Source: an uncultured Flavobacteriales bacterium
GTDB taxonomy: Bacteria > Bacteroidota > Bacteroidia > Flavobacteriales_D > CALLUQ01
Length of the DNA: 56,529 nucleotides
Assembly: GCA_938010565.1 (NCBI GenBank)
Contig: CALLUQ010000126.1
Span: forward strand, 1 to 56,529
Direction: 5' to 3'
Of this stretch, positions 1-56,529 are shown piece by piece. The first letter of the stretch is position 1. Each line of letters starts with the position of its first letter. The notes below the pieces were generated by a model. That model was not told where the DNA came from. It saw nothing but the letters and a program-made list of their open reading frames with translations, and searched no databases. The position numbers and the translations under genes were made by a program.

Positions 1-11
1 ATCCCGGAAAA

Positions 12-797
12 GTGCTTATTGAAGATTATGAAAATGCCCTGTTTTACCACTATATCCAAGTTTGCACCACGGAAAATTGCTACCGTTTAACTAAAATCAC
101 CCGGCACCGCTTTCGCATTCAATTTTTTTATACCCCTTCCGGGAGATTACAACGCATTATCGACTCCGGAAACCGGACCCTGCGCATTGAAAGAGACGAT
201 TTGCAGCGCATCGTAGCCGTAAAACAAATCCACGACACCCAACCCGACAAAACCCTGGTGCGTTACGCCTACGATGAGGAAGGCCATTTATCTGTGGTTT
301 ACGATGCGATGGATCAGGAAACCAACTACCTGTATGCTCACGGTTTGCTTTCTCGCAGAACCGACCGCAACGGAAACACCCAACACTGGGAACATGAAAA
401 CAAAACAGCATACCCCAAATGCATTGCCCGGTGGCACAACAAAAGAAAACACTACGCCGAAACTTTTTCCTACCAAAAAGGAAAAACCCTCGTTACCGAT
501 GCTGAGGGCAACACCACCACCCACCATTATAAAAACGACGAGATCACCCAAGTAACCGACCCGCTAGGCCACAGCGAATACTGGGAATATAACATAGACG
601 GTTGGGTGATGCGCTATACCGACAAAGCCGGCGGACATACCTACTACGGCTACGACGATTATGGGAACCAGACTTCCATACGCCGGCCCAACGGCGGCAA
701 CATCGGTTTTATTTACGAAAACAACCGGCCGGTGCTGGCCAAAAATGCGGTCTGGATCTGGAAATACCCAACTCTCTCGCAAGCGTCTCGCTTGTGA
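12..797 (+). pseudogene. Rhs/YD-repeat protein fragment (5' piece); frame is closed by an inserted repeat element
   Basis: YD-repeat strings (LVRYAYDEEGHLSVVYDAMD, VTDAEGNTTT, QVTDPLGH, YYGYDDYGNQTSIRRPNGG). The last residues (YPTLSQASRL*) are encoded by the repeat starting at 765. The true 5' end probably lies outside the window. Confidence 0.85.
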
Positions 798-944
798 GAT
801 GATAGCTATGCCGTTCCAAACAAATGATTGAAAAAATACCATTGGGCTAGTGAGATCATAAATAGTGTTCCAAGCGGACGCTTGAAACAGATACGGTAGG
901 AAGCATGGCCAATACCTTCAAATAGTTACCTGTACCTTATGAGC
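765..944. repeat. ~180-bp element, copy 1, with two inverted REP-like hairpins
   Basis: Near-identical to 972-1153 (about 7 substitutions plus a 2-nt indel by eye). Hairpins CTCGCAAGCG-tct-CGCTTGTGAG (776-798) and GTTCCAAGCG-ga-CGCTTGAAAC (867-888). Confidence 0.9.
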
Positions 945-971
945 CCCAATGGCGGTTCCATTGGTTTTATT

Positions 972-1153
972 TACCCAACTTTCTCGCAAGCGTCTCGCTT
1001 GTGAGATGATCGCTATGCCGTTCCAAGCAAATGATTGAAAAAATACCATTTGGCTAGTGAGCTGTCATAAATAGTGTTCCAAGCGGACGCTTGAAACAGA
1101 TACGGTAGGAAGCATGGCCAACACCTTCAAATAGTTACCTTTACCTTATGAGC
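972..1153. repeat. ~180-bp element, copy 2
   Basis: Direct repeat of 765-944 with hairpins at 983-1005 and 1076-1097. Ends in TACCTTTACCTTATGAGC, which supplies the ATG at 1148. Confidence 0.9.
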
Positions 1154-1522
1154 AAAGTAACCGACGCCAACGGCCTCGAAACCACGTTTGCCTACAATGC
1201 CGAAAACGTGTTGGAAAAAGTAACCCAACCCAACGGAGAAACCACCCGGTGGGGTTACAACGACCAGGGTCAGTTACTCAACGCCGAAAGCAGTCAGGAA
1301 ACCGCCGTGTTGTACCAGTACGATGGGCTGGGAAGACCCACCCGGATCAAGACGTTGGACAACAACATAGTATACCTTGATTACGACGGCGAAGGCAATG
1401 TGATCCAAGCAAAAGACGACCACCACCGCGTAGAATTTGCGTACAACGGAACCGGAAAACTGCTCCGTAGAACCGAAAAAAACACCCAAATCCAATTTGC
1501 CTATACCCCCGCTACTAAATAA
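1148..1522 (+). pseudogene. Rhs/YD-repeat protein fragment (3' piece, truncated)
   Basis: YD repeats (KVTDANGLETTFAYNAEN, WGYNDQGQLL, YQYDGLGRPT, LDYDGEGNV). It stops against the convergent GT2 gene with no Rhs core end or toxin tip. Confidence 0.8.
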
Positions 1523-2384
1523 TGCGATAATTCTGGTATTCGCCTATGGCCCAGCCGGTTTTATCTTTCACCCATTTCTTAAAGCGTTGTTTGGCGGGTA
1601 AACGACGGAGAGCAGGGTCGAAACTAAATTTCCAGTTCATTTGTTCTACTCGTTTTTGCATCACCTGCGGATGGGTGCCATCGAAGCGTTTCAAAGCATC
1701 CACATTGCTGTAATCGAACTCATCCAGTTTACTCACATTTTTATCCACCCAATCGTCGTCGTGCCACAACTTATTAAAGGTTTTTTGCTTGGCTTGTTGA
1801 TGCCGGGGATCTTTTACCCAGCCATAATGGTAAATGAAAGCTGCCAGTTGTTTCACCCGGAGCGGGCGGCTGGCTTTCCGGAACCCTTGTGCATCCCGAA
1901 AGGAGTAAATGGCCGTATCGTTTCGGATGATGCGTACTTCTTTGGGATACCACCGGGGCGAATCCCCGATAAAATCATACGACCCGTAAAAATGCCGGTA
2001 GTGAAACAACAACCCTTCCACACGCTTATCGTTGAGCCATTGTTCCATTCCGCTGCGAATAACGGGAATGAAACTTTCGTGGAGAATTTCGTCGCCCTGG
2101 ATGTAAAATGCCCAATCGGCATCAGGACTGATCGCCGCTTTGGCTTTATTGGTTTCTGCCGCAAGCACCTTTCCGCCTTTGCGCAAGGCGTCGTCCCAAA
2201 CGGTTTCGATGATGCGTACTTTATCCGAAGGAATATTTTGGATCAATGCCAACGTTTCGTCGTCCGATTTTCCAACCGCAACCACTACTTCATCGCACAA
2301 TGGCAAAATAGATTGGATGGCCTCTACGATCGGATAATCGTAAAGCATGGCATTTCTTACAAGTGTAAATCCACTCACTTTCAT
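1515..2384 (-). CDS. Glycosyltransferase family 2 protein
   Basis: N-terminus MKVSGFTLVRNA..YDYP..EAIQSILPLCDEVVVAVG; QGDE (DxD-like) and YHYGWV motifs. Confidence 0.8.
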   Translation of the reverse strand: MKVSGFTLVRNAMLYDYPIVEAIQSILPLCDEVVVAVGKSDDETLALIQNIPSDKVRIIETVWDDALRKGGKVLAAETNKAKAAISPDADWAFYIQGDEILHESFIPVIRSGMEQWLNDKRVEGLLFHYRHFYGSYDFIGDSPRWYPKEVRIIRNDTAIYSFRDAQGFRKASRPLRVKQLAAFIYHYGWVKDPRHQQAKQKTFNKLWHDDDWVDKNVSKLDEFDYSNVDALKRFDGTHPQVMQKRVEQMNWKFSFDPALRRLPAKQRFKKWVKDKTGWAIGEYQNYRII

Positions 2385-2446
2385 GGCGCTGAGTTAAATA
2401 CGTTGTGATGGGAGGAAAAAAGGACAGCTCCCTTTCACCGAAACCC

Positions 2447-3799
2447 TCAGTGCAGCACAACCCCGGTATAATTCCATGGCGTAATGGCCTTTAATTCGGC
2501 TTTGATCGTGTCGTTTACCTCCAGTCCGTCAATAAATGTTGAGATCAACTCCTGATCTACCTGATGGTGGGTGCGGGTAAGTGCTTTTAACGTTTCGTAC
2601 GGATTGGGATAGCCTTCACGGCGTAAAATGGTTTGGATCGCTTCTCCCACTACAGCCCAGTTTGCTTTGAGATCGTTCATACATGCATCTTCGCACAATT
2701 CGAGCTTATTCAAACCTTTCAGCAAGGAATCATACCCCAGTACGGAATGGCCCAAAGGCACTCCCACATTCCGGAGAACGGTAGAATCGGTAAGATCGCG
2801 TTGCATTCTGGATACCGGCAGTTTTTCCGATAAATGCCCAAAAATGGCATTGGCCATGCCGAGGTTTCCTTCCGAATTTTCGAAATCGATCGGATTTACC
2901 TTGTGCGGCATAGCGGAAGATCCTATTTCTCCTTCTCTGATCTTCTGTTTGAAATAATTCATGGAAACATAGGTCCAGAAATCACGGTTCAGATCCACAA
3001 AAATGGTGTTGATGCGGCGAAAGGCATCAAAAAGCGAAGCCAGGTTATCGTAGTGTTCGATCTGGGTGGTGGTTTGAGAACGGTTTAACCCAAGCACATC
3101 ATTTACCAGATGGTTGCCAAAAGTTATCCAATCGTACTCCGGATAGGCAACAAAATGGGCATTGAAGTTTCCGGTGGCTCCGCCAAACTTGGCAGAGAAA
3201 GGAATGCTTTTGAGTTGGTCGATCTGTTTTTGAAGCCGTTCCGCAAATACATACACTTCTTTGCCCAAACGGGTAGGAGAAGCCGGCTGGCCATGCGTAC
3301 GTGCCAACATAGGCACCTCTTTCCATTGTTGCGCTAAAGAAAGGAGTTTAGCCAACACTTTTTCCAACGTCGGCAAACAAACCTGTATTACGGCATCTTT
3401 GATCGAATTGGGGATGGCCGTATTATTGATGTCCTGACTGGTGAGCCCAAAATGGATAAACTCTTTCGAATCCTGAAGCCCAAGTGCATCGAATTTTTCT
3501 TTGATCAGGTACTCCACCGCTTTTACATCGTGGTTGGTAACGTTTTCAATTTCTTTGATGCGCAAGGCCGCTTCAAGGTCAAATTCGGTATAAAGTTTAC
3601 GCAACTCATGGTATTGCTTTTTATCAAAGTCGGCCAACTGGGGCAAAGGCAATTCGCAGAGGGCAATAAAATATTCCACTTCGGTGATGATGCGGTATCG
3701 GATCAGGGCTGCTTCTGAAAAGTATCGGGCAAGTACTCCGGTGGTTCTGCGATATCGCCCGTCAATGGGCGAAATGGCGGTAAGCGGATTCAATTCCAT
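2447..3799 (-). CDS. purB: Adenylosuccinate lyase
   Basis: LTAISPIDGRY, TNHDVKAVEY, HFGLTSQDIN and the GSSAMPHKVNPIDFENSEGN signature. Start moved to ATG 3799, downstream of the promoter box. Confidence 0.97.
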   Translation of the reverse strand: MELNPLTAISPIDGRYRRTTGVLARYFSEAALIRYRIITEVEYFIALCELPLPQLADFDKKQYHELRKLYTEFDLEAALRIKEIENVTNHDVKAVEYLIKEKFDALGLQDSKEFIHFGLTSQDINNTAIPNSIKDAVIQVCLPTLEKVLAKLLSLAQQWKEVPMLARTHGQPASPTRLGKEVYVFAERLQKQIDQLKSIPFSAKFGGATGNFNAHFVAYPEYDWITFGNHLVNDVLGLNRSQTTTQIEHYDNLASLFDAFRRINTIFVDLNRDFWTYVSMNYFKQKIREGEIGSSAMPHKVNPIDFENSEGNLGMANAIFGHLSEKLPVSRMQRDLTDSTVLRNVGVPLGHSVLGYDSLLKGLNKLELCEDACMNDLKANWAVVGEAIQTILRREGYPNPYETLKALTRTHHQVDQELISTFIDGLEVNDTIKAELKAITPWNYTGVVLH

Positions 3800-3817
3800 C
3801 GAACATGAATTAAGCCT

Positions 3818-3825
3818 CAAAGTTA
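3818..3825 (-). promoter_or_regulatory. Bacteroidota sigma-A -7 box (TAACTTTG) for purB
   Basis: Exact TAnnTTTG match 19 nt upstream of ATG 3799. Confidence 0.65.
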
Positions 3826-3927
3826 GAAAATTAGGAAGGGGGTAAGCGGTTATTTCACAAAAGTTTTTCGATGCTTTTTCGTAGGCTGGTCTTCATTTTG
3901 TAAATTCAGCAACAGAACCCGAAAAAA

Positions 3928-4899
3928 ATGTTTTTAAAAGACCTCAAACTTGGTTTCGGCAGTTATGGAAAAGCCTGGAATTTCATATTCAGGAACGGGC
4001 TTTGGTATTTCTTTCTTTTCCCACTCATTATCTGGTGTATACTCTTCTGGCTGAGTTGGGAACTTGCAGACTCCATAGCCGATGTGATCGTGAATTATAT
4101 TTGCGGATGGATCGGTTGCCCGGAAGCTCAACCGGCCGAAAATCTACCTTGGTACAGTTGGCTTTGGGCTAAAATAGGAGGAGGATTGAGCTGGGGATTA
4201 AGACTAACGATAAAATTGAGCCTGAGTGTTTTTGGAGCCTGGTTAGCGAAGTACCTCACGCTTATTCTTTTATCTCCCATTCTGGCATGGCTTTCCGAAA
4301 AAGTTGAAAACGTGCTTACCGGCAACGACTATGCCTTCAGCTGGAAACAGCTTGTAAAGGACACCCAACGGGGTATTCTTTTGGCTCTCCGCAACATGTG
4401 CGTCGAATTTTTCTTCATTTTTCTGGCATGGATAATGGCTTTGGCCTTGCCCGGGCTGGGAAAATTACTGGCCATTCCCGTTTGGGTACTGGGTTGGTAT
4501 TTTATCGGCTTTTCCATGATGGATTATGTAAACGAACGCAGGCGTTTAAGCGTAAGAGAAAGTGTACGTTATGTGCGCAAACACAAAGGCTTGGCCATAG
4601 GGAACGGTTGGATGTATTCCATCATTACCGGTTTTGGATCTTTTCTGGAGATGCTTCCTTTGGCGGTGTTGGCCGGACCGGTGAGTTTAATGTTTGCACC
4701 TGTTCTGGCTTGTGTAGCGGCTACACTTGCCATACACCAACTCGAAGGGTTGGAAAACAATCCGCATGCCATCAATCCCAACCGGTTTCGGCAACAAGGG
4801 CCCGGAACCAATCCTCAGGACCAGGCCGGAAACAAGCCGTACCCGAAACCTCCGGCTGCTCCGAAAGGTACCACTCCACCTCCTTTCAACTCCTTATAA
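3928..4899 (+). CDS. EI24/CysZ-like membrane protein with Pro-rich C-terminal tail
   Basis: Hydrophobic helices and motifs KYLTLILLSPILAWLSEKVE and YFIGFSMMDYVNERR..S.RES..YVRKHKGLAIGNG, typical of EI24-domain proteins. Confidence 0.75.
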   Translation: MFLKDLKLGFGSYGKAWNFIFRNGLWYFFLFPLIIWCILFWLSWELADSIADVIVNYICGWIGCPEAQPAENLPWYSWLWAKIGGGLSWGLRLTIKLSLSVFGAWLAKYLTLILLSPILAWLSEKVENVLTGNDYAFSWKQLVKDTQRGILLALRNMCVEFFFIFLAWIMALALPGLGKLLAIPVWVLGWYFIGFSMMDYVNERRRLSVRESVRYVRKHKGLAIGNGWMYSIITGFGSFLEMLPLAVLAGPVSLMFAPVLACVAATLAIHQLEGLENNPHAINPNRFRQQGPGTNPQDQAGNKPYPKPPAAPKGTTPPPFNSL

Positions 4900-4906
4900 A
4901 CAACGC

Positions 4907-5785
4907 ATGGTATTGGCCCGGTTTTTTAAAGATCTGATCACTGGCTTGGGAATGTGTTTTTATTCCGTTGAATTTATTTTTAAGAACCGGTTGTGGCCTT
5001 ATTTCCTGTATTCGGCTTTGGTAGCAGGGGTTTGTATCTGGCTCGGGTTTTATGTGTCGCAAGATGCCCTTGATCATCAGATCCCGGATGCTGCACGCGG
5101 TGATGTACTGTCGCTCACCTGGGAAGTTGGCAAATGGTTTGCCCGACTTGTTTTACTGATCATGCTGCTGAAATTGAATAAATACATTGTGCTGGTCCTT
5201 TTACCGCCTGTGCTGGCCAAAGCTTCCGAACGTACCGAATACCTGATTGCAGGAACAAAATATAAGTTCAACCTCCGCCAGTTTCTGAACGATATTAAGC
5301 GTAGTTTGAAAATTGCAGGCACCAACTTTTTGTGGGAAGCCGGGTTGTTGTTGTTGTTCATGTTTATTGCGCTCATTTTTGGTTCGCTAAAACCATTGTA
5401 CCCCTATTATAGTTTTGTGATCGGGTTTTACTTTTACGGGTTCTCCATGTTGGATTACTCCCTGGAAAGAAGGCGCTTAAGCATGGAAGAAAGCAAGCGT
5501 TTCATTCGTCACCATATGGGGTTGGCCGTAGCCATCGGATTGGTTTATTCTGCCCTTTTTCTTCTGCACCTTGACTTTGGTTGGTTTACGGATCATCCGA
5601 CTTTGAAGAATCTGGATGTGAACATTGGTGTAATATTTGCCCCTGTTATTTGTGTGGTGGCTGCAACCAGATCGGTCCATAAACGGGTAGATCTGAGTAC
5701 CAATCCGTATGCCAACCCAACCGGGAGTAGAGCAGAAACACCCCGCTCATCCTCTTTAACAACGAACCCTGAGGCAGAATCATGA
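4907..5785 (+). CDS. EI24/CysZ-like membrane protein, tandem paralog
   Basis: Same motifs (KYIVLVLLPPVLAKASERTE; YFYGFSMLDYSLERRR). ATG 4907 aligns with the start of the paralog. Confidence 0.75.
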   Translation: MVLARFFKDLITGLGMCFYSVEFIFKNRLWPYFLYSALVAGVCIWLGFYVSQDALDHQIPDAARGDVLSLTWEVGKWFARLVLLIMLLKLNKYIVLVLLPPVLAKASERTEYLIAGTKYKFNLRQFLNDIKRSLKIAGTNFLWEAGLLLLFMFIALIFGSLKPLYPYYSFVIGFYFYGFSMLDYSLERRRLSMEESKRFIRHHMGLAVAIGLVYSALFLLHLDFGWFTDHPTLKNLDVNIGVIFAPVICVVAATRSVHKRVDLSTNPYANPTGSRAETPRSSSLTTNPEAES

Positions 5786-5811
5786 AAGGTTTTGCTGAAC
5801 GATGAATAATG

Positions 5812-5819
5812 TATATTTG
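5812..5819 (+). promoter_or_regulatory. -7 box TATATTTG
   Basis: TAnnTTTG match 19 nt upstream of ATG 5838. Confidence 0.55.
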
Positions 5820-5837
5820 AGAATACTGGCTTCACCT

Positions 5838-7493
5838 ATGAAAACAACGACACAAAACAAGCTAATTAAGAGTTTTCTCTCTTTAGGATTGGTCTTATTC
5901 TGTTGCGTTGCAATGGCTTTTGAGCCCTTCGCAACAGATACCACCAAAGGGCTGATAAGCAAAGGGAAACTTCAGGTAGCCATGGCCAATGCAAGAGCCC
6001 GGTTTTTAGAGGGAGATGCACGTGGAGCTTTACTACTCTATCGCCATATCTTGATCAACCATAAAAAAAATGCGGTGGTCCATTTTCGCATAGCAGAATG
6101 CCATCATCAATTGGGAAACTTTAAAAGGGGGCTGGAGAGCTTAAAAAAAGCCAACCGGATCGATTCGGCTGCACACAAAGAAATGGACTACATATACGGG
6201 CTGATCTACCACCGTTTGGAGGAGCTAGATCTTTCTTTAAAGCATTATGAGAAGTTTTTGGCCGCTCTGGAAGGGAACAAAAAAAAGATAGAAGAATTTC
6301 AGGTGGTACGCTATATCGAGCAGGTAAAAACAGCCGGAATGCTGATGGAAAAACCGGTCGATGTTACCATAAAAAGCATGGGTAAAAGCATCAACTCAAG
6401 GTATCCGGAGTACCACCCTACGCTTGCTCCCGATGGAAGATCCATTTATTTCACAGGCCGTCGTCCGGATGGTAAAGGAGGCCGAAAAAGCAGTTTTGAT
6501 TTTAAATATTATGAAGACATTTACAGATCGGATTGGGATGAAACTGCCCAAACATGGAGTACACCCGAACAAGTTGAAAAAGTGAATACCGACGACTGGG
6601 ATGCTGTCAATGCCATCACCATGGATGGAGAATACCTTTATATGTCGCAGAACATCTATAAATACACCAAAAGTACGGATATCACGTATACCCGTAAATC
6701 CAGTTCGGGGAAATGGGGCAAACCCAAAAAACTCGGCAAAACCATCAATACCACTTATTACGAAGGATCTGCCTCTATAACAGGCGATGGCAAAACGATG
6801 TTTTTCGTAAGTGAGCGCCCGGGTGGTCAGGGCCGTGCCGATATTTATAAGGTAGAGAAGATCAGCCGCCGTGAGTGGGGCGAACCTGTGAACCTCGGAC
6901 CATTGGTGAATTCTTCGGAAGATGAGAATTTTGTATTTGTACACCCGGGCGGAAAAATCATCTTTTTTGGTTCTAAAGGACACGATGGCATGGGAGGATA
7001 CGACATTTTTAAAAGCGAGTTAGTAGATGGAGCATGGACCCAACCTGTCAACCTCGGTTTTCCCATTAACACCACTGCCGATGATACCCATTTCAAAATT
7101 ACCGGTGATGGAACGATGGGATATTTTGCATCCAACCGCAACAACGGTTACGGAGAAACCGATATCTATACGGCCGACCTTGTAAAGTATCCGGTTCTTA
7201 AAGCAGAAATGGTGTACCGCACCCACGGTTGGGTTACAGGCTCCGTATCTCATGAGGACGGACAACCTGTACAGTGTACCATTCAGGTGTTTGATAAAAA
7301 GACAAAACGCCTTCTTTCGGAAGTAAAAACCAATGCACAAGGAGTTTACGAGGTAAAGCTGCCCGGAAATGCAAGCTATGAATTACGCACCAAAGCAAAG
7401 GAATTCAAGGCCGGTACGGAAGAAGTTGAACTCCGGCTTCATGAGGACAAAGAAACCCGCATTGCCCGAAACTTTATTGTAAAGAAACAATAG
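5838..7493 (+). CDS. TPR + PD40 beta-propeller + carboxypeptidase-regulatory-like domain protein (PorE-like architecture without OmpA domain)
   Basis: Signal peptide, TPR helices, PD40 repeats (INSRYPEYHPTLAPDG, NLGPLVNSSEDE, GMGGYDIF, NLGFPINT) and a C-terminal beta-sandwich (TNAQGVYEVKL). Confidence 0.75.
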   Translation: MKTTTQNKLIKSFLSLGLVLFCCVAMAFEPFATDTTKGLISKGKLQVAMANARARFLEGDARGALLLYRHILINHKKNAVVHFRIAECHHQLGNFKRGLESLKKANRIDSAAHKEMDYIYGLIYHRLEELDLSLKHYEKFLAALEGNKKKIEEFQVVRYIEQVKTAGMLMEKPVDVTIKSMGKSINSRYPEYHPTLAPDGRSIYFTGRRPDGKGGRKSSFDFKYYEDIYRSDWDETAQTWSTPEQVEKVNTDDWDAVNAITMDGEYLYMSQNIYKYTKSTDITYTRKSSSGKWGKPKKLGKTINTTYYEGSASITGDGKTMFFVSERPGGQGRADIYKVEKISRREWGEPVNLGPLVNSSEDENFVFVHPGGKIIFFGSKGHDGMGGYDIFKSELVDGAWTQPVNLGFPINTTADDTHFKITGDGTMGYFASNRNNGYGETDIYTADLVKYPVLKAEMVYRTHGWVTGSVSHEDGQPVQCTIQVFDKKTKRLLSEVKTNAQGVYEVKLPGNASYELRTKAKEFKAGTEEVELRLHEDKETRIARNFIVKKQ

Positions 7494-7685
7494 TTTTACG
7501 CTTTCCGGCCGGAAAATTCCGGTTTCGTCTCAAAAATGCAGAGGTCATCTTTGTTTTTGTAATGGCATATTCCATTCCGTCTGCCTTTGTCGGTTTATCA
7601 ACCTTATTATCTTCTTAACCGGAGCCCAATCCTTACCTTCTTTGTTTATACCGTTGATTATGTTAATCACAAACGTTTAGGGCCG

Positions 7686-8165
7686 TTACAACGTTTTTTC
7701 TTCATTTAAAAAGTGTACAATATCTTTTTCACAAATATCTTCGTATATTTTTTCAATTGCCTTATTCTTATCAGCGATGAATAAAACACTTTTTTCTATT
7801 TTACCATTCTGAATATTCAGCCCATAAAAACCTGCGATCTTCAAATCCAGCCCAACCAATAAGTCAACACTACGTTTTTGAACCATTTTGTTGATCTCTT
7901 CATTTACTATTTCATCGTTTATGCAAAAGCCGAGGGGGTTTTCTTTTGTTTTGAAAAAAATGTACACCTTGTCTTTATTTGATTCTTTTAAGGAAAAACG
8001 GGTGCCTTTGGAGGTATACCCTGTAAAACCGGGTAAAGTGTCGCCTATATTCAGATTTCCGACCTGAGTTAATGCTTTATTTCCAACACATGTTTCATCC
8101 ACATACCTTTCCGGTGTGCAAGAAAATGAAAAGAGGATAACGATATAAAGTATTCTTTTTTTCAT
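7686..8165 (-). CDS. Lipoprotein, possibly degenerate redoxin-like fold; candidate immunity protein
   Basis: MKKRILYIVILFSFS-C lipobox. LNIGDTLPGFTG..SKG..FSL resembles an AhpC/TSA N-terminus. Its start overlaps the upstream stop (ATGA). AT-rich. Confidence 0.6.
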   Translation of the reverse strand: MKKRILYIVILFSFSCTPERYVDETCVGNKALTQVGNLNIGDTLPGFTGYTSKGTRFSLKESNKDKVYIFFKTKENPLGFCINDEIVNEEINKMVQKRSVDLLVGLDLKIAGFYGLNIQNGKIEKSVLFIADKNKAIEKIYEDICEKDIVHFLNEEKTL

Positions 8166-8777
8166 CGGTTAAGAACTTCAACGATCCCTATACTGTTAAC
8201 TCCTTTCCTTGATATGATCAGGTGCTTATAGATCTGATCCCATTTATAAATATCCCTAACGGTAATACAGCCCAAAGAACCTTGCCCACAATGCAGGAAC
8301 CGATCTCCGGAATGTCCGATCCTAAACCATGTTTTTGCATATCTTGCCTGTCCGATGTAGGCATGGCCTTTGGGGTGAGGCTCGTAAGGAATTTCAATAT
8401 CATGGAGCCCTGTCGGAGGAGGGTTATCATCTTTTGTAAAAGCGTCAAACTCTCCCAGCCCAACAATTTCCAATTTTTCGGGTTTTGTGTAAAATTTCAC
8501 CTTAGCGGAACCTCTGTACGGATGGCCCCTGGCGAATATCGCTTTCAAAAAAAGAACCATCCCAATCACTCCATGTCCATCCCTTTTTTTTCACCGATGC
8601 TTTTTTACCTCTGAAACGGCCTTCCAATATTTCACATTCTTCCCTGCTTCCCGATTTAATTACATGAACTTTTAAGAACTCAGGTAATGGCCAGATAAGC
8701 GTATTATTTAATTTTACTTTTAACCAGCCGTTACCACCTAATTTTTCGATATAGCCAAAATATGATTCGTAACCCAT
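8162..8777 (-). pseudogene. Frameshifted gene with L,D-transpeptidase-like (DUF2778/Tlde1-type) H..S.GC motif
   Basis: ORFs 8502-8777 and 8162-8569 overlap in different frames; deleting one base gives one 204-aa ORF. The C-terminal part has PPTGLHDIEIP..WFRIG..RFLHCGQGSLGCITV. Confidence 0.55.
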
Positions 8778-8933
8778 AACATTTCTATTGAACTAATATA
8801 CGAATTACGAGTGTCTTAGAAGTATAAAGCCAGCCTCATCCCTTTTACCGCGTAAAAGAAGGGCGTACTTTACCGAAAACTTACCTGCCGGCCATGCTAC
8901 TTTAAATGCATGTTCTGATCTTGCTGTTCCGGC

Positions 8934-9458
8934 CTACCGGTCGTTGGCAGAAAGTGGTTTCCAATCCATACCTGCAAAAAAATCATCCAACCATGCTTCG
9001 TATTCCTTAAGCTTGGCTGGAGCCTGATACCGGTTTTTGATGCGTTTGTTTTGTTGGTATGCATGAACGGAAGTGATAACGACAGGCAGATCGGTCAACA
9101 TTTTGTTGTTGTAGGCATCGTTCATCTCAAAATAACCCGATGCTTTCGCTTTATCATAGATCTCCTGCATTTTATCCGGGCCGATCGTGGTATGGAATGT
9201 GCCTTCCTCAGCAACCCATTTAACGGCATCGTATACGACATACCCGCTTTTAAACACCCTGATCTTGTAAATCGGGCAAGTGCCAAAACAAGGTTGCCTT
9301 TCAATGGAAGCAAAGAGGGTATCGCCGGGAATGGCGTTGGCGAAGTTGGCGTAAGGATCTTTCCGAAAACCGTTGTGCGTCTTTTTAACTCCTTTACAGC
9401 CCTGGAGCATGGCTACACTGGCAACCATAAACGCAAAAAGAAAGAAAGTACGTTTCAT
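8934..9458 (-). CDS. Lipoprotein, DUF6438-like
   Basis: Lipobox LQGC; SIERQPCFGTCPIYKIRVFKSG and TDLP motifs. Confidence 0.7.
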   Translation of the reverse strand: MKRTFFLFAFMVASVAMLQGCKGVKKTHNGFRKDPYANFANAIPGDTLFASIERQPCFGTCPIYKIRVFKSGYVVYDAVKWVAEEGTFHTTIGPDKMQEIYDKAKASGYFEMNDAYNNKMLTDLPVVITSVHAYQQNKRIKNRYQAPAKLKEYEAWLDDFFAGMDWKPLSANDR

Positions 9459-9500
9459 AAGCTGGAATTCAGAGGGCAAAAGCAAATTCCGGGCCGCAAT

Positions 9501-11495
9501 TTATTTACGCTTTGTTTTCTCGCGTTGCTGGCGTTGTACCTCTTCCAGCCGCTCCTGGAACTTCGATTTTTTTTTGGGACGTTTTTTGTTCTCTTCGATT
9601 TTCTCGCGGATCTTCCCTTCATTGATAAAGTAATTTTTTACCAACCACATCTGACCGATGGAGATCATATTGGCAAGAAAGTAGTAATAACTCAGGCCGG
9701 AACTGTAAGAGTTGAAAAAGAATAACATCATCACCGGAAAGAGGTACATCATCACTTTCATGTTGGGCATGCCTGGCTGAGCGCCCATTGTCATTTGTCC
9801 GCTATTCATGCGAGTATATAAGATCGTTGAACCGGCCATTAGCAAAGTAAACAAACTGATGTGGGCTCCGTAAAACGGGATATTAAACCCAAGGTCTAAA
9901 ATGGAATCATAAGCCGAAAGATCATCTGCCCAGAGAAAACCCTCCTGCCTCAACTCAATTGAAGACGGAAAAAACCGGAACATGGCGTAAAGAATGGGCA
10001 TCTGGATGAGCATTGGTACACAACCTGCCAGCGGGTTTACCCCGGTTTTCCGGTACAGCGCCATTTGCTCCTGTTGCTTCTTCATGGCATCCTTCTTATC
10101 CGGATATTTTTTCGTGAGGGCTTCCATTTCGGGTTTTAATACCCGCATTTTTGCACTCGACTTGTAGGTGCGATAAGTAATCGGAAGCAAAATGGATTTG
10201 ATGAGAAGGGTTAGGATAAGGATGATGATCCCATACGACATTCCGGTGCCTTCCAGCCAGTTAAAAACCTTTATCACCAGGTATTGATTGACCCATCCGA
10301 AAATGCCCCAGCCCAGATCGATCACCTGCTCATAATCACGGTTGTAGCGCTGTAGCGTTTGAAAGTGGTTGGGAGCAAACATAAATTCAAGGCGAGCCGA
10401 TGGGTTTGCTCCGCCTTCGTGTGCTTCAAAAACCAGATCTGCTTTGAGGCCACAGGTGTACGCATTGCCGGTCAGGTGTTCCCGCTTAACCATGGATTCG
10501 TTGGGTAAAAAACCTTTTTCGTTGACGATGAATGCCGAGAAGAAATTTTGTTTGAAATCTACCCAATAAGCAGCATGCTCCAGCGCCATCGAATCGGTAC
10601 CGGTTTCATAGAGGTAGTCGCGTTTTTCTTCAAAGCTTTTGAACATTACGGTGGTTGTTCGCCGCTCGGCCTCCACACTTTTCTCTTTGGCAGGTGCCAG
10701 AATTTTCCAGTCCAGGCGAAACTTTGGATGGCTCGGGTCAAACAAATGAGACAAGCCTACTGCTTTCACATCAAAATGCAAATGATAAGAGTTTCCGGCC
10801 AGGCCATACGTATACTCCAGATATTGAGAGGGGTTGTTGGCATACAAACGGAAAGTGATCGAACTGCTGTCGTTGCCTGTTACTTCAAACCCTTTGTCTT
10901 TGGTTTCCCAATACAAATTATTGGTGTTGTAACGTTGGCCATTTTCGGTAAAGTACAAACCAAAACCGGAAGTGGCCTTATCCATCAGATTAAGCGTAGA
11001 GTCTTCGTAAGAATCATACTTTTTATAGCCTTTGATCGCTACCGAAGTGACCCTTCCGCCTTTGCCGGAAAGCACCACTTTCATCTTTTCATTTTCCAGT
11101 ATGTAGTCTTGATCTTCCCCTTCCGCAGCCATTGCAAATGAACCGTATTTGCTGTTGCGTGCTAAGGATTTGGCTTTGGCACGTTGCCTTTTTTCCGCTG
11201 CTTTAACCGTTGCAAGGGAATCTGCCATCCACGGATCGGTTTGGCGGAGTTCTTCGAGATAAAGAGCGTCTGCGGTAGCTATTGAGTCTTCCCGCATTCG
11301 AATAAGCCTGTTGAGCGAATCTTTTTCCGCCTGATTCGCAATCTGTTGTTGTTGGCGGTTGAAATACTCCGCTTTCGCAATGCTGTCTCTGATTTGTTGG
11401 CTCCGGAATTCGGTTTCCGATGGGGTGTTAAAAATGGAAAAACCAATCAGAATGGCGGCAATCAATACCAACCCGGTAAGCGTATTCTTATCCAT
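9501..11495 (-). CDS. yidC: Membrane protein insertase YidC
   Basis: MDKNTLTGLVLI start, YGIIILILTLLIK, GVNPLAGCVPMLIQMPIL, FLWADDLS, GLSYYY. Confidence 0.96.
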   Translation of the reverse strand: MDKNTLTGLVLIAAILIGFSIFNTPSETEFRSQQIRDSIAKAEYFNRQQQQIANQAEKDSLNRLIRMREDSIATADALYLEELRQTDPWMADSLATVKAAEKRQRAKAKSLARNSKYGSFAMAAEGEDQDYILENEKMKVVLSGKGGRVTSVAIKGYKKYDSYEDSTLNLMDKATSGFGLYFTENGQRYNTNNLYWETKDKGFEVTGNDSSSITFRLYANNPSQYLEYTYGLAGNSYHLHFDVKAVGLSHLFDPSHPKFRLDWKILAPAKEKSVEAERRTTTVMFKSFEEKRDYLYETGTDSMALEHAAYWVDFKQNFFSAFIVNEKGFLPNESMVKREHLTGNAYTCGLKADLVFEAHEGGANPSARLEFMFAPNHFQTLQRYNRDYEQVIDLGWGIFGWVNQYLVIKVFNWLEGTGMSYGIIILILTLLIKSILLPITYRTYKSSAKMRVLKPEMEALTKKYPDKKDAMKKQQEQMALYRKTGVNPLAGCVPMLIQMPILYAMFRFFPSSIELRQEGFLWADDLSAYDSILDLGFNIPFYGAHISLFTLLMAGSTILYTRMNSGQMTMGAQPGMPNMKVMMYLFPVMMLFFFNSYSSGLSYYYFLANMISIGQMWLVKNYFINEGKIREKIEENKKRPKKKSKFQERLEEVQRQQREKTKRK

Positions 11496-11631
11496 AGAGG
11501 GATGAATTTGAACGGGCAAAGATACCAATTCTCTATCGAAGACGGTTGAAGAGCAGTAAGATTTTGCAATATGCACTGCCTTTTGCAGTAGTTTGCTGAA
11601 AAGCAGAGGATTGAAAAAGAAAAAAGGAGAG

Positions 11632-13266
<1,635 letters not shown>

Positions 13267-13287
13267 TTAAACGATCACTACGGGAAT

Positions 13288-13295
13288 CAAAGTTA
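13288..13295 (-). promoter_or_regulatory. -7 box TAACTTTG for pyrG(-yidC)
   Basis: Exact TAnnTTTG match 37 nt upstream of the ATG. Confidence 0.6.
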
Positions 13296-13453
13296 TGAAT
13301 AAAATGGTACCGGATTGCTTTTTCGGTTTGATAATGCCTGAAAAGGCTATTTTTTCTCCATACCCCTGTAAGGCTTTGCCGGAACGTTTTGGATGACCTG
13401 ATTGTACCTTACTTCGGAGGTGCATAAACCATAAACCTGCACGAGAGAAGAGG

Positions 13454-15835
13454 TTACCACGAGAAACCTACACCCACACTTGGGAGAACAGGCAACTGGT
13501 CTACCCGTTCCCGGGTGATCCGGTTGACATAAAAGATGTTTTTACGGTTGTAAACATTGGTAATGCCGAAGTGGGCATCCAGTTGGGTTTTCTTAAACGT
13601 CCAGGTGCGATGAATGTCAACATCCAGGCGGTGGTAATAAGGAAGGCGTCCGCCGTTTAGTTCGCCGTAAATGGTGCCCAATTCGCCATTGTTGGTGGTG
13701 TAGTCGGTGCTGATGCCGTCCTGAAAATTCTGCAACTCAAAATGGCCTTGTGTTTGGGTAAAGGGGAGGCCGGATCCCAGATTCCAACGGGCGGTTACTT
13801 TGTAAACGCCTTCTTTGGGTTGGCCCGTTTTGTCTTTTTCTTTCGACTTTCCGAAGGCATACGAAGCGACCAGATTGATGTTGTGCCGACGGTCGAATAC
13901 CGGGGAATAGCGCATCAAACCATCCCAACGGTTTACCTTACCCAGGGAGTATACGGCCCAAAAATATCGGTGGTCTTTCTGGTATTTCAACACGATATCT
14001 ATTCCTTGTGCATCGCCCGTTTCAACAATGAAATCTTTTTTCAGAACATCCGGTCGCGCATGATTGGCCGCGTTATCGTCGAAAATTTTGTTCCGGTTCA
14101 TGTTGGTGAGTTGGGTAAACCATTTCTTATATGTTTCTATGTTGATCTCAATTTCGTCCGTAAGGTCAAACTCAAACCCGAAAATGGCGTGGTTGGCTTT
14201 TTGCAGCGAGTGGGTAACGGGTATTTCGGTTCCATTTTCGGTAAGAAATTCATCCTGAAGGTTATTAGGACCGGAAAGAAAACCATAAAAGAGGTTGACG
14301 ATATCGCGGTCGGAGTTGGCACTGATGAGGTTTTGCGAATACATGCCACCGGCAGCTTTGAAACGCAACCGATCGGTGGCCATGTACTTTAATCCCAAAC
14401 GGGGTTCGGGCGAAATGACATCCACCGAAGAATAGTATTGGATGCGAAAGCCAGGTTCGAGCAAAAACAGCCTTTTCTTCATGATGTAAGAAAAGAACCC
14501 TCCCAATTCGGTGGTGTTTTCATTTTGTGAGATCTCACGTCTTACGGCATTATAAAAGGCAAATTTTGTAGCGTATCCGTTTACATCAAAACCATATTTC
14601 AGCTCATCTTTGCCAATGTAGTACTTGAAACCAAGGCCAAAACTGAAACCGTTAATTTTACTGGAACGGGGCAAGGAAGCATCTGTATCGTTGTTGACTT
14701 GCTCTTCCAGCGAAATGCCGTATTCGGAAATGGAGAAATTACCCATCATTAAAAGCGGCGAATTGCCCGGTACAAGAATAAAATTACTTCCGATCCCCCA
14801 TGAGTCCCAACGAAAATCCTGAACGGCCTGGTATTTTACACGGTCGTTGTAATTGAACCCAAAAATGTTGAATTTGGATCCGTTGCCTCCGTGAAAAGAT
14901 ATTTTTCCATACACATCCGTAAAGTTGAAAGGCAACCCAAGAGAGTCAATGCCTTCAACCGGAGTGTATAGTACTTTCGAGGTTTGTTCAAGGTAAGAGG
15001 TTTTTCCGGAAAAAAGGTAAGAGATAGAAGCGCCTGTTCCCTGGTCTTTTTTCAACGGACCTTCCAGGCTCAATTTGGCCATAAACGGGCTGACAGATGT
15101 TCGGCCTTCGTGCTCCTTTTTGTTTCCGTCGCGGGTGGTAATATCCATTACACTCGAAATACGGCTGCCGTATTCGGCATTAAAACCACCGGTGTAAATG
15201 TCGGCCTCGCGAATGATATCGGTATCGAAAACAGAGAAAAAACCAATGGAGTGAAAAGGGTTATAAATCACCATTCCGTCGAGCAATACTTTATTTTGTA
15301 TGGGCGATCCGCCCCGAATGTACAGCTGCCCGCCCTGGTCTCCGGTAAAAACTACACCCGGTAAGGTTTGCATGTAAGTAGCAATATCGGCTTCGCCCCC
15401 CACCGTAGGGACATATCCCATAATGGTGGGCGTGGCGGTAATTTCGGATACCGAAACATCGGTTACCTGCGGACGTGTATCCGTTATCTCTACCGTTTGT
15501 GTGGAGATAGATGTTTCGGACATGCTGAGTTTTTTAGAAACAATTTGCCCCTTTCGGGTGATTTCTACCGGAACGGCAACCGTTTCAAAACCTAAACTCT
15601 TGGCAAATAGTGTGTAACTCCCAATAGGTACGCCTGAGATGGTGAAATAACCGTTGTTATCGGTGGTGGCACCAAACTTCACATCCTTGTCGATGTATAT
15701 GCTCACGTAAGGCATGGTTTCGGAGTTACTTGCATGGTATACAAAACCCCGAATGGTGCCCGCTTGTGCCGAAGCATCTATGCTTAAGGAGGTGAAAACG
15801 ATCAGTAAAAGACCAATGTACCGTAACTCACGCAT
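13454..15835 (-). CDS. TonB-dependent receptor with N-terminal carboxypeptidase-regulatory-like domain
   Basis: Signal peptide; plug motifs LPGVV..GGQLYIRGG..QNKVLLDG and YTGGFNAEYGSRISSV; EPRLG; C-terminal aromatic residue (FSW). Confidence 0.9.
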   Translation of the reverse strand: MRELRYIGLLLIVFTSLSIDASAQAGTIRGFVYHASNSETMPYVSIYIDKDVKFGATTDNNGYFTISGVPIGSYTLFAKSLGFETVAVPVEITRKGQIVSKKLSMSETSISTQTVEITDTRPQVTDVSVSEITATPTIMGYVPTVGGEADIATYMQTLPGVVFTGDQGGQLYIRGGSPIQNKVLLDGMVIYNPFHSIGFFSVFDTDIIREADIYTGGFNAEYGSRISSVMDITTRDGNKKEHEGRTSVSPFMAKLSLEGPLKKDQGTGASISYLFSGKTSYLEQTSKVLYTPVEGIDSLGLPFNFTDVYGKISFHGGNGSKFNIFGFNYNDRVKYQAVQDFRWDSWGIGSNFILVPGNSPLLMMGNFSISEYGISLEEQVNNDTDASLPRSSKINGFSFGLGFKYYIGKDELKYGFDVNGYATKFAFYNAVRREISQNENTTELGGFFSYIMKKRLFLLEPGFRIQYYSSVDVISPEPRLGLKYMATDRLRFKAAGGMYSQNLISANSDRDIVNLFYGFLSGPNNLQDEFLTENGTEIPVTHSLQKANHAIFGFEFDLTDEIEINIETYKKWFTQLTNMNRNKIFDDNAANHARPDVLKKDFIVETGDAQGIDIVLKYQKDHRYFWAVYSLGKVNRWDGLMRYSPVFDRRHNINLVASYAFGKSKEKDKTGQPKEGVYKVTARWNLGSGLPFTQTQGHFELQNFQDGISTDYTTNNGELGTIYGELNGGRLPYYHRLDVDIHRTWTFKKTQLDAHFGITNVYNRKNIFYVNRITRERVDQLPVLPSVGVGFSW

Positions 15836-16058
15836 GCTTTTTTAGATTATGAGGAGTTGAAAGTAATAATAATAATCAACAAAGCGCTTTGCAGGCCGTT
15901 TGTGCCATTATTAACCGACCCATTTGAAGGGCTACAACCTACCGGAGCGGAACGTACACTGAAAAACGGTGCCGGATTTACAAACAACGGTTTGTTTTTG
16001 CGGTGCGAAAGGTGGTTTATGGCATTCGAACTTCAGCCCATACAAAACCTGTTCTCGC

Positions 16059-17069
16059 TCAGTGAAGAATTTTCCAGACGAGTTCTTTCAGCAGTTGGCC
16101 GCTGTTTGCACTGAGGTTATTTACGCCTTTGGACTTTAAATCGTATTCCCGTAAATCACTGATGATCCGCGCTACTTTTCCTGCTTTGTAAAGCCGGGCA
16201 GCCATTTGATAGTCTTTCACAAAAAACGGATGCACCCGCAATTCGGCGGCCACACTTTTTTCGTTTTTATCGGGCAGATAATGGTACAGCATTATCTTAC
16301 TAAAGTAGTTGTACAACCCCGATAAAACGACCGGCAAAGGATGGTTTTTAGGATCTGCTGCGAAATAATTGACCATCCGGTTGGCTTTCAGCAGATCTCT
16401 TTTTGCCAGAGCATGCTGCAATTCAAAGATATTATAATCCTTGCTGATGCCGATGTTGCTCTGAATGACTTCGCGGCTGACCTCGCTTCCGGCCGGAAGA
16501 ATCAGTGCGAGTTTGTCCATCTCATTGGCAATTTTTCCAAGATCGTTTCCGAGGTATTCGCTTAGCATCTGGCAGGTGGGCACATCGATTTGAAACCCCA
16601 GGCCTTTTACATACGAACGGATCCAATCCGGGACCTTGTAATCCCGCAATTTGTCGGAATTAAAAACCACGGCATGTTTGGCAATCGATTTATAAAATGC
16701 CTTTCGTTTATCGATGGTTTTGTACTTGTGGGCCATCACCAGCAAGGTGCTGCTCAAAGGGTTTTCAACATATCCCTGCAACTCCTCGATCTTTTTCAGT
16801 TTCTGAGCTTCCTTTACGATGACCACCTGGTGGTTGGCCATCAAAGGAAAACGCCTGGCCATACCCATCAACGCATGTATTTCCGTATCGTTGCCATACA
16901 CCACGGTTTGGTTGAATTCTTTTTCATCGGCGCTCAACACATTTTTTGCGATGTAGTTGGTAACTTTATCGATAAAATAAGGCTCTTCGCCCATGAGCAG
17001 ATATACCGGGTGGTATTTCTTATTTTTGAGATCACGCATGATCTCTTCATATTTCATTGCGCCGGCCAT
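16059..17069 (-). CDS. holA: DNA polymerase III subunit delta
   Basis: YHPVYLLMGEEPYFID, FNQTVVYG, VVIVKEAQ, IGISKDYNIFEL. Alternative start at 17057. Confidence 0.95.
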   Translation of the reverse strand: MAGAMKYEEIMRDLKNKKYHPVYLLMGEEPYFIDKVTNYIAKNVLSADEKEFNQTVVYGNDTEIHALMGMARRFPLMANHQVVIVKEAQKLKKIEELQGYVENPLSSTLLVMAHKYKTIDKRKAFYKSIAKHAVVFNSDKLRDYKVPDWIRSYVKGLGFQIDVPTCQMLSEYLGNDLGKIANEMDKLALILPAGSEVSREVIQSNIGISKDYNIFELQHALAKRDLLKANRMVNYFAADPKNHPLPVVLSGLYNYFSKIMLYHYLPDKNEKSVAAELRVHPFFVKDYQMAARLYKAGKVARIISDLREYDLKSKGVNNLSANSGQLLKELVWKILH

Positions 17070-17135
17070 GAGGGTGAAAAATGGAATGTGAAGGTAAATG
17101 TAGTGAATGCAAAAAGGAACGGGAAAGCAAAATTT

Positions 17136-17909
17136 TTATTCAAAGCGCAAGTGTCTGACGGTTTTTCCGTTATTGGATATTTCGTTCAAAGAATCGATGC
17201 CGATCCGAATGTGTTTTCGGAGGAATTTTTTACTGACCAGCTTATCGCTTTCATCCGTTTTTACCCCTTCCGGGATCATGGGCTGGTCGGAAACCAGTAA
17301 CAAAGCACCTACCGGAATGGAATTGGAAAATGCAGTAGTGAAAAGGGTGGCCGTTTCCATATCGATGGCCATAGCTCTTATTTTTCGCAGGTACATTTTG
17401 AACATTTCATCGTGTTCCCAAACACGGCGGTTCGTGGTATAAACGGTTCCGGTCCAATAATCCAGCCCATATTCCCGTACCGTATGGGAAATGGCCCGTT
17501 GCAAGTTAAAAGAAGGCAAAGCCGGCACTTCGGGCGGGAAATAATCGTCGGAGGTCCCATCGCCACGAATGGCTGCGATCGGCAGCACCATATCGCCCAG
17601 TTTGTTTTTTCGTTTCAGGCCACCGCATTTTCCTAAAAAAAGCACTGCCTTGGGTTTTATACTGCTGAGCAGATCCATAACCGTAGCAGCGTTGGCACTG
17701 CCCATGCCAAAATTGATCATGGTAATGAGGCCTGCCGTAGCATTGGGCATCGCTTTATCGAGGCCTTTGATGGGCACACGATGGATCTCGGCAAACAGGC
17801 GAACATAGTTGTTAAAATTTGTTAGCAGAATATAATCTCCGAAATCTTCCGGTTCCGTACCGGTATAGCGAGGCAACCAATTATCAACGATCTCTTTTTT
17901 TGTTTTCAT
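17136..17909 (-). CDS. amn: AMP nucleosidase (PNP/UDP family, Bacteroidota type)
   Basis: MKTKKEIVDNWLPRYTG, INFGMGSANAATVMDLL, FLGKCGG, AIDMETAT, LLVSD. Confidence 0.88.
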   Translation of the reverse strand: MKTKKEIVDNWLPRYTGTEPEDFGDYILLTNFNNYVRLFAEIHRVPIKGLDKAMPNATAGLITMINFGMGSANAATVMDLLSSIKPKAVLFLGKCGGLKRKNKLGDMVLPIAAIRGDGTSDDYFPPEVPALPSFNLQRAISHTVREYGLDYWTGTVYTTNRRVWEHDEMFKMYLRKIRAMAIDMETATLFTTAFSNSIPVGALLLVSDQPMIPEGVKTDESDKLVSKKFLRKHIRIGIDSLNEISNNGKTVRHLRFE

Positions 17910-17963
17910 GGGTTCTGTTTTATGATGAAACAGTCGCGGAAAGCTTGCTATCTTCGCAGTACC

Positions 17964-18422
17964 ATGAGTACCTTACAAATGCCACGTCTGAACCTCCCGG
18001 AAATGCCTGTCAAAGTTAGAATGGAGGGAGATAGAAAACAAATATGGGATCCCACTCGTAAACGTTTTGTGGTCCTTTCTCCGGAAGAATGGGTACGGCA
18101 GCACTTTGTGCATTATCTGATCCGGAAGAAGCGGGTACCCGCTTCGCTTATTGCGGTAGAAATGGGTTTCAAATTAAACGGGATGCAAAAACGGAGTGAT
18201 TTGGTTATTCATACCCGGATGGGTGTGCCCTGGCTTATTGTGGAGTGCAAAGCTTCGGACGTTAAAATCAACCAGGCTGTATTTGATCAGATCGCCCGGT
18301 ACAATATGGCACTGCAAGTAGCGTATTTGGTGGTTACCAATGGCATGGAACATTATTGTTGTAAGATGGACCATGCCAACGAAAGCTGGAATTTCATTCC
18401 GGATATTCCCGCTTTTGGATGA
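17964..18422 (+). CDS. Stand-alone HsdR N-terminal-like PD-(D/E)XK domain protein
   Basis: PEEWVRQH, RSDLV..IVECKA, FDQIARYN, VTNG. Confidence 0.85.
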   Translation: MSTLQMPRLNLPEMPVKVRMEGDRKQIWDPTRKRFVVLSPEEWVRQHFVHYLIRKKRVPASLIAVEMGFKLNGMQKRSDLVIHTRMGVPWLIVECKASDVKINQAVFDQIARYNMALQVAYLVVTNGMEHYCCKMDHANESWNFIPDIPAFG

Positions 18423-18482
18423 TTTTTTTTCCAAAGCCAAGTCTGCACTTGTAATAAACAAAGCGTTGATCTGGAGTTCGAT

Positions 18483-21086
18483 ATGAAAAAAAGCCGGTAT
18501 ATATTTATCTTGCTGTTGTTTTTAATCGCAGGGTGTTCTGCTTCCTTACAAGCACAAAAACGGAAGCCTTCCAAAATGAACCTTGCGCTGCACAGTTATC
18601 TGCTTCATGCAAAAAACAGAAAAGCGCAGACGGCTTTGATGGTGGAAGGCGATATCGCCTTGATCTGGGAGTTTACACGCCAAAAAAAGGGGGTCTGGAA
18701 ATACCACCACAGATCCACCGCATTCCTTTCCCTTCCGGCAGATCAGATCGAAAATCTTGCTTCCTTGCCTTTTGTGGAACGCATGGAGTTTTCACAAGCC
18801 AAGGGCACCCCGCTGAACGATGTCATGCGCATCAACAATCGCATCATCCGGGCGCATCATGGCGACTCCATTCTTTCGCAGGGTTATACAGGTAAAAATG
18901 TGTTGTTGGGGTTTATCGATACGGGAGGAGAATTTTTACATCCCGACTTTCTGGATAGTACGGGCAAAACCCGTGTGGCAGGCATCTGGGATCAAACCGA
19001 TTCGTCCGATCCTGCCCGCATTCCTGCCAAATATGGCTACGGAAATGTTTGGAACAGCGCCGATATCGATGCCGGGGTTTGTGCCCACATCGACGAGTCG
19101 GGCCACGGTTCAACCGTTATGGGAAGTGCGGCCTCGAACGGAGGCAGCGATACGTTGTACACCGGGGTTGCACCGGGCTCCATGTTGGCCATCGTAGAAA
19201 GCGATTTTAGTGCTGTTAACTGGACGGCTACCGTGGCAGATGGAGTTGATTATCTGGTAAACCTAGCCGATTCGCTCGATGTGCCGCTGGTAATCAATGC
19301 AAGTGTGGGTACGTATGCCGGTTCGCACGATGCAAAAGACGCCGCAGGCCTGTTCATCGATTCCATATTGGATGCAAAACAAGGCCGGGTAATGGTTGCG
19401 GCTGCCGGCAATGCCGGAGGGTTGGCTTTTCATCTCGGATACGATGTTACACCCGATACTTCCTTTACCTGGTTTTTATCGGGTAATGGTTTACAAGGCT
19501 ATTCCAATGCCCTGTTTATAGAGGCTTGGGCCGATTCGCTCGATTTCGAAAATGTGCAATTTGCCATCGGTGCCGATGATCCGGTGAACAACCGTTTTTC
19601 GGGGAGTACCCATTTTTACAGCCCCCCTGCCATCAATGGCATGTTGGTAACCGATTCGATCAAAAATAGCAACGGCGATCTGATCGCACCCATTCTGATC
19701 TACTGCGAACACAACAACGGCCGCTACCTGCTACAGGTACTGGCTGCCGATCCCGATAGCAGTGCGCATTTATTTCGTTTCATCACCACCGGTACCGGGC
19801 ATGTGGACATCTGGAGTGCTTCCTGGCTGGGTTTCTCCGATATGGTTACGGCGATCCCTCCTCTCTCCGAATTTCCGGATGGTGTGCATTACCAATTTCC
19901 CGACCATCATTCGAGTATAGTAAGCAGTTGGAATTGTTCGGAAAAAGTGATTTCCGTAGGCAACTGGGTGGGCCGTACCCAATACACCGATTACCATGGG
20001 AACCTTCAAACGGTAGGAGGAACATTGCACGATATTTTCTTTGGTTCCAGTTACGGGCCCACACGTCAAAATATAGTCAAACCGGATGTGGCGGCAACCG
20101 GACAGGTGCAACTTTCTTCCGGAACTTATTTTTCATTGGCCTGGCTCATTGCCAATGAGCCTCATAAAGTAGCGCCTTCTGGGTTACACGTACGGAACGG
20201 AGGTACTTCCATGGCTGCCCCCGTAGTGGCAGGAATTTCCGGGCTGATGTTGGAGCAATGCCCTACGGCCGGTTGGAGTGAGGTAAAAGCAGCCATTATG
20301 CATACGGCCCGTACCGATAGTTATACCGGCACTGTGCCCAACAACCAATGGGGCATGGGAAAAGCAGATGGGTTTGCCACTTTGTTGAGTAACGTGTATA
20401 CCATCGAACTAACCATACTGGGCGATACGATTTTTTGTGAAGGAGACGGTGTAGGTTTTGAAGCTCCGGCGGGTTATGCGAGTTATTTGTGGTCAACCGG
20501 CGATACCACTTCGTCCGTCTATGTATCCGTTTCCGACACCATTTCCGTGGCGTTGGTAGATGCAGCGGGTTGTTCCGGAAATTCCGTTCATTACACCACA
20601 CAAATGCACCCGCGACCTGAAGTGCCTATCGTTACCCAAATGAACGATACCCTTTACTCCAGCACGGAAGAGGGGTGCCAATGGTATATCCGTGATACGG
20701 CAATTGCCGGTGCAAACAACGGTTTTTATATCCCTTCTTCGTCCGGATGGTACAGCGTGGAAGTTACCAATGCAGCGGGTTGTACAGCCAGGTCAGATTC
20801 CTTTCTGTTCTTGCTTTCGGGCTTTTCGGAGGGGTGGCCCGAAGGAGTGTCCGTTTGGCCCAACCCATTCAAAAACGAAATTCGCATCTACTGCGAAAAA
20901 GGATGTTCCGCATATAAAAATATGCTACTGATCAATAACCTGGGCCAGAAAGTATACCAACGGGACCTTCGGAGTAAGCCGGGCACCAGCACTTCATTTC
21001 AGGTGAACGATCTGGCCCCGGGCCTTTATTTTTTACGCCTTGGGATGGGTTATAACCAGGTTACTTTCCGCGTATTGCGTCTTTAG
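18483..21086 (+). CDS. S8 (subtilisin) serine peptidase with T9SS type A sorting domain
   Basis: Catalytic triad motifs IDTG, GHGSTV and GTSMAAP; KPDVAATG; C-terminal VWPNPF..NNLGQ..LAPGLYFLRL. Confidence 0.92.
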   Translation: MKKSRYIFILLLFLIAGCSASLQAQKRKPSKMNLALHSYLLHAKNRKAQTALMVEGDIALIWEFTRQKKGVWKYHHRSTAFLSLPADQIENLASLPFVERMEFSQAKGTPLNDVMRINNRIIRAHHGDSILSQGYTGKNVLLGFIDTGGEFLHPDFLDSTGKTRVAGIWDQTDSSDPARIPAKYGYGNVWNSADIDAGVCAHIDESGHGSTVMGSAASNGGSDTLYTGVAPGSMLAIVESDFSAVNWTATVADGVDYLVNLADSLDVPLVINASVGTYAGSHDAKDAAGLFIDSILDAKQGRVMVAAAGNAGGLAFHLGYDVTPDTSFTWFLSGNGLQGYSNALFIEAWADSLDFENVQFAIGADDPVNNRFSGSTHFYSPPAINGMLVTDSIKNSNGDLIAPILIYCEHNNGRYLLQVLAADPDSSAHLFRFITTGTGHVDIWSASWLGFSDMVTAIPPLSEFPDGVHYQFPDHHSSIVSSWNCSEKVISVGNWVGRTQYTDYHGNLQTVGGTLHDIFFGSSYGPTRQNIVKPDVAATGQVQLSSGTYFSLAWLIANEPHKVAPSGLHVRNGGTSMAAPVVAGISGLMLEQCPTAGWSEVKAAIMHTARTDSYTGTVPNNQWGMGKADGFATLLSNVYTIELTILGDTIFCEGDGVGFEAPAGYASYLWSTGDTTSSVYVSVSDTISVALVDAAGCSGNSVHYTTQMHPRPEVPIVTQMNDTLYSSTEEGCQWYIRDTAIAGANNGFYIPSSSGWYSVEVTNAAGCTARSDSFLFLLSGFSEGWPEGVSVWPNPFKNEIRIYCEKGCSAYKNMLLINNLGQKVYQRDLRSKPGTSTSFQVNDLAPGLYFLRLGMGYNQVTFRVLRL

Positions 21087-21153
21087 TCATTCCGCTCTCT
21101 TAATAATCTGCCTCGGATTTATTACTTTAGCACTCCTGAAAAAGAATGAATCT

Positions 21154-21666
21154 ATGGATCTTTCCGATATTATATCCATCTCGGGTAAGCCCGGGTTGTA
21201 CGAAATTGTTGCTCAAACCAAGAACGGCATAATTGTAGCCTCCATCCAGGATGGCAAACGCATCCCTGCTTATGCAAAACATCGCATCAGTAAGTTGGAT
21301 GATATTAGCATCTATACCGTGGATGATGAAGTCTCTTTGCGTGAGGTATACCAAAACATCTGGGACAAAGAAAAGGGTGGCCCGGCCATCCACCCTAAAA
21401 CCTCTTCTTCAACAGACCTGAGAAACTACATGTCCGAAATTCTTCCGAACTTTGATGAAAAACGGGTGTATACTTCCGACATAAAAAAGCTGCTGACGTG
21501 GTATAATCAGTTGCATGTTGTAGGTAGGCTGAAATGGAGTGAAACGGCTACACCCGAAGAAGAAGAGTCGGCTGTAGCCGATGCGGAAATTCTAGAAGCA
21601 ACGACGGATGAAGCCAACGAGCCCATTGCTTCCGAGGAAGAGAAAACAGACAACAAACACACATAA
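21154..21666 (+). CDS. DUF5606-type conserved Bacteroidota protein
   Basis: IISISGKPGLY..ISIYT..RVYTSDIKKLLTWYN with an acidic tail. Start placed at ATG 21154. Confidence 0.8.
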   Translation: MDLSDIISISGKPGLYEIVAQTKNGIIVASIQDGKRIPAYAKHRISKLDDISIYTVDDEVSLREVYQNIWDKEKGGPAIHPKTSSSTDLRNYMSEILPNFDEKRVYTSDIKKLLTWYNQLHVVGRLKWSETATPEEEESAVADAEILEATTDEANEPIASEEEKTDNKHT

Positions 21667-21668
21667 AT

Positions 21669-23414
21669 ATGAACACGATCTCCAGTATCCCGACCAAACC
21701 ACCGAGGCGGTTTTTACCGGATGACTTTGAGGTAACAGACTGGTCTGCCCTTGAGCCCTATTTAACCGAGTTGTGTAACAGAGACCTGCATTCGGTTTCC
21801 GATTTACACCGCTTAATGTTGGATGTGAGCGAAATCGATGCTGTATTGTTTGACGATCAGGGCTGGCGTTACATTCGCATGACCATCGATACTGCCGATG
21901 AAGAAAAATCAAAAGCGTATGATTTTTTCCTTTCCGAGATCGCACCCCATCTGGCTTCCTTCAAAGATACCATCAACCGAAAGCTGATGGGTTGTCCGTT
22001 TGTGGAAGAGTTGGATCAGGAGAAGTACCGCATATACCTGCGCGGAATCCGCAAAGAACTGGAGATTTACCGCGAAGAAAACGTTTCGCTCCAAATTAAA
22101 GTGCAGCAGAAATCCAGTGAATATAGCGTCATTAGTGGCGCAATGGAAGTAGAGTGGGAAGGCCGGAAACTCACCATGCAACAAGCAGGCAAATTTTTAC
22201 TGGAAAAAGAAGCTTCGGTTAGAGAAAAAGCCTACAAAGTAACATGGAACCGCCGTTATCAGGATTATGCCAAGCTGGATGATCTGTTTTCCGAACTGTT
22301 GCAGATCCGCCACCAGATTGCTTTGAATGCAGGCTACGAAAACTATCGGGATTATATGTTTGACTCCAAAGGACGGTTTGATTATACCAAAGAAGATTGT
22401 TTCAATTTTCACAAAAGTATAGCCGCCGAGATCGTTCCCGTGAGCAAAATGTTACACCAGGATAAATGCAGGCGTTTAGGAAAAGATCTACTCAAGCCCT
22501 GGGATCTGGATTTTGATCCGGAAGGAAAAGATCCGCTTCGGCCTTTTGCAGATGAAAAAGAGTTGGTCAAAGGAACGATTGATATTTTTCATCGGGTACA
22601 CCCGTATTTTGGCCAGTGCCTTGCCACTATGAAAGAGATGGGGTATCTGGATCTGGAGTCCAAAGCAGGAAAATCTCCGGGAGGGTACAATTACCCCTTG
22701 CTCGAAGTAGGAGTGCCTTTCATTTTTATGAATTCCGTCGGGTCACAACGCGACTTAACCACGATGATGCATGAAGGAGGGCATGCGGTGCATTCCTTCC
22801 TTAACCGTGATCTGGAATTGGCTTCCTTTAAGGTGCCCCCGTCCGAGGTAGCCGAATTGGCCTCCATGAGCATGGAGTTGTTCACCATGGAACATTGGGG
22901 ACGTTTTTACAAAAACAAAGAAGACCTGAAGCGGGCCAGAGAAAAACAATTGTCGGAGGTTTTTGGTATTTTGTTATGGGTGGCTACCGTAGATAAATTC
23001 CAGCATTGGATTTACGAAAACCCCAACCATACGGTAGAAGAACGCCGGGAAAACTGGCTTCGTATTTTTTCTGAATTTGAAACCGGTATGGTCGATTACA
23101 AAGGACTGGAACACTTCCGCAATTTTCGTTGGCAGGCGCAATTGCACATCTTTGAACTTCCTTTTTACTACATCGAATACGGAATAGCACAATTGGGGGC
23201 TCTGGCTTGTTGGCGCAACTATAAACAGCAACCCGATAAAGCGATCAGTCAATACATAGATGCCCTAAAACTGGGATACACCAAAAGCATTGGTGAAATT
23301 TATAAAACAGCGGGTATTTCTTTCGATTTTTCACGCGATTATGTTCATGAGTTGGCCGCTTTTGTGCAAACGGAACTGGATCGTTCCGAAGTTGCACCGC
23401 TCATCGGTATATAG
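21669..23414 (+). CDS. M3 family oligoendopeptidase F
   Basis: HEGGH zinc motif, EVAELASMSME, PFYYIEYGIAQLGA. Confidence 0.93.
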   Translation: MNTISSIPTKPPRRFLPDDFEVTDWSALEPYLTELCNRDLHSVSDLHRLMLDVSEIDAVLFDDQGWRYIRMTIDTADEEKSKAYDFFLSEIAPHLASFKDTINRKLMGCPFVEELDQEKYRIYLRGIRKELEIYREENVSLQIKVQQKSSEYSVISGAMEVEWEGRKLTMQQAGKFLLEKEASVREKAYKVTWNRRYQDYAKLDDLFSELLQIRHQIALNAGYENYRDYMFDSKGRFDYTKEDCFNFHKSIAAEIVPVSKMLHQDKCRRLGKDLLKPWDLDFDPEGKDPLRPFADEKELVKGTIDIFHRVHPYFGQCLATMKEMGYLDLESKAGKSPGGYNYPLLEVGVPFIFMNSVGSQRDLTTMMHEGGHAVHSFLNRDLELASFKVPPSEVAELASMSMELFTMEHWGRFYKNKEDLKRAREKQLSEVFGILLWVATVDKFQHWIYENPNHTVEERRENWLRIFSEFETGMVDYKGLEHFRNFRWQAQLHIFELPFYYIEYGIAQLGALACWRNYKQQPDKAISQYIDALKLGYTKSIGEIYKTAGISFDFSRDYVHELAAFVQTELDRSEVAPLIGI

Positions 23415-24353
23415 ATATGGGCAGATAAAACCAATGGTTTTTTTTGTTGAAAGCCTGTTCCGTTACGGATAAAAGTTCTGGCTTTTATGGCCGTTGGCGG
23501 TCTATTTCATCACAAAGGTTTTATTCCTCCTTTTTTACGGTTGCAAAACCGTAACACAAAAAATAAAGCTGCACGATAAAACAGGTGCCGGTGGATTTGG
23601 TCTACCAAAAGAAAAATGCAACGGTAACTTTTCAGTTCCGTTGCATTAAAAAGCGATCCGTTGCATACCTGCCGGATGTTGTCACATTCATGCAGCTTAA
23701 ATCTCATTTGTTCCTATTCTAAGGATGGGAAGCATTATAGGGAACACTTGTAAAAACCTCTTCTAATAAAGTCGTTTTTTTGCAACCGATAGGATGTGCT
23801 TATCGTTTTCTGCATTTCCCCGCTGCCCGCATTACGGCACGTTGCAATGTCGCATACAAAACCGCTTTATCCGCACCAATGGTTGGATTTGTATCGGTTT
23901 TTCAGGGTTCTGTTTTTTTACAAAGGCCCCATTCGTTTTTAGCTTCCGCACCCCTACCTTAGCAGCAGAACAGCAACAACAAGCGGAAAGCTTATATCCG
24001 GAGACCTCTTTTCTGCGTTGCGAAAAAGGGTAAATATTTCACCCGATTACGGATACATAACGCCGCCCCGTCGGAATAATGCAATACCGGATCTTCCGAA
24101 GATCGGGATCGAATTTTCAAATTTAGGCGAGAATATTTGTTAATTCGTTAACTTTAAGTAACTTTAACGTAATTAATTATTTACTTGTTGTTGCAATTGC
24201 CATCTGTATAACGTGGAATTATACGGGTGGTTAGGGGTTGGTAATTGGCGTAAATATGGAACGGCCATTTTTTTGCAATATACGCGTATTGCAGGAAAAT
24301 AGCGGAATTACTTTCTCCCGTATATCGTTACACCAGAACACATGAACTAACAC

Positions 24354-26867
24354 ATGAACTCTGCCAAAACGAACGTGTCCGAAAGTAGGGTACTGAGGGC
24401 AATTGCCGTGGGATTCCTATTCATGGCAATGCTGCCGGCCCGCGGGCAACTCAATATAGGGGCTGATACCACAATATGCCTGGGCCAATCCATTACACTT
24501 ACGGCTTCCTATGGCGTTCCGGGAAATAATTTCGATTTTAATAGCCTGCAACAAATTCCCCTTATTGATGACCAATATTCGGGCGTTATTGATTTGGGGT
24601 TTAGCTTCTCTTTTTACGGTACCCCATACACACAATGCCTGCTTTCCTCCAACAATTACATCACTTTTGATCTGACAAAGGCCGGCTTGTTTTCGGAATG
24701 GGAATTCGACGTTCCCATTCCGAATGCCAGTTTGCCTACCAATGCCATTATGTGCCCTTATCAGGATATTAACCCGGGAGCGGGGGGGGTGATTGAATAC
24801 GGAACGATCGGAACAGCACCCAACCGAATTTTTGTCGTTCGTTACCTTTCGGTACCCATGTTTCTTTGTAATGCTAATAAGTTCTGTTCTGCTGTTCTGT
24901 TGTATGAAGGCAGTAACCGCATTGAAACCCATTTGGAAAACAAAATGCTTTGCTCCAATTCCAATACTATCACCCCTGCCATTCACGGTACGCATAATGA
25001 CTCCGGAACACGTGCGGATGTGGTTTCGGGAAGAAATTACCCCGAGCAATGGGAGGCCTCTATGGATGCCTGGGAATGGGTGCCCAATGGCCCTAATTCG
25101 TATACGATTAATTCCATTCCATTCCTGAGGATCATTTCAAACAACAATGCGTTTGACTGGAGGGAAGTTTCTAACAACACCATAATAGGAACCGGCAATT
25201 CCATCACGGTTGCTCCCACCACCACCACCACCTATTGGACGGAAGTTGCGGCCCTTTGCGGAGGAACGGGTAATTCTGGGAATTATGACCTGATTGATCA
25301 CATTACCATAACGGTTGTTCCCGCTTCTTCTGCCACGGTTACCCATACCAATCCCATTTGCACTCAAAATGCAAGCGGAACTGTTAGCGTTACTCCCAAC
25401 TCGGGTAGCCCTCCATGGAGATACGACATTACAGATGCAGGTGGCGGGGTATTGCATACGATGACTTCCACAGGCCCTGGCCCCGATGTAATAACGAATG
25501 TTGTAGCGGGCACCTATCAGGTGGTGGTGACCGATAGCTTTGGATGTTCAACGCAATCGCAGGTGGTAATCAACGGGAATTCTCCTGTTGTGGTTACTCC
25601 AAGTACGGATACGCTGATTTGTTTGGGTGGAACAGCCACCATCGATGCGGTTGCTTCTGGAGGCTCCGGTACCCCGTATGATTTTTCCTGGAATCAAAGC
25701 TTAATCGGTAACGGGCCACATGCTGTTTCTCCTGTGGCGAATGCCTGGTATAGGGTGCAGGCAACCGATCAGGATGGCTGTGCTTCTGCTTACGACAGTG
25801 TTTATGTAGCATTACACCCTGGCATTACCGCACTTATCCAATCGCCGGACTCCATTTGCCCCGGAGACTCTTCGGTTCTGACCGTTGCCGCTGTTGGTGG
25901 CGATGGCAGCGATTTTATGTACTCCTGGTCAGATGGTACTTCCGCCATTGGATCCGACTCATCGGTTGTGGTTTACCCTTGGGATGATCATACTGTGCAA
26001 TATTGCGCTACTGTTCATAACGGATGCGAGGCCTCTCCGGCAATGGTTTGTACCACCGTTCCGATTTACGAACTGCCTTCCGTAACTTTTGTGTCAGACA
26101 CCAATGAAGTTTGTTTGTTTCCCGGTTTGATCCACTTCCAAAATACCACCAATGTTCCCGTAAGCAGTGTAACCTGGGATTTTGGAGACGGTACGATCGT
26201 CCACGAGACCTCCCCCTTCGCCGAACATACTTACCATACCGCCGGCTCTTTTGATGTGAACCTCAGCATTACCACAGTCGAAGGCTGTGTGGTGAACGGA
26301 GATCTGCCAAAATTGATCCGTGTCCGTTCGCATCCGGATGCGTATTTTGAGGCTACTCCTCCATCCACCGATATTTTTGAAACAAAAATCGACTTCCACA
26401 ATGGGTCTGTCGGGAATGTTTCAAATTTATGGGATTTTAATGGCCTCGGCACCTCCGAAGAAATGCACCCTACGTTCGAGTTCGCTCCGGGCATTTCCGC
26501 TCATTACCAGGTAAAGCTTACCGTATGGGATGCATTCAATTGTTCGGATTCTTACCTTGACGAAGTGGTGGTTGAAAATGGCCTTCTGGTTTATGCTCCC
26601 AATGCATTTACACCCAACGGCGATGGTTTAAACGATTTTTTCTACGTGGCTGCAGAGAATGTAAGCGACCATGCGTTTGAGTTTTATGTTTTTGATCGTC
26701 AGGGGCACATCATCTGGAGGACGGTCAACAAAAAAGATGCATGGAACGGTTTGGTGAATGATTTCGAAAAAGCACCTTCGGGAGTTTATACATGGAAGAT
26801 CAGAGCACGAACACAAAAAGAGAACAAACGTTTTGAAAAAATAGGTTATGTTACTGTGATCCGATAA
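24354..26867 (+). CDS. Secreted adhesin-like protein: NIDO-like N-terminus, Ig/PKD repeats, T9SS type B (gliding-motility) CTD
   Basis: DDQYSGVIDLGFSFSFYG; WDFGDG..HTY..AGSFDVNL (PKD); YAPNAFTPNGDGLNDFF..FDRQG..WNG..GVYTW..GYVTVIR. Confidence 0.88.
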   Translation: MNSAKTNVSESRVLRAIAVGFLFMAMLPARGQLNIGADTTICLGQSITLTASYGVPGNNFDFNSLQQIPLIDDQYSGVIDLGFSFSFYGTPYTQCLLSSNNYITFDLTKAGLFSEWEFDVPIPNASLPTNAIMCPYQDINPGAGGVIEYGTIGTAPNRIFVVRYLSVPMFLCNANKFCSAVLLYEGSNRIETHLENKMLCSNSNTITPAIHGTHNDSGTRADVVSGRNYPEQWEASMDAWEWVPNGPNSYTINSIPFLRIISNNNAFDWREVSNNTIIGTGNSITVAPTTTTTYWTEVAALCGGTGNSGNYDLIDHITITVVPASSATVTHTNPICTQNASGTVSVTPNSGSPPWRYDITDAGGGVLHTMTSTGPGPDVITNVVAGTYQVVVTDSFGCSTQSQVVINGNSPVVVTPSTDTLICLGGTATIDAVASGGSGTPYDFSWNQSLIGNGPHAVSPVANAWYRVQATDQDGCASAYDSVYVALHPGITALIQSPDSICPGDSSVLTVAAVGGDGSDFMYSWSDGTSAIGSDSSVVVYPWDDHTVQYCATVHNGCEASPAMVCTTVPIYELPSVTFVSDTNEVCLFPGLIHFQNTTNVPVSSVTWDFGDGTIVHETSPFAEHTYHTAGSFDVNLSITTVEGCVVNGDLPKLIRVRSHPDAYFEATPPSTDIFETKIDFHNGSVGNVSNLWDFNGLGTSEEMHPTFEFAPGISAHYQVKLTVWDAFNCSDSYLDEVVVENGLLVYAPNAFTPNGDGLNDFFYVAAENVSDHAFEFYVFDRQGHIIWRTVNKKDAWNGLVNDFEKAPSGVYTWKIRARTQKENKRFEKIGYVTVIR

Positions 26868-26894
26868 TTTGGATTGAAGCTTCGGGTATTCATA

Positions 26895-26934
26895 TAAAAA
26901 AACCACCTGCTGATGTCAACAGGCGGTTTTTATA
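26895..26934. terminator. Bidirectional intrinsic terminator between the adhesin gene and gyrB
   Basis: AAAAAAACCACCTG...CAGGCGGTTTTTAT stem with A/T tails, between convergent stop codons. Confidence 0.7.
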
Positions 26935-26970
26935 TTTTATGGGGGAGCGTATCAACCAATACAGATGTTT

Positions 26971-28929
<1,959 letters not shown>

Positions 28930-28953
28930 TTACGCACATTTAAGCGCATCATA

Positions 28954-28961
28954 CAAAGGTA
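28954..28961 (-). promoter_or_regulatory. -7 box TACCTTTG for gyrB
   Basis: Exact TAnnTTTG match 37 nt upstream of the ATG. Confidence 0.6.
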
Positions 28962-29111
28962 CCATTCCGGCTTCTTTTTCCCTTCTGTTCATACCGGAAA
29001 GCCAGCCTATTTATTAACAATGAAGGCCGGTTATTAACAATGATTTGGTCTGTTGTGATCAAGTTTTGTTCGGGGGGTCTGTTTTCTTAAAACCCGGTGT
29101 GGAAAAGCGGT

Positions 29112-30860
29112 TTAAAAGGACCAAGTTAACCCACCCATTGCCGTGAAACGTTGGGTTGGATAATTGTGCCAGCGGTGAATGCGTTGGCCGGCTACGTTAT
29201 TGATGTCAAGAAACAAAGACAACCGCTTGGTGTACCGGTACTCTACACTGAGGTTTGCATCCACATAGGGCTTCAGTTTAAGAAAATAAACGCTATTGTT
29301 TTCTGTTGCGCCTTCTGCAGAGGAGCTTACACGGGCGTAACGGGCTCCGTTCACAAAAATATTGCTCCGGACCATGATCGCATCTTTCAAATCGTAATGG
29401 ATGCCCAAAGTAAACCGGTAATCCGGGAGGTGCCAGGCTTTTTCTTCATCCGAAAGGTTGTAATTAAAAAAATCGCCCCGTAAGTGCATGCGCAGTTTTT
29501 CATTTTGCTGATAGGCGATTTCGCCTGTAATGTTTAAAACATCTGTTTGTGCATCGTACACCACATTAAATTGGTTGCCTGCTGTAAAAAGAGAATCGTT
29601 TACAAACAGTACAAAATCTTTTTGGCGCGAGAGGGCTACACGGGTGTTAAAGGTGGTGCGTGAGCTGAAGGTTCCTCGGAAGCCTCCGTAAAGGTGAAAG
29701 GGAGCCCGGGTAGGCCGCAGCTCAACGTTGGCCAATACAAATGGGTTTTCGTCAGCCAGTGTCCGGAAATTGTTCCGTTCCAGATCTCCTTTCAGTCCTG
29801 CATAGGGAATGAGAATATCATCAAACAGGCTGTAGCGTGCTTCGATATCGGGATAGAAAAAAAAGTCGCCTACACTTTCAATATACCCCGCAATGACCCC
29901 ACCAAAATGCAGGTTGTACTTTTTGTGTTCCGTTTTAAAGAAGGGGTTGATCTTAAAGATGGCTGAACCCGAATAATCGGGATCTACAGGTGTAGGTGTG
30001 TCGGAATAAAGTGCCTGCAAACCCACCGGCCGAAACGTGTTGATATCGAGGCTTATTCTTCCTCCGAAATAATCCTGATGTTCCAGTTTTTTAACGGCGG
30101 AGCCGCGCAAAATAACGTGGTGTTCCGAGGCATTTTCCAATGTTCCAAAATGATAATAATCTACACCGCCGCTATAATTTAATTTGTTGTCATCCTGCAA
30201 AAAGCTCGACAGGTCCGCATGTATGTGAAAGCGGTGAAAGCGCTGTCGGATGCTGTCTTTTACGGCCATGGTATCTGCTGCTGGCAGACCATAAAAATGA
30301 TGGACATTCCGATCCCATTCAAAAGATCCGCTTAAGCGATGTTCCCACATGAACCGATAGCCTTGCATCATCAATTTGGTATCGCTAAATCCGCTGTGTG
30401 CATACTTTTTTATGCCACCGGATGAAGTAAAGTGCCGGGCACGGAGGCCCCATTGCCTGGTGCGGCTGCGGTCTTCATTGTAATACACATCTGCCAGTCC
30501 GTTCAGATGGCTTCCGGCTCCGGCTTTGATGTAGCCCCGGTACAGTTTGTTCAGTTTTTCAACTACGGTGAGGTTGGCCGCTTTGATCGTTTCGGTATGA
30601 AAGGTAGCGGGCATTTGCACAGGCAATATTTCATACGTGACGCCGGGTATTCGAATGGCCGAATCGATGATCCCGATCTCCTCGTTGATCTTAAAGGCAT
30701 CGTGAAGCGAAAGCTCTACTACGGATACTACATTTACAGTCGTTGAGGGCACATCATCCCCGGTGCCGGTGGTGCCTCCGTTTTGTGCATCGCTGTTATA
30801 TCCTGTGCCAACCAAAGTTAGCATCAGAACAACCGTTTTTATGTGCCTGCTCGCTATCAT
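29112..30860 (-). CDS. Outer-membrane beta-barrel (TonB-dependent-receptor-like) protein
   Basis: Signal peptide, alternating beta-strand pattern, DANLSVEYRYTKRLSLFLDINN and C-terminal F. Follows the large TPR gene. Confidence 0.75.
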   Translation of the reverse strand: MIASRHIKTVVLMLTLVGTGYNSDAQNGGTTGTGDDVPSTTVNVVSVVELSLHDAFKINEEIGIIDSAIRIPGVTYEILPVQMPATFHTETIKAANLTVVEKLNKLYRGYIKAGAGSHLNGLADVYYNEDRSRTRQWGLRARHFTSSGGIKKYAHSGFSDTKLMMQGYRFMWEHRLSGSFEWDRNVHHFYGLPAADTMAVKDSIRQRFHRFHIHADLSSFLQDDNKLNYSGGVDYYHFGTLENASEHHVILRGSAVKKLEHQDYFGGRISLDINTFRPVGLQALYSDTPTPVDPDYSGSAIFKINPFFKTEHKKYNLHFGGVIAGYIESVGDFFFYPDIEARYSLFDDILIPYAGLKGDLERNNFRTLADENPFVLANVELRPTRAPFHLYGGFRGTFSSRTTFNTRVALSRQKDFVLFVNDSLFTAGNQFNVVYDAQTDVLNITGEIAYQQNEKLRMHLRGDFFNYNLSDEEKAWHLPDYRFTLGIHYDLKDAIMVRSNIFVNGARYARVSSSAEGATENNSVYFLKLKPYVDANLSVEYRYTKRLSLFLDINNVAGQRIHRWHNYPTQRFTAMGGLTWSF

Positions 30861-30875
30861 TCTTTTGGGTTGTTA

Positions 30876-33800
30876 CTACGGGTTTTCGGGAGTATCGGGC
30901 GAATCAGGTTTGTGGTTATCGGAACCTGCATTTTTTTCTTTGTCGTTTTTTTTGCCGGGTGAGTGCTGCCGGTCCTTTTCATCAAAAAGGCTTTTGTCTT
31001 TTGGATCTCCTCCTTCAATTTCCACCTCAAAGTTCTCCATCTGTCTTTCGCCATTCTCCTGATTTTCCTGCGCAATGATCTCATCCAATCTTTCCTGTGC
31101 TTTTTTTACTACTTCAGCGCCTTCGTGATGGTCGATCACACTCCGGAGGGTGGCTTTTGCCTGGAAAAGGTCGTTGGTTTCAATGGCATTTTCGGCTAGT
31201 ATCAGAAAACTCATCGCCATCCAATGGTCATAAGTCGGTTCATGTTTGATCATTTCCCGAACTTCTTTGTCAGAGTCGTCATACCGTTTTTCCAGATGTC
31301 GGATCAGTGCCATCTGGTACCGGGCTTTTGCTCCTATTTCCCGGTCTGTTCCTTCGGCTATTTTTTTAAAGCTTTTATAAGCCATGGCCATTTGGTTGGT
31401 TTCGAAATAACACATGGCTTTCACCAAATGCGCCTCCATTTCATGTTCGTTCTTCAGTTTTTCGCTGGCCAGCACCTGGTCGGCATATTGTCGGGCTGAG
31501 GTGCAGTTGCCCAGTTTGCGAAAGCACCGCATGAGGCCCGTTTGCGCTTCAAAAGACCGTTCGCTGTTTTGAGCGATCTGTTCCAGCTTTGCATAAGCGG
31601 CCAGTGCTTCCGGGTAGTTTTCAAACTCATAATTCAAGCGCGAAGCCCACAACAAAGCATCTTCCGTAAAGATGTTGGAAGGCAGATCGGCCACATAGTT
31701 CAGGTCTTCCAGTGCTTTCTTTTTCTCACCCAATTTGTAGTTGCATACCGAGCGATAATAACGCGCATTCACTTCAAAGATCGCATGGTTGTATTTCCCG
31801 AGATAATCCGTAAAGGCTGCGACGGCCTCGCCGCATTTTTCATCAAAATAAAAGACCTGAGCCGCTTCGTAGGAAAGGGTATCAAAGTGCGATTGATCCA
31901 ACCCTTCCATATAAGGAAGGGTTTGGGCAAAAGCAACATAATCGTTGATCTCCCCGATGTCGGAATAAATGGTTTTAAGGAATTTCAGTGCATTGTCTGC
32001 CTCAGCCAGCGCGGCGGACTCCAAGGCGATGCGTTTCAAGGTTTGGATGGCATCTTTGGTGCGGCCTTTTTGGTATTGAATGCGGCCGATTTCAAGCAAA
32101 GCCGGTTTTACTTTTGAACTGGCAGGAAATTCGCGCACTACCTGATGATAGTGGTTCATGGCCTGGTTGGTTTGGTTGTTCAAACGGTAGGCTTCTGCCA
32201 GTTCAAATTTGGCTTCCACCATATATCTGGAGTGATCGAACTCATTTATTAGTTGTTTTAAGGTGTTGATCTTATTGTTTTTATCTCCGTTTAAACCGTA
32301 ACATTTTCCCTTTTGCAACAGCGCATAATCGGTGTTGATCAAACGAATTTTAATGGCTTTATCATAATAAAACAGGGCATCGACATAATTCCGGCCAATG
32401 TAATAGCTATCCCCGATGCGGAGGTAAGCATCGTTCAATCGTTTGCGATCGTCGGCTTTATAAGCGGATGTATATTTCCGGAACCAAGGGATGGATCCCG
32501 CGTACTGCTTTTTCTTCAGCTGTGCGTATCCGATGTTGTAATTCGACAGGTTGTAATATGGATGTAAAATGGCCCCGGGTGCTTTTTGAAAATTCATGTA
32601 CTGTACAATGGCATTTTCGTATTCTTTCATCCGGTACCAGGTTTCGGCTTTCCAATAGAATGTGCTGTTACTCATTTCGCGGTTCACCTTGTAGGCGTGT
32701 GCTTTGTTAAAAGCAGCAAGTGCGTCGGTATATTTTTTTTTGTTGAACAACTCCACCCCCCTGTTGAAAGCGACCATTTGATAGGCCGTTTGTTGTCGCA
32801 GATCTTTGCCCGGAATTTTATCCAGCGAAGCCAGTGCATTTTGATGATCATGGGTGGTGAGGTATACGTTGAGCAAATAACCGTAGGCCTCTTCTTTGTG
32901 TGTGGAGTTAGGGTAGGTTTCGAGGTATTCTTCAAATGCCAGCACGGCCTCGTTAAACGGGTTGTTGTCCAATTCATAACTCAATTTGGCGTAGTTATAA
33001 AGGGCATTTTCCCGGATATACGGATCAAAAGCCATCTTGGAAGCTTCGCGGAAAGCATTCCGGGCAGCGGTTTTGTTGTTTTGCAGGTAGCAGTCGGCCA
33101 TGTGGTAGTAGGCCAGCTGTGCCATGGTATCTTTGCGGTCTGTTAGCCGGTTAAAGTGTTCGAGCGATGCTTTGCATTCCCCGCTTTTGTAGTACGAAAA
33201 ACCTAGCTGATAACGGGCTGTACGCGATGCCAATCCTGTTTTACGCTCGTATTTTTCGAAATAAGGAATGGCTTCTTTGTATTGTTTTTGCAGGTAATGT
33301 GCTTCTCCGACCAGGCGAGCGATTTCCGCTTCTTTTTTCACATTCCCCGTATCGATAATTGCAGAAGCATGTGCAATAAGTTCATCGTATTTTTCTTGCA
33401 GAAAATAGATTTGAGCAATATAAAAGGGCGCCACTTTACCAAAACTCCGATGTCCGGTCAATTTCTTAAAACCTTCCAATGCGGTTTGGTATTTTTTTTT
33501 CTCATAGGCAATATGCGCATGGAAATACAATGCGGCATGGCGGTAATCGGAATCGGCCTCTTTGATCTGATAAAAGTATTGATCTGCTTTATCGGTGTGG
33601 CCCGATTTAAAATGACTGTAACCTTTTTTGAAATAAAACTCGGCCAACGCTTTGTTCTCAAGTTTGTATTCATCTACCAGATCGAGCCAGTATAATGCCT
33701 CTTTGAATTTTTTACGGCGGTAATGATACCGACCCAGTTGAAAAAATGCCGAATGGATGCGTGGGCTTTCCGGATGCCGACGAATAAAATCACTCAGCAA

Positions 33801-34067
33801 TGTTTCCGAATCTTTGTTAAACAACTCCAGGGCACACAAAGCGTTGTAGTATTCCGAATTCACCCGTACCTCATCATTGGGATCGTCTATTCTTAAAACG
33901 ATCCGTTTGAATGCTTCTCGGGCAGCACCAAATTTTTCTTTATCGAAAAGGTCTTGTGCATTGCGGAAATCGGCGTTCTTATCAAAGAAAATTTCAGTCC
34001 TTTGTGCCTGAAGTGTGCTGGTAATGGCCAGCAGGAAAATGATATGTAGGAATACACGGTAGGGCAT
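30876..34067 (-). CDS. Large exported tetratricopeptide-repeat protein
   Basis: Signal peptide and many TPRs (YFKKGYSHF, YNIGYAQLKKKQY, DAYLRIGDSYY). Confidence 0.9.
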   Translation of the reverse strand: MPYRVFLHIIFLLAITSTLQAQRTEIFFDKNADFRNAQDLFDKEKFGAAREAFKRIVLRIDDPNDEVRVNSEYYNALCALELFNKDSETLLSDFIRRHPESPRIHSAFFQLGRYHYRRKKFKEALYWLDLVDEYKLENKALAEFYFKKGYSHFKSGHTDKADQYFYQIKEADSDYRHAALYFHAHIAYEKKKYQTALEGFKKLTGHRSFGKVAPFYIAQIYFLQEKYDELIAHASAIIDTGNVKKEAEIARLVGEAHYLQKQYKEAIPYFEKYERKTGLASRTARYQLGFSYYKSGECKASLEHFNRLTDRKDTMAQLAYYHMADCYLQNNKTAARNAFREASKMAFDPYIRENALYNYAKLSYELDNNPFNEAVLAFEEYLETYPNSTHKEEAYGYLLNVYLTTHDHQNALASLDKIPGKDLRQQTAYQMVAFNRGVELFNKKKYTDALAAFNKAHAYKVNREMSNSTFYWKAETWYRMKEYENAIVQYMNFQKAPGAILHPYYNLSNYNIGYAQLKKKQYAGSIPWFRKYTSAYKADDRKRLNDAYLRIGDSYYIGRNYVDALFYYDKAIKIRLINTDYALLQKGKCYGLNGDKNNKINTLKQLINEFDHSRYMVEAKFELAEAYRLNNQTNQAMNHYHQVVREFPASSKVKPALLEIGRIQYQKGRTKDAIQTLKRIALESAALAEADNALKFLKTIYSDIGEINDYVAFAQTLPYMEGLDQSHFDTLSYEAAQVFYFDEKCGEAVAAFTDYLGKYNHAIFEVNARYYRSVCNYKLGEKKKALEDLNYVADLPSNIFTEDALLWASRLNYEFENYPEALAAYAKLEQIAQNSERSFEAQTGLMRCFRKLGNCTSARQYADQVLASEKLKNEHEMEAHLVKAMCYFETNQMAMAYKSFKKIAEGTDREIGAKARYQMALIRHLEKRYDDSDKEVREMIKHEPTYDHWMAMSFLILAENAIETNDLFQAKATLRSVIDHHEGAEVVKKAQERLDEIIAQENQENGERQMENFEVEIEGGDPKDKSLFDEKDRQHSPGKKNDKEKNAGSDNHKPDSPDTPENP

Positions 34068-34315
34068 ACATGAAAATTCGACCGCTTTTATCGATTATAA
34101 TCCAATAAAGTTAGGCCTATTGAGGAGAGTTAGATCTTGCAAAACAATGAAGTTATTAACAGAGGCTTGTTTACAAATAAAACCTCGGAGAGTATGGGAA
34201 AACAATCGTGATAAAATAACTTCATGGCACAAATTATTATTGTACGGGAAGTGTGAAATATTCCGGCCAATCCCATTGGTATTTTGGGATAAGGCCGGTA
34301 TAAGGAGATGATAAA

Positions 34316-35002
34316 ATGACCGGAAAGCAAGTCATATCACTGAATGCGTGTACCATTAGTCAGAGAGACCAATTGGTGCTCCGCCATGTGGATTTGAGCA
34401 TTTCGAAAGGAGAGTTTGTTTACCTGATCGGAAAAACCGGCTCGGGGAAGAGTTCCCTTTTGAAAACCATCTATGGCGATCTGGCCATTGAGGAAGGAGA
34501 AGGAGAAGTAGTGGGTTTTGATCTTCGGTTGCTTAAAAGAAAAGCGATTCCTTTGCTGCGAAGAAAGATTGGCATTGTGTTTCAGGACTTTCAGCTACTC
34601 ACCGACAGAAGTGTGGCAGAAAATTTACTATTTGTGATGAAGGCTACCGGCTGGAAAGACAAAAAGAAAATGCAGGAACGCACACAAGAAGTGCTCGATG
34701 CTGTGGGTTTAAGTACCAAGGGGTATAAATTTACCCATCAGCTATCGGGCGGAGAGCAACAACGCGTGGCCATAGCGAGGGCATTGATCAACGATCCGGA
34801 ACTCATCCTCGCCGATGAACCTACCGGAAACCTTGATCCGGAGACTACTCGGGATATCATGCGGTTGCTTTTTAGCATCAGCGAAAAAAACCGTGCGATC
34901 TTGATGGCTACCCACGATTATAGTATCTTGCAATACTTTCCTTCAAGAACAATACGATGTGAAAACGAAACCTTGCAAGCGTTAGAAGCAAAGATAATAT
35001 AA
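34316..35002 (+). CDS. ftsE: FtsE-like ABC ATP-binding protein
   Basis: [47 protein letters not shown]. No ftsX is adjacent. Confidence 0.75.
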
Positions 35003-35015
35003 GCCCAATAAGCCG

Positions 35016-35966
35016 ATGTTGGCCATCTTGATACCGATCTATAATTTTGATATCCGTGCACTTGTTCGGAATTTGCACCAACAGGCAACGGATTGTTCCA
35101 TTCCTTTCGAAATTCTTTGTTATGATGATGATTCGCTTCCGGGGTTCAAAAACAAAAACCGTAGCATAGGCGATCTGGAGCATGTTACCTATCTGGAACT
35201 GAATGAAAATGCCGGCCGTTCGAAAATCAGAAATATGTTGGCTGAGGCGGCACAATACGAACAATTGTTGTTTATGGATTGTGACTCAAAAACCGCCAGT
35301 TCCCATTACATTCGGACTTATATCGAACATCTGGGCGAACACCTGGTTTACGGTGGCCGGGTATACGAAGCCAATCCGCCCGAAGATCCTTCGGAGTACT
35401 TGCGGTGGTATTATGGCACTCAACGGGAAATGATCGATTGTAAAACCCGTCAGATGAACCCGTATAAGCACTTCATGACCAATAATTTTGTTATCCCGCG
35501 CAAGGTGTACCTCAACATAAAACTGGACGAATCTCTGATTGGCTACGGACATGAAGATACGTTGTTTGGATTGGAACTGAAGAGACAAAACATCCGAATC
35601 CGTCACATTGACAATCCTTTGTATCACATTGGCCTCGAAGGAGCAGGTGAATTTCTGGAAAAAACAAAAGAGGGTGTAAGCAATCTTCTACGGCTGATCC
35701 AGCAAGGGCAACTCAGTAAAGACATCAAGATCTATCGCTATTACAAGCGCATCAAAAAACTCGGAATGAGAGGCGCCATTCTGAAAAGTTTCCTTAAAAA
35801 CGAGCATAAGGTCATTGCCAACCTGATGTCGGATCAGCCCAACCTTAAACGGTTTGATTTTTATAAACTGGGATATTTGCTTGCGTTGGACGACAAGACG
35901 GATAAACCCAAAGAAAAAGGACGAAACCGCATCCGGATCGGTAAAAGCAAGCCAAACAGGGGTTAA
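35016..35966 (+). CDS. Glycosyltransferase family 2
   Basis: ILIPIYN, YDDDS, GRSKIRN, FMDCD, YGHED. Confidence 0.88.
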   Translation: MLAILIPIYNFDIRALVRNLHQQATDCSIPFEILCYDDDSLPGFKNKNRSIGDLEHVTYLELNENAGRSKIRNMLAEAAQYEQLLFMDCDSKTASSHYIRTYIEHLGEHLVYGGRVYEANPPEDPSEYLRWYYGTQREMIDCKTRQMNPYKHFMTNNFVIPRKVYLNIKLDESLIGYGHEDTLFGLELKRQNIRIRHIDNPLYHIGLEGAGEFLEKTKEGVSNLLRLIQQGQLSKDIKIYRYYKRIKKLGMRGAILKSFLKNEHKVIANLMSDQPNLKRFDFYKLGYLLALDDKTDKPKEKGRNRIRIGKSKPNRG

Positions 35967-37096
35967 TCGGCTATTCCATAAAGCTGCTTCAATACCTTTT
36001 CTTCTTCTTCCCACGACCATTTACCGGCGGCAGTTCTCGCATTGTTTTTCCACTGATCCAAACGTTGGGGATCCGAAAGCATATCGCGCAATGCAGCGGC
36101 TATCGCTTTCGGGTGGTGTTCTTCCACGATGCAACCGCATTGTACCCGCTCCAGTACTTTTCTGACCTCAATCAGATCGGAGGCTAAAATGGCAATTCCG
36201 GCATGCATATAATCGAACAATTTGTTGGGCAAACTGAAACGGTAGTTGATGTTGGTATCTTTATCAAGAGAAAGGCCGATATCTGCATTGGCCGTATAAT
36301 GCGCCAGCTCATGGTAAGGCATCTTGTTTCTGAACCACACTTTGTCTCCGAGCTGTTTTGTTTTTACTTCTGCTTTCAACCGGCCGATCACATCTCCTCC
36401 TCCGATAATAAGCAACAACACGTTGTCCAGGTATTGCATGGCAGCAACGGCCTCTTCTCCGCCCCGGTCTACATTGATCCAGGCTCCCTGGAGCAAAACG
36501 ATCGGGCGATTTTCGGGCAATCCCAGGGCTGTTCGCGGTTTTAGGTTCGCGGTGTTTTTTTTCAACGGCAGGTTACGCACCACTTTTACCTCGCGTTGGT
36601 ATTCCTTGCTGTACATGGAAGCAATGGAATCGTTAACGGTATACATGGCGTCTGCTTTGGGGATGCATTTTTGCTCAATGCGTTTCCAAAAACGTTGTAC
36701 TGCGGGCCGGGTAACCAATTCCGGTACTTCGGTGAAATACTCATGACTATCATATACCAAGCGGACTTTCTTGAATTTTTTTACCCAACAATTGGCCAGC
36801 AAGGTATCCAGATCGTTGGAAACGAGCAGGTCTGCTTTTCGGAACAATAAAAAGAAGAACAAACGCAGGTTGAACCAGGCATAGAACGTGGCACCAACAT
36901 GGAACAACATCCGCATGCGTTTGGTGTGATAAGGACGGCTTTCCATGGGTTTTGAATCCGGCCGGATGCGCCCCACCAACCATACATCAAATCCCATTTT
37001 TTGTAAACTCAGGCAAACTTTATGCACCCGTTGATCGGTATTCAGGTCATTGCTGACCGATACAATCACCCGTTTCTGTTTTTTTGCTTGTGCCAT
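35963..37096 (-). CDS. Glycosyltransferase family 4
   Basis: DQRVHK, VYDSHEYF, SLPNKLFDYMHAG. Start placed at ATG 37096. Confidence 0.88.
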   Translation of the reverse strand: MAQAKKQKRVIVSVSNDLNTDQRVHKVCLSLQKMGFDVWLVGRIRPDSKPMESRPYHTKRMRMLFHVGATFYAWFNLRLFFFLLFRKADLLVSNDLDTLLANCWVKKFKKVRLVYDSHEYFTEVPELVTRPAVQRFWKRIEQKCIPKADAMYTVNDSIASMYSKEYQREVKVVRNLPLKKNTANLKPRTALGLPENRPIVLLQGAWINVDRGGEEAVAAMQYLDNVLLLIIGGGDVIGRLKAEVKTKQLGDKVWFRNKMPYHELAHYTANADIGLSLDKDTNINYRFSLPNKLFDYMHAGIAILASDLIEVRKVLERVQCGCIVEEHHPKAIAAALRDMLSDPQRLDQWKNNARTAAGKWSWEEEEKVLKQLYGIAD

Positions 37097-37207
37097 GGCT
37101 TCGAAATTACAATAAGGCCCGGGATCTGCCATACTGTTCAATTCTTTGTTAATTATTTCGGAAAGTAAGACCCGCATATTGCAATTGATCCTGTTAACTT
37201 GGCATGG

Positions 37208-38224
37208 ATGAAAATTCAGAAAAACGTTTCCCTTCAGCCGTACAACTCCTTTGGTCTTGAAGCCACGGCACGCTACTTTGTTTCGCTGGATTCGGTTGCC
37301 ACTATTCAGGAACTATTAGAAACAAAAAGTTATGCTGCTGTTCCGCGCATTATATTGGGGGGAGGCAGCAACATTCTGCTCACGAAAAACATTGATGGCA
37401 TCGTACTAAAAAACGATCTCAAAGGGATTGATGTGGTAGAGGAACTGGCTGATCATTGGCTGGTAAAAGCCGGTGCCGGTGAAAACTGGCATGCATTTGT
37501 ATTGCATGCCCTCAATAAAGGGTGGGCCGGTGTTGAAAACCTGAGCCTGATCCCCGGAAGTGTAGGGGCAGGTCCGATGCAAAACATTGGTGCTTATGGT
37601 GTGGAATTAAAGGATGTTTTCCATTCTCTGGAAGGGGTGAACCTGCAAACCGGTGAGGTAGAAGTATTCGACAAGGCGGCGTGCCGGTTTGGTTATCGTG
37701 AAAGCGTATTCAAAAGAGGATTAAAAGATCGTTACATCATTACCGCTGTAACCCTTAAACTGAATAAAAAGCCAGATCTTAATACTTCCTATGGGGCCAT
37801 TGAGGCGGAACTGGAACGTTTGAAGATAGACAAAACAAGCATTAAAGCCATCAGCCAGGCGGTGATCAATATCCGGCAGCGCAAATTGCCGGATCCGGCC
37901 AAAATCGGAAATTCCGGAAGTTTCTTTAAAAACCCGGTGGTTGCCCGTTCGCAATTTGAAGAACTGAGATCACGGTTTCCCGATATGGTGGCTTACCCTG
38001 TTTCCGAAACCGAAGTAAAACTGGCCGCAGGCTGGCTGATCGATCGGGCCGGATGGAAAGGGCGTACTTTTGATCATTGCGGCGTGCATAAAAAACAAGC
38101 TTTGGTACTGGTGAACTATGGGGGAGCCAAAGGGCAACATATTTATGACCTGTCTGAAAAGATTCTGATCTCTGTTCAGGAAAAGTTCGGGGTGTTGTTG
38201 GAGCGTGAAGTGAACGTTCTTTAA
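37208..38224 (+). CDS. murB: UDP-N-acetylmuramate dehydrogenase
   Basis: GGGSNIL, LIPGSVGAGPMQNIGAYG, FGYRES, GSFFKNP, LEREV. Confidence 0.96.
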   Translation: MKIQKNVSLQPYNSFGLEATARYFVSLDSVATIQELLETKSYAAVPRIILGGGSNILLTKNIDGIVLKNDLKGIDVVEELADHWLVKAGAGENWHAFVLHALNKGWAGVENLSLIPGSVGAGPMQNIGAYGVELKDVFHSLEGVNLQTGEVEVFDKAACRFGYRESVFKRGLKDRYIITAVTLKLNKKPDLNTSYGAIEAELERLKIDKTSIKAISQAVINIRQRKLPDPAKIGNSGSFFKNPVVARSQFEELRSRFPDMVAYPVSETEVKLAAGWLIDRAGWKGRTFDHCGVHKKQALVLVNYGGAKGQHIYDLSEKILISVQEKFGVLLEREVNVL

Positions 38225-38369
38225 AGCCTTTGCCCCTTGAGAGAGGTGTATGTCACAGGGCCGGTGGATGGGAAAATGTATCCCTTTATGAAAGAGCAGA
38301 TAGGCGCAGGCATTGCCTTGCCGAATGTTTTTTGTATTATCTTTAAAATTAATCACAAACAAGGGATGG

Positions 38370-39035
38370 ATGATACAACGGCTTTTTACCCTCATTTTTT
38401 CATGGATAGCAATGGTTGGTTTTAGTCAGAACATTCAGGTGACGGAAGGCAATGAGAAGATCAACAATGGCAACCATAATGTGTTGATTGTTGTAATCCC
38501 TCATACCAGTTCTTTTTTCGTTGAAAAGGCCTGGAAATACCAGATGAAAAAAATGGAAGGCAAATTTTCTGCCAGAAGAAATGAAATGTTTGTTGACGAT
38601 GCAAAACTGAAACAGATGGGTGAAAATACGCTTGATGTTTATGCTCGGGTAGAGCAAGAAGGCGGTGTAAATGCCCGATTGGTGGTTGGGTTTGACCTTG
38701 GAGGGGCTTACCTTTCTTCTGCTCAACACCCCGCACAGGCCAAAGCAATAAAAGCGCTTCTGTATGATTTTGCCGTTAAAACCGCCAAAGATAACATCGC
38801 CGAAGCGTTAAAAACAGAACAAAGGGTTTTGGAAAAGCTTGAAAAAGAGGCGGGAAACCTGATCAAGGAAAAGGAAAGGCTGCACAAAGCCATTGAAGAC
38901 TATAAAAGAAGAATTGAAGAGGCTGAAAAAGCCATTGAAGAAAACAAAAAAAACCAGGCGAAAAAACAAGAAGAGATCGGCGAACAAATGAAAACGTTAG
39001 AGATCGTGGAAGACAAGATGAAAAACATTCGGTAA
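38370..39035 (+). CDS. Exported protein with C-terminal coiled coil
   Basis: Signal peptide, GFDLGGAYLSS and an E/K-rich heptad tail. Confidence 0.65.
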   Translation: MIQRLFTLIFSWIAMVGFSQNIQVTEGNEKINNGNHNVLIVVIPHTSSFFVEKAWKYQMKKMEGKFSARRNEMFVDDAKLKQMGENTLDVYARVEQEGGVNARLVVGFDLGGAYLSSAQHPAQAKAIKALLYDFAVKTAKDNIAEALKTEQRVLEKLEKEAGNLIKEKERLHKAIEDYKRRIEEAEKAIEENKKNQAKKQEEIGEQMKTLEIVEDKMKNIR

Positions 39036-39256
39036 ACTTTGATTTTCAGACTGTACTTTAACTAATTTCTTTTGCCGTGTGTGCTTATCCATACCGTGAT
39101 CTTGGGGTCTACCGCTTTGAACTCCCTTACTTCTTCTCTATCAGGTAAAAAATAACCGTTTGGATGTTCATGGCATTCATCGTTTTTGAACCCACCCGCG
39201 TTTGCACTCTGGCACAACACTTGCAGTTATGAGTTCGTCGACCAGAAAGAATTGGT

Positions 39257-39264
39257 TACTTTTG
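39257..39264 (+). promoter_or_regulatory. -7 box TACTTTTG directly before the hemE start
   Basis: Exact TAnnTTTG match; the ATG begins 5 nt later. Confidence 0.65.
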
Positions 39265-39268
39265 CGGC

Positions 39269-40297
39269 ATGATGCTACAAAACGATTTGCTGCTGCGTGC
39301 AGCTCGTGGAGAGGCGGTAGAGCGCACTCCGGTCTGGTTGATGCGGCAAGCCGGCCGTATCTTAAAGGAGTACCGTGAGATCAGGAACAGGATCAGCGGA
39401 TTCAAAGCGTTGGTAGAAACGCCGGAACTTGCTGCCGAGGTAACGATTCAACCTGTCGATATTTTGGGGGTGGATGCTGCCATTATCTTTTCGGATATTT
39501 TGGTGGTTCCGGAAGCGATGGGGTTGCCGTACCGGATGATAGAGAAAAAAGGACCCTGGTTTGACGAAACTATCCGATCAAAAGCCGACCTCAAGCGTTT
39601 GTGTGTGCCTGATCCCGAAGCCGAACTGGGGTATGTAACCGAGGCCATCCGATGCACAAAAAAAGCATTGAACGGCAGGGTACCTGTGATTGGATTTGCC
39701 GGAGCACCGTGGACCATTTTTTCCTACATGGTAGAAGGCCAGGGAACCAAAACCTTTGCCACAGCACGAAAAATGCTGTATACCGAACCCGGATTGTCTC
39801 ACCAGGTGCTCGACATGATCACCGAAACAACGATCGCTTATTTAAAAGCACAAATAGCTGCCGGTGCGGATATGGTACAATTGTTCGATTCATGGGCCGG
39901 TATTTTACCTGCCGAACAATACCGGAATTTTGGTTCCCGATACCTCAAAAGGATTTGTGCCGAAATTCAGGAAGTGCCCGTTACGGTATTTGCGAAAGGT
40001 GCTTGGTTTGCGTTGGACGACATTGCGGAAATGGATTGCAGAACGGTTGGGCTCGATTGGCATTTGCAACCCGAAATGGCCCGGAAAAAATTGGGGAACG
40101 ATAAAACATTGCAAGGAAACCTGGACCCCTGTATGCTCTATGCTGACGATGAGGCACTTGTAAATGCAACGCACCAAATGCTAAAGCGTTTTGGCCCTCG
40201 GAGGCATATCGCTAACTTAGGGCATGGTGTTTACCCTGATGTGGATGCTGCGAAGGTTAAACTTTTCGTGGAAACAGTAAAAGCGTATAAACAATAA
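39269..40297 (+). CDS. hemE: Uroporphyrinogen decarboxylase
   Basis: [39 protein letters not shown]. Confidence 0.97.
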
Positions 40298-40305
40298 ACA
40301 GAGTT

Positions 40306-41475
40306 ATGAAAAAATTAATGCTCCTCTTTTGTGGGATGATGAGCTTCTTCGCCAGTGCTTTGGCACAAGGGGATGATTTCGACAACATGGTTGCTAATGG
40401 CGATTTCGAAAACATTGATGGCAGGTTAAAAAAACCGGGACAGATCGGCGTTGCCGTAGGATGGCAACAAGCGACCGGGGTAAAGGCAGATCTGTATGCC
40501 GCAAAGGCCAAAAACCCGCTGATCGGGATTCCCGATAACCGATATGGCCGGCAGCTGGTGGATCAAGGGAATTATTATGCCGGTATCGTAACGTATGCCT
40601 ATCAAAACAAAATTCCCCGCTCCTACCTTACCACATCGCTTACCACTCCTATGGTAACAGGAGCAAAATATTGTGTGAAAATGGATGTGAGCCTGTCTGA
40701 TCTTTCGAAGTATGCTTCCAATAACATGGGCATCCACTTCTCAAAAAAGAAGGTCGCCATGGACCATGAAAGCCATCTCGCATTTAAACCGGTGGTTCAT
40801 CATATCAAAAACGCACTTCCGATCAGTGAAATGGACATCTGGCAAACGGTATGCAATGTATACGAAGCCAAGGGAGGTGAAAAAAACATGACCATCGGAA
40901 ACTTTAACACCAATGCCGAAACCACAACGCTAAAACTAAAACGTCCGAAAAGATTTACCTCCCCACAGGTGGCGGTGTCTTATTTCTACATCGACAACGT
41001 TCGGGTATACCTGATCAATTCGGCTGACGAATGCAATTGCGAAGTGAAAAAACCCACTCCGCGTACTAAATTTATTTACAGCTCACAAACCATATCCGAA
41101 ACGGAATTGAAGCCTGCCGAGATCGTTGAAAGTGTAAACGTTTATTTTGATTTTATTGATTCCGAGATCCAATCGGCCGGTTACCGCGACCTTGATATTC
41201 TGGCCCGTATGATGATGGGTAACCCTGCGTTCAGATTGAACGTAAAAGCGCATATAGATGAAGAAGAAGCCGAAAAAGCAAAAACCAAACCCGAGTATGT
41301 CCAACTTGCTCAACACAGAGCGGATGCCGTGGTGGAATACCTGTTGAGTAAAGGGGTGGCTGAAGATCGATTGTCGGTGGTAGTAATCCATGACAAAGAG
41401 CCTGTAGATACGAGCGGATCAAACATTGGTAAAGCCAAAAACCGCCGCATTGAGTTCGAAAAAAAGAATGAATAA
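40306..41475 (+). CDS. Exported beta-sandwich + OmpA-like domain protein (paralog 1)
   Basis: NMVANGDFE, YEAKGGEKNMTIGNF, C-terminal RADAVVEYL..G..KNRRIEF. Confidence 0.8.
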   Translation: MKKLMLLFCGMMSFFASALAQGDDFDNMVANGDFENIDGRLKKPGQIGVAVGWQQATGVKADLYAAKAKNPLIGIPDNRYGRQLVDQGNYYAGIVTYAYQNKIPRSYLTTSLTTPMVTGAKYCVKMDVSLSDLSKYASNNMGIHFSKKKVAMDHESHLAFKPVVHHIKNALPISEMDIWQTVCNVYEAKGGEKNMTIGNFNTNAETTTLKLKRPKRFTSPQVAVSYFYIDNVRVYLINSADECNCEVKKPTPRTKFIYSSQTISETELKPAEIVESVNVYFDFIDSEIQSAGYRDLDILARMMMGNPAFRLNVKAHIDEEEAEKAKTKPEYVQLAQHRADAVVEYLLSKGVAEDRLSVVVIHDKEPVDTSGSNIGKAKNRRIEFEKKNE

Positions 41476-41487
41476 CCCACAAAACAT

Positions 41488-42768
41488 TTGATTAAATATT
41501 TGTTGATCATTGGCCTTGGATGCATCTCCGGAATGCACACAACAGCTCAAAACCTGGTAAAAAACCCAGGTTTTGAAGCCGTTGAAAAGTGCCCGAAGTT
41601 TTGGTCGGAAAAACCGTCGGATCTCACCGCAAAACATTGGGAATCGCCCACGCAGGCAACTCCCGATAATTTTATGACCTGTAGTAAGATCAGTGGTATC
41701 CCTCAAAACTGGGCTGGTATCATCCATGCTCACGCAGGGAAAGCTTATGCCGGATTTATTGCCCGCAGAAATTTCGGAAAACCCGGCGACGATCCAAAAC
41801 GTACCACCCACCGCGAATACCTTCAGGGAGAACTCATCCAACCTTTGGCAGCCGGCCATCTTTATGAGTTTGGCATGTGGGTTTCCCTGGCCGAAAATTG
41901 CCGGATGGCTACCGACCAGATCCAATGCGTGTTCACCCAAAAACGACTGAAAAGCCAGGGACGATCCGTGCTGGCTGTGGAGCCACAGTTTTCAACACCT
42001 GCCGGAAAGGTGATCAGTACCCGCGGAAGTTGGGTTTATATCAAAGGTGTATTCAAAGCAAAAGGAGGCGAACAATACCTTACCATCGGTAATTTCAGCA
42101 CCAACAAAGGAAAGAAATACGAAAACGTATACCGGAAAATTCGCAACAACGGAAAGGCATTTCAGTTCTCATATTATTATGTGGATGATGTAAAACTGAT
42201 ACCTTTTGAGCAGGATAAAAAGAAAAAAGCAGCACCGCTTGCCATCGGAAAGATCAAAAAAGAACAGCAATGGAATTATCAGACCTTTCAAGGTAAAGCT
42301 TTTGTAGCCAACTCGGGAAAAAGCAAAAAAAAGGCACGCGATCTTACATGCCTCTGCAAGGTATGTACCGAAGAACGGAATGGCACATTATTCCCTGAAA
42401 TTGCGCTCGATCAACTTGATTCGACCACCTTTAGGGTGGGACAGGTTGTGGGTATGGACAAGATGGTATTTGACCTGAAATCGACACATGTTGAACCTGA
42501 AACCTACGCCGAATTAAGGAAACTGGCTTTCCTGTTACGCGAAATGCCAAGCCTGGAGGTAGAGTTGGTCCTACACATGGATGCTTTTGGCAAAGCCGAT
42601 GAAAACAAGGAAATATCAGGGATAACCTTTTGGAAGGTAGAAAATTACCTTCGTTCAAAAGGCGTCAGGAATAAGCTGTTATATAACGGTTTCGGAAAAA
42701 CCGTTATCCCTCCTTTGAATGGCCGGCAACGCGATCGGATCCTTGAACTGGTCATCAGAAAAATCTGA
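41488..42768 (+). CDS. Exported beta-sandwich + degenerate OmpA-like domain protein (paralog 2)
   Basis: NLVKNPGFE, REYLQ, FKAKGGEQYLTIGNF, YYYVDDV; eroded OmpA tail. Confidence 0.75.
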   Translation: MIKYLLIIGLGCISGMHTTAQNLVKNPGFEAVEKCPKFWSEKPSDLTAKHWESPTQATPDNFMTCSKISGIPQNWAGIIHAHAGKAYAGFIARRNFGKPGDDPKRTTHREYLQGELIQPLAAGHLYEFGMWVSLAENCRMATDQIQCVFTQKRLKSQGRSVLAVEPQFSTPAGKVISTRGSWVYIKGVFKAKGGEQYLTIGNFSTNKGKKYENVYRKIRNNGKAFQFSYYYVDDVKLIPFEQDKKKKAAPLAIGKIKKEQQWNYQTFQGKAFVANSGKSKKKARDLTCLCKVCTEERNGTLFPEIALDQLDSTTFRVGQVVGMDKMVFDLKSTHVEPETYAELRKLAFLLREMPSLEVELVLHMDAFGKADENKEISGITFWKVENYLRSKGVRNKLLYNGFGKTVIPPLNGRQRDRILELVIRKI

Positions 42769-42771
42769 TCT

Positions 42772-43899
42772 ATGCATTGGTATGGAGTTTTACTGTTGTT
42801 GCTGGTATCGTTAAGGGGAGAGAGCCAGGAAAGCCGGAACTTAGTTCCCAACGCAAGTTTCGAAAAATTTAAGAACTGTCCTGTTTCTTTTAACGCCAAC
42901 GGTTCGCTGGAATTGGTAGATGGCTGGCGACAAGCCACCACCGGTACCGTTGACTATTACAACGTTTGCAGTTACAATGCAGGAGTACCGGAAAACCTGT
43001 TCGGAAAACAAATGCCGGCCGAAGGCGAAGGCTATATTGGTTTGATCACCTATTCTCCGAGCAAAAGGAACTACAGAGAGTATCTTCAGGTTAAACTCGC
43101 CGAAAAGCTCAAAAAAGATCAGAAATATTGCATTGAAGTTTACGTTTCGCAAGCCGACTTTTCCAATTACCTGTCGGATGGGTTAGGCATTTTGCTTTCG
43201 GAGCAAAAAGTAGTAGGACAACGGGATAAGATCCTCCCTTTTGTTCCGCAGATTGAAAACCCTCCGGGCCATGTGATCCACCATGCCGATTCCTGGGTGC
43301 TGGTTTCCGATACCATCCGGGCAAAAGGAGGAGAACAATATTTAACCATTGGTAATTACCGGCCTGACCATATGCTTAAAGTAATGCGCCGGAACATGGA
43401 GCAACAGGGGTACAGCCGTGTTTGGAACCATGCTTATTATTACCTGGATCAACTATCGGTAAAAATGGTTCGCCGGGAAAACGATTGTGCGTGTACCCTT
43501 TCCGAGATCCGTAAGATGTTGAACGACCCGGGTTATCCTTTCACGTATGTAGAAATGAAATCGATGGCGATTGGTGCTGTGCTTTTTGATTTTGATAAAG
43601 ACGTTCCGATTGATCTTTACACGGCTGAGTTGGATAATGTTACTCGTATGATGAGGAAATATACCAGTTATTATCTGGTGGTACACGGGCATACCGATAT
43701 TGTTGGAACATTGGGTTACAACAATGGCCTTTCCCGCCGGAGGGCCGAGTATGTTTACAATTATCTCAAACAAAAAGGCATCAACGAAAACCGGCTGCGC
43801 ATCGAATATCATGGAGAAAACCAGCCAGCTGATCGTGCCCAGGGATCAGATGCCAATGCAAAAAACCGACGTGTAGAATTTGAGTTGTTGCAACTTTAG
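42772..43899 (+). CDS. Exported beta-sandwich + OmpA domain protein (paralog 3)
   Basis: NLVPNASFE, REYLQ, AKGGEQYLTIGNY; canonical GHTDIVG..YNNGLSRRRA..NRRVEF. Confidence 0.88.
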   Translation: MHWYGVLLLLLVSLRGESQESRNLVPNASFEKFKNCPVSFNANGSLELVDGWRQATTGTVDYYNVCSYNAGVPENLFGKQMPAEGEGYIGLITYSPSKRNYREYLQVKLAEKLKKDQKYCIEVYVSQADFSNYLSDGLGILLSEQKVVGQRDKILPFVPQIENPPGHVIHHADSWVLVSDTIRAKGGEQYLTIGNYRPDHMLKVMRRNMEQQGYSRVWNHAYYYLDQLSVKMVRRENDCACTLSEIRKMLNDPGYPFTYVEMKSMAIGAVLFDFDKDVPIDLYTAELDNVTRMMRKYTSYYLVVHGHTDIVGTLGYNNGLSRRRAEYVYNYLKQKGINENRLRIEYHGENQPADRAQGSDANAKNRRVEFELLQL

Positions 43900-44228
43900 C
43901 AAGGCAAATGCATCCGCTTTTTCTTTCCGGGTATGGATCGGAGCGCATGCTATTATTTATTGAAGTTTCTGAAAATCAGGAAAATTATTACGGAGCCTCT
44001 GTTTCCTGAAGTGAGCGAAGTGCCTCTTGGGCCTTATCGTTTAAATGACCCCCGATGTATACATACCGGTATCGTATAAAGCTATAGGCCGTCGGCACGG
44101 GCTTGCTTTGGATCGCCATCGTGAATAACTTTGTGAATAACCGTACGGATTGCGATGCTCAAACCGGATCGTTCCGTATGTATTTTTGCATGTTAAGGGA
44201 AGGAGTTCCTCATTACTGTTCAGAAATT

Positions 44229-44786
44229 ATGCTCACCCTTTTCACAAGGAAGAAACTAACCGATCATCAACTGTCTATGGCCTTTCTGAATCGCCTTTTG
44301 GATGCAGTTGAGGAAGGCTACCCCGAGGTGGCCGGGTTGATCAACGAATCGCCGGAGTTTGTGCAATGCCCGAACCTTAACCCCAACGATCATGGCCATT
44401 TTTTGATGATCTTATTGGTGGGCAACCTCAACAACATGCAGCACTCGCTGGATGCTGCTTGCGATAAACGCATCCGTTATCACTTGTTTGGATCTTTTTC
44501 GGAAATGTTTGGCCTTTCTTTTGAAGTGTTTGCAAAAAAAGTACACGAGTATAGAGCTTCCATGGCCCGGATCAACCATCCTTCCCGAAACAACCTGAGT
44601 GCCATATCCAGATCTATTTTCAGCAAATACAAGCTCAACGATTTTCAACGTGCCGACTACCGAAAGGCGGGTGTTCCTAATCCGCAATTTCTACAAAGGA
44701 TGGACAGCATTATGGAGCACTTCCTTTGGAATTGGGAAGAGATCCTGAAGCACTACAAGATCGTTATTCCGGTCACTTCCAATTAA
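44229..44786 (+). CDS. Hypothetical protein
   Basis: Protein-like ORF with a TATTTTTG box at 44181-44188 upstream of ATG 44229. Confidence 0.7.
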   Translation: MLTLFTRKKLTDHQLSMAFLNRLLDAVEEGYPEVAGLINESPEFVQCPNLNPNDHGHFLMILLVGNLNNMQHSLDAACDKRIRYHLFGSFSEMFGLSFEVFAKKVHEYRASMARINHPSRNNLSAISRSIFSKYKLNDFQRADYRKAGVPNPQFLQRMDSIMEHFLWNWEEILKHYKIVIPVTSN

Positions 44787-46006
44787 GTTGATACCTGTTC
44801 CGGGTGAAATAACTTTTCGGCTTTTTCGGTAATCTGGTCTCCAATGGCCAATGAAGCGGTAGCAGCCGGAGAAGGGGCATTGAGTACATGAATGCTGTTG
44901 GAACGGTGTTCGATCCGGAAATCGTCGCGGGTATCGCCATCGGCACCTAACAACAACGCCCGCACACCTGCTCTGCCTGGTTTGAGATCTTCCATGGTAA
45001 GTTCGGGGATGAGACGTTGTAAGGTTTTAAGGAAGAGTCGTTTGGAAAAAGCTCTTCTGTATTCGTTAATGCCGAACGACATGTTCTTCAAAAACAGTTT
45101 CCAGGTTCCGCCATAGGTGAGTGCCTGCCAGGAATCTTTAAGGTTAAAATCCGTTTTTCCGTATCCTTCGCGTTTGAAAGTAAATACGGCATTGGGCCCG
45201 CATTCAATATCGCCGTTCACCATGCGTGTAAAGTGTACACCGAGGAAGGGAAAATCGGGGTTCGGAACCGGATAGATCAGGTTTTTTACTTTGTGTTTGG
45301 CCTGGTCGGTGAGTTCGTAATAATCGCCACGAAAGCCTACTACCTGTTCTCGCAGGTGAACATTGTCTTTTCTTGCAAGCCGGTCGGCTTGTAGGCCACC
45401 GCATACAATAAGGTATTTGGATTGATAGGTTTGTCGGTTGGTTTTGATGGTTTTCAGTCCGTCCTGATCCATGAAACCGAGTACTTCTTCCGATAGTGCC
45501 AATTTACTTTCCGGCTGCCTGGCAAGCGCAACTTCCACCATTTTATTCGTAGCTCCTACAAAATCAACGATCCCGGTACAAGGCACCCAAATGCCTCCAA
45601 TCCCCACACAATAAGGTTCAAAGTCCTTGATCTGCTCGCCTGTAATTTTTTCGATGCCTTCGGTGTTGTTGGCCAGTCCGTTTTGGAAGATCTTATCCAT
45701 GAAAGGCAATTCGTTTTTCTGGGTAGCGACCACCACCTTGCCACACACATCGTGCTTTACTTTATGTTCTTTGCAAAAAGCAACCAGCTCATGGCGGCCT
45801 TTTACACAGTTTTTTGCTTTCAGGGAACCTGGCTTGTAATACAATCCGCTGTGAATAACCCCTGAGTTATGGCCTGTCTGGTGATCTGCTAGTTGGTCTT
45901 CTTTTTCGATCAACAATATTTTGATCCCGGGATAACGTTGCTGCATCTTGTACATCGTAGCTGCACCAATAATTCCTCCTCCTACTATCGTTACATCATA
46001 AACCAC
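44783..46006 (-). CDS. lhgO: L-2-hydroxyglutarate oxidase
   Basis: GGGIIG, HQTGHNSGVIHSGLYYKPGSLKA, IYPVPNPDFPFLGVHFT, NAPSPAATASL. Confidence 0.93.
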   Translation of the reverse strand: MVYDVTIVGGGIIGAATMYKMQQRYPGIKILLIEKEDQLADHQTGHNSGVIHSGLYYKPGSLKAKNCVKGRHELVAFCKEHKVKHDVCGKVVVATQKNELPFMDKIFQNGLANNTEGIEKITGEQIKDFEPYCVGIGGIWVPCTGIVDFVGATNKMVEVALARQPESKLALSEEVLGFMDQDGLKTIKTNRQTYQSKYLIVCGGLQADRLARKDNVHLREQVVGFRGDYYELTDQAKHKVKNLIYPVPNPDFPFLGVHFTRMVNGDIECGPNAVFTFKREGYGKTDFNLKDSWQALTYGGTWKLFLKNMSFGINEYRRAFSKRLFLKTLQRLIPELTMEDLKPGRAGVRALLLGADGDTRDDFRIEHRSNSIHVLNAPSPAATASLAIGDQITEKAEKLFHPEQVST

Positions 46007-46102
46007 GGCAAGTCATTTTTTTGGGTAAAGGTATAAATTTCGACGGGCGGTACGTGCCGGATTACTCAACAGGATAAGCCGAAAATAGGAAAGCAAAGCC
46101 GA

Positions 46103-47419
46103 TTAAGCCTTAGGCGTTTTTTTTTTCAACTCCGGATTCAATTCCGGAACGAAGAACAAGGACACTAACCCGATAAAGAAGAATACCATAAGGGATAAGA
46201 TGGAGTTTCGCATGTTTCCGGTCAGTTCTTCCAGCAATCCAAAAGAAAGCATTCCGATCACGATCCCTACTTTTTCGAGTACATCATAAAAGCTGAAAAA
46301 GGAAGCATGGTCGTAAGTTTCGGGTAAAAGTTTGGAGTAGGTAGAACGCGACAGGGCTTGTGTTCCTCCCATAATAAGGCCTACAAAAGCAGCAATCAGA
46401 TAAAAGCCTTTCTCATCCGTTATGAAGTAGGCAAAAACGGTACATCCGATCCATAAGGTCATGGCTATTTTCAACACATTGATGTTCCCGATCCGTGCGG
46501 ATAAGGTTGAAAACAAGTAGGAGCCTGCTACCGCCACAAACTGAATGATGATCACACTGATGATCATGGCATCTGTTTTCATGCCTAACGTTTTGGTGGC
46601 AAATAAGGTGGCCATGAGCATTACGGTTTGCACCCCCATGCTGAAAATGAAGAAGGAAAACAGGTAACGTTTCAGGCATTTGTGTTGTTTCAGTACGTTC
46701 CAGACCGATCGCAATTCTTTGAATCCGTTAAAGATCATATTGCCTTTCGGTTTTCGATCGTATACATTGGAGGGCAGCACCCGGTAGGTTACCTGAGCAA
46801 AACCGGCCCACCAAACCATCGTAAGCCCAAAGCTGATTTGAATGGCCGTTGTTTTATCCATCCCAAAAGGTGTAAACATCACCAAAGCAAGGCAGCAGAT
46901 CAACAAAATGGAACTTCCTATGTACCCCATGGAAAACCCTTTGGCGCTCACCCGGTCGTGATCTTTTATTTCGGCAATTTCGGGCAGGTAGGCGTTGTAA
47001 AATACCAAACTCGACCAATACCCCACACACGCCAGAACGACAGGAATGAGGCTGAGGCCAAGGTGGTCTTTATCGAAGAAACCCAGGCAACCCGTTGAAA
47101 GGGCTCCGAGGTAACAAAAAAATTGTAAAAACCGTTTTTTACTGCCGGAGTAATCTGCAATACCGGAAAGAATGGGCGATATAACGGAAACAAGGATGAA
47201 AGCAAAAGCGATGACGTAAGTATAAAGCGAGGTATTGGTAAACTCGAAACCAAAAAGCATGACTTTATCGCTGACTACCCCGTTGATCGTACGAGTGGTT
47301 TGGCTCTCATAAAAAGGCGGAAATATAGCGGTGGATACAACCAACGGATATACGGAGTTGGCCCAATCGTAAAATGCCCAGCCGTTTATTGTTTTTTTAT
47401 TGCCTTTTATAAGAGCCAT
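46103..47419 (-). CDS. MFS transporter, UMF1/Atg22-like family
   Basis: WAFYDWANS, PILSGIADYSG.KK, VFYNAYLP, GGTQALSRS. Confidence 0.9.
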   Translation of the reverse strand: MALIKGNKKTINGWAFYDWANSVYPLVVSTAIFPPFYESQTTRTINGVVSDKVMLFGFEFTNTSLYTYVIAFAFILVSVISPILSGIADYSGSKKRFLQFFCYLGALSTGCLGFFDKDHLGLSLIPVVLACVGYWSSLVFYNAYLPEIAEIKDHDRVSAKGFSMGYIGSSILLICCLALVMFTPFGMDKTTAIQISFGLTMVWWAGFAQVTYRVLPSNVYDRKPKGNMIFNGFKELRSVWNVLKQHKCLKRYLFSFFIFSMGVQTVMLMATLFATKTLGMKTDAMIISVIIIQFVAVAGSYLFSTLSARIGNINVLKIAMTLWIGCTVFAYFITDEKGFYLIAAFVGLIMGGTQALSRSTYSKLLPETYDHASFFSFYDVLEKVGIVIGMLSFGLLEELTGNMRNSILSLMVFFFIGLVSLFFVPELNPELKKKTPKA

Positions 47420-47743
47420 GGGGGTTCAAGGTACGTGTAGGGATGGAAACGGCCAAATGTTTGGTTAAAGTTGCCGGGGCAAACGCCTTTAAACTTTGAG
47501 TAGTTTTTCCGGGTATTGACTATTTCTTTGTTTTTCGGACAGTATTTGAAATTTTCAATAAGCGTGTTAAAATAATTTTCCCGAACAAATACATCTATCG
47601 GTAAATGATTGTAAATGAGATAAAATAGTTTCTTTTTTTTATGTGGTCACGAGCTAAAAGATTGCGCCAGAGGGGGAAGGCGTACTGGACAGGCTTACGC
47701 CCATAAATGAAAAACCCCCTGATTTCTCAGAGGTTTCTATTTC

Positions 47744-48118
47744 TTAATCGACCCAATTAATATGGCTTAAGTCGGGTTTCTTTTTTTCTTCTCCCATATC
47801 TTCAAGGGCTTTATCAGCGAATGATCTAACCTTCTGCCAAGACTCATGACTTTTGAAGGATTCTAAATCCGGTATACTTTCATTTCGCACTGCCATATCC
47901 ATCCAATTAAAGCAACGTACTATTGATGCTATTGCTTTCATGGATAGAAAATCGCCTTCTATCAACTATGGTAGTAGCAAGAACGTATCCCCAAAGGCAG
48001 CTACAACTTCATTTTGGATGTCAACAAAATCAGGCAAATAATCTAACTGATTTTCATACGAACTTGCAAGGAGCCAAAGGCCCTCAACTAACGATTTATA
48101 TTGAAACTTTAAATCTAT
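47744..48118 (-). pseudogene. Immunity-like gene with one in-frame TAG
   Basis: Manual translation IDLKFQYKSLVEGLWLLASSYENQLDYLPDFVDIQNEVVAAFGDTFLLLP*LIEGD.. is in frame with ORF 47744-47965. Stop at 47966-47968; the start reads ATA. Confidence 0.65.
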
Positions 48119-48124
48119 ATCTAT

Positions 48125-48454
48125 CTAATTAAGAAGGATTTTCACTGGCTTTCCTACACCATTGGAAACTTTCCGATATGGTACTCCTCCAAAATGTCTT
48201 GGTGTACCTGGGTGATATAGTATCATTCTACCTGTAAAGTCTGTCCCTGTTTTGTTCATTTCTCTGAAAACCCAACCTTCCGCTCAGGAGCTTCTTCTCA
48301 TCACATCATCAACCCATCTTTTTGAACCGTTAAGAACTCCTCGAACTTGGGCATAACTCTTTCCATTTAACAAAGAAGGATTAGCTAAAACATCATCAAC
48401 ACTTCCAAGGAATTTCCCAACGGGTCTAAGTGCCGTACTTCCTTTAGCGTCATT
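48125..48454 (-). pseudogene. Orphan polymorphic-toxin C-terminal domain with one in-frame TGA
   Basis: Manual translation DAKGSTALRPVGKFLGSVDDVLANPSLLNGKS..RRSS*AEGWVFRE..RMILYHPGTPRHFGGVPYRKVSNG..ILLN*. Stop at 48284-48286; no start codon. Confidence 0.6.
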
Positions 48455-48733
48455 CTATTTCCAATCTACATTTAATATTTCACTTATCCTTGTTTTGAGT
48501 TCTTTCGCATTGTCAAAATGTTCATCAGGAATAGAAGAAAACTCAGGGCTTTCTTCTGTAATTTCGGATATTCCCGCATAATTTTCTGTTAGTTGCACAC
48601 AAAAGAATCGGTTATTCGTTTCTATATCAATCATAGATGCCCCCGAATCAAATTTTTCAATTTCAAACCTGAACCCCTCTAAATGAAGAATTTCTATCAG
48701 TTCAGACTCTATTTTATTTACTACTAATGTCAT
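48455..48733 (-). CDS. Small acidic putative immunity protein
   Basis: 92 aa, acidic, AT-rich; ATGA overlap with the preceding toxin-like ORF. Confidence 0.6.
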   Translation of the reverse strand: MTLVVNKIESELIEILHLEGFRFEIEKFDSGASMIDIETNNRFFCVQLTENYAGISEITEESPEFSSIPDEHFDNAKELKTRISEILNVDWK

Positions 48734-49164
48734 TTCTTTTCAAAAAATAACAGGTCTTTGTTAGGCCCTTTGTTGAGGTATATAGAAAAAGAACCATTAG
48801 GTTGAATTTCTATTCTGTGACCTTTTGTAAACGCCGTCACACTTCCATCTTCATGACGTTTCACAAATGTATCATCCAATATCCCATACATTCTACCATC
48901 ATTTCTATTAGGCATAAGAGCAGCGTTAGGGTTCTTTTTCACACCACTAAAAGCATCTTCAACAAAATCCAGTTGATTATTAATTAGTTGAATGGCCTCA
49001 TTCGGGCTTTCAGGCATGGATGCTTCTTGCAAGCCATTTTTAAACTTCCGGAGTCTTTCTTCTTTACTAAGTACACCAATAACCCCTCCCCAAACAACGC
49101 CCTCCAATGCACCCCATCCTCCTTCTTCCCACGATCGTCCGAAACTTTCCTTTGCAACCCTTCT
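48730..49164 (-). pseudogene. Putative polymorphic-toxin C-terminal domain, out of frame with TssD
   Basis: Frame is open from 49164. VEDAFSGV..DGRMY..TKGHRIEIQPNGSFSI resembles Rhs-type toxin tips. Coupled to a small gene. Confidence 0.5.
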
Positions 49165-49607
49165 TTATGGGCAGTCCTTTCATCCAAAGGCACTCTGCTT
49201 TCCCGCCAGGGTTTTATCCAAGTTACTTCTTTGATCTCCTGCATGGCGGCGGAAATGGTCAGCGTCACTGTCATCGGGGCTTCACCGGTACCATTAAATT
49301 CCTCCTTCCAATACACAAAAGCCGCATCCTTCAACCGGTACTCAAAAAGGACCACTTCATCCGGATCTCCGGCGTAAAATACGATTTTAGCGGTTGTTAA
49401 TGTGCAAAGTTCGCCTTCCGGGCTGTGAGTTAATCCATACAACAACCGATCATCGCCGGCACCGGATACAAAAGTAAGGGTAACAAGGCCTCCCATCGGG
49501 ATGGGGCCGGGCCGGGCTGTTTTAGCAGTTCGTGTTCTGTAGTATTCCAGATCGGTGGATAACAACTCTCGTTTGGTCCCCAAAACGAATAACCGGGATT
49601 TGATCAT
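48984..49607 (-). CDS. tssD: TssD (Bacteroidota T6SS tube/Hcp-like) domain protein with out-of-frame tail
   Basis: RP..IPMGGLVTLTFVS, KIVFY, L.DAAFVYWKEEF..GEAPMTVTLTISA..IKPW matches the TssD pattern over ~137 aa. The remainder reads like frameshifted sequence. Confidence 0.7.
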   Translation of the reverse strand: MIKSRLFVLGTKRELLSTDLEYYRTRTAKTARPGPIPMGGLVTLTFVSGAGDDRLLYGLTHSPEGELCTLTTAKIVFYAGDPDEVVLFEYRLKDAAFVYWKEEFNGTGEAPMTVTLTISAAMQEIKEVTWIKPWRESRVPLDERTAHKEGLQRKVSDDRGKKEDGVHWRALFGEGLLVYLVKKKDSGSLKMACKKHPCLKARMRPFN

Positions 49608-49903
49608 GGTGTGGCCGGTTGACTTTCAGGAGTTTTATGTGAGTGGTTGCTCATAGTTCGGAACAATGCTGCATGATCCGTACATGTAGCACTTATATTC
49701 GTTTCCAGTCAGATGGGGTGTTTTTGCCATGCCGGAACGCAGTTTTAACGGATGATCCGGAATAACAAAAGTGCTTTTATTTTTGATATTGAAGGGAATT
49801 TTGAAGTAAGATCCTATGGTAGAGTGTCATACTTGTTGCTATTATTGATCCGGGACATAGAAAGGATATTTATTGAAAAAGCTCTGCTATTACGAGGTTT
49901 TTA

Positions 49904-51082
49904 TTATGGCAAGTTGTGAAGTTTCTTATTGCCTTGCAAAACAAAATACAATATGCTGACTAGAAGTGTAAAAGAGCAAACATAAAATACGAGTGGTAAT
50001 CGGTTGGTATCGTTGTCATATATCCAGCCGGAAACAAATGCCCCCAACCCGGATCCCATCTGGACCGCCATCAATGTGGTTGAAAGGCCTTTGCCCACAG
50101 CCGTTTTGGGACTCATCTTGACAGTCCAGGCCAAGAGTGCCGGATGACACATACCCAAACCCAACCCTAATACCACGCCACTGGTTAGAAATAAACTTTG
50201 GCTTTGAGTATGGGCAAGCATCAGCATACTTACCAATGCCAAGGTGCTACCGAATATAAAAACGGGCAGATAACCATATTTGTCCGATGTTTTTCCTGCC
50301 AAGACTCGAATAAGCATCGTGCTGATGATAAAAAATAAGAAAAAGATCCCCCGATGAGAAAACTTCAGATGGTCACTCATATCCGGAATAATGGTAAAAA
50401 TCGTGCCGAAACAAAAGGAAGAAAGCATCGTAACCAGCGAAAATTTCAACATTTTCGGCACAAAAAAATCGGTCAACTTCAGGTTAAAGAAGGTTTTCTC
50501 TAATCTCGCGACATTTTTCCGCGGTTCCTTCATCTTGACCAGTAGCAAAATAACCATTGCTGACAAGACACTTGAAATATAAAACATCAAAGTTGTTGAA
50601 ACCTGAGTGGCTATTACCGGCCCCAAGGCAAACCCCAATGTGGTACCCAGGTTGTTGAACAAACCCATAATGCCCATCGACTGCCCTATCTTTGTGTCGG
50701 GTACTATATCTGCTACATACGCCGCGGAGCCCACAGGATAGAATCCCATGGAAAGGCCATGGAGAAAACGAAGAAAGAAAAAACTGCCTACCGTTATGGC
50801 AAGGGGATAAAATATAGCTACCAGCGCACCTATCAATGATGCCGTGATCATAACGGGTATTCGGCCAATATGGTCGGCCAATTTACCGCTCAGGGGTCTG
50901 GACAAGGCAGCCCCCCAAAAAAACAAACTCATAATTAATCCCTTATTCGAATTCTCGCCGATGCGCTCCAGATAAGTAGGCAACTCCGCCACAATCATAT
51001 TGATACTTGTAAAAAACATCATCGAACTCATGCACAGAAGCATCATGGATGGGGTAAACAAAGAAGTCTTTTTATGTATCAT
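49904..51082 (-). CDS. MFS transporter
   Basis: About 12 TM segments; motif A (SGKLADHIGR; AGKTSDKYG); RFLHG. Confidence 0.9.
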   Translation of the reverse strand: MIHKKTSLFTPSMMLLCMSSMMFFTSINMIVAELPTYLERIGENSNKGLIMSLFFWGAALSRPLSGKLADHIGRIPVMITASLIGALVAIFYPLAITVGSFFFLRFLHGLSMGFYPVGSAAYVADIVPDTKIGQSMGIMGLFNNLGTTLGFALGPVIATQVSTTLMFYISSVLSAMVILLLVKMKEPRKNVARLEKTFFNLKLTDFFVPKMLKFSLVTMLSSFCFGTIFTIIPDMSDHLKFSHRGIFFLFFIISTMLIRVLAGKTSDKYGYLPVFIFGSTLALVSMLMLAHTQSQSLFLTSGVVLGLGLGMCHPALLAWTVKMSPKTAVGKGLSTTLMAVQMGSGLGAFVSGWIYDNDTNRLPLVFYVCSFTLLVSILYFVLQGNKKLHNLP

Positions 51083-51257
51083 CTGTCCGTCAAGGAAGGG
51101 TTATCTAAACAGGGGTTGCGAAATAATGTCAAATTTCCTAAGATATTGCATCCGGATTGTCGGCATTCGGGAAGCATTCGACAGGAGATTGATTTTTGTT
51201 TTATACAGGGAGAGTCATTTTCCAGCCTTTTGCCGATCACCAGGGATTGGACCACTA

Positions 51258-52109
51258 TCACCGTTGTGCTGCCTGAGCGATCAATTCATGCTCACGCCTG
51301 TATGCTGCAAAAGATCGCTTTGAAAAAAGCATGATGATGCTTAGGGTCCATCGAACAGGCAATATCCTAAAGAATATGAAGAGAAACTTATAGCCAATCC
51401 CGGGCACAAATATCGGTTGCTTCCCGAGTCTTTTTAAGGTGCCTTTGATAACTGTTCTCATAGATAGCTGATAAAAAAACATTTTTTTGTAATTGATAAC
51501 CTCCCGCTGGGCCAATGTTGTGGACATATCGGTTTTCACCAATCCTGGTAGTACCGTAATAACGTTGATCCCTAGTGCCTTGCCTTCGTTGTACAAGGAG
51601 CAACCAAGACTGGTCAAAAATGATTTTGTCGCTGAGTATAGGGAAAAATAGGGGACCGGAGAGCCACTAGCCATCGACGAAACCAAAATTAAATTTTTCC
51701 GGCTATGAGAAGTTTTTCTTATCATAATATGCTTGATGAGAGATACCGCACTCACGTTGTTGAGCATGATCATGGGAATATGAAAATCTACAGCACTGAA
51801 GAAACTGCCCTGATCATAAGTACCGGCACTAAGCACCAAATATGTGATGTCAAACTTATCTGATTCCGATATCGTCTTGCGGATGCCCTCCTCCGTCGAT
51901 AGATCTGCCTGAATGTATTCGACAAATACTCCTTCCCGGGTGCTTATCTCAGTTGCTTTTGCTTTGAGTAAATCCAGCCTTCTGGAGACCAGTAGAATAT
52001 TCAAGCCTGTTTGCGCAAGTTCACATGCAAATGCATAGCCTATTCCGCTGGCTCCCCCGGTAACCAGAGCCCACCGACCTGGCTTGGTTGTGTTTTCGTT
52101 CTTAGGCAT
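51258..52109 (-). CDS. Short-chain dehydrogenase/reductase (classical SDR)
   Basis: WALVTGGASGIG, VSRR (NADP-type basic site), VSS, YSATK, PGLVKT. Confidence 0.92.
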   Translation of the reverse strand: MPKNENTTKPGRWALVTGGASGIGYAFACELAQTGLNILLVSRRLDLLKAKATEISTREGVFVEYIQADLSTEEGIRKTISESDKFDITYLVLSAGTYDQGSFFSAVDFHIPMIMLNNVSAVSLIKHIMIRKTSHSRKNLILVSSMASGSPVPYFSLYSATKSFLTSLGCSLYNEGKALGINVITVLPGLVKTDMSTTLAQREVINYKKMFFYQLSMRTVIKGTLKRLGKQPIFVPGIGYKFLFIFFRILPVRWTLSIIMLFSKRSFAAYRREHELIAQAAQR

Positions 52110-52114
52110 AGGGA

Positions 52115-53311
52115 TCAAGATAAAAACCGATGAACATAAGACTGGAAAGTTTGGGAAATGGCCTTCTCATCCATATCGAATTGAGATAGACTATAATGGT
52201 TTTTGCCATGTTTATGCTGTTTATTGTGGTGGATATAGTTCGCTATCACTTCATTTTGCACAGGCTGCAACCCAAAGTGATGGTGAATTTTCTGAACCAA
52301 TTTTTTGGGGTCCTGTAGCAGTTTCCGGTAGTCTGCATGGAAGACCTGCTTGCCCTGCTTCGATCTGGAAAAATCCACAGAACGGCTGGCATAAGTGCTG
52401 ACCTTCAAAAGGTTGTGGTCAACAGACTTACGCCAGTCCAGATTTTGGGTAGCCATTGCATGTAAAGACAGGATAAGTTTCGTTTCGCTGGCTACGATTT
52501 GTGTCGGGTCTCGATGGGTCTGTACAATAAGTGCTTCTGGCAGTGCGGATACCAATGAAGGCAAATACGCCATATGGTGAGGGCATTTGAGTACTAAATA
52601 TTGGTTTGGCCTCTGGCGCTGGTGCAAAATGAGGACCTTCCTGTAGAGGGCATAAGTTTCACTTAGATCCTGTTCCAGTAACCATTGCAAATATTGGTAG
52701 GTGGGTGCTGTCGCCCAATACAACATGGAATGTGCCGCCAGTCTCATCCCAAAAGTACACTCATCAGGCAGTGTGGGTCGAATGCGATGCATACTGTCCA
52801 TGCCGTAGCGTTTACCTGCCCACTGCCAGGGCTTGAAATTTGCCTGCACATGCCATTTTCGAAAATAAACCCTGCTCATTTTCAGAGGCCAGATATGTTG
52901 GTATAGCGGGATCCCAAAAGCATCTGGCGGTGCGGATAGCATACGGTGCAAATAGGTAGTACCACTGCGCGGCAACCCCGTGACCACCAAAAAGGGGTTG
53001 ATTTTGGTATTTTGCAGGTCGGGGTTTTGTTTGAATTGCTCCTCGATTTGCAGCAAAGTGGATAGTCCGCTGCTCAACAGGTACCAAACATTCTTTTTGC
53101 CAAACCAATGTAGGCGGGCTTCATCGGTATAGGAGCGACACAATACCTCCAGCGCCTGCTCCACATGAGCGGGAAAGTTGGGAGGTAGATTTGCCATGCG
53201 AGCCGATGCCTTCATAATATGTTCGGGCATCAGCTTTACCTTAGAGAGCGTATGCCGCAAAAATGGAGGTAAAGGTTTGACCTCAAACCCTGTTTCAGTA
53301 CTGTTGCTCAT
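52115..53311 (-). CDS. PAPS-dependent sulfotransferase (Sulfotransfer_3-like)
   Basis: 5'-PSB loop VTGLPRSGTTYLHRML, LKCPHH, 3'-PB QTHRDP..S, and C-terminal HGKNHYSL. Confidence 0.88.
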   Translation of the reverse strand: MSNSTETGFEVKPLPPFLRHTLSKVKLMPEHIMKASARMANLPPNFPAHVEQALEVLCRSYTDEARLHWFGKKNVWYLLSSGLSTLLQIEEQFKQNPDLQNTKINPFLVVTGLPRSGTTYLHRMLSAPPDAFGIPLYQHIWPLKMSRVYFRKWHVQANFKPWQWAGKRYGMDSMHRIRPTLPDECTFGMRLAAHSMLYWATAPTYQYLQWLLEQDLSETYALYRKVLILHQRQRPNQYLVLKCPHHMAYLPSLVSALPEALIVQTHRDPTQIVASETKLILSLHAMATQNLDWRKSVDHNLLKVSTYASRSVDFSRSKQGKQVFHADYRKLLQDPKKLVQKIHHHFGLQPVQNEVIANYIHHNKQHKHGKNHYSLSQFDMDEKAISQTFQSYVHRFLS

Positions 53312-53981
53312 GATCTATGGTATGATGTTTTAGGATATCAAATATCTGTGTGCCGTGGTCCATCGATTGCTCCCGGATCGGGATGGGGTCTTCAATGGCC
53401 GCATGGAGAAATGATGAAATAGCACCCTCCTCTCCTATAATGATCTCTCCAACACCTCGCTCATGCTCGTTGAGTACGCCGGTTATGTCAATATCTACTC
53501 GATATACATGCTGGTTATCCGTAGAAAAAGCCTGGTAATGGCGAGATGCGGAAGCATCATCATCTTGCATGACGGTCATTTCAAAGAGTTTGCTGTCTTG
53601 GTCGGATACGCAAACTGTTTTCGTCGATTGTTCGGTGTGGAAATCTATTTCCAACATGCTGTCATGGCTGGGGAAAAGCCATTTTTCGGTAGCATGACGC
53701 CGGGATATTTCGGTATCTGTGCCCAGAAAAAAAGGAAAAAGGGCAAAGTGGGGCATCCTTGAGTTTGCCGGTGCCCAGGGCGACACTAAAATGGAGATGA
53801 CCGCCTCATGATATGCTCCAACCATACTTTCACTGAAATCGAAGGCGGTGACGGCAACTACGCCAAGGCCCGGATGAGCCTCCAGAGGGGTCAATTCTTT
53901 CGGTAATTTTTGCCTGATGACTTCGAGGTCAGCCAGAAAAAAAGCACCTACGGCTTCTTTGAATGTATAATAGGTATTCAT
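53295..53981 (-). CDS. Acetoacetate-decarboxylase-like fold protein
   Basis: LPKELTPLE..G.GVVAVTAFDF..S.VGAYHE..ISI matches the ADC-superfamily N-terminal pattern. Confidence 0.65.
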   Translation of the reverse strand: MNTYYTFKEAVGAFFLADLEVIRQKLPKELTPLEAHPGLGVVAVTAFDFSESMVGAYHEAVISILVSPWAPANSRMPHFALFPFFLGTDTEISRRHATEKWLFPSHDSMLEIDFHTEQSTKTVCVSDQDSKLFEMTVMQDDDASASRHYQAFSTDNQHVYRVDIDITGVLNEHERGVGEIIIGEEGAISSFLHAAIEDPIPIREQSMDHGTQIFDILKHHTIDHEQQY

Positions 53982-55232
53982 TTAAATGATTTTATGTTTT
54001 CGCAACACGTCAGCAATGAGGGCCGCAGCGCGATTTAGTTCTGATGGCTCGTGAGCAGCCGAAATGGCAATTCGAAGCCGCGGTTCATTTAAGTTTACTG
54101 CCGGGTATATCACCGGATTCAGATAGACACCTGCCTGGAGCAGATCTTTTGTGATGTCGAAGATGTTGTCCTTTTTTTTCACAATCACGGGGATTATTTG
54201 TGTGGTCGAAGTACCCATATTGACCCCAGACTCTAGTAGGGCCTGGCGCATAATTGCTACATTGTTCCACAATTTTTCTCGTAGTTCCGGTTCTTTTTTC
54301 ACGATGCGCAACGCGGCAATTAACCCTCCGGCCACAACCGGACTCATCGCGCATGAAAACAATTGTGCACGGGCATAGGCAAATAAGTACTCGGTAAGTT
54401 TTTTCGAAGCCACGACATATCCTCCCATACCACCCAGGCTTTTGGACATGGTACCTAAGCGAATATCGATGGCGTCTTCCACTCCAAATTTTTCAGCGAC
54501 CCCTCGGCCATGCTCACCACAGACAAACGCAGAATGAGCTTCATCTACCATGAGTCGTGCGCCATATCGTTGGCACAACTCAACCACTTCCGGTATAGGC
54601 GCCATGTCGCCATCCATGGAGTAAACACCTTCTACAATGACCAACTTCCGCCCATGCGTTTTCGATAAATATAACTCCAGGCTATTCATGTCATTGTGAC
54701 GAAACAACTTCACGTTGGCACGAGCCATGATACAGCCATCAATGATGCTGGCGTGCGCATATCTGTCGATAATGACGGTGTCATTTTTACCTACAAGGGC
54801 AGAGATGGTGCCCACATTGGCACTGTATCCGGAAGGAAATAAAAGAACAGACTCTGCTTGTTTGAATGCTGCCAACTCTGTTTTCAGCATCTCATGAATA
54901 TCCAAAGAACCACTGAGCAAGGGTGATCCGGAAGCCCCCAGCCCGTAGTATTCTACTGCGCTGACTGCTGCCTGAATTACTTCGGGTCGATAAGAGAGGC
55001 CGAGGTAGTTGTAGGAAGCCAGATTGATCATGGGAGACGTAGTGTATCCGTTGATCTCTATGCGGGTTGAGGGGGAGGTATTGGCATAATCAAGGTATAA
55101 TTGATACCCTTGTTTCTTGGATACTTCGAGCCAGGCGTAGTAGTGATGCACGATGTCGAATAAATCATCGCCCGTGTTGTTTACAAAATGACTCAAATTA
55201 TAATCACCGTGATTTTTGGTGAATGCGTTCAT
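53982..55232 (-). CDS. PLP-dependent alpha-oxoamine synthase (SPT/BioF/KBL family)
   Basis: SYNYLGL, SGYSAN, HASIIDG, FRHND, EGVYSMDGD, DEAH and GTMSKSLG (PLP lysine). Confidence 0.92.
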   Translation of the reverse strand: MNAFTKNHGDYNLSHFVNNTGDDLFDIVHHYYAWLEVSKKQGYQLYLDYANTSPSTRIEINGYTTSPMINLASYNYLGLSYRPEVIQAAVSAVEYYGLGASGSPLLSGSLDIHEMLKTELAAFKQAESVLLFPSGYSANVGTISALVGKNDTVIIDRYAHASIIDGCIMARANVKLFRHNDMNSLELYLSKTHGRKLVIVEGVYSMDGDMAPIPEVVELCQRYGARLMVDEAHSAFVCGEHGRGVAEKFGVEDAIDIRLGTMSKSLGGMGGYVVASKKLTEYLFAYARAQLFSCAMSPVVAGGLIAALRIVKKEPELREKLWNNVAIMRQALLESGVNMGTSTTQIIPVIVKKKDNIFDITKDLLQAGVYLNPVIYPAVNLNEPRLRIAISAAHEPSELNRAAALIADVLRKHKII

Positions 55233-55327
55233 AGAAATGTATGTTAAAAAAGTAGATTTATCTTCTATGGGTACTGATCACCTCTCCAATGATGGCATTG
55301 CATCGGGTGAGGGGTTCGGAAATGCCC

Positions 55328-55609
55328 TTAACCAGTTCGTTTTCCTCGGCTACGTCCAGGGTTTTGAATAAGCCCTTCAGTGCCAGGGTCAGCACTGTCC
55401 GGGCTTCGGCATTGGTTAGGAACATGCCGCACCTGTTCCTCTATGCACGAACCCAATGCCGCTTCAAAGTAAATTTGCTCCCCTTTCAACTCTTGAAGCC
55501 ACTCGGTGACATTTACCACAGCTTGGTAGTTGATGGATTGGAGGGCTTGGACCCAAATGGCACTCACCACGAACAGTGTTAGGCATAGGGTTAGAATATT
55601 TGTTTTCAT
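55328..55609 (-). pseudogene. 5' remnant of a secreted protein
   Basis: Signal peptide followed by QSINYQAVV, a common N-terminus of Bacteroidota secreted proteins; the sequence then degenerates. Confidence 0.4.
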
Positions 55610-55849
55610 ATAGTGGGTGCTTTTAGTTATCGTTAGCCCCTGGGGTGTGTAATAGTTTCGACTTGATCTGACAATTAAGGTTGTAAGTTTGGGTTTTCTT
55701 TAGGGACAAAACTCCGAAAATGATTTTTAGGTATAGGGGCGATTTCTGCCCCACTATCATTTCGGTCGACAAGGCTATTCCTGACAAGTTGGCCCCCACC
55801 AGAACTTGCTTCCGCTTCACCTTGTGGTTCTAAATTACTAAAATTATCG

Positions 55850-56094
55850 GACAAGCTTTTCAATAATTTTTCTTTGGCCAAATAAAGGGAGTTATTCCAA
55901 GTCTGTTTTGGCGTTTTTCCATAGCAGTGCTTACCGGAATGTGTGTAATATTCCATCCATTGATCCAAATCAACTTGTAGATCTTCAATGGAGTAAAATT
56001 CTTCCTGTACGGTTCGATGGAAGCGTTCACATATTTCACTGGTCTGAGGATTTTTTGCCTTGGTTTTTGGTGTGGTCCACATCTTCAATTGCAA
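55850..56094 (-). mobile_element. IS481-family transposase remnant (3' part)
   Basis: TKAKNPQT..ICERFHRTVQEEFY..IEDLQVDLDQW..THSGKHCYGKTP, with internal deletions. Confidence 0.8.
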
Positions 56095-56180
56095 GGTATA
56101 ATTGGTATTTATAATCTGATTCCGACCATTAATCTATTGTTAGTCAGTTAACTATGTTGATAATGAGCGTCATTAAAATA

Positions 56181-56490
56181 GGGGAATTGCTGAACTTTGT
56201 GATTACTTAAGCGAATGTAGGCGACATAACTCCGTTGAAAAACAGCAATTTCGTGGAAAAAATAAGAGGTAAACGCTATGCGGATAAAGGGTACATTGGA
56301 AAGAAGTTAACCGAGTTGCTTTTCATAGGTGGTATCCATTTGGTCACTTCCATCAGAAACAATAGGAAGAATACCTCAATGGAACTCAAGGATAAAATTT
56401 TGCCCGGAAAAAGATCGGTGATTGAAACGGTCAATGATGAATTAAAAAAACAGGTGCCGGATGGAGCATTCAATGCACAGATGTGCGTCC
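56181..56490 (+). mobile_element. IS982-family transposase remnant
   Basis: Manual translation GELLNFVIT*ANVGDITPLK..YADKGYIGKKL..GIHLVTSIRNN..KRSVIETVNDELK. TAA at 56208-56210 and a frameshift in the A-run near 56443-56450. Confidence 0.82.
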
Positions 56491-56529
56491 AGCAAAGGCT
56501 GTTGTATTCAGAGGGTGCAAGCCCCTTAA

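Follow-up and report, generated by a model that had tools for sequence, protein, structure and literature searches.

Bacterial sphingolipid synthesis (Spt, CerR and bCerS, with CpgB) begins with an SPT-like alpha-oxoamine synthase (AOS) and includes a ketoreductase. For Caulobacter, one report (PMC9393093) describes the sphingosine-kinase-related CpgB as adding the first phosphate to ceramide. The capnine, or sulfonolipid, pathway (CapA, CapB/CFAT, CapC) likewise uses an AOS and an SDR, and leads to a sulfur-bearing sphingoid-like lipid in Bacteroidota, but there cysteate brings in the sulfur, as a C-S sulfonate, and a sulfotransferase is not needed. The alpha-hydroxyketone autoinducer synthases CqsA and LqsA are AOS enzymes too, their aminoketone product being processed further. 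Finally, according to PMC11837247, a PAPS sulfotransferase in CurM/OLS modules acts on a fatty-acid-derived intermediate loaded by FAAL-ACP.

Here we analyse a cluster of five genes in a stretch of 56,529 nucleotides (the window) from an uncultured marine Flavobacteriales bacterium. Its sequence leads us to think, on balance, that this module was acquired horizontally and makes an O-sulfated long-chain amino-alcohol (sphingoid-type) lipid in which sulfate replaces phosphate. Like bacterial sphingolipid synthesis the cluster would begin with an SPT-like AOS and has a candidate ketoreductase, but a sulfotransferase stands in place of the kinase, and no bCerS- or CerR-type gene was recognised at the cluster. 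The sulfotransferase also separates it from the capnine pathway, whose CFAT the host genome encodes itself. An earlier note on this DNA had proposed a sulfated amino-lipid or sphingoid-like product; the class of product seems largely right, but the supposed conservation of all five genes was wrong and the role of the ADC-like protein was missed.

The locus and its surroundings

Five full-length minus-strand ORFs, with no frameshift or stop in the ORF list of the window, occupy 49904-55232 (Table 1), just where the earlier note had placed them. Its description of the junctions also holds in the sequence: the TAA stop of the AOS directly abuts the ATG of the ADC-like gene (TAAATG, 53984-53979), the ADC-like ORF shares 17 nt (53295-53311) with that of the sulfotransferase, and 5 nt (52110-52114) separate the sulfotransferase stop TGA from an SDR ATG. 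The latter, at 52109 and giving 283 aa, is the alternative start chosen by the database gene call. A sigma-70-type scan of the gap between the SDR and MFS genes found no signal above chance. The flanks, previously read as toxin debris and two IS remnants, comprise a TssD/Hcp-domain ORF on one side and IS481-type and IS982-type fragments on the other. We took the AOS-side flank as 55648-56529, comprising both IS fragments and the contig end at 56529; contigs from independent runs part ways left of 55648.

Table 1. Features of the cluster and its flanks in the window
Feature	Position	Strand	Description
AOS	53982-55232	-	416 aa, PLP fold type I, SPT-like
ADC-fold protein	53295-53981	-	228 aa, without ADC catalytic lysine
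Sulfotransferase	52115-53311	-	398 aa, PAPS-type, Sulfotransfer_3
SDR	51258-52118	-	Classical; 286 aa from TTG
SDR/MFS intergenic gap	51083-51257	-	175 nt
MFS transporter	49904-51082	-	392 aa, drug/metabolite-exporter type
TssD/Hcp-domain ORF	48984-49607		Flank on MFS side
IS481-type fragment	55675-56094	-	Flank on AOS side
IS982-type fragment	56235-56528	+	Flank on AOS side

All five family names given earlier are borne out in Pfam: Aminotran_1_2 for the AOS (186.5 bits), PF13469 (Sulfotransfer_3) for the sulfotransferase (102.1 bits), adh_short for the SDR (102.2 bits), MFS_1 for the transporter (181.3 bits) and, below the cut-off of 29.8, ADC for the remaining protein (24.9 bits).

A search of 400 genomes from the phylum of the host found no counterpart of the cluster, in keeping with the view that such a route is unfamiliar in Bacteroidota, and the cluster is best read as horizontally acquired and foreign-looking. 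Its GC and GC3 lie within 0.5 sd of the genome, which argues for long residence. All five genes are also represented in runs of a second study, by near-identical pieces that differ at 0-1 positions each. An APS kinase is encoded elsewhere in the genome, on contig C24, as fits the suggestion that precursors such as PAPS come from the host.

The synthase and its ADC-fold partner

The AOS falls under every NCBIfam equivalog cut-off. Its top score was for bioF (370 bits, cut-off 426), with SPT and KBL models almost level, and the three SPT models, at 352 (cut-off 640), 344 (500) and 273 bits (670), were all missed. The best PDB match was Sphingobacterium SPT (3a2b/8guh, 269.5 bits), as against 198 bits for CapB/CFAT (28eh) and 116 bits for CqsA structures. 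The CqsA model NF005526 gave 218 bits (cut-off 428), and of the AOS groups in the list of 48 matches with E<=1e-30, that of CqsA scored lowest. The catalytic residues H160, E231, H233, K264 and R387 are each kept in 86/86 ADC-paired AOS proteins. In a careful tree the ADC-paired AOS proteins form a clade with support of 100/98 (37 rows), and the window AOS belongs to a sulfotransferase-linked subclade (99/89, 7 rows), apart from the genome's own KBL and CFAT; a quick tree of 100 rows gave the same two clades at 99 and 88.

This synthase is a fourth, distinct paralogue in its genome, beside a KBL (TIGR01822, 686.5 bits, cut-off 493), a BioF-like gene adjoining bioB and a cysteate acyltransferase (CFAT, 603.8 bits to 28eh). 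That it might be a housekeeping BioF or KBL, or a second CapB, lying among unrelated neighbours is suggested by the top single score for bioF, but we regard this as extremely improbable: that score is below cut-off and nearly tied, the genome already holds its own enzymes of these kinds, the tree places the protein elsewhere, and the translational coupling (TAAATG and the 17-nt overlap) binds it to its neighbours. The earlier note had suggested building such a phylogeny; the CqsA-type signal that it offered as an alternative fares poorly on these scores. Judged by its sequence, the AOS is not BioF, KBL, CapB or CqsA; its amino-acid substrate is not readable from the sequence.

The adjoining protein had been left without a role, yet proves to be the constant companion of the AOS. 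Its gene lies directly 3' of the AOS gene, within 200 nt, at all 64 loci with at least 700 nt downstream. The AF2 model (pLDDT 96.4) gave 24 Foldseek matches at E<=0.001, all listed rows being of the ADC superfamily (TMq 0.55-0.72, probability 1.0), and hhalign against canonical ADCs gave a probability of 97.7. The column of the catalytic ADC Lys115 holds S105 here, and K in 4/43 members; the Glu76-equivalent (E59) is kept in 41/43. A model of the complex with the AOS scored 0.72, the best of three controls reaching 0.00; that mark was attained by 58/80 solved complexes and 2/110 mismatched pairs, counts that serve only as a rough reference since custom alignments were used. The score is a model confidence, no measurement. 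Runs of the model share at least 96% of contacts, with partner pLDDT of at least 87, and the modelled interface on the AOS side is residues 3-34, a stretch that is conserved in the ADC-paired clade (F16 in 75/75, D23 in 76/76, W34 in 86/86) and ends before query residue 35, where the alignment to solved SPT begins. An N-terminal extension at about residues 10-45 is specific to this clade. The ADC-like protein thus appears as an obligate partner of the AOS, and the model suggests that it is probably physically bound to this extension. The window's copy has EEGA where relatives have a His that is present in 6/6 sulfotransferase-linked, 28/33 kinase-linked and 19/21 other copies; with this near-universal residue replaced, it may be altered or impaired.

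Gene content of related loci

Only the AOS, ADC-like and sulfotransferase genes are conserved together, in six relatives from Myxococcota/Planctomycetota-type MAGs. No SDR or MFS homologue is present at these six triad loci, and the full set of five genes is not conserved. The link drawn earlier between sulfotransferase and synthase is, on the other hand, specific to the subfamily: sulfotransferases at least 45% identical to that of the window have AOS and ADC-like genes at 6/7 loci, the seventh being cut by a contig end. All 22 sulfotransferase homologues compared keep the PRSGTT stretch and R267/P269 unchanged. Identity to relatives reaches at most 62% for the AOS, 54% for the sulfotransferase and 38% for the SDR.

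The SDR translation contains TGGASGIG and YSATK, and its best NCBIfam match, to mycolate reductase, is under the cut-off at 106 bits. It is a candidate 3-ketoreductase of the aminoketone, apparently a local addition. The MFS protein, a candidate exporter or flippase, is similarly no constant neighbour of the triad: at 46 loci, the 5 kb downstream of the AOS contain no MFS homologue, and a paralogue of 36% identity is found on contig C101 of the genome. Both may be unrelated neighbours, given their absence beside the triad in the six relatives and the distance of the nearest SDR homologue.

Where at least 2 kb of downstream sequence is available (46 loci), the gene following the AOS/ADC-like pair is a YegS/DAGK_cat (sphingosine-kinase-type) lipid kinase in 29, a sulfotransferase in 5, an alpha/beta-hydrolase in 4, PaaX in 2, FAAL (fatty acyl-AMP ligase) in 1 and unrecognised in 5; neither kinase nor sulfotransferase is next in 12/46. 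The two are mutually exclusive, with a sulfotransferase in 0/37 kinase loci and a kinase in 0/6 sulfotransferase loci. Sequence comparison thus places the window's sulfotransferase in the slot taken in the sister clade by a lipid kinase of the same family as that to which CpgB is related. A PIP-synthase-like CDP-alcohol phosphatidyltransferase accompanies 23/37 kinase loci, and 18/58 loci have an SDR resembling mycolate reductase on the upstream side of the AOS; no reductase is seen at five of the six relatives' triad loci. A FAAL or FAAL-ACP gene adjoins or is fused to the AOS in four of the six. It is upstream in L007, L008 and L011, where the window has IS debris and the contig end; L005 and L006 likewise have no adjacent FAAL. 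The best FAAL-like match in the host genome (32% identity) lies within a 2204-aa ORF.

Proposed product, alternatives and known systems

The most likely product of the triad is a sphingolipid-like molecule bearing sulfate, made by an as yet undescribed route. The nearest solved relatives of the synthase are SPTs, and its sister clade carries the lipid kinase and the phosphatidyltransferase; both facts favour a sphingoid-like amino-lipid over other readings. We infer the following order of steps. The AOS/ADC-like complex, docked at the N-terminal extension, would condense a small amino acid and a fatty acyl thioester to a 2-amino-3-keto lipid; serine is the simplest choice and would provide a C1 hydroxyl. 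The SDR would reduce the 3-keto group, and the sulfotransferase, with host-made PAPS, would sulfate a hydroxyl, most likely at the position phosphorylated by the lipid kinase in sister clusters. The product would then be a phosphorus-free anionic analogue of sphingoid or ceramide 1-phosphate, which the MFS protein might export or flip. Sulfation may alternatively fall on a keto-stage intermediate or on the amine, as most relatives are without a reductase in the locus.

Sulfation might also be transient, as in the sulfotransferase-thioesterase logic of CurM and olefin synthases, the sulfate on an aminoketone or amino-alcohol serving as leaving group. An elimination or a cyclisation, for which the ADC-fold pocket is a possible site, would follow and leave an unsulfated product, for instance an enaminone, alkene, diketone or alpha-hydroxyketone, for the SDR to reduce. 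The kinase and sulfotransferase sharing a slot do both install good leaving groups, the lack of a reductase in five of six relatives would make the sulfated group a serine-derived hydroxyl beta to an activated carbon, and the ADC superfamily includes aldolase-dehydratases (Foldseek matches 4zbt and 6eej). We nevertheless find this unlikely. The Schiff-base lysine needed for such chemistry is absent, the ADC-like protein occurs independently of either activating enzyme in the 12 pairs noted above, the phosphatidyltransferases of the kinase loci point to head-group building rather than elimination, and the cluster has no thioesterase.

The cluster might instead make a small signal that diffuses, namely a sulfated aminoketone or hydroxyketone of CqsA/LqsA type, built on a short or medium acyl chain and leaving the cell through the MFS protein. 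Against this count the low similarity to CqsA, the fatty-acid-directed FAAL-ACP genes of the relatives, the lipid-kinase and phosphatidyltransferase genes of the sister clade and the ORF list of the window, in which no sensor kinase gene adjoins the cluster. A signal is therefore quite improbable, even though the gene content resembles a synthase, reductase and exporter set and the cluster is small, mobile-looking and beside IS debris. Equally doubtful is the view of the cluster as a passenger that is decaying or incomplete, severed by IS insertion from its acyl-activating gene, impaired in its ADC-like subunit and making no product in this host. The IS fragments and contig end where relatives have FAAL, the lost His and the distance of all relatives fit such decay; yet the ORFs are full length with AOS catalytic residues and sulfotransferase motifs intact, the base composition indicates long residence, two relatives also manage without an adjacent FAAL, and the second study holds the same sequence.

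Preferring the sulfated sphingoid-type lipid, we can set the cluster against known systems. For bacterial sphingolipid synthesis, the literature searched makes no mention of an obligate ADC-fold partner of the synthase. Members of the ADC superfamily (CaADC 3bh2, Sbi_00515 4zbt, Swit_4259 5upb, MppR 4jmc) have the fold and the Glu76-equivalent in common with the window's protein but differ at Lys115, in the Pfam match and in its constant pairing with an AOS. The closest solved relatives of the sulfotransferase are mycobacterial Stf-type enzymes (2zq5, 186 bits; 2z6v, 158 bits), with near full-length alignment and shared PRSGTT and RDP-type PAPS-binding stretches. We take these to be Stf1 and Stf9, although both are labelled 'putative uncharacterized protein' in the database; to our knowledge the acceptors of Stf-type enzymes are different or unknown, and we know of no linkage to an AOS. 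The CqsA/LqsA systems differ in that this AOS and its relatives lie in a context of fatty-acid activation and lipid head-group genes. Compared with CurM/OLS, the cluster has no PKS module and its sulfotransferase is from a different subfamily, and the sulfate is more likely to be retained in the product.

The cluster, its flanks and its host

The earlier note had described five intact, co-oriented reading frames with close junctions, and both the ORF listing and the junction sequences agree with this. The TAA of the alpha-oxoamine synthase (AOS) gene is followed directly by the ATG of the gene for a protein with the acetoacetate decarboxylase (ADC) fold. The ADC-like ORF shares 17 nt with the sulfotransferase ORF, 5 nt lie between the sulfotransferase stop and the SDR ATG, and the MFS gene is preceded by a 175-nt gap. 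The family labels of all five genes are backed by Pfam and NCBIfam, the ADC match being under the Pfam cut-off.

Coordinates of the five cluster genes and of flanking features in the window
Feature	Coordinates	Strand	Description
AOS	53982-55232	minus	intact ORF, 416 aa
ADC-like protein	53295-53981	minus	intact ORF, 228 aa
Sulfotransferase	52115-53311	minus	intact ORF, 398 aa
SDR	51258-52118 from TTG, or from ATG at 52109	minus	intact ORF
MFS transporter	49904-51082	minus	intact ORF, 392 aa
TssD/Hcp-domain ORF	48984-49607		flank; C-terminal extension
IS481-type fragment	55675-56094		flank, upstream of AOS
IS982-type fragment	56235-56528		flank, next to contig end

Within the TssD/Hcp ORF, a 300-nt bin (49306-49606) has a summed contig depth of about 170, against about 9 in neighbouring bins, and shows many variant letters and loose ends among the matching contigs, so that this stretch reads as a multi-copy or polymorphic community element. 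At the other flank, contigs from an independent study agree with the window from 55648 rightwards but diverge leftwards in several ways (agreement 0.53-0.63), which marks 55648, 416 nt upstream of the AOS start, as the boundary of a repeated IS481-type element. In the interval from the IS fragment to the AOS gene, a 93-aa ORF on the minus strand (55328-55609) has a signal-peptide-like start (MKTNILTLCLTLFVVSAIWVQA...) and may be a remnant. Scans of 49500-55800 returned 12 sigma-70 promoters where 11.2 were expected, Bacteroidota promoters not being modelled, and 10 terminators where 6.5 were expected; neither number is above chance. One contig from a run labelled marine metagenome spans 49635-56324, and that run may be the source of the window DNA. 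Short fragments of every one of the five genes, each with 0-1 differences from the window, also occur in a second study, in runs labelled plastic metagenome.

The host assembly (3.02 Mb, 211 contigs, 45.6% GC), in which the window is contig C126, contains four AOS paralogues: a glycine C-acetyltransferase (KBL; TIGR01822 686.5 bits, cut-off 493), a BioF-like gene that adjoins bioB on contig C156 and is cut by the contig end, a cysteate fatty acyltransferase (CFAT, or CapB) and the window AOS. The CFAT matches PDB 28eh with 603.8 bits and 7u7h with 603 bits; its gene lies outside the window at about 364-1665 of locus L003 (contig C3), adjoining a BamD-like gene. With so clear a CFAT the host probably makes capnine-type sulfonolipids too and, judging from its genes, would probably have two distinct ways of making sphingoid lipids that contain sulfur. 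An APS kinase on contig C24 means that the host is able to make PAPS, as the earlier note had supposed when it left that precursor to the host. A query with the fatty acyl-AMP ligase (FAAL) of a related locus, L010, found no orthologue in the assembly, which is 91.6% complete. The window's Por_Secre_tail, CHU_C and SprB domains, all of type IX secretion, fit Bacteroidota, and the placement of the host there draws on its CFAT gene as well. The domains belong to a subtilase with Por_Secre_tail (18483-21086) and a PKD/SprB-repeat protein with CHU_C (24354-26867), type-IX-secretion cargo that fits a gliding host of this phylum.

The synthase and its ADC-fold partner

The synthase was classified by curated HMM cut-offs, by PDB similarity and by comparison with the host's own classified paralogues. 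A PF00155 (Aminotran_1_2) score of 186.5 bits identifies it as an AOS, and the PLP lysine K264 and the PLP-binding residues H160, E231 and H233, aligned with the paralogues, are kept in all 86 paired AOS, that is, those with an adjoining ADC-like gene. Its nearest solved relatives are serine palmitoyltransferases (SPTs), which provide the top PDB matches (3a2b/8guh, 269.5 bits; 2x8u, 237.6 bits). It nonetheless scores under every NCBIfam equivalog cut-off, those for SPT included (NF047600, 352.2 vs 640; NF047599, 343.8 vs 500; NF047603, 273.1 vs 670). CFAT is rejected as an identity, since the window AOS gives 198.2 bits to 28eh, far below its contig C3 paralogue, and the two fall in separate clades.

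A phylogeny against the known classes had been suggested in the earlier note; the trees built here take the host's KBL and CFAT as references, and the other classes were compared by HMM cut-offs and PDB similarity. The careful tree (IQ-TREE, LG+G4) has 49 rows: the window, six sulfotransferase-linked AOS, hydrolase-linked and other rows, paralogues, and 18 taken at random from the 37 kinase-type rows, whose loci carry a YegS/DAGK_cat lipid kinase. Left out were 31 short-contig rows, the other 19 kinase-type rows and a very long paralogue (L213). In this tree the ADC-paired AOS form one clade (support 100/98), with the host's KBL and CFAT outside it, and the window AOS and the six sulfotransferase-linked AOS form a clade within it (99/89). 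A quick tree of all 100 rows is concordant (SH-aLRT 99 and 88). The window AOS has a long branch (0.52); its best identity is 61%, and its top match in a large protein collection is 62% identical. The SPT of Myxococcus xanthus, which acts on serine according to a passage of PMC13692747, might belong to the ADC-paired clade.

The partner's family is rare, a search of 1.84 billion proteins giving 115 representatives at E<=0.001, and sequence-only PDB searches, whether with profiles of the family or with one of its distant members, had no meaningful hit. An Atlas search gives only the label 'ADC'. The window protein does not reach the Pfam gathering score for PF06314 (24.9 vs 29.8), and 27 of 43 family members match that entry at E<=0.01. 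The link to ADC comes through a fold search and through hhalign, with canonical ADC genes of the host's phylum as the bridge. The AlphaFold model (pLDDT 96.4, pTM 0.92) has 24 Foldseek matches with E<=0.001, and all 16 of those listed are of the ADC superfamily (CaADC, Sbi_00515, Swit_4259, MppR; TMq 0.55-0.72). Together with an hhalign probability of 97.7, this assigns the protein to the ADC beta-cone fold.

The active site is another matter. When the canonical ADCs are aligned to PDB 3bh2, their P-K-K stretch corresponds to K115 and K116, and Lys115 of CaADC is the Schiff-base catalytic residue. In the profile-profile alignment (probability 97.7) S105 of the window protein falls in the K115 column, where only 4 of 43 family members have lysine, so the window protein is not an enzyme of the acetoacetate decarboxylase type. 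The equivalent of Glu76, E59, is kept in 41 of 43. A point of caution is that the window protein has EEGA at a site where a D/E-H-P stretch is the rule: it is found in all six sulfotransferase-linked copies, in 28 of the 33 that are kinase-linked and in 19 of the 21 others. The column of residue 105 is His in 33/33 kinase-linked partners, E, C, R or V in sulfotransferase-linked ones and S in the window. Sequence variation among the partners hints at a pocket tuned to the downstream chemistry.

A structural model of AOS with the ADC-like protein suggests that the two probably bind each other. The complex scores 0.72, against 0.00 for the best of three controls. Of 80 solved complexes 58 score as high as 0.72, as do 2 of 110 mismatched pairs, though these counts apply only roughly because the analysis used its own alignments. 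At least 96% of contacts are shared between runs, and the partner pLDDT is at least 87. We know of no solved AOS/ADC complex, so the score, a prediction rather than a measured value, seems unlikely to come from a structure already familiar to the model. The predicted interface involves AOS residues 3-34, 164-191 and 380-382 and ADC-like residues 31-39, 67-78, 140-148 and 172-175. The N-terminal stretch of the synthase precedes the alignment to solved SPT, which begins at query residue 35, and is kept in the paired clade (F16 75/75, D23 76/76, W34 86/86, Y43 86/86); the N-terminal gaps of 13 paralogues in the same alignment are partly the ends of tblastn local alignments.

Related loci and the origin of the cluster

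The AOS/ADC-like pair extends well beyond the window. A metagenome scan with the AOS alignment matched at least 598 stretches, at least 549 of them encoding AOS relatives, and gene context was taken from the best 80, whose AOS are 46-56% identical to the window's. Among these best 80 and the genome loci, an ADC-like gene lies no more than 200 nt downstream of AOS in all 64 loci with at least 700 nt of downstream sequence. Where at least 2 kb is available (46 loci), the gene after the pair is a YegS/DAGK_cat lipid kinase in 29, a sulfotransferase in 5, an alpha/beta-hydrolase in 4, PaaX in 2, a FAAL in 1 and unrecognised in 5. Kinase and sulfotransferase are mutually exclusive: none of 37 kinase loci has a sulfotransferase and none of six sulfotransferase loci has a kinase. 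A reversed arrangement is seen in an Enhygromyxa-labelled genome, G402 (C256 2953-4943; L199, L210), with the ADC-like gene first and AOS about 120 nt later; this AOS is 37% identical to the window's and represents a more distant second pair.

The neighbours in the kinase loci are, from their sequence families, head-group and reductase functions of the sphingolipid-pathway kind. A PIP-synthase-like CDP-alcohol phosphatidyltransferase is present in 23 of the 37, and a mycolate-reductase-like SDR stands directly upstream of AOS in 18 of 58 loci with at least 1.5 kb upstream. In 26 of the 37 there is also a protein of roughly 330 aa that neither Pfam nor NCBIfam matches; it is a candidate for a step otherwise lacking, N-acylation or head-group activation, in a phosphosphingolipid pathway not yet described. 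It often occurs as two tandem copies, usually adjoining the CDP-alcohol phosphatidyltransferase (L116-L191; e.g. L131:6058-7089 and L131:7079-7978). A precedent is offered by Caulobacter CpgB, a relative of sphingosine kinases described in PMC9393093 as phosphorylating ceramide.

The window sulfotransferase scores 102.1 bits against Sulfotransfer_3 (cut-off 27), and P114, R115, S116, G117, T118, T119, R267 and P269 are invariant in 22 sequences; the conserved stretches are the 5'-phosphosulfate and 3'-phosphate binding motifs. Its closest homologues are about 50% identical (best 54%) and are labelled as Polyangiaceae, Deltaproteobacteria and Planctomycetota MAGs. A genome scan with one genome per species kept 80 loci, and in seven of them the sulfotransferase reaches 45% identity or more. 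Of the seven, five are ordered AOS, ADC-like, sulfotransferase as in the window, one is ordered sulfotransferase, AOS, ADC-like, and one is cut 33 nt before the sulfotransferase. The other 73, at 35% identity or less, have no AOS or ADC-like gene in the available flanking DNA. Of the five-gene pathway proposed in the earlier note, only this triad of AOS, ADC-like and sulfotransferase genes recurs together, in six loci; no SDR or MFS homologue above 60 bits is found in those six, nor any within 5 kb downstream of AOS in 46 loci from the best 80 metagenome and the genome loci. Two triad loci have a FAAL directly upstream of AOS, one a FAAL-ACP downstream and one a FAAL-ACP-AOS fusion of 1077 aa; in one the sulfotransferase is followed by genes for a Zn-ADH and a TetR regulator, and in one HlyD and AcrB genes stand upstream.

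The SDR and MFS genes themselves look like local recruits, on sequence comparison. The SDR is of the classical type (adh_short 102.2 bits, with TGGASGIG for TGxxxGxG and YSATK for YxxxK), its nearest homologue being 38% identical, and the MFS protein has a paralogue elsewhere in the host genome at 36% identity.

When 400 other genomes from the phylum of the host were searched, no match to the sulfotransferase exceeded 27% identity and the ADC-like profile gave only three weak matches (63-69 bits), in line with the earlier view of a route not recognised in Bacteroidota. At least one of the three (L101 in genome G017) belongs to a lysine-bearing 296-aa subfamily. This Bacteroidota protein (contig C95, 1114-2004) keeps the lysine at the ADC position (GMPKHK), lies directly beside an unannotated 337-aa ORF and is separate from the AOS partners. 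The cluster's relatives are in genomes of Myxococcota and Planctomycetota type (8-9.5 Mb) and, given their absence from the sample of the host's phylum, inter-phylum transfer is the simplest reading. The base composition of the five genes gives no sign of recent transfer, GC and GC3 being within about 0.5 sd of the genome mean (GC3 z-scores -0.48 to +0.52); their codon-distance percentiles of 62-95 are confounded by gene length. Most simply, either the transfer lies some time back or its donor resembled the host in composition and is missing from the genomes sampled.

A proposed route to sulfated sphingoid-type lipids

On balance we lean, by a little, towards a cluster that makes and moves a sulfated sphingoid-type lipid. 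The AOS, bound to its ADC-fold subunit, would make a 2-amino-3-keto lipid, which the SDR would reduce; the sulfotransferase would then sulfate the same hydroxyl that the sister clusters phosphorylate, and the MFS protein would carry the product out. The amino-acid substrate, the sulfation site and the role of the ADC-like protein are ones that we infer.

Several other explanations have to be set against this. The sulfate might be a transient leaving group rather than a lasting head group, which seems unlikely. That the product is a small sulfated CqsA-like signal, the alternative raised in the earlier note, is quite improbable: the window AOS does match the CqsA-type model NF005526, but at 218.1 bits against a cut-off of 428, and PDB CqsA (2wk8) at 115.8 bits against 269.5 for SPT. 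We think it equally improbable that the cluster is a decaying, incomplete passenger: IS fragments lie at its flank, but all five of its frames are intact. A housekeeping BioF or KBL deserves hardly any credence. The synthase does score against both, yet TIGR00858 (BioF) gives 370 bits with a cut-off of 426.45, and the BioF-like gene beside bioB sits elsewhere; for KBL, TIGR01822 gives 287 against 493 and NF005394 337 against 460, and the host has a KBL of its own. That the synthase is not BioF, KBL or CapB is borne out by the scores and, for KBL and CapB, by the position of the host's KBL and CFAT outside the clade.

The sulfated-lipid reading can be placed within a broader one, which we offer tentatively and regard as somewhat doubtful when all its parts are taken jointly: a two-subunit long-chain-base synthase, a kinase/sulfotransferase swap, sulfate-headed sphingolipids and inter-phylum transfer. 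The AOS/ADC-fold pair would be found widely among environmental Myxococcota, Gemmatimonadota, Planctomycetota and bacteria related to them. The ADC-fold subunit, having lost decarboxylase chemistry, would gate or receive the lipid product or perform the missing N-acylation, and exchange of the lipid kinase for a sulfotransferase between lineages would yield phosphorus-free, sulfate-headed sphingolipids. Such an exchange would fit phosphorus-sparing membrane remodelling at sea and, if true, would supply a genetic origin for the orphan sulfated (deoxy)ceramides of marine lipidomes. Sulfate-bearing 1-deoxyceramides of this orphan kind are described from the Black Sea water column, in a paper that by a term search lacks the word 'sulfotransferase' (PMC11334938). 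The triad, with its predicted O-sulfated lipids, is therefore a concrete and testable candidate for the genes.

Two features appear to be new. One is an SPT-like synthase always accompanied by an ADC-fold partner, in the best 80 of at least 549 metagenome relatives and in the genome loci; the other is a subclade where the lipid kinase is replaced by a sulfotransferase, an arrangement from which sphingoid lipids with an O-sulfate are predicted. Among open-access main texts we found no paper linking an SPT-like synthase to an ADC-fold protein or a sulfotransferase, a matter on which supplementary SPT phylogenies or gene tables could bear, and a FAAL review and a PNAS lipidome paper contain nothing on AOS or sphingolipid sulfation. 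Bacterial sphingolipid genetics is built on a few model pathways (Spt, CerR, bCerS and CpgB; CapA, CapB and CapC). The locus would work like the long-chain-base synthesis of bacterial sphingolipids and sulfonolipids, but its synthase falls outside the curated definitions of SPT, BioF, KBL, CFAT and CqsA, and its partner lacks the lysine of ADC.
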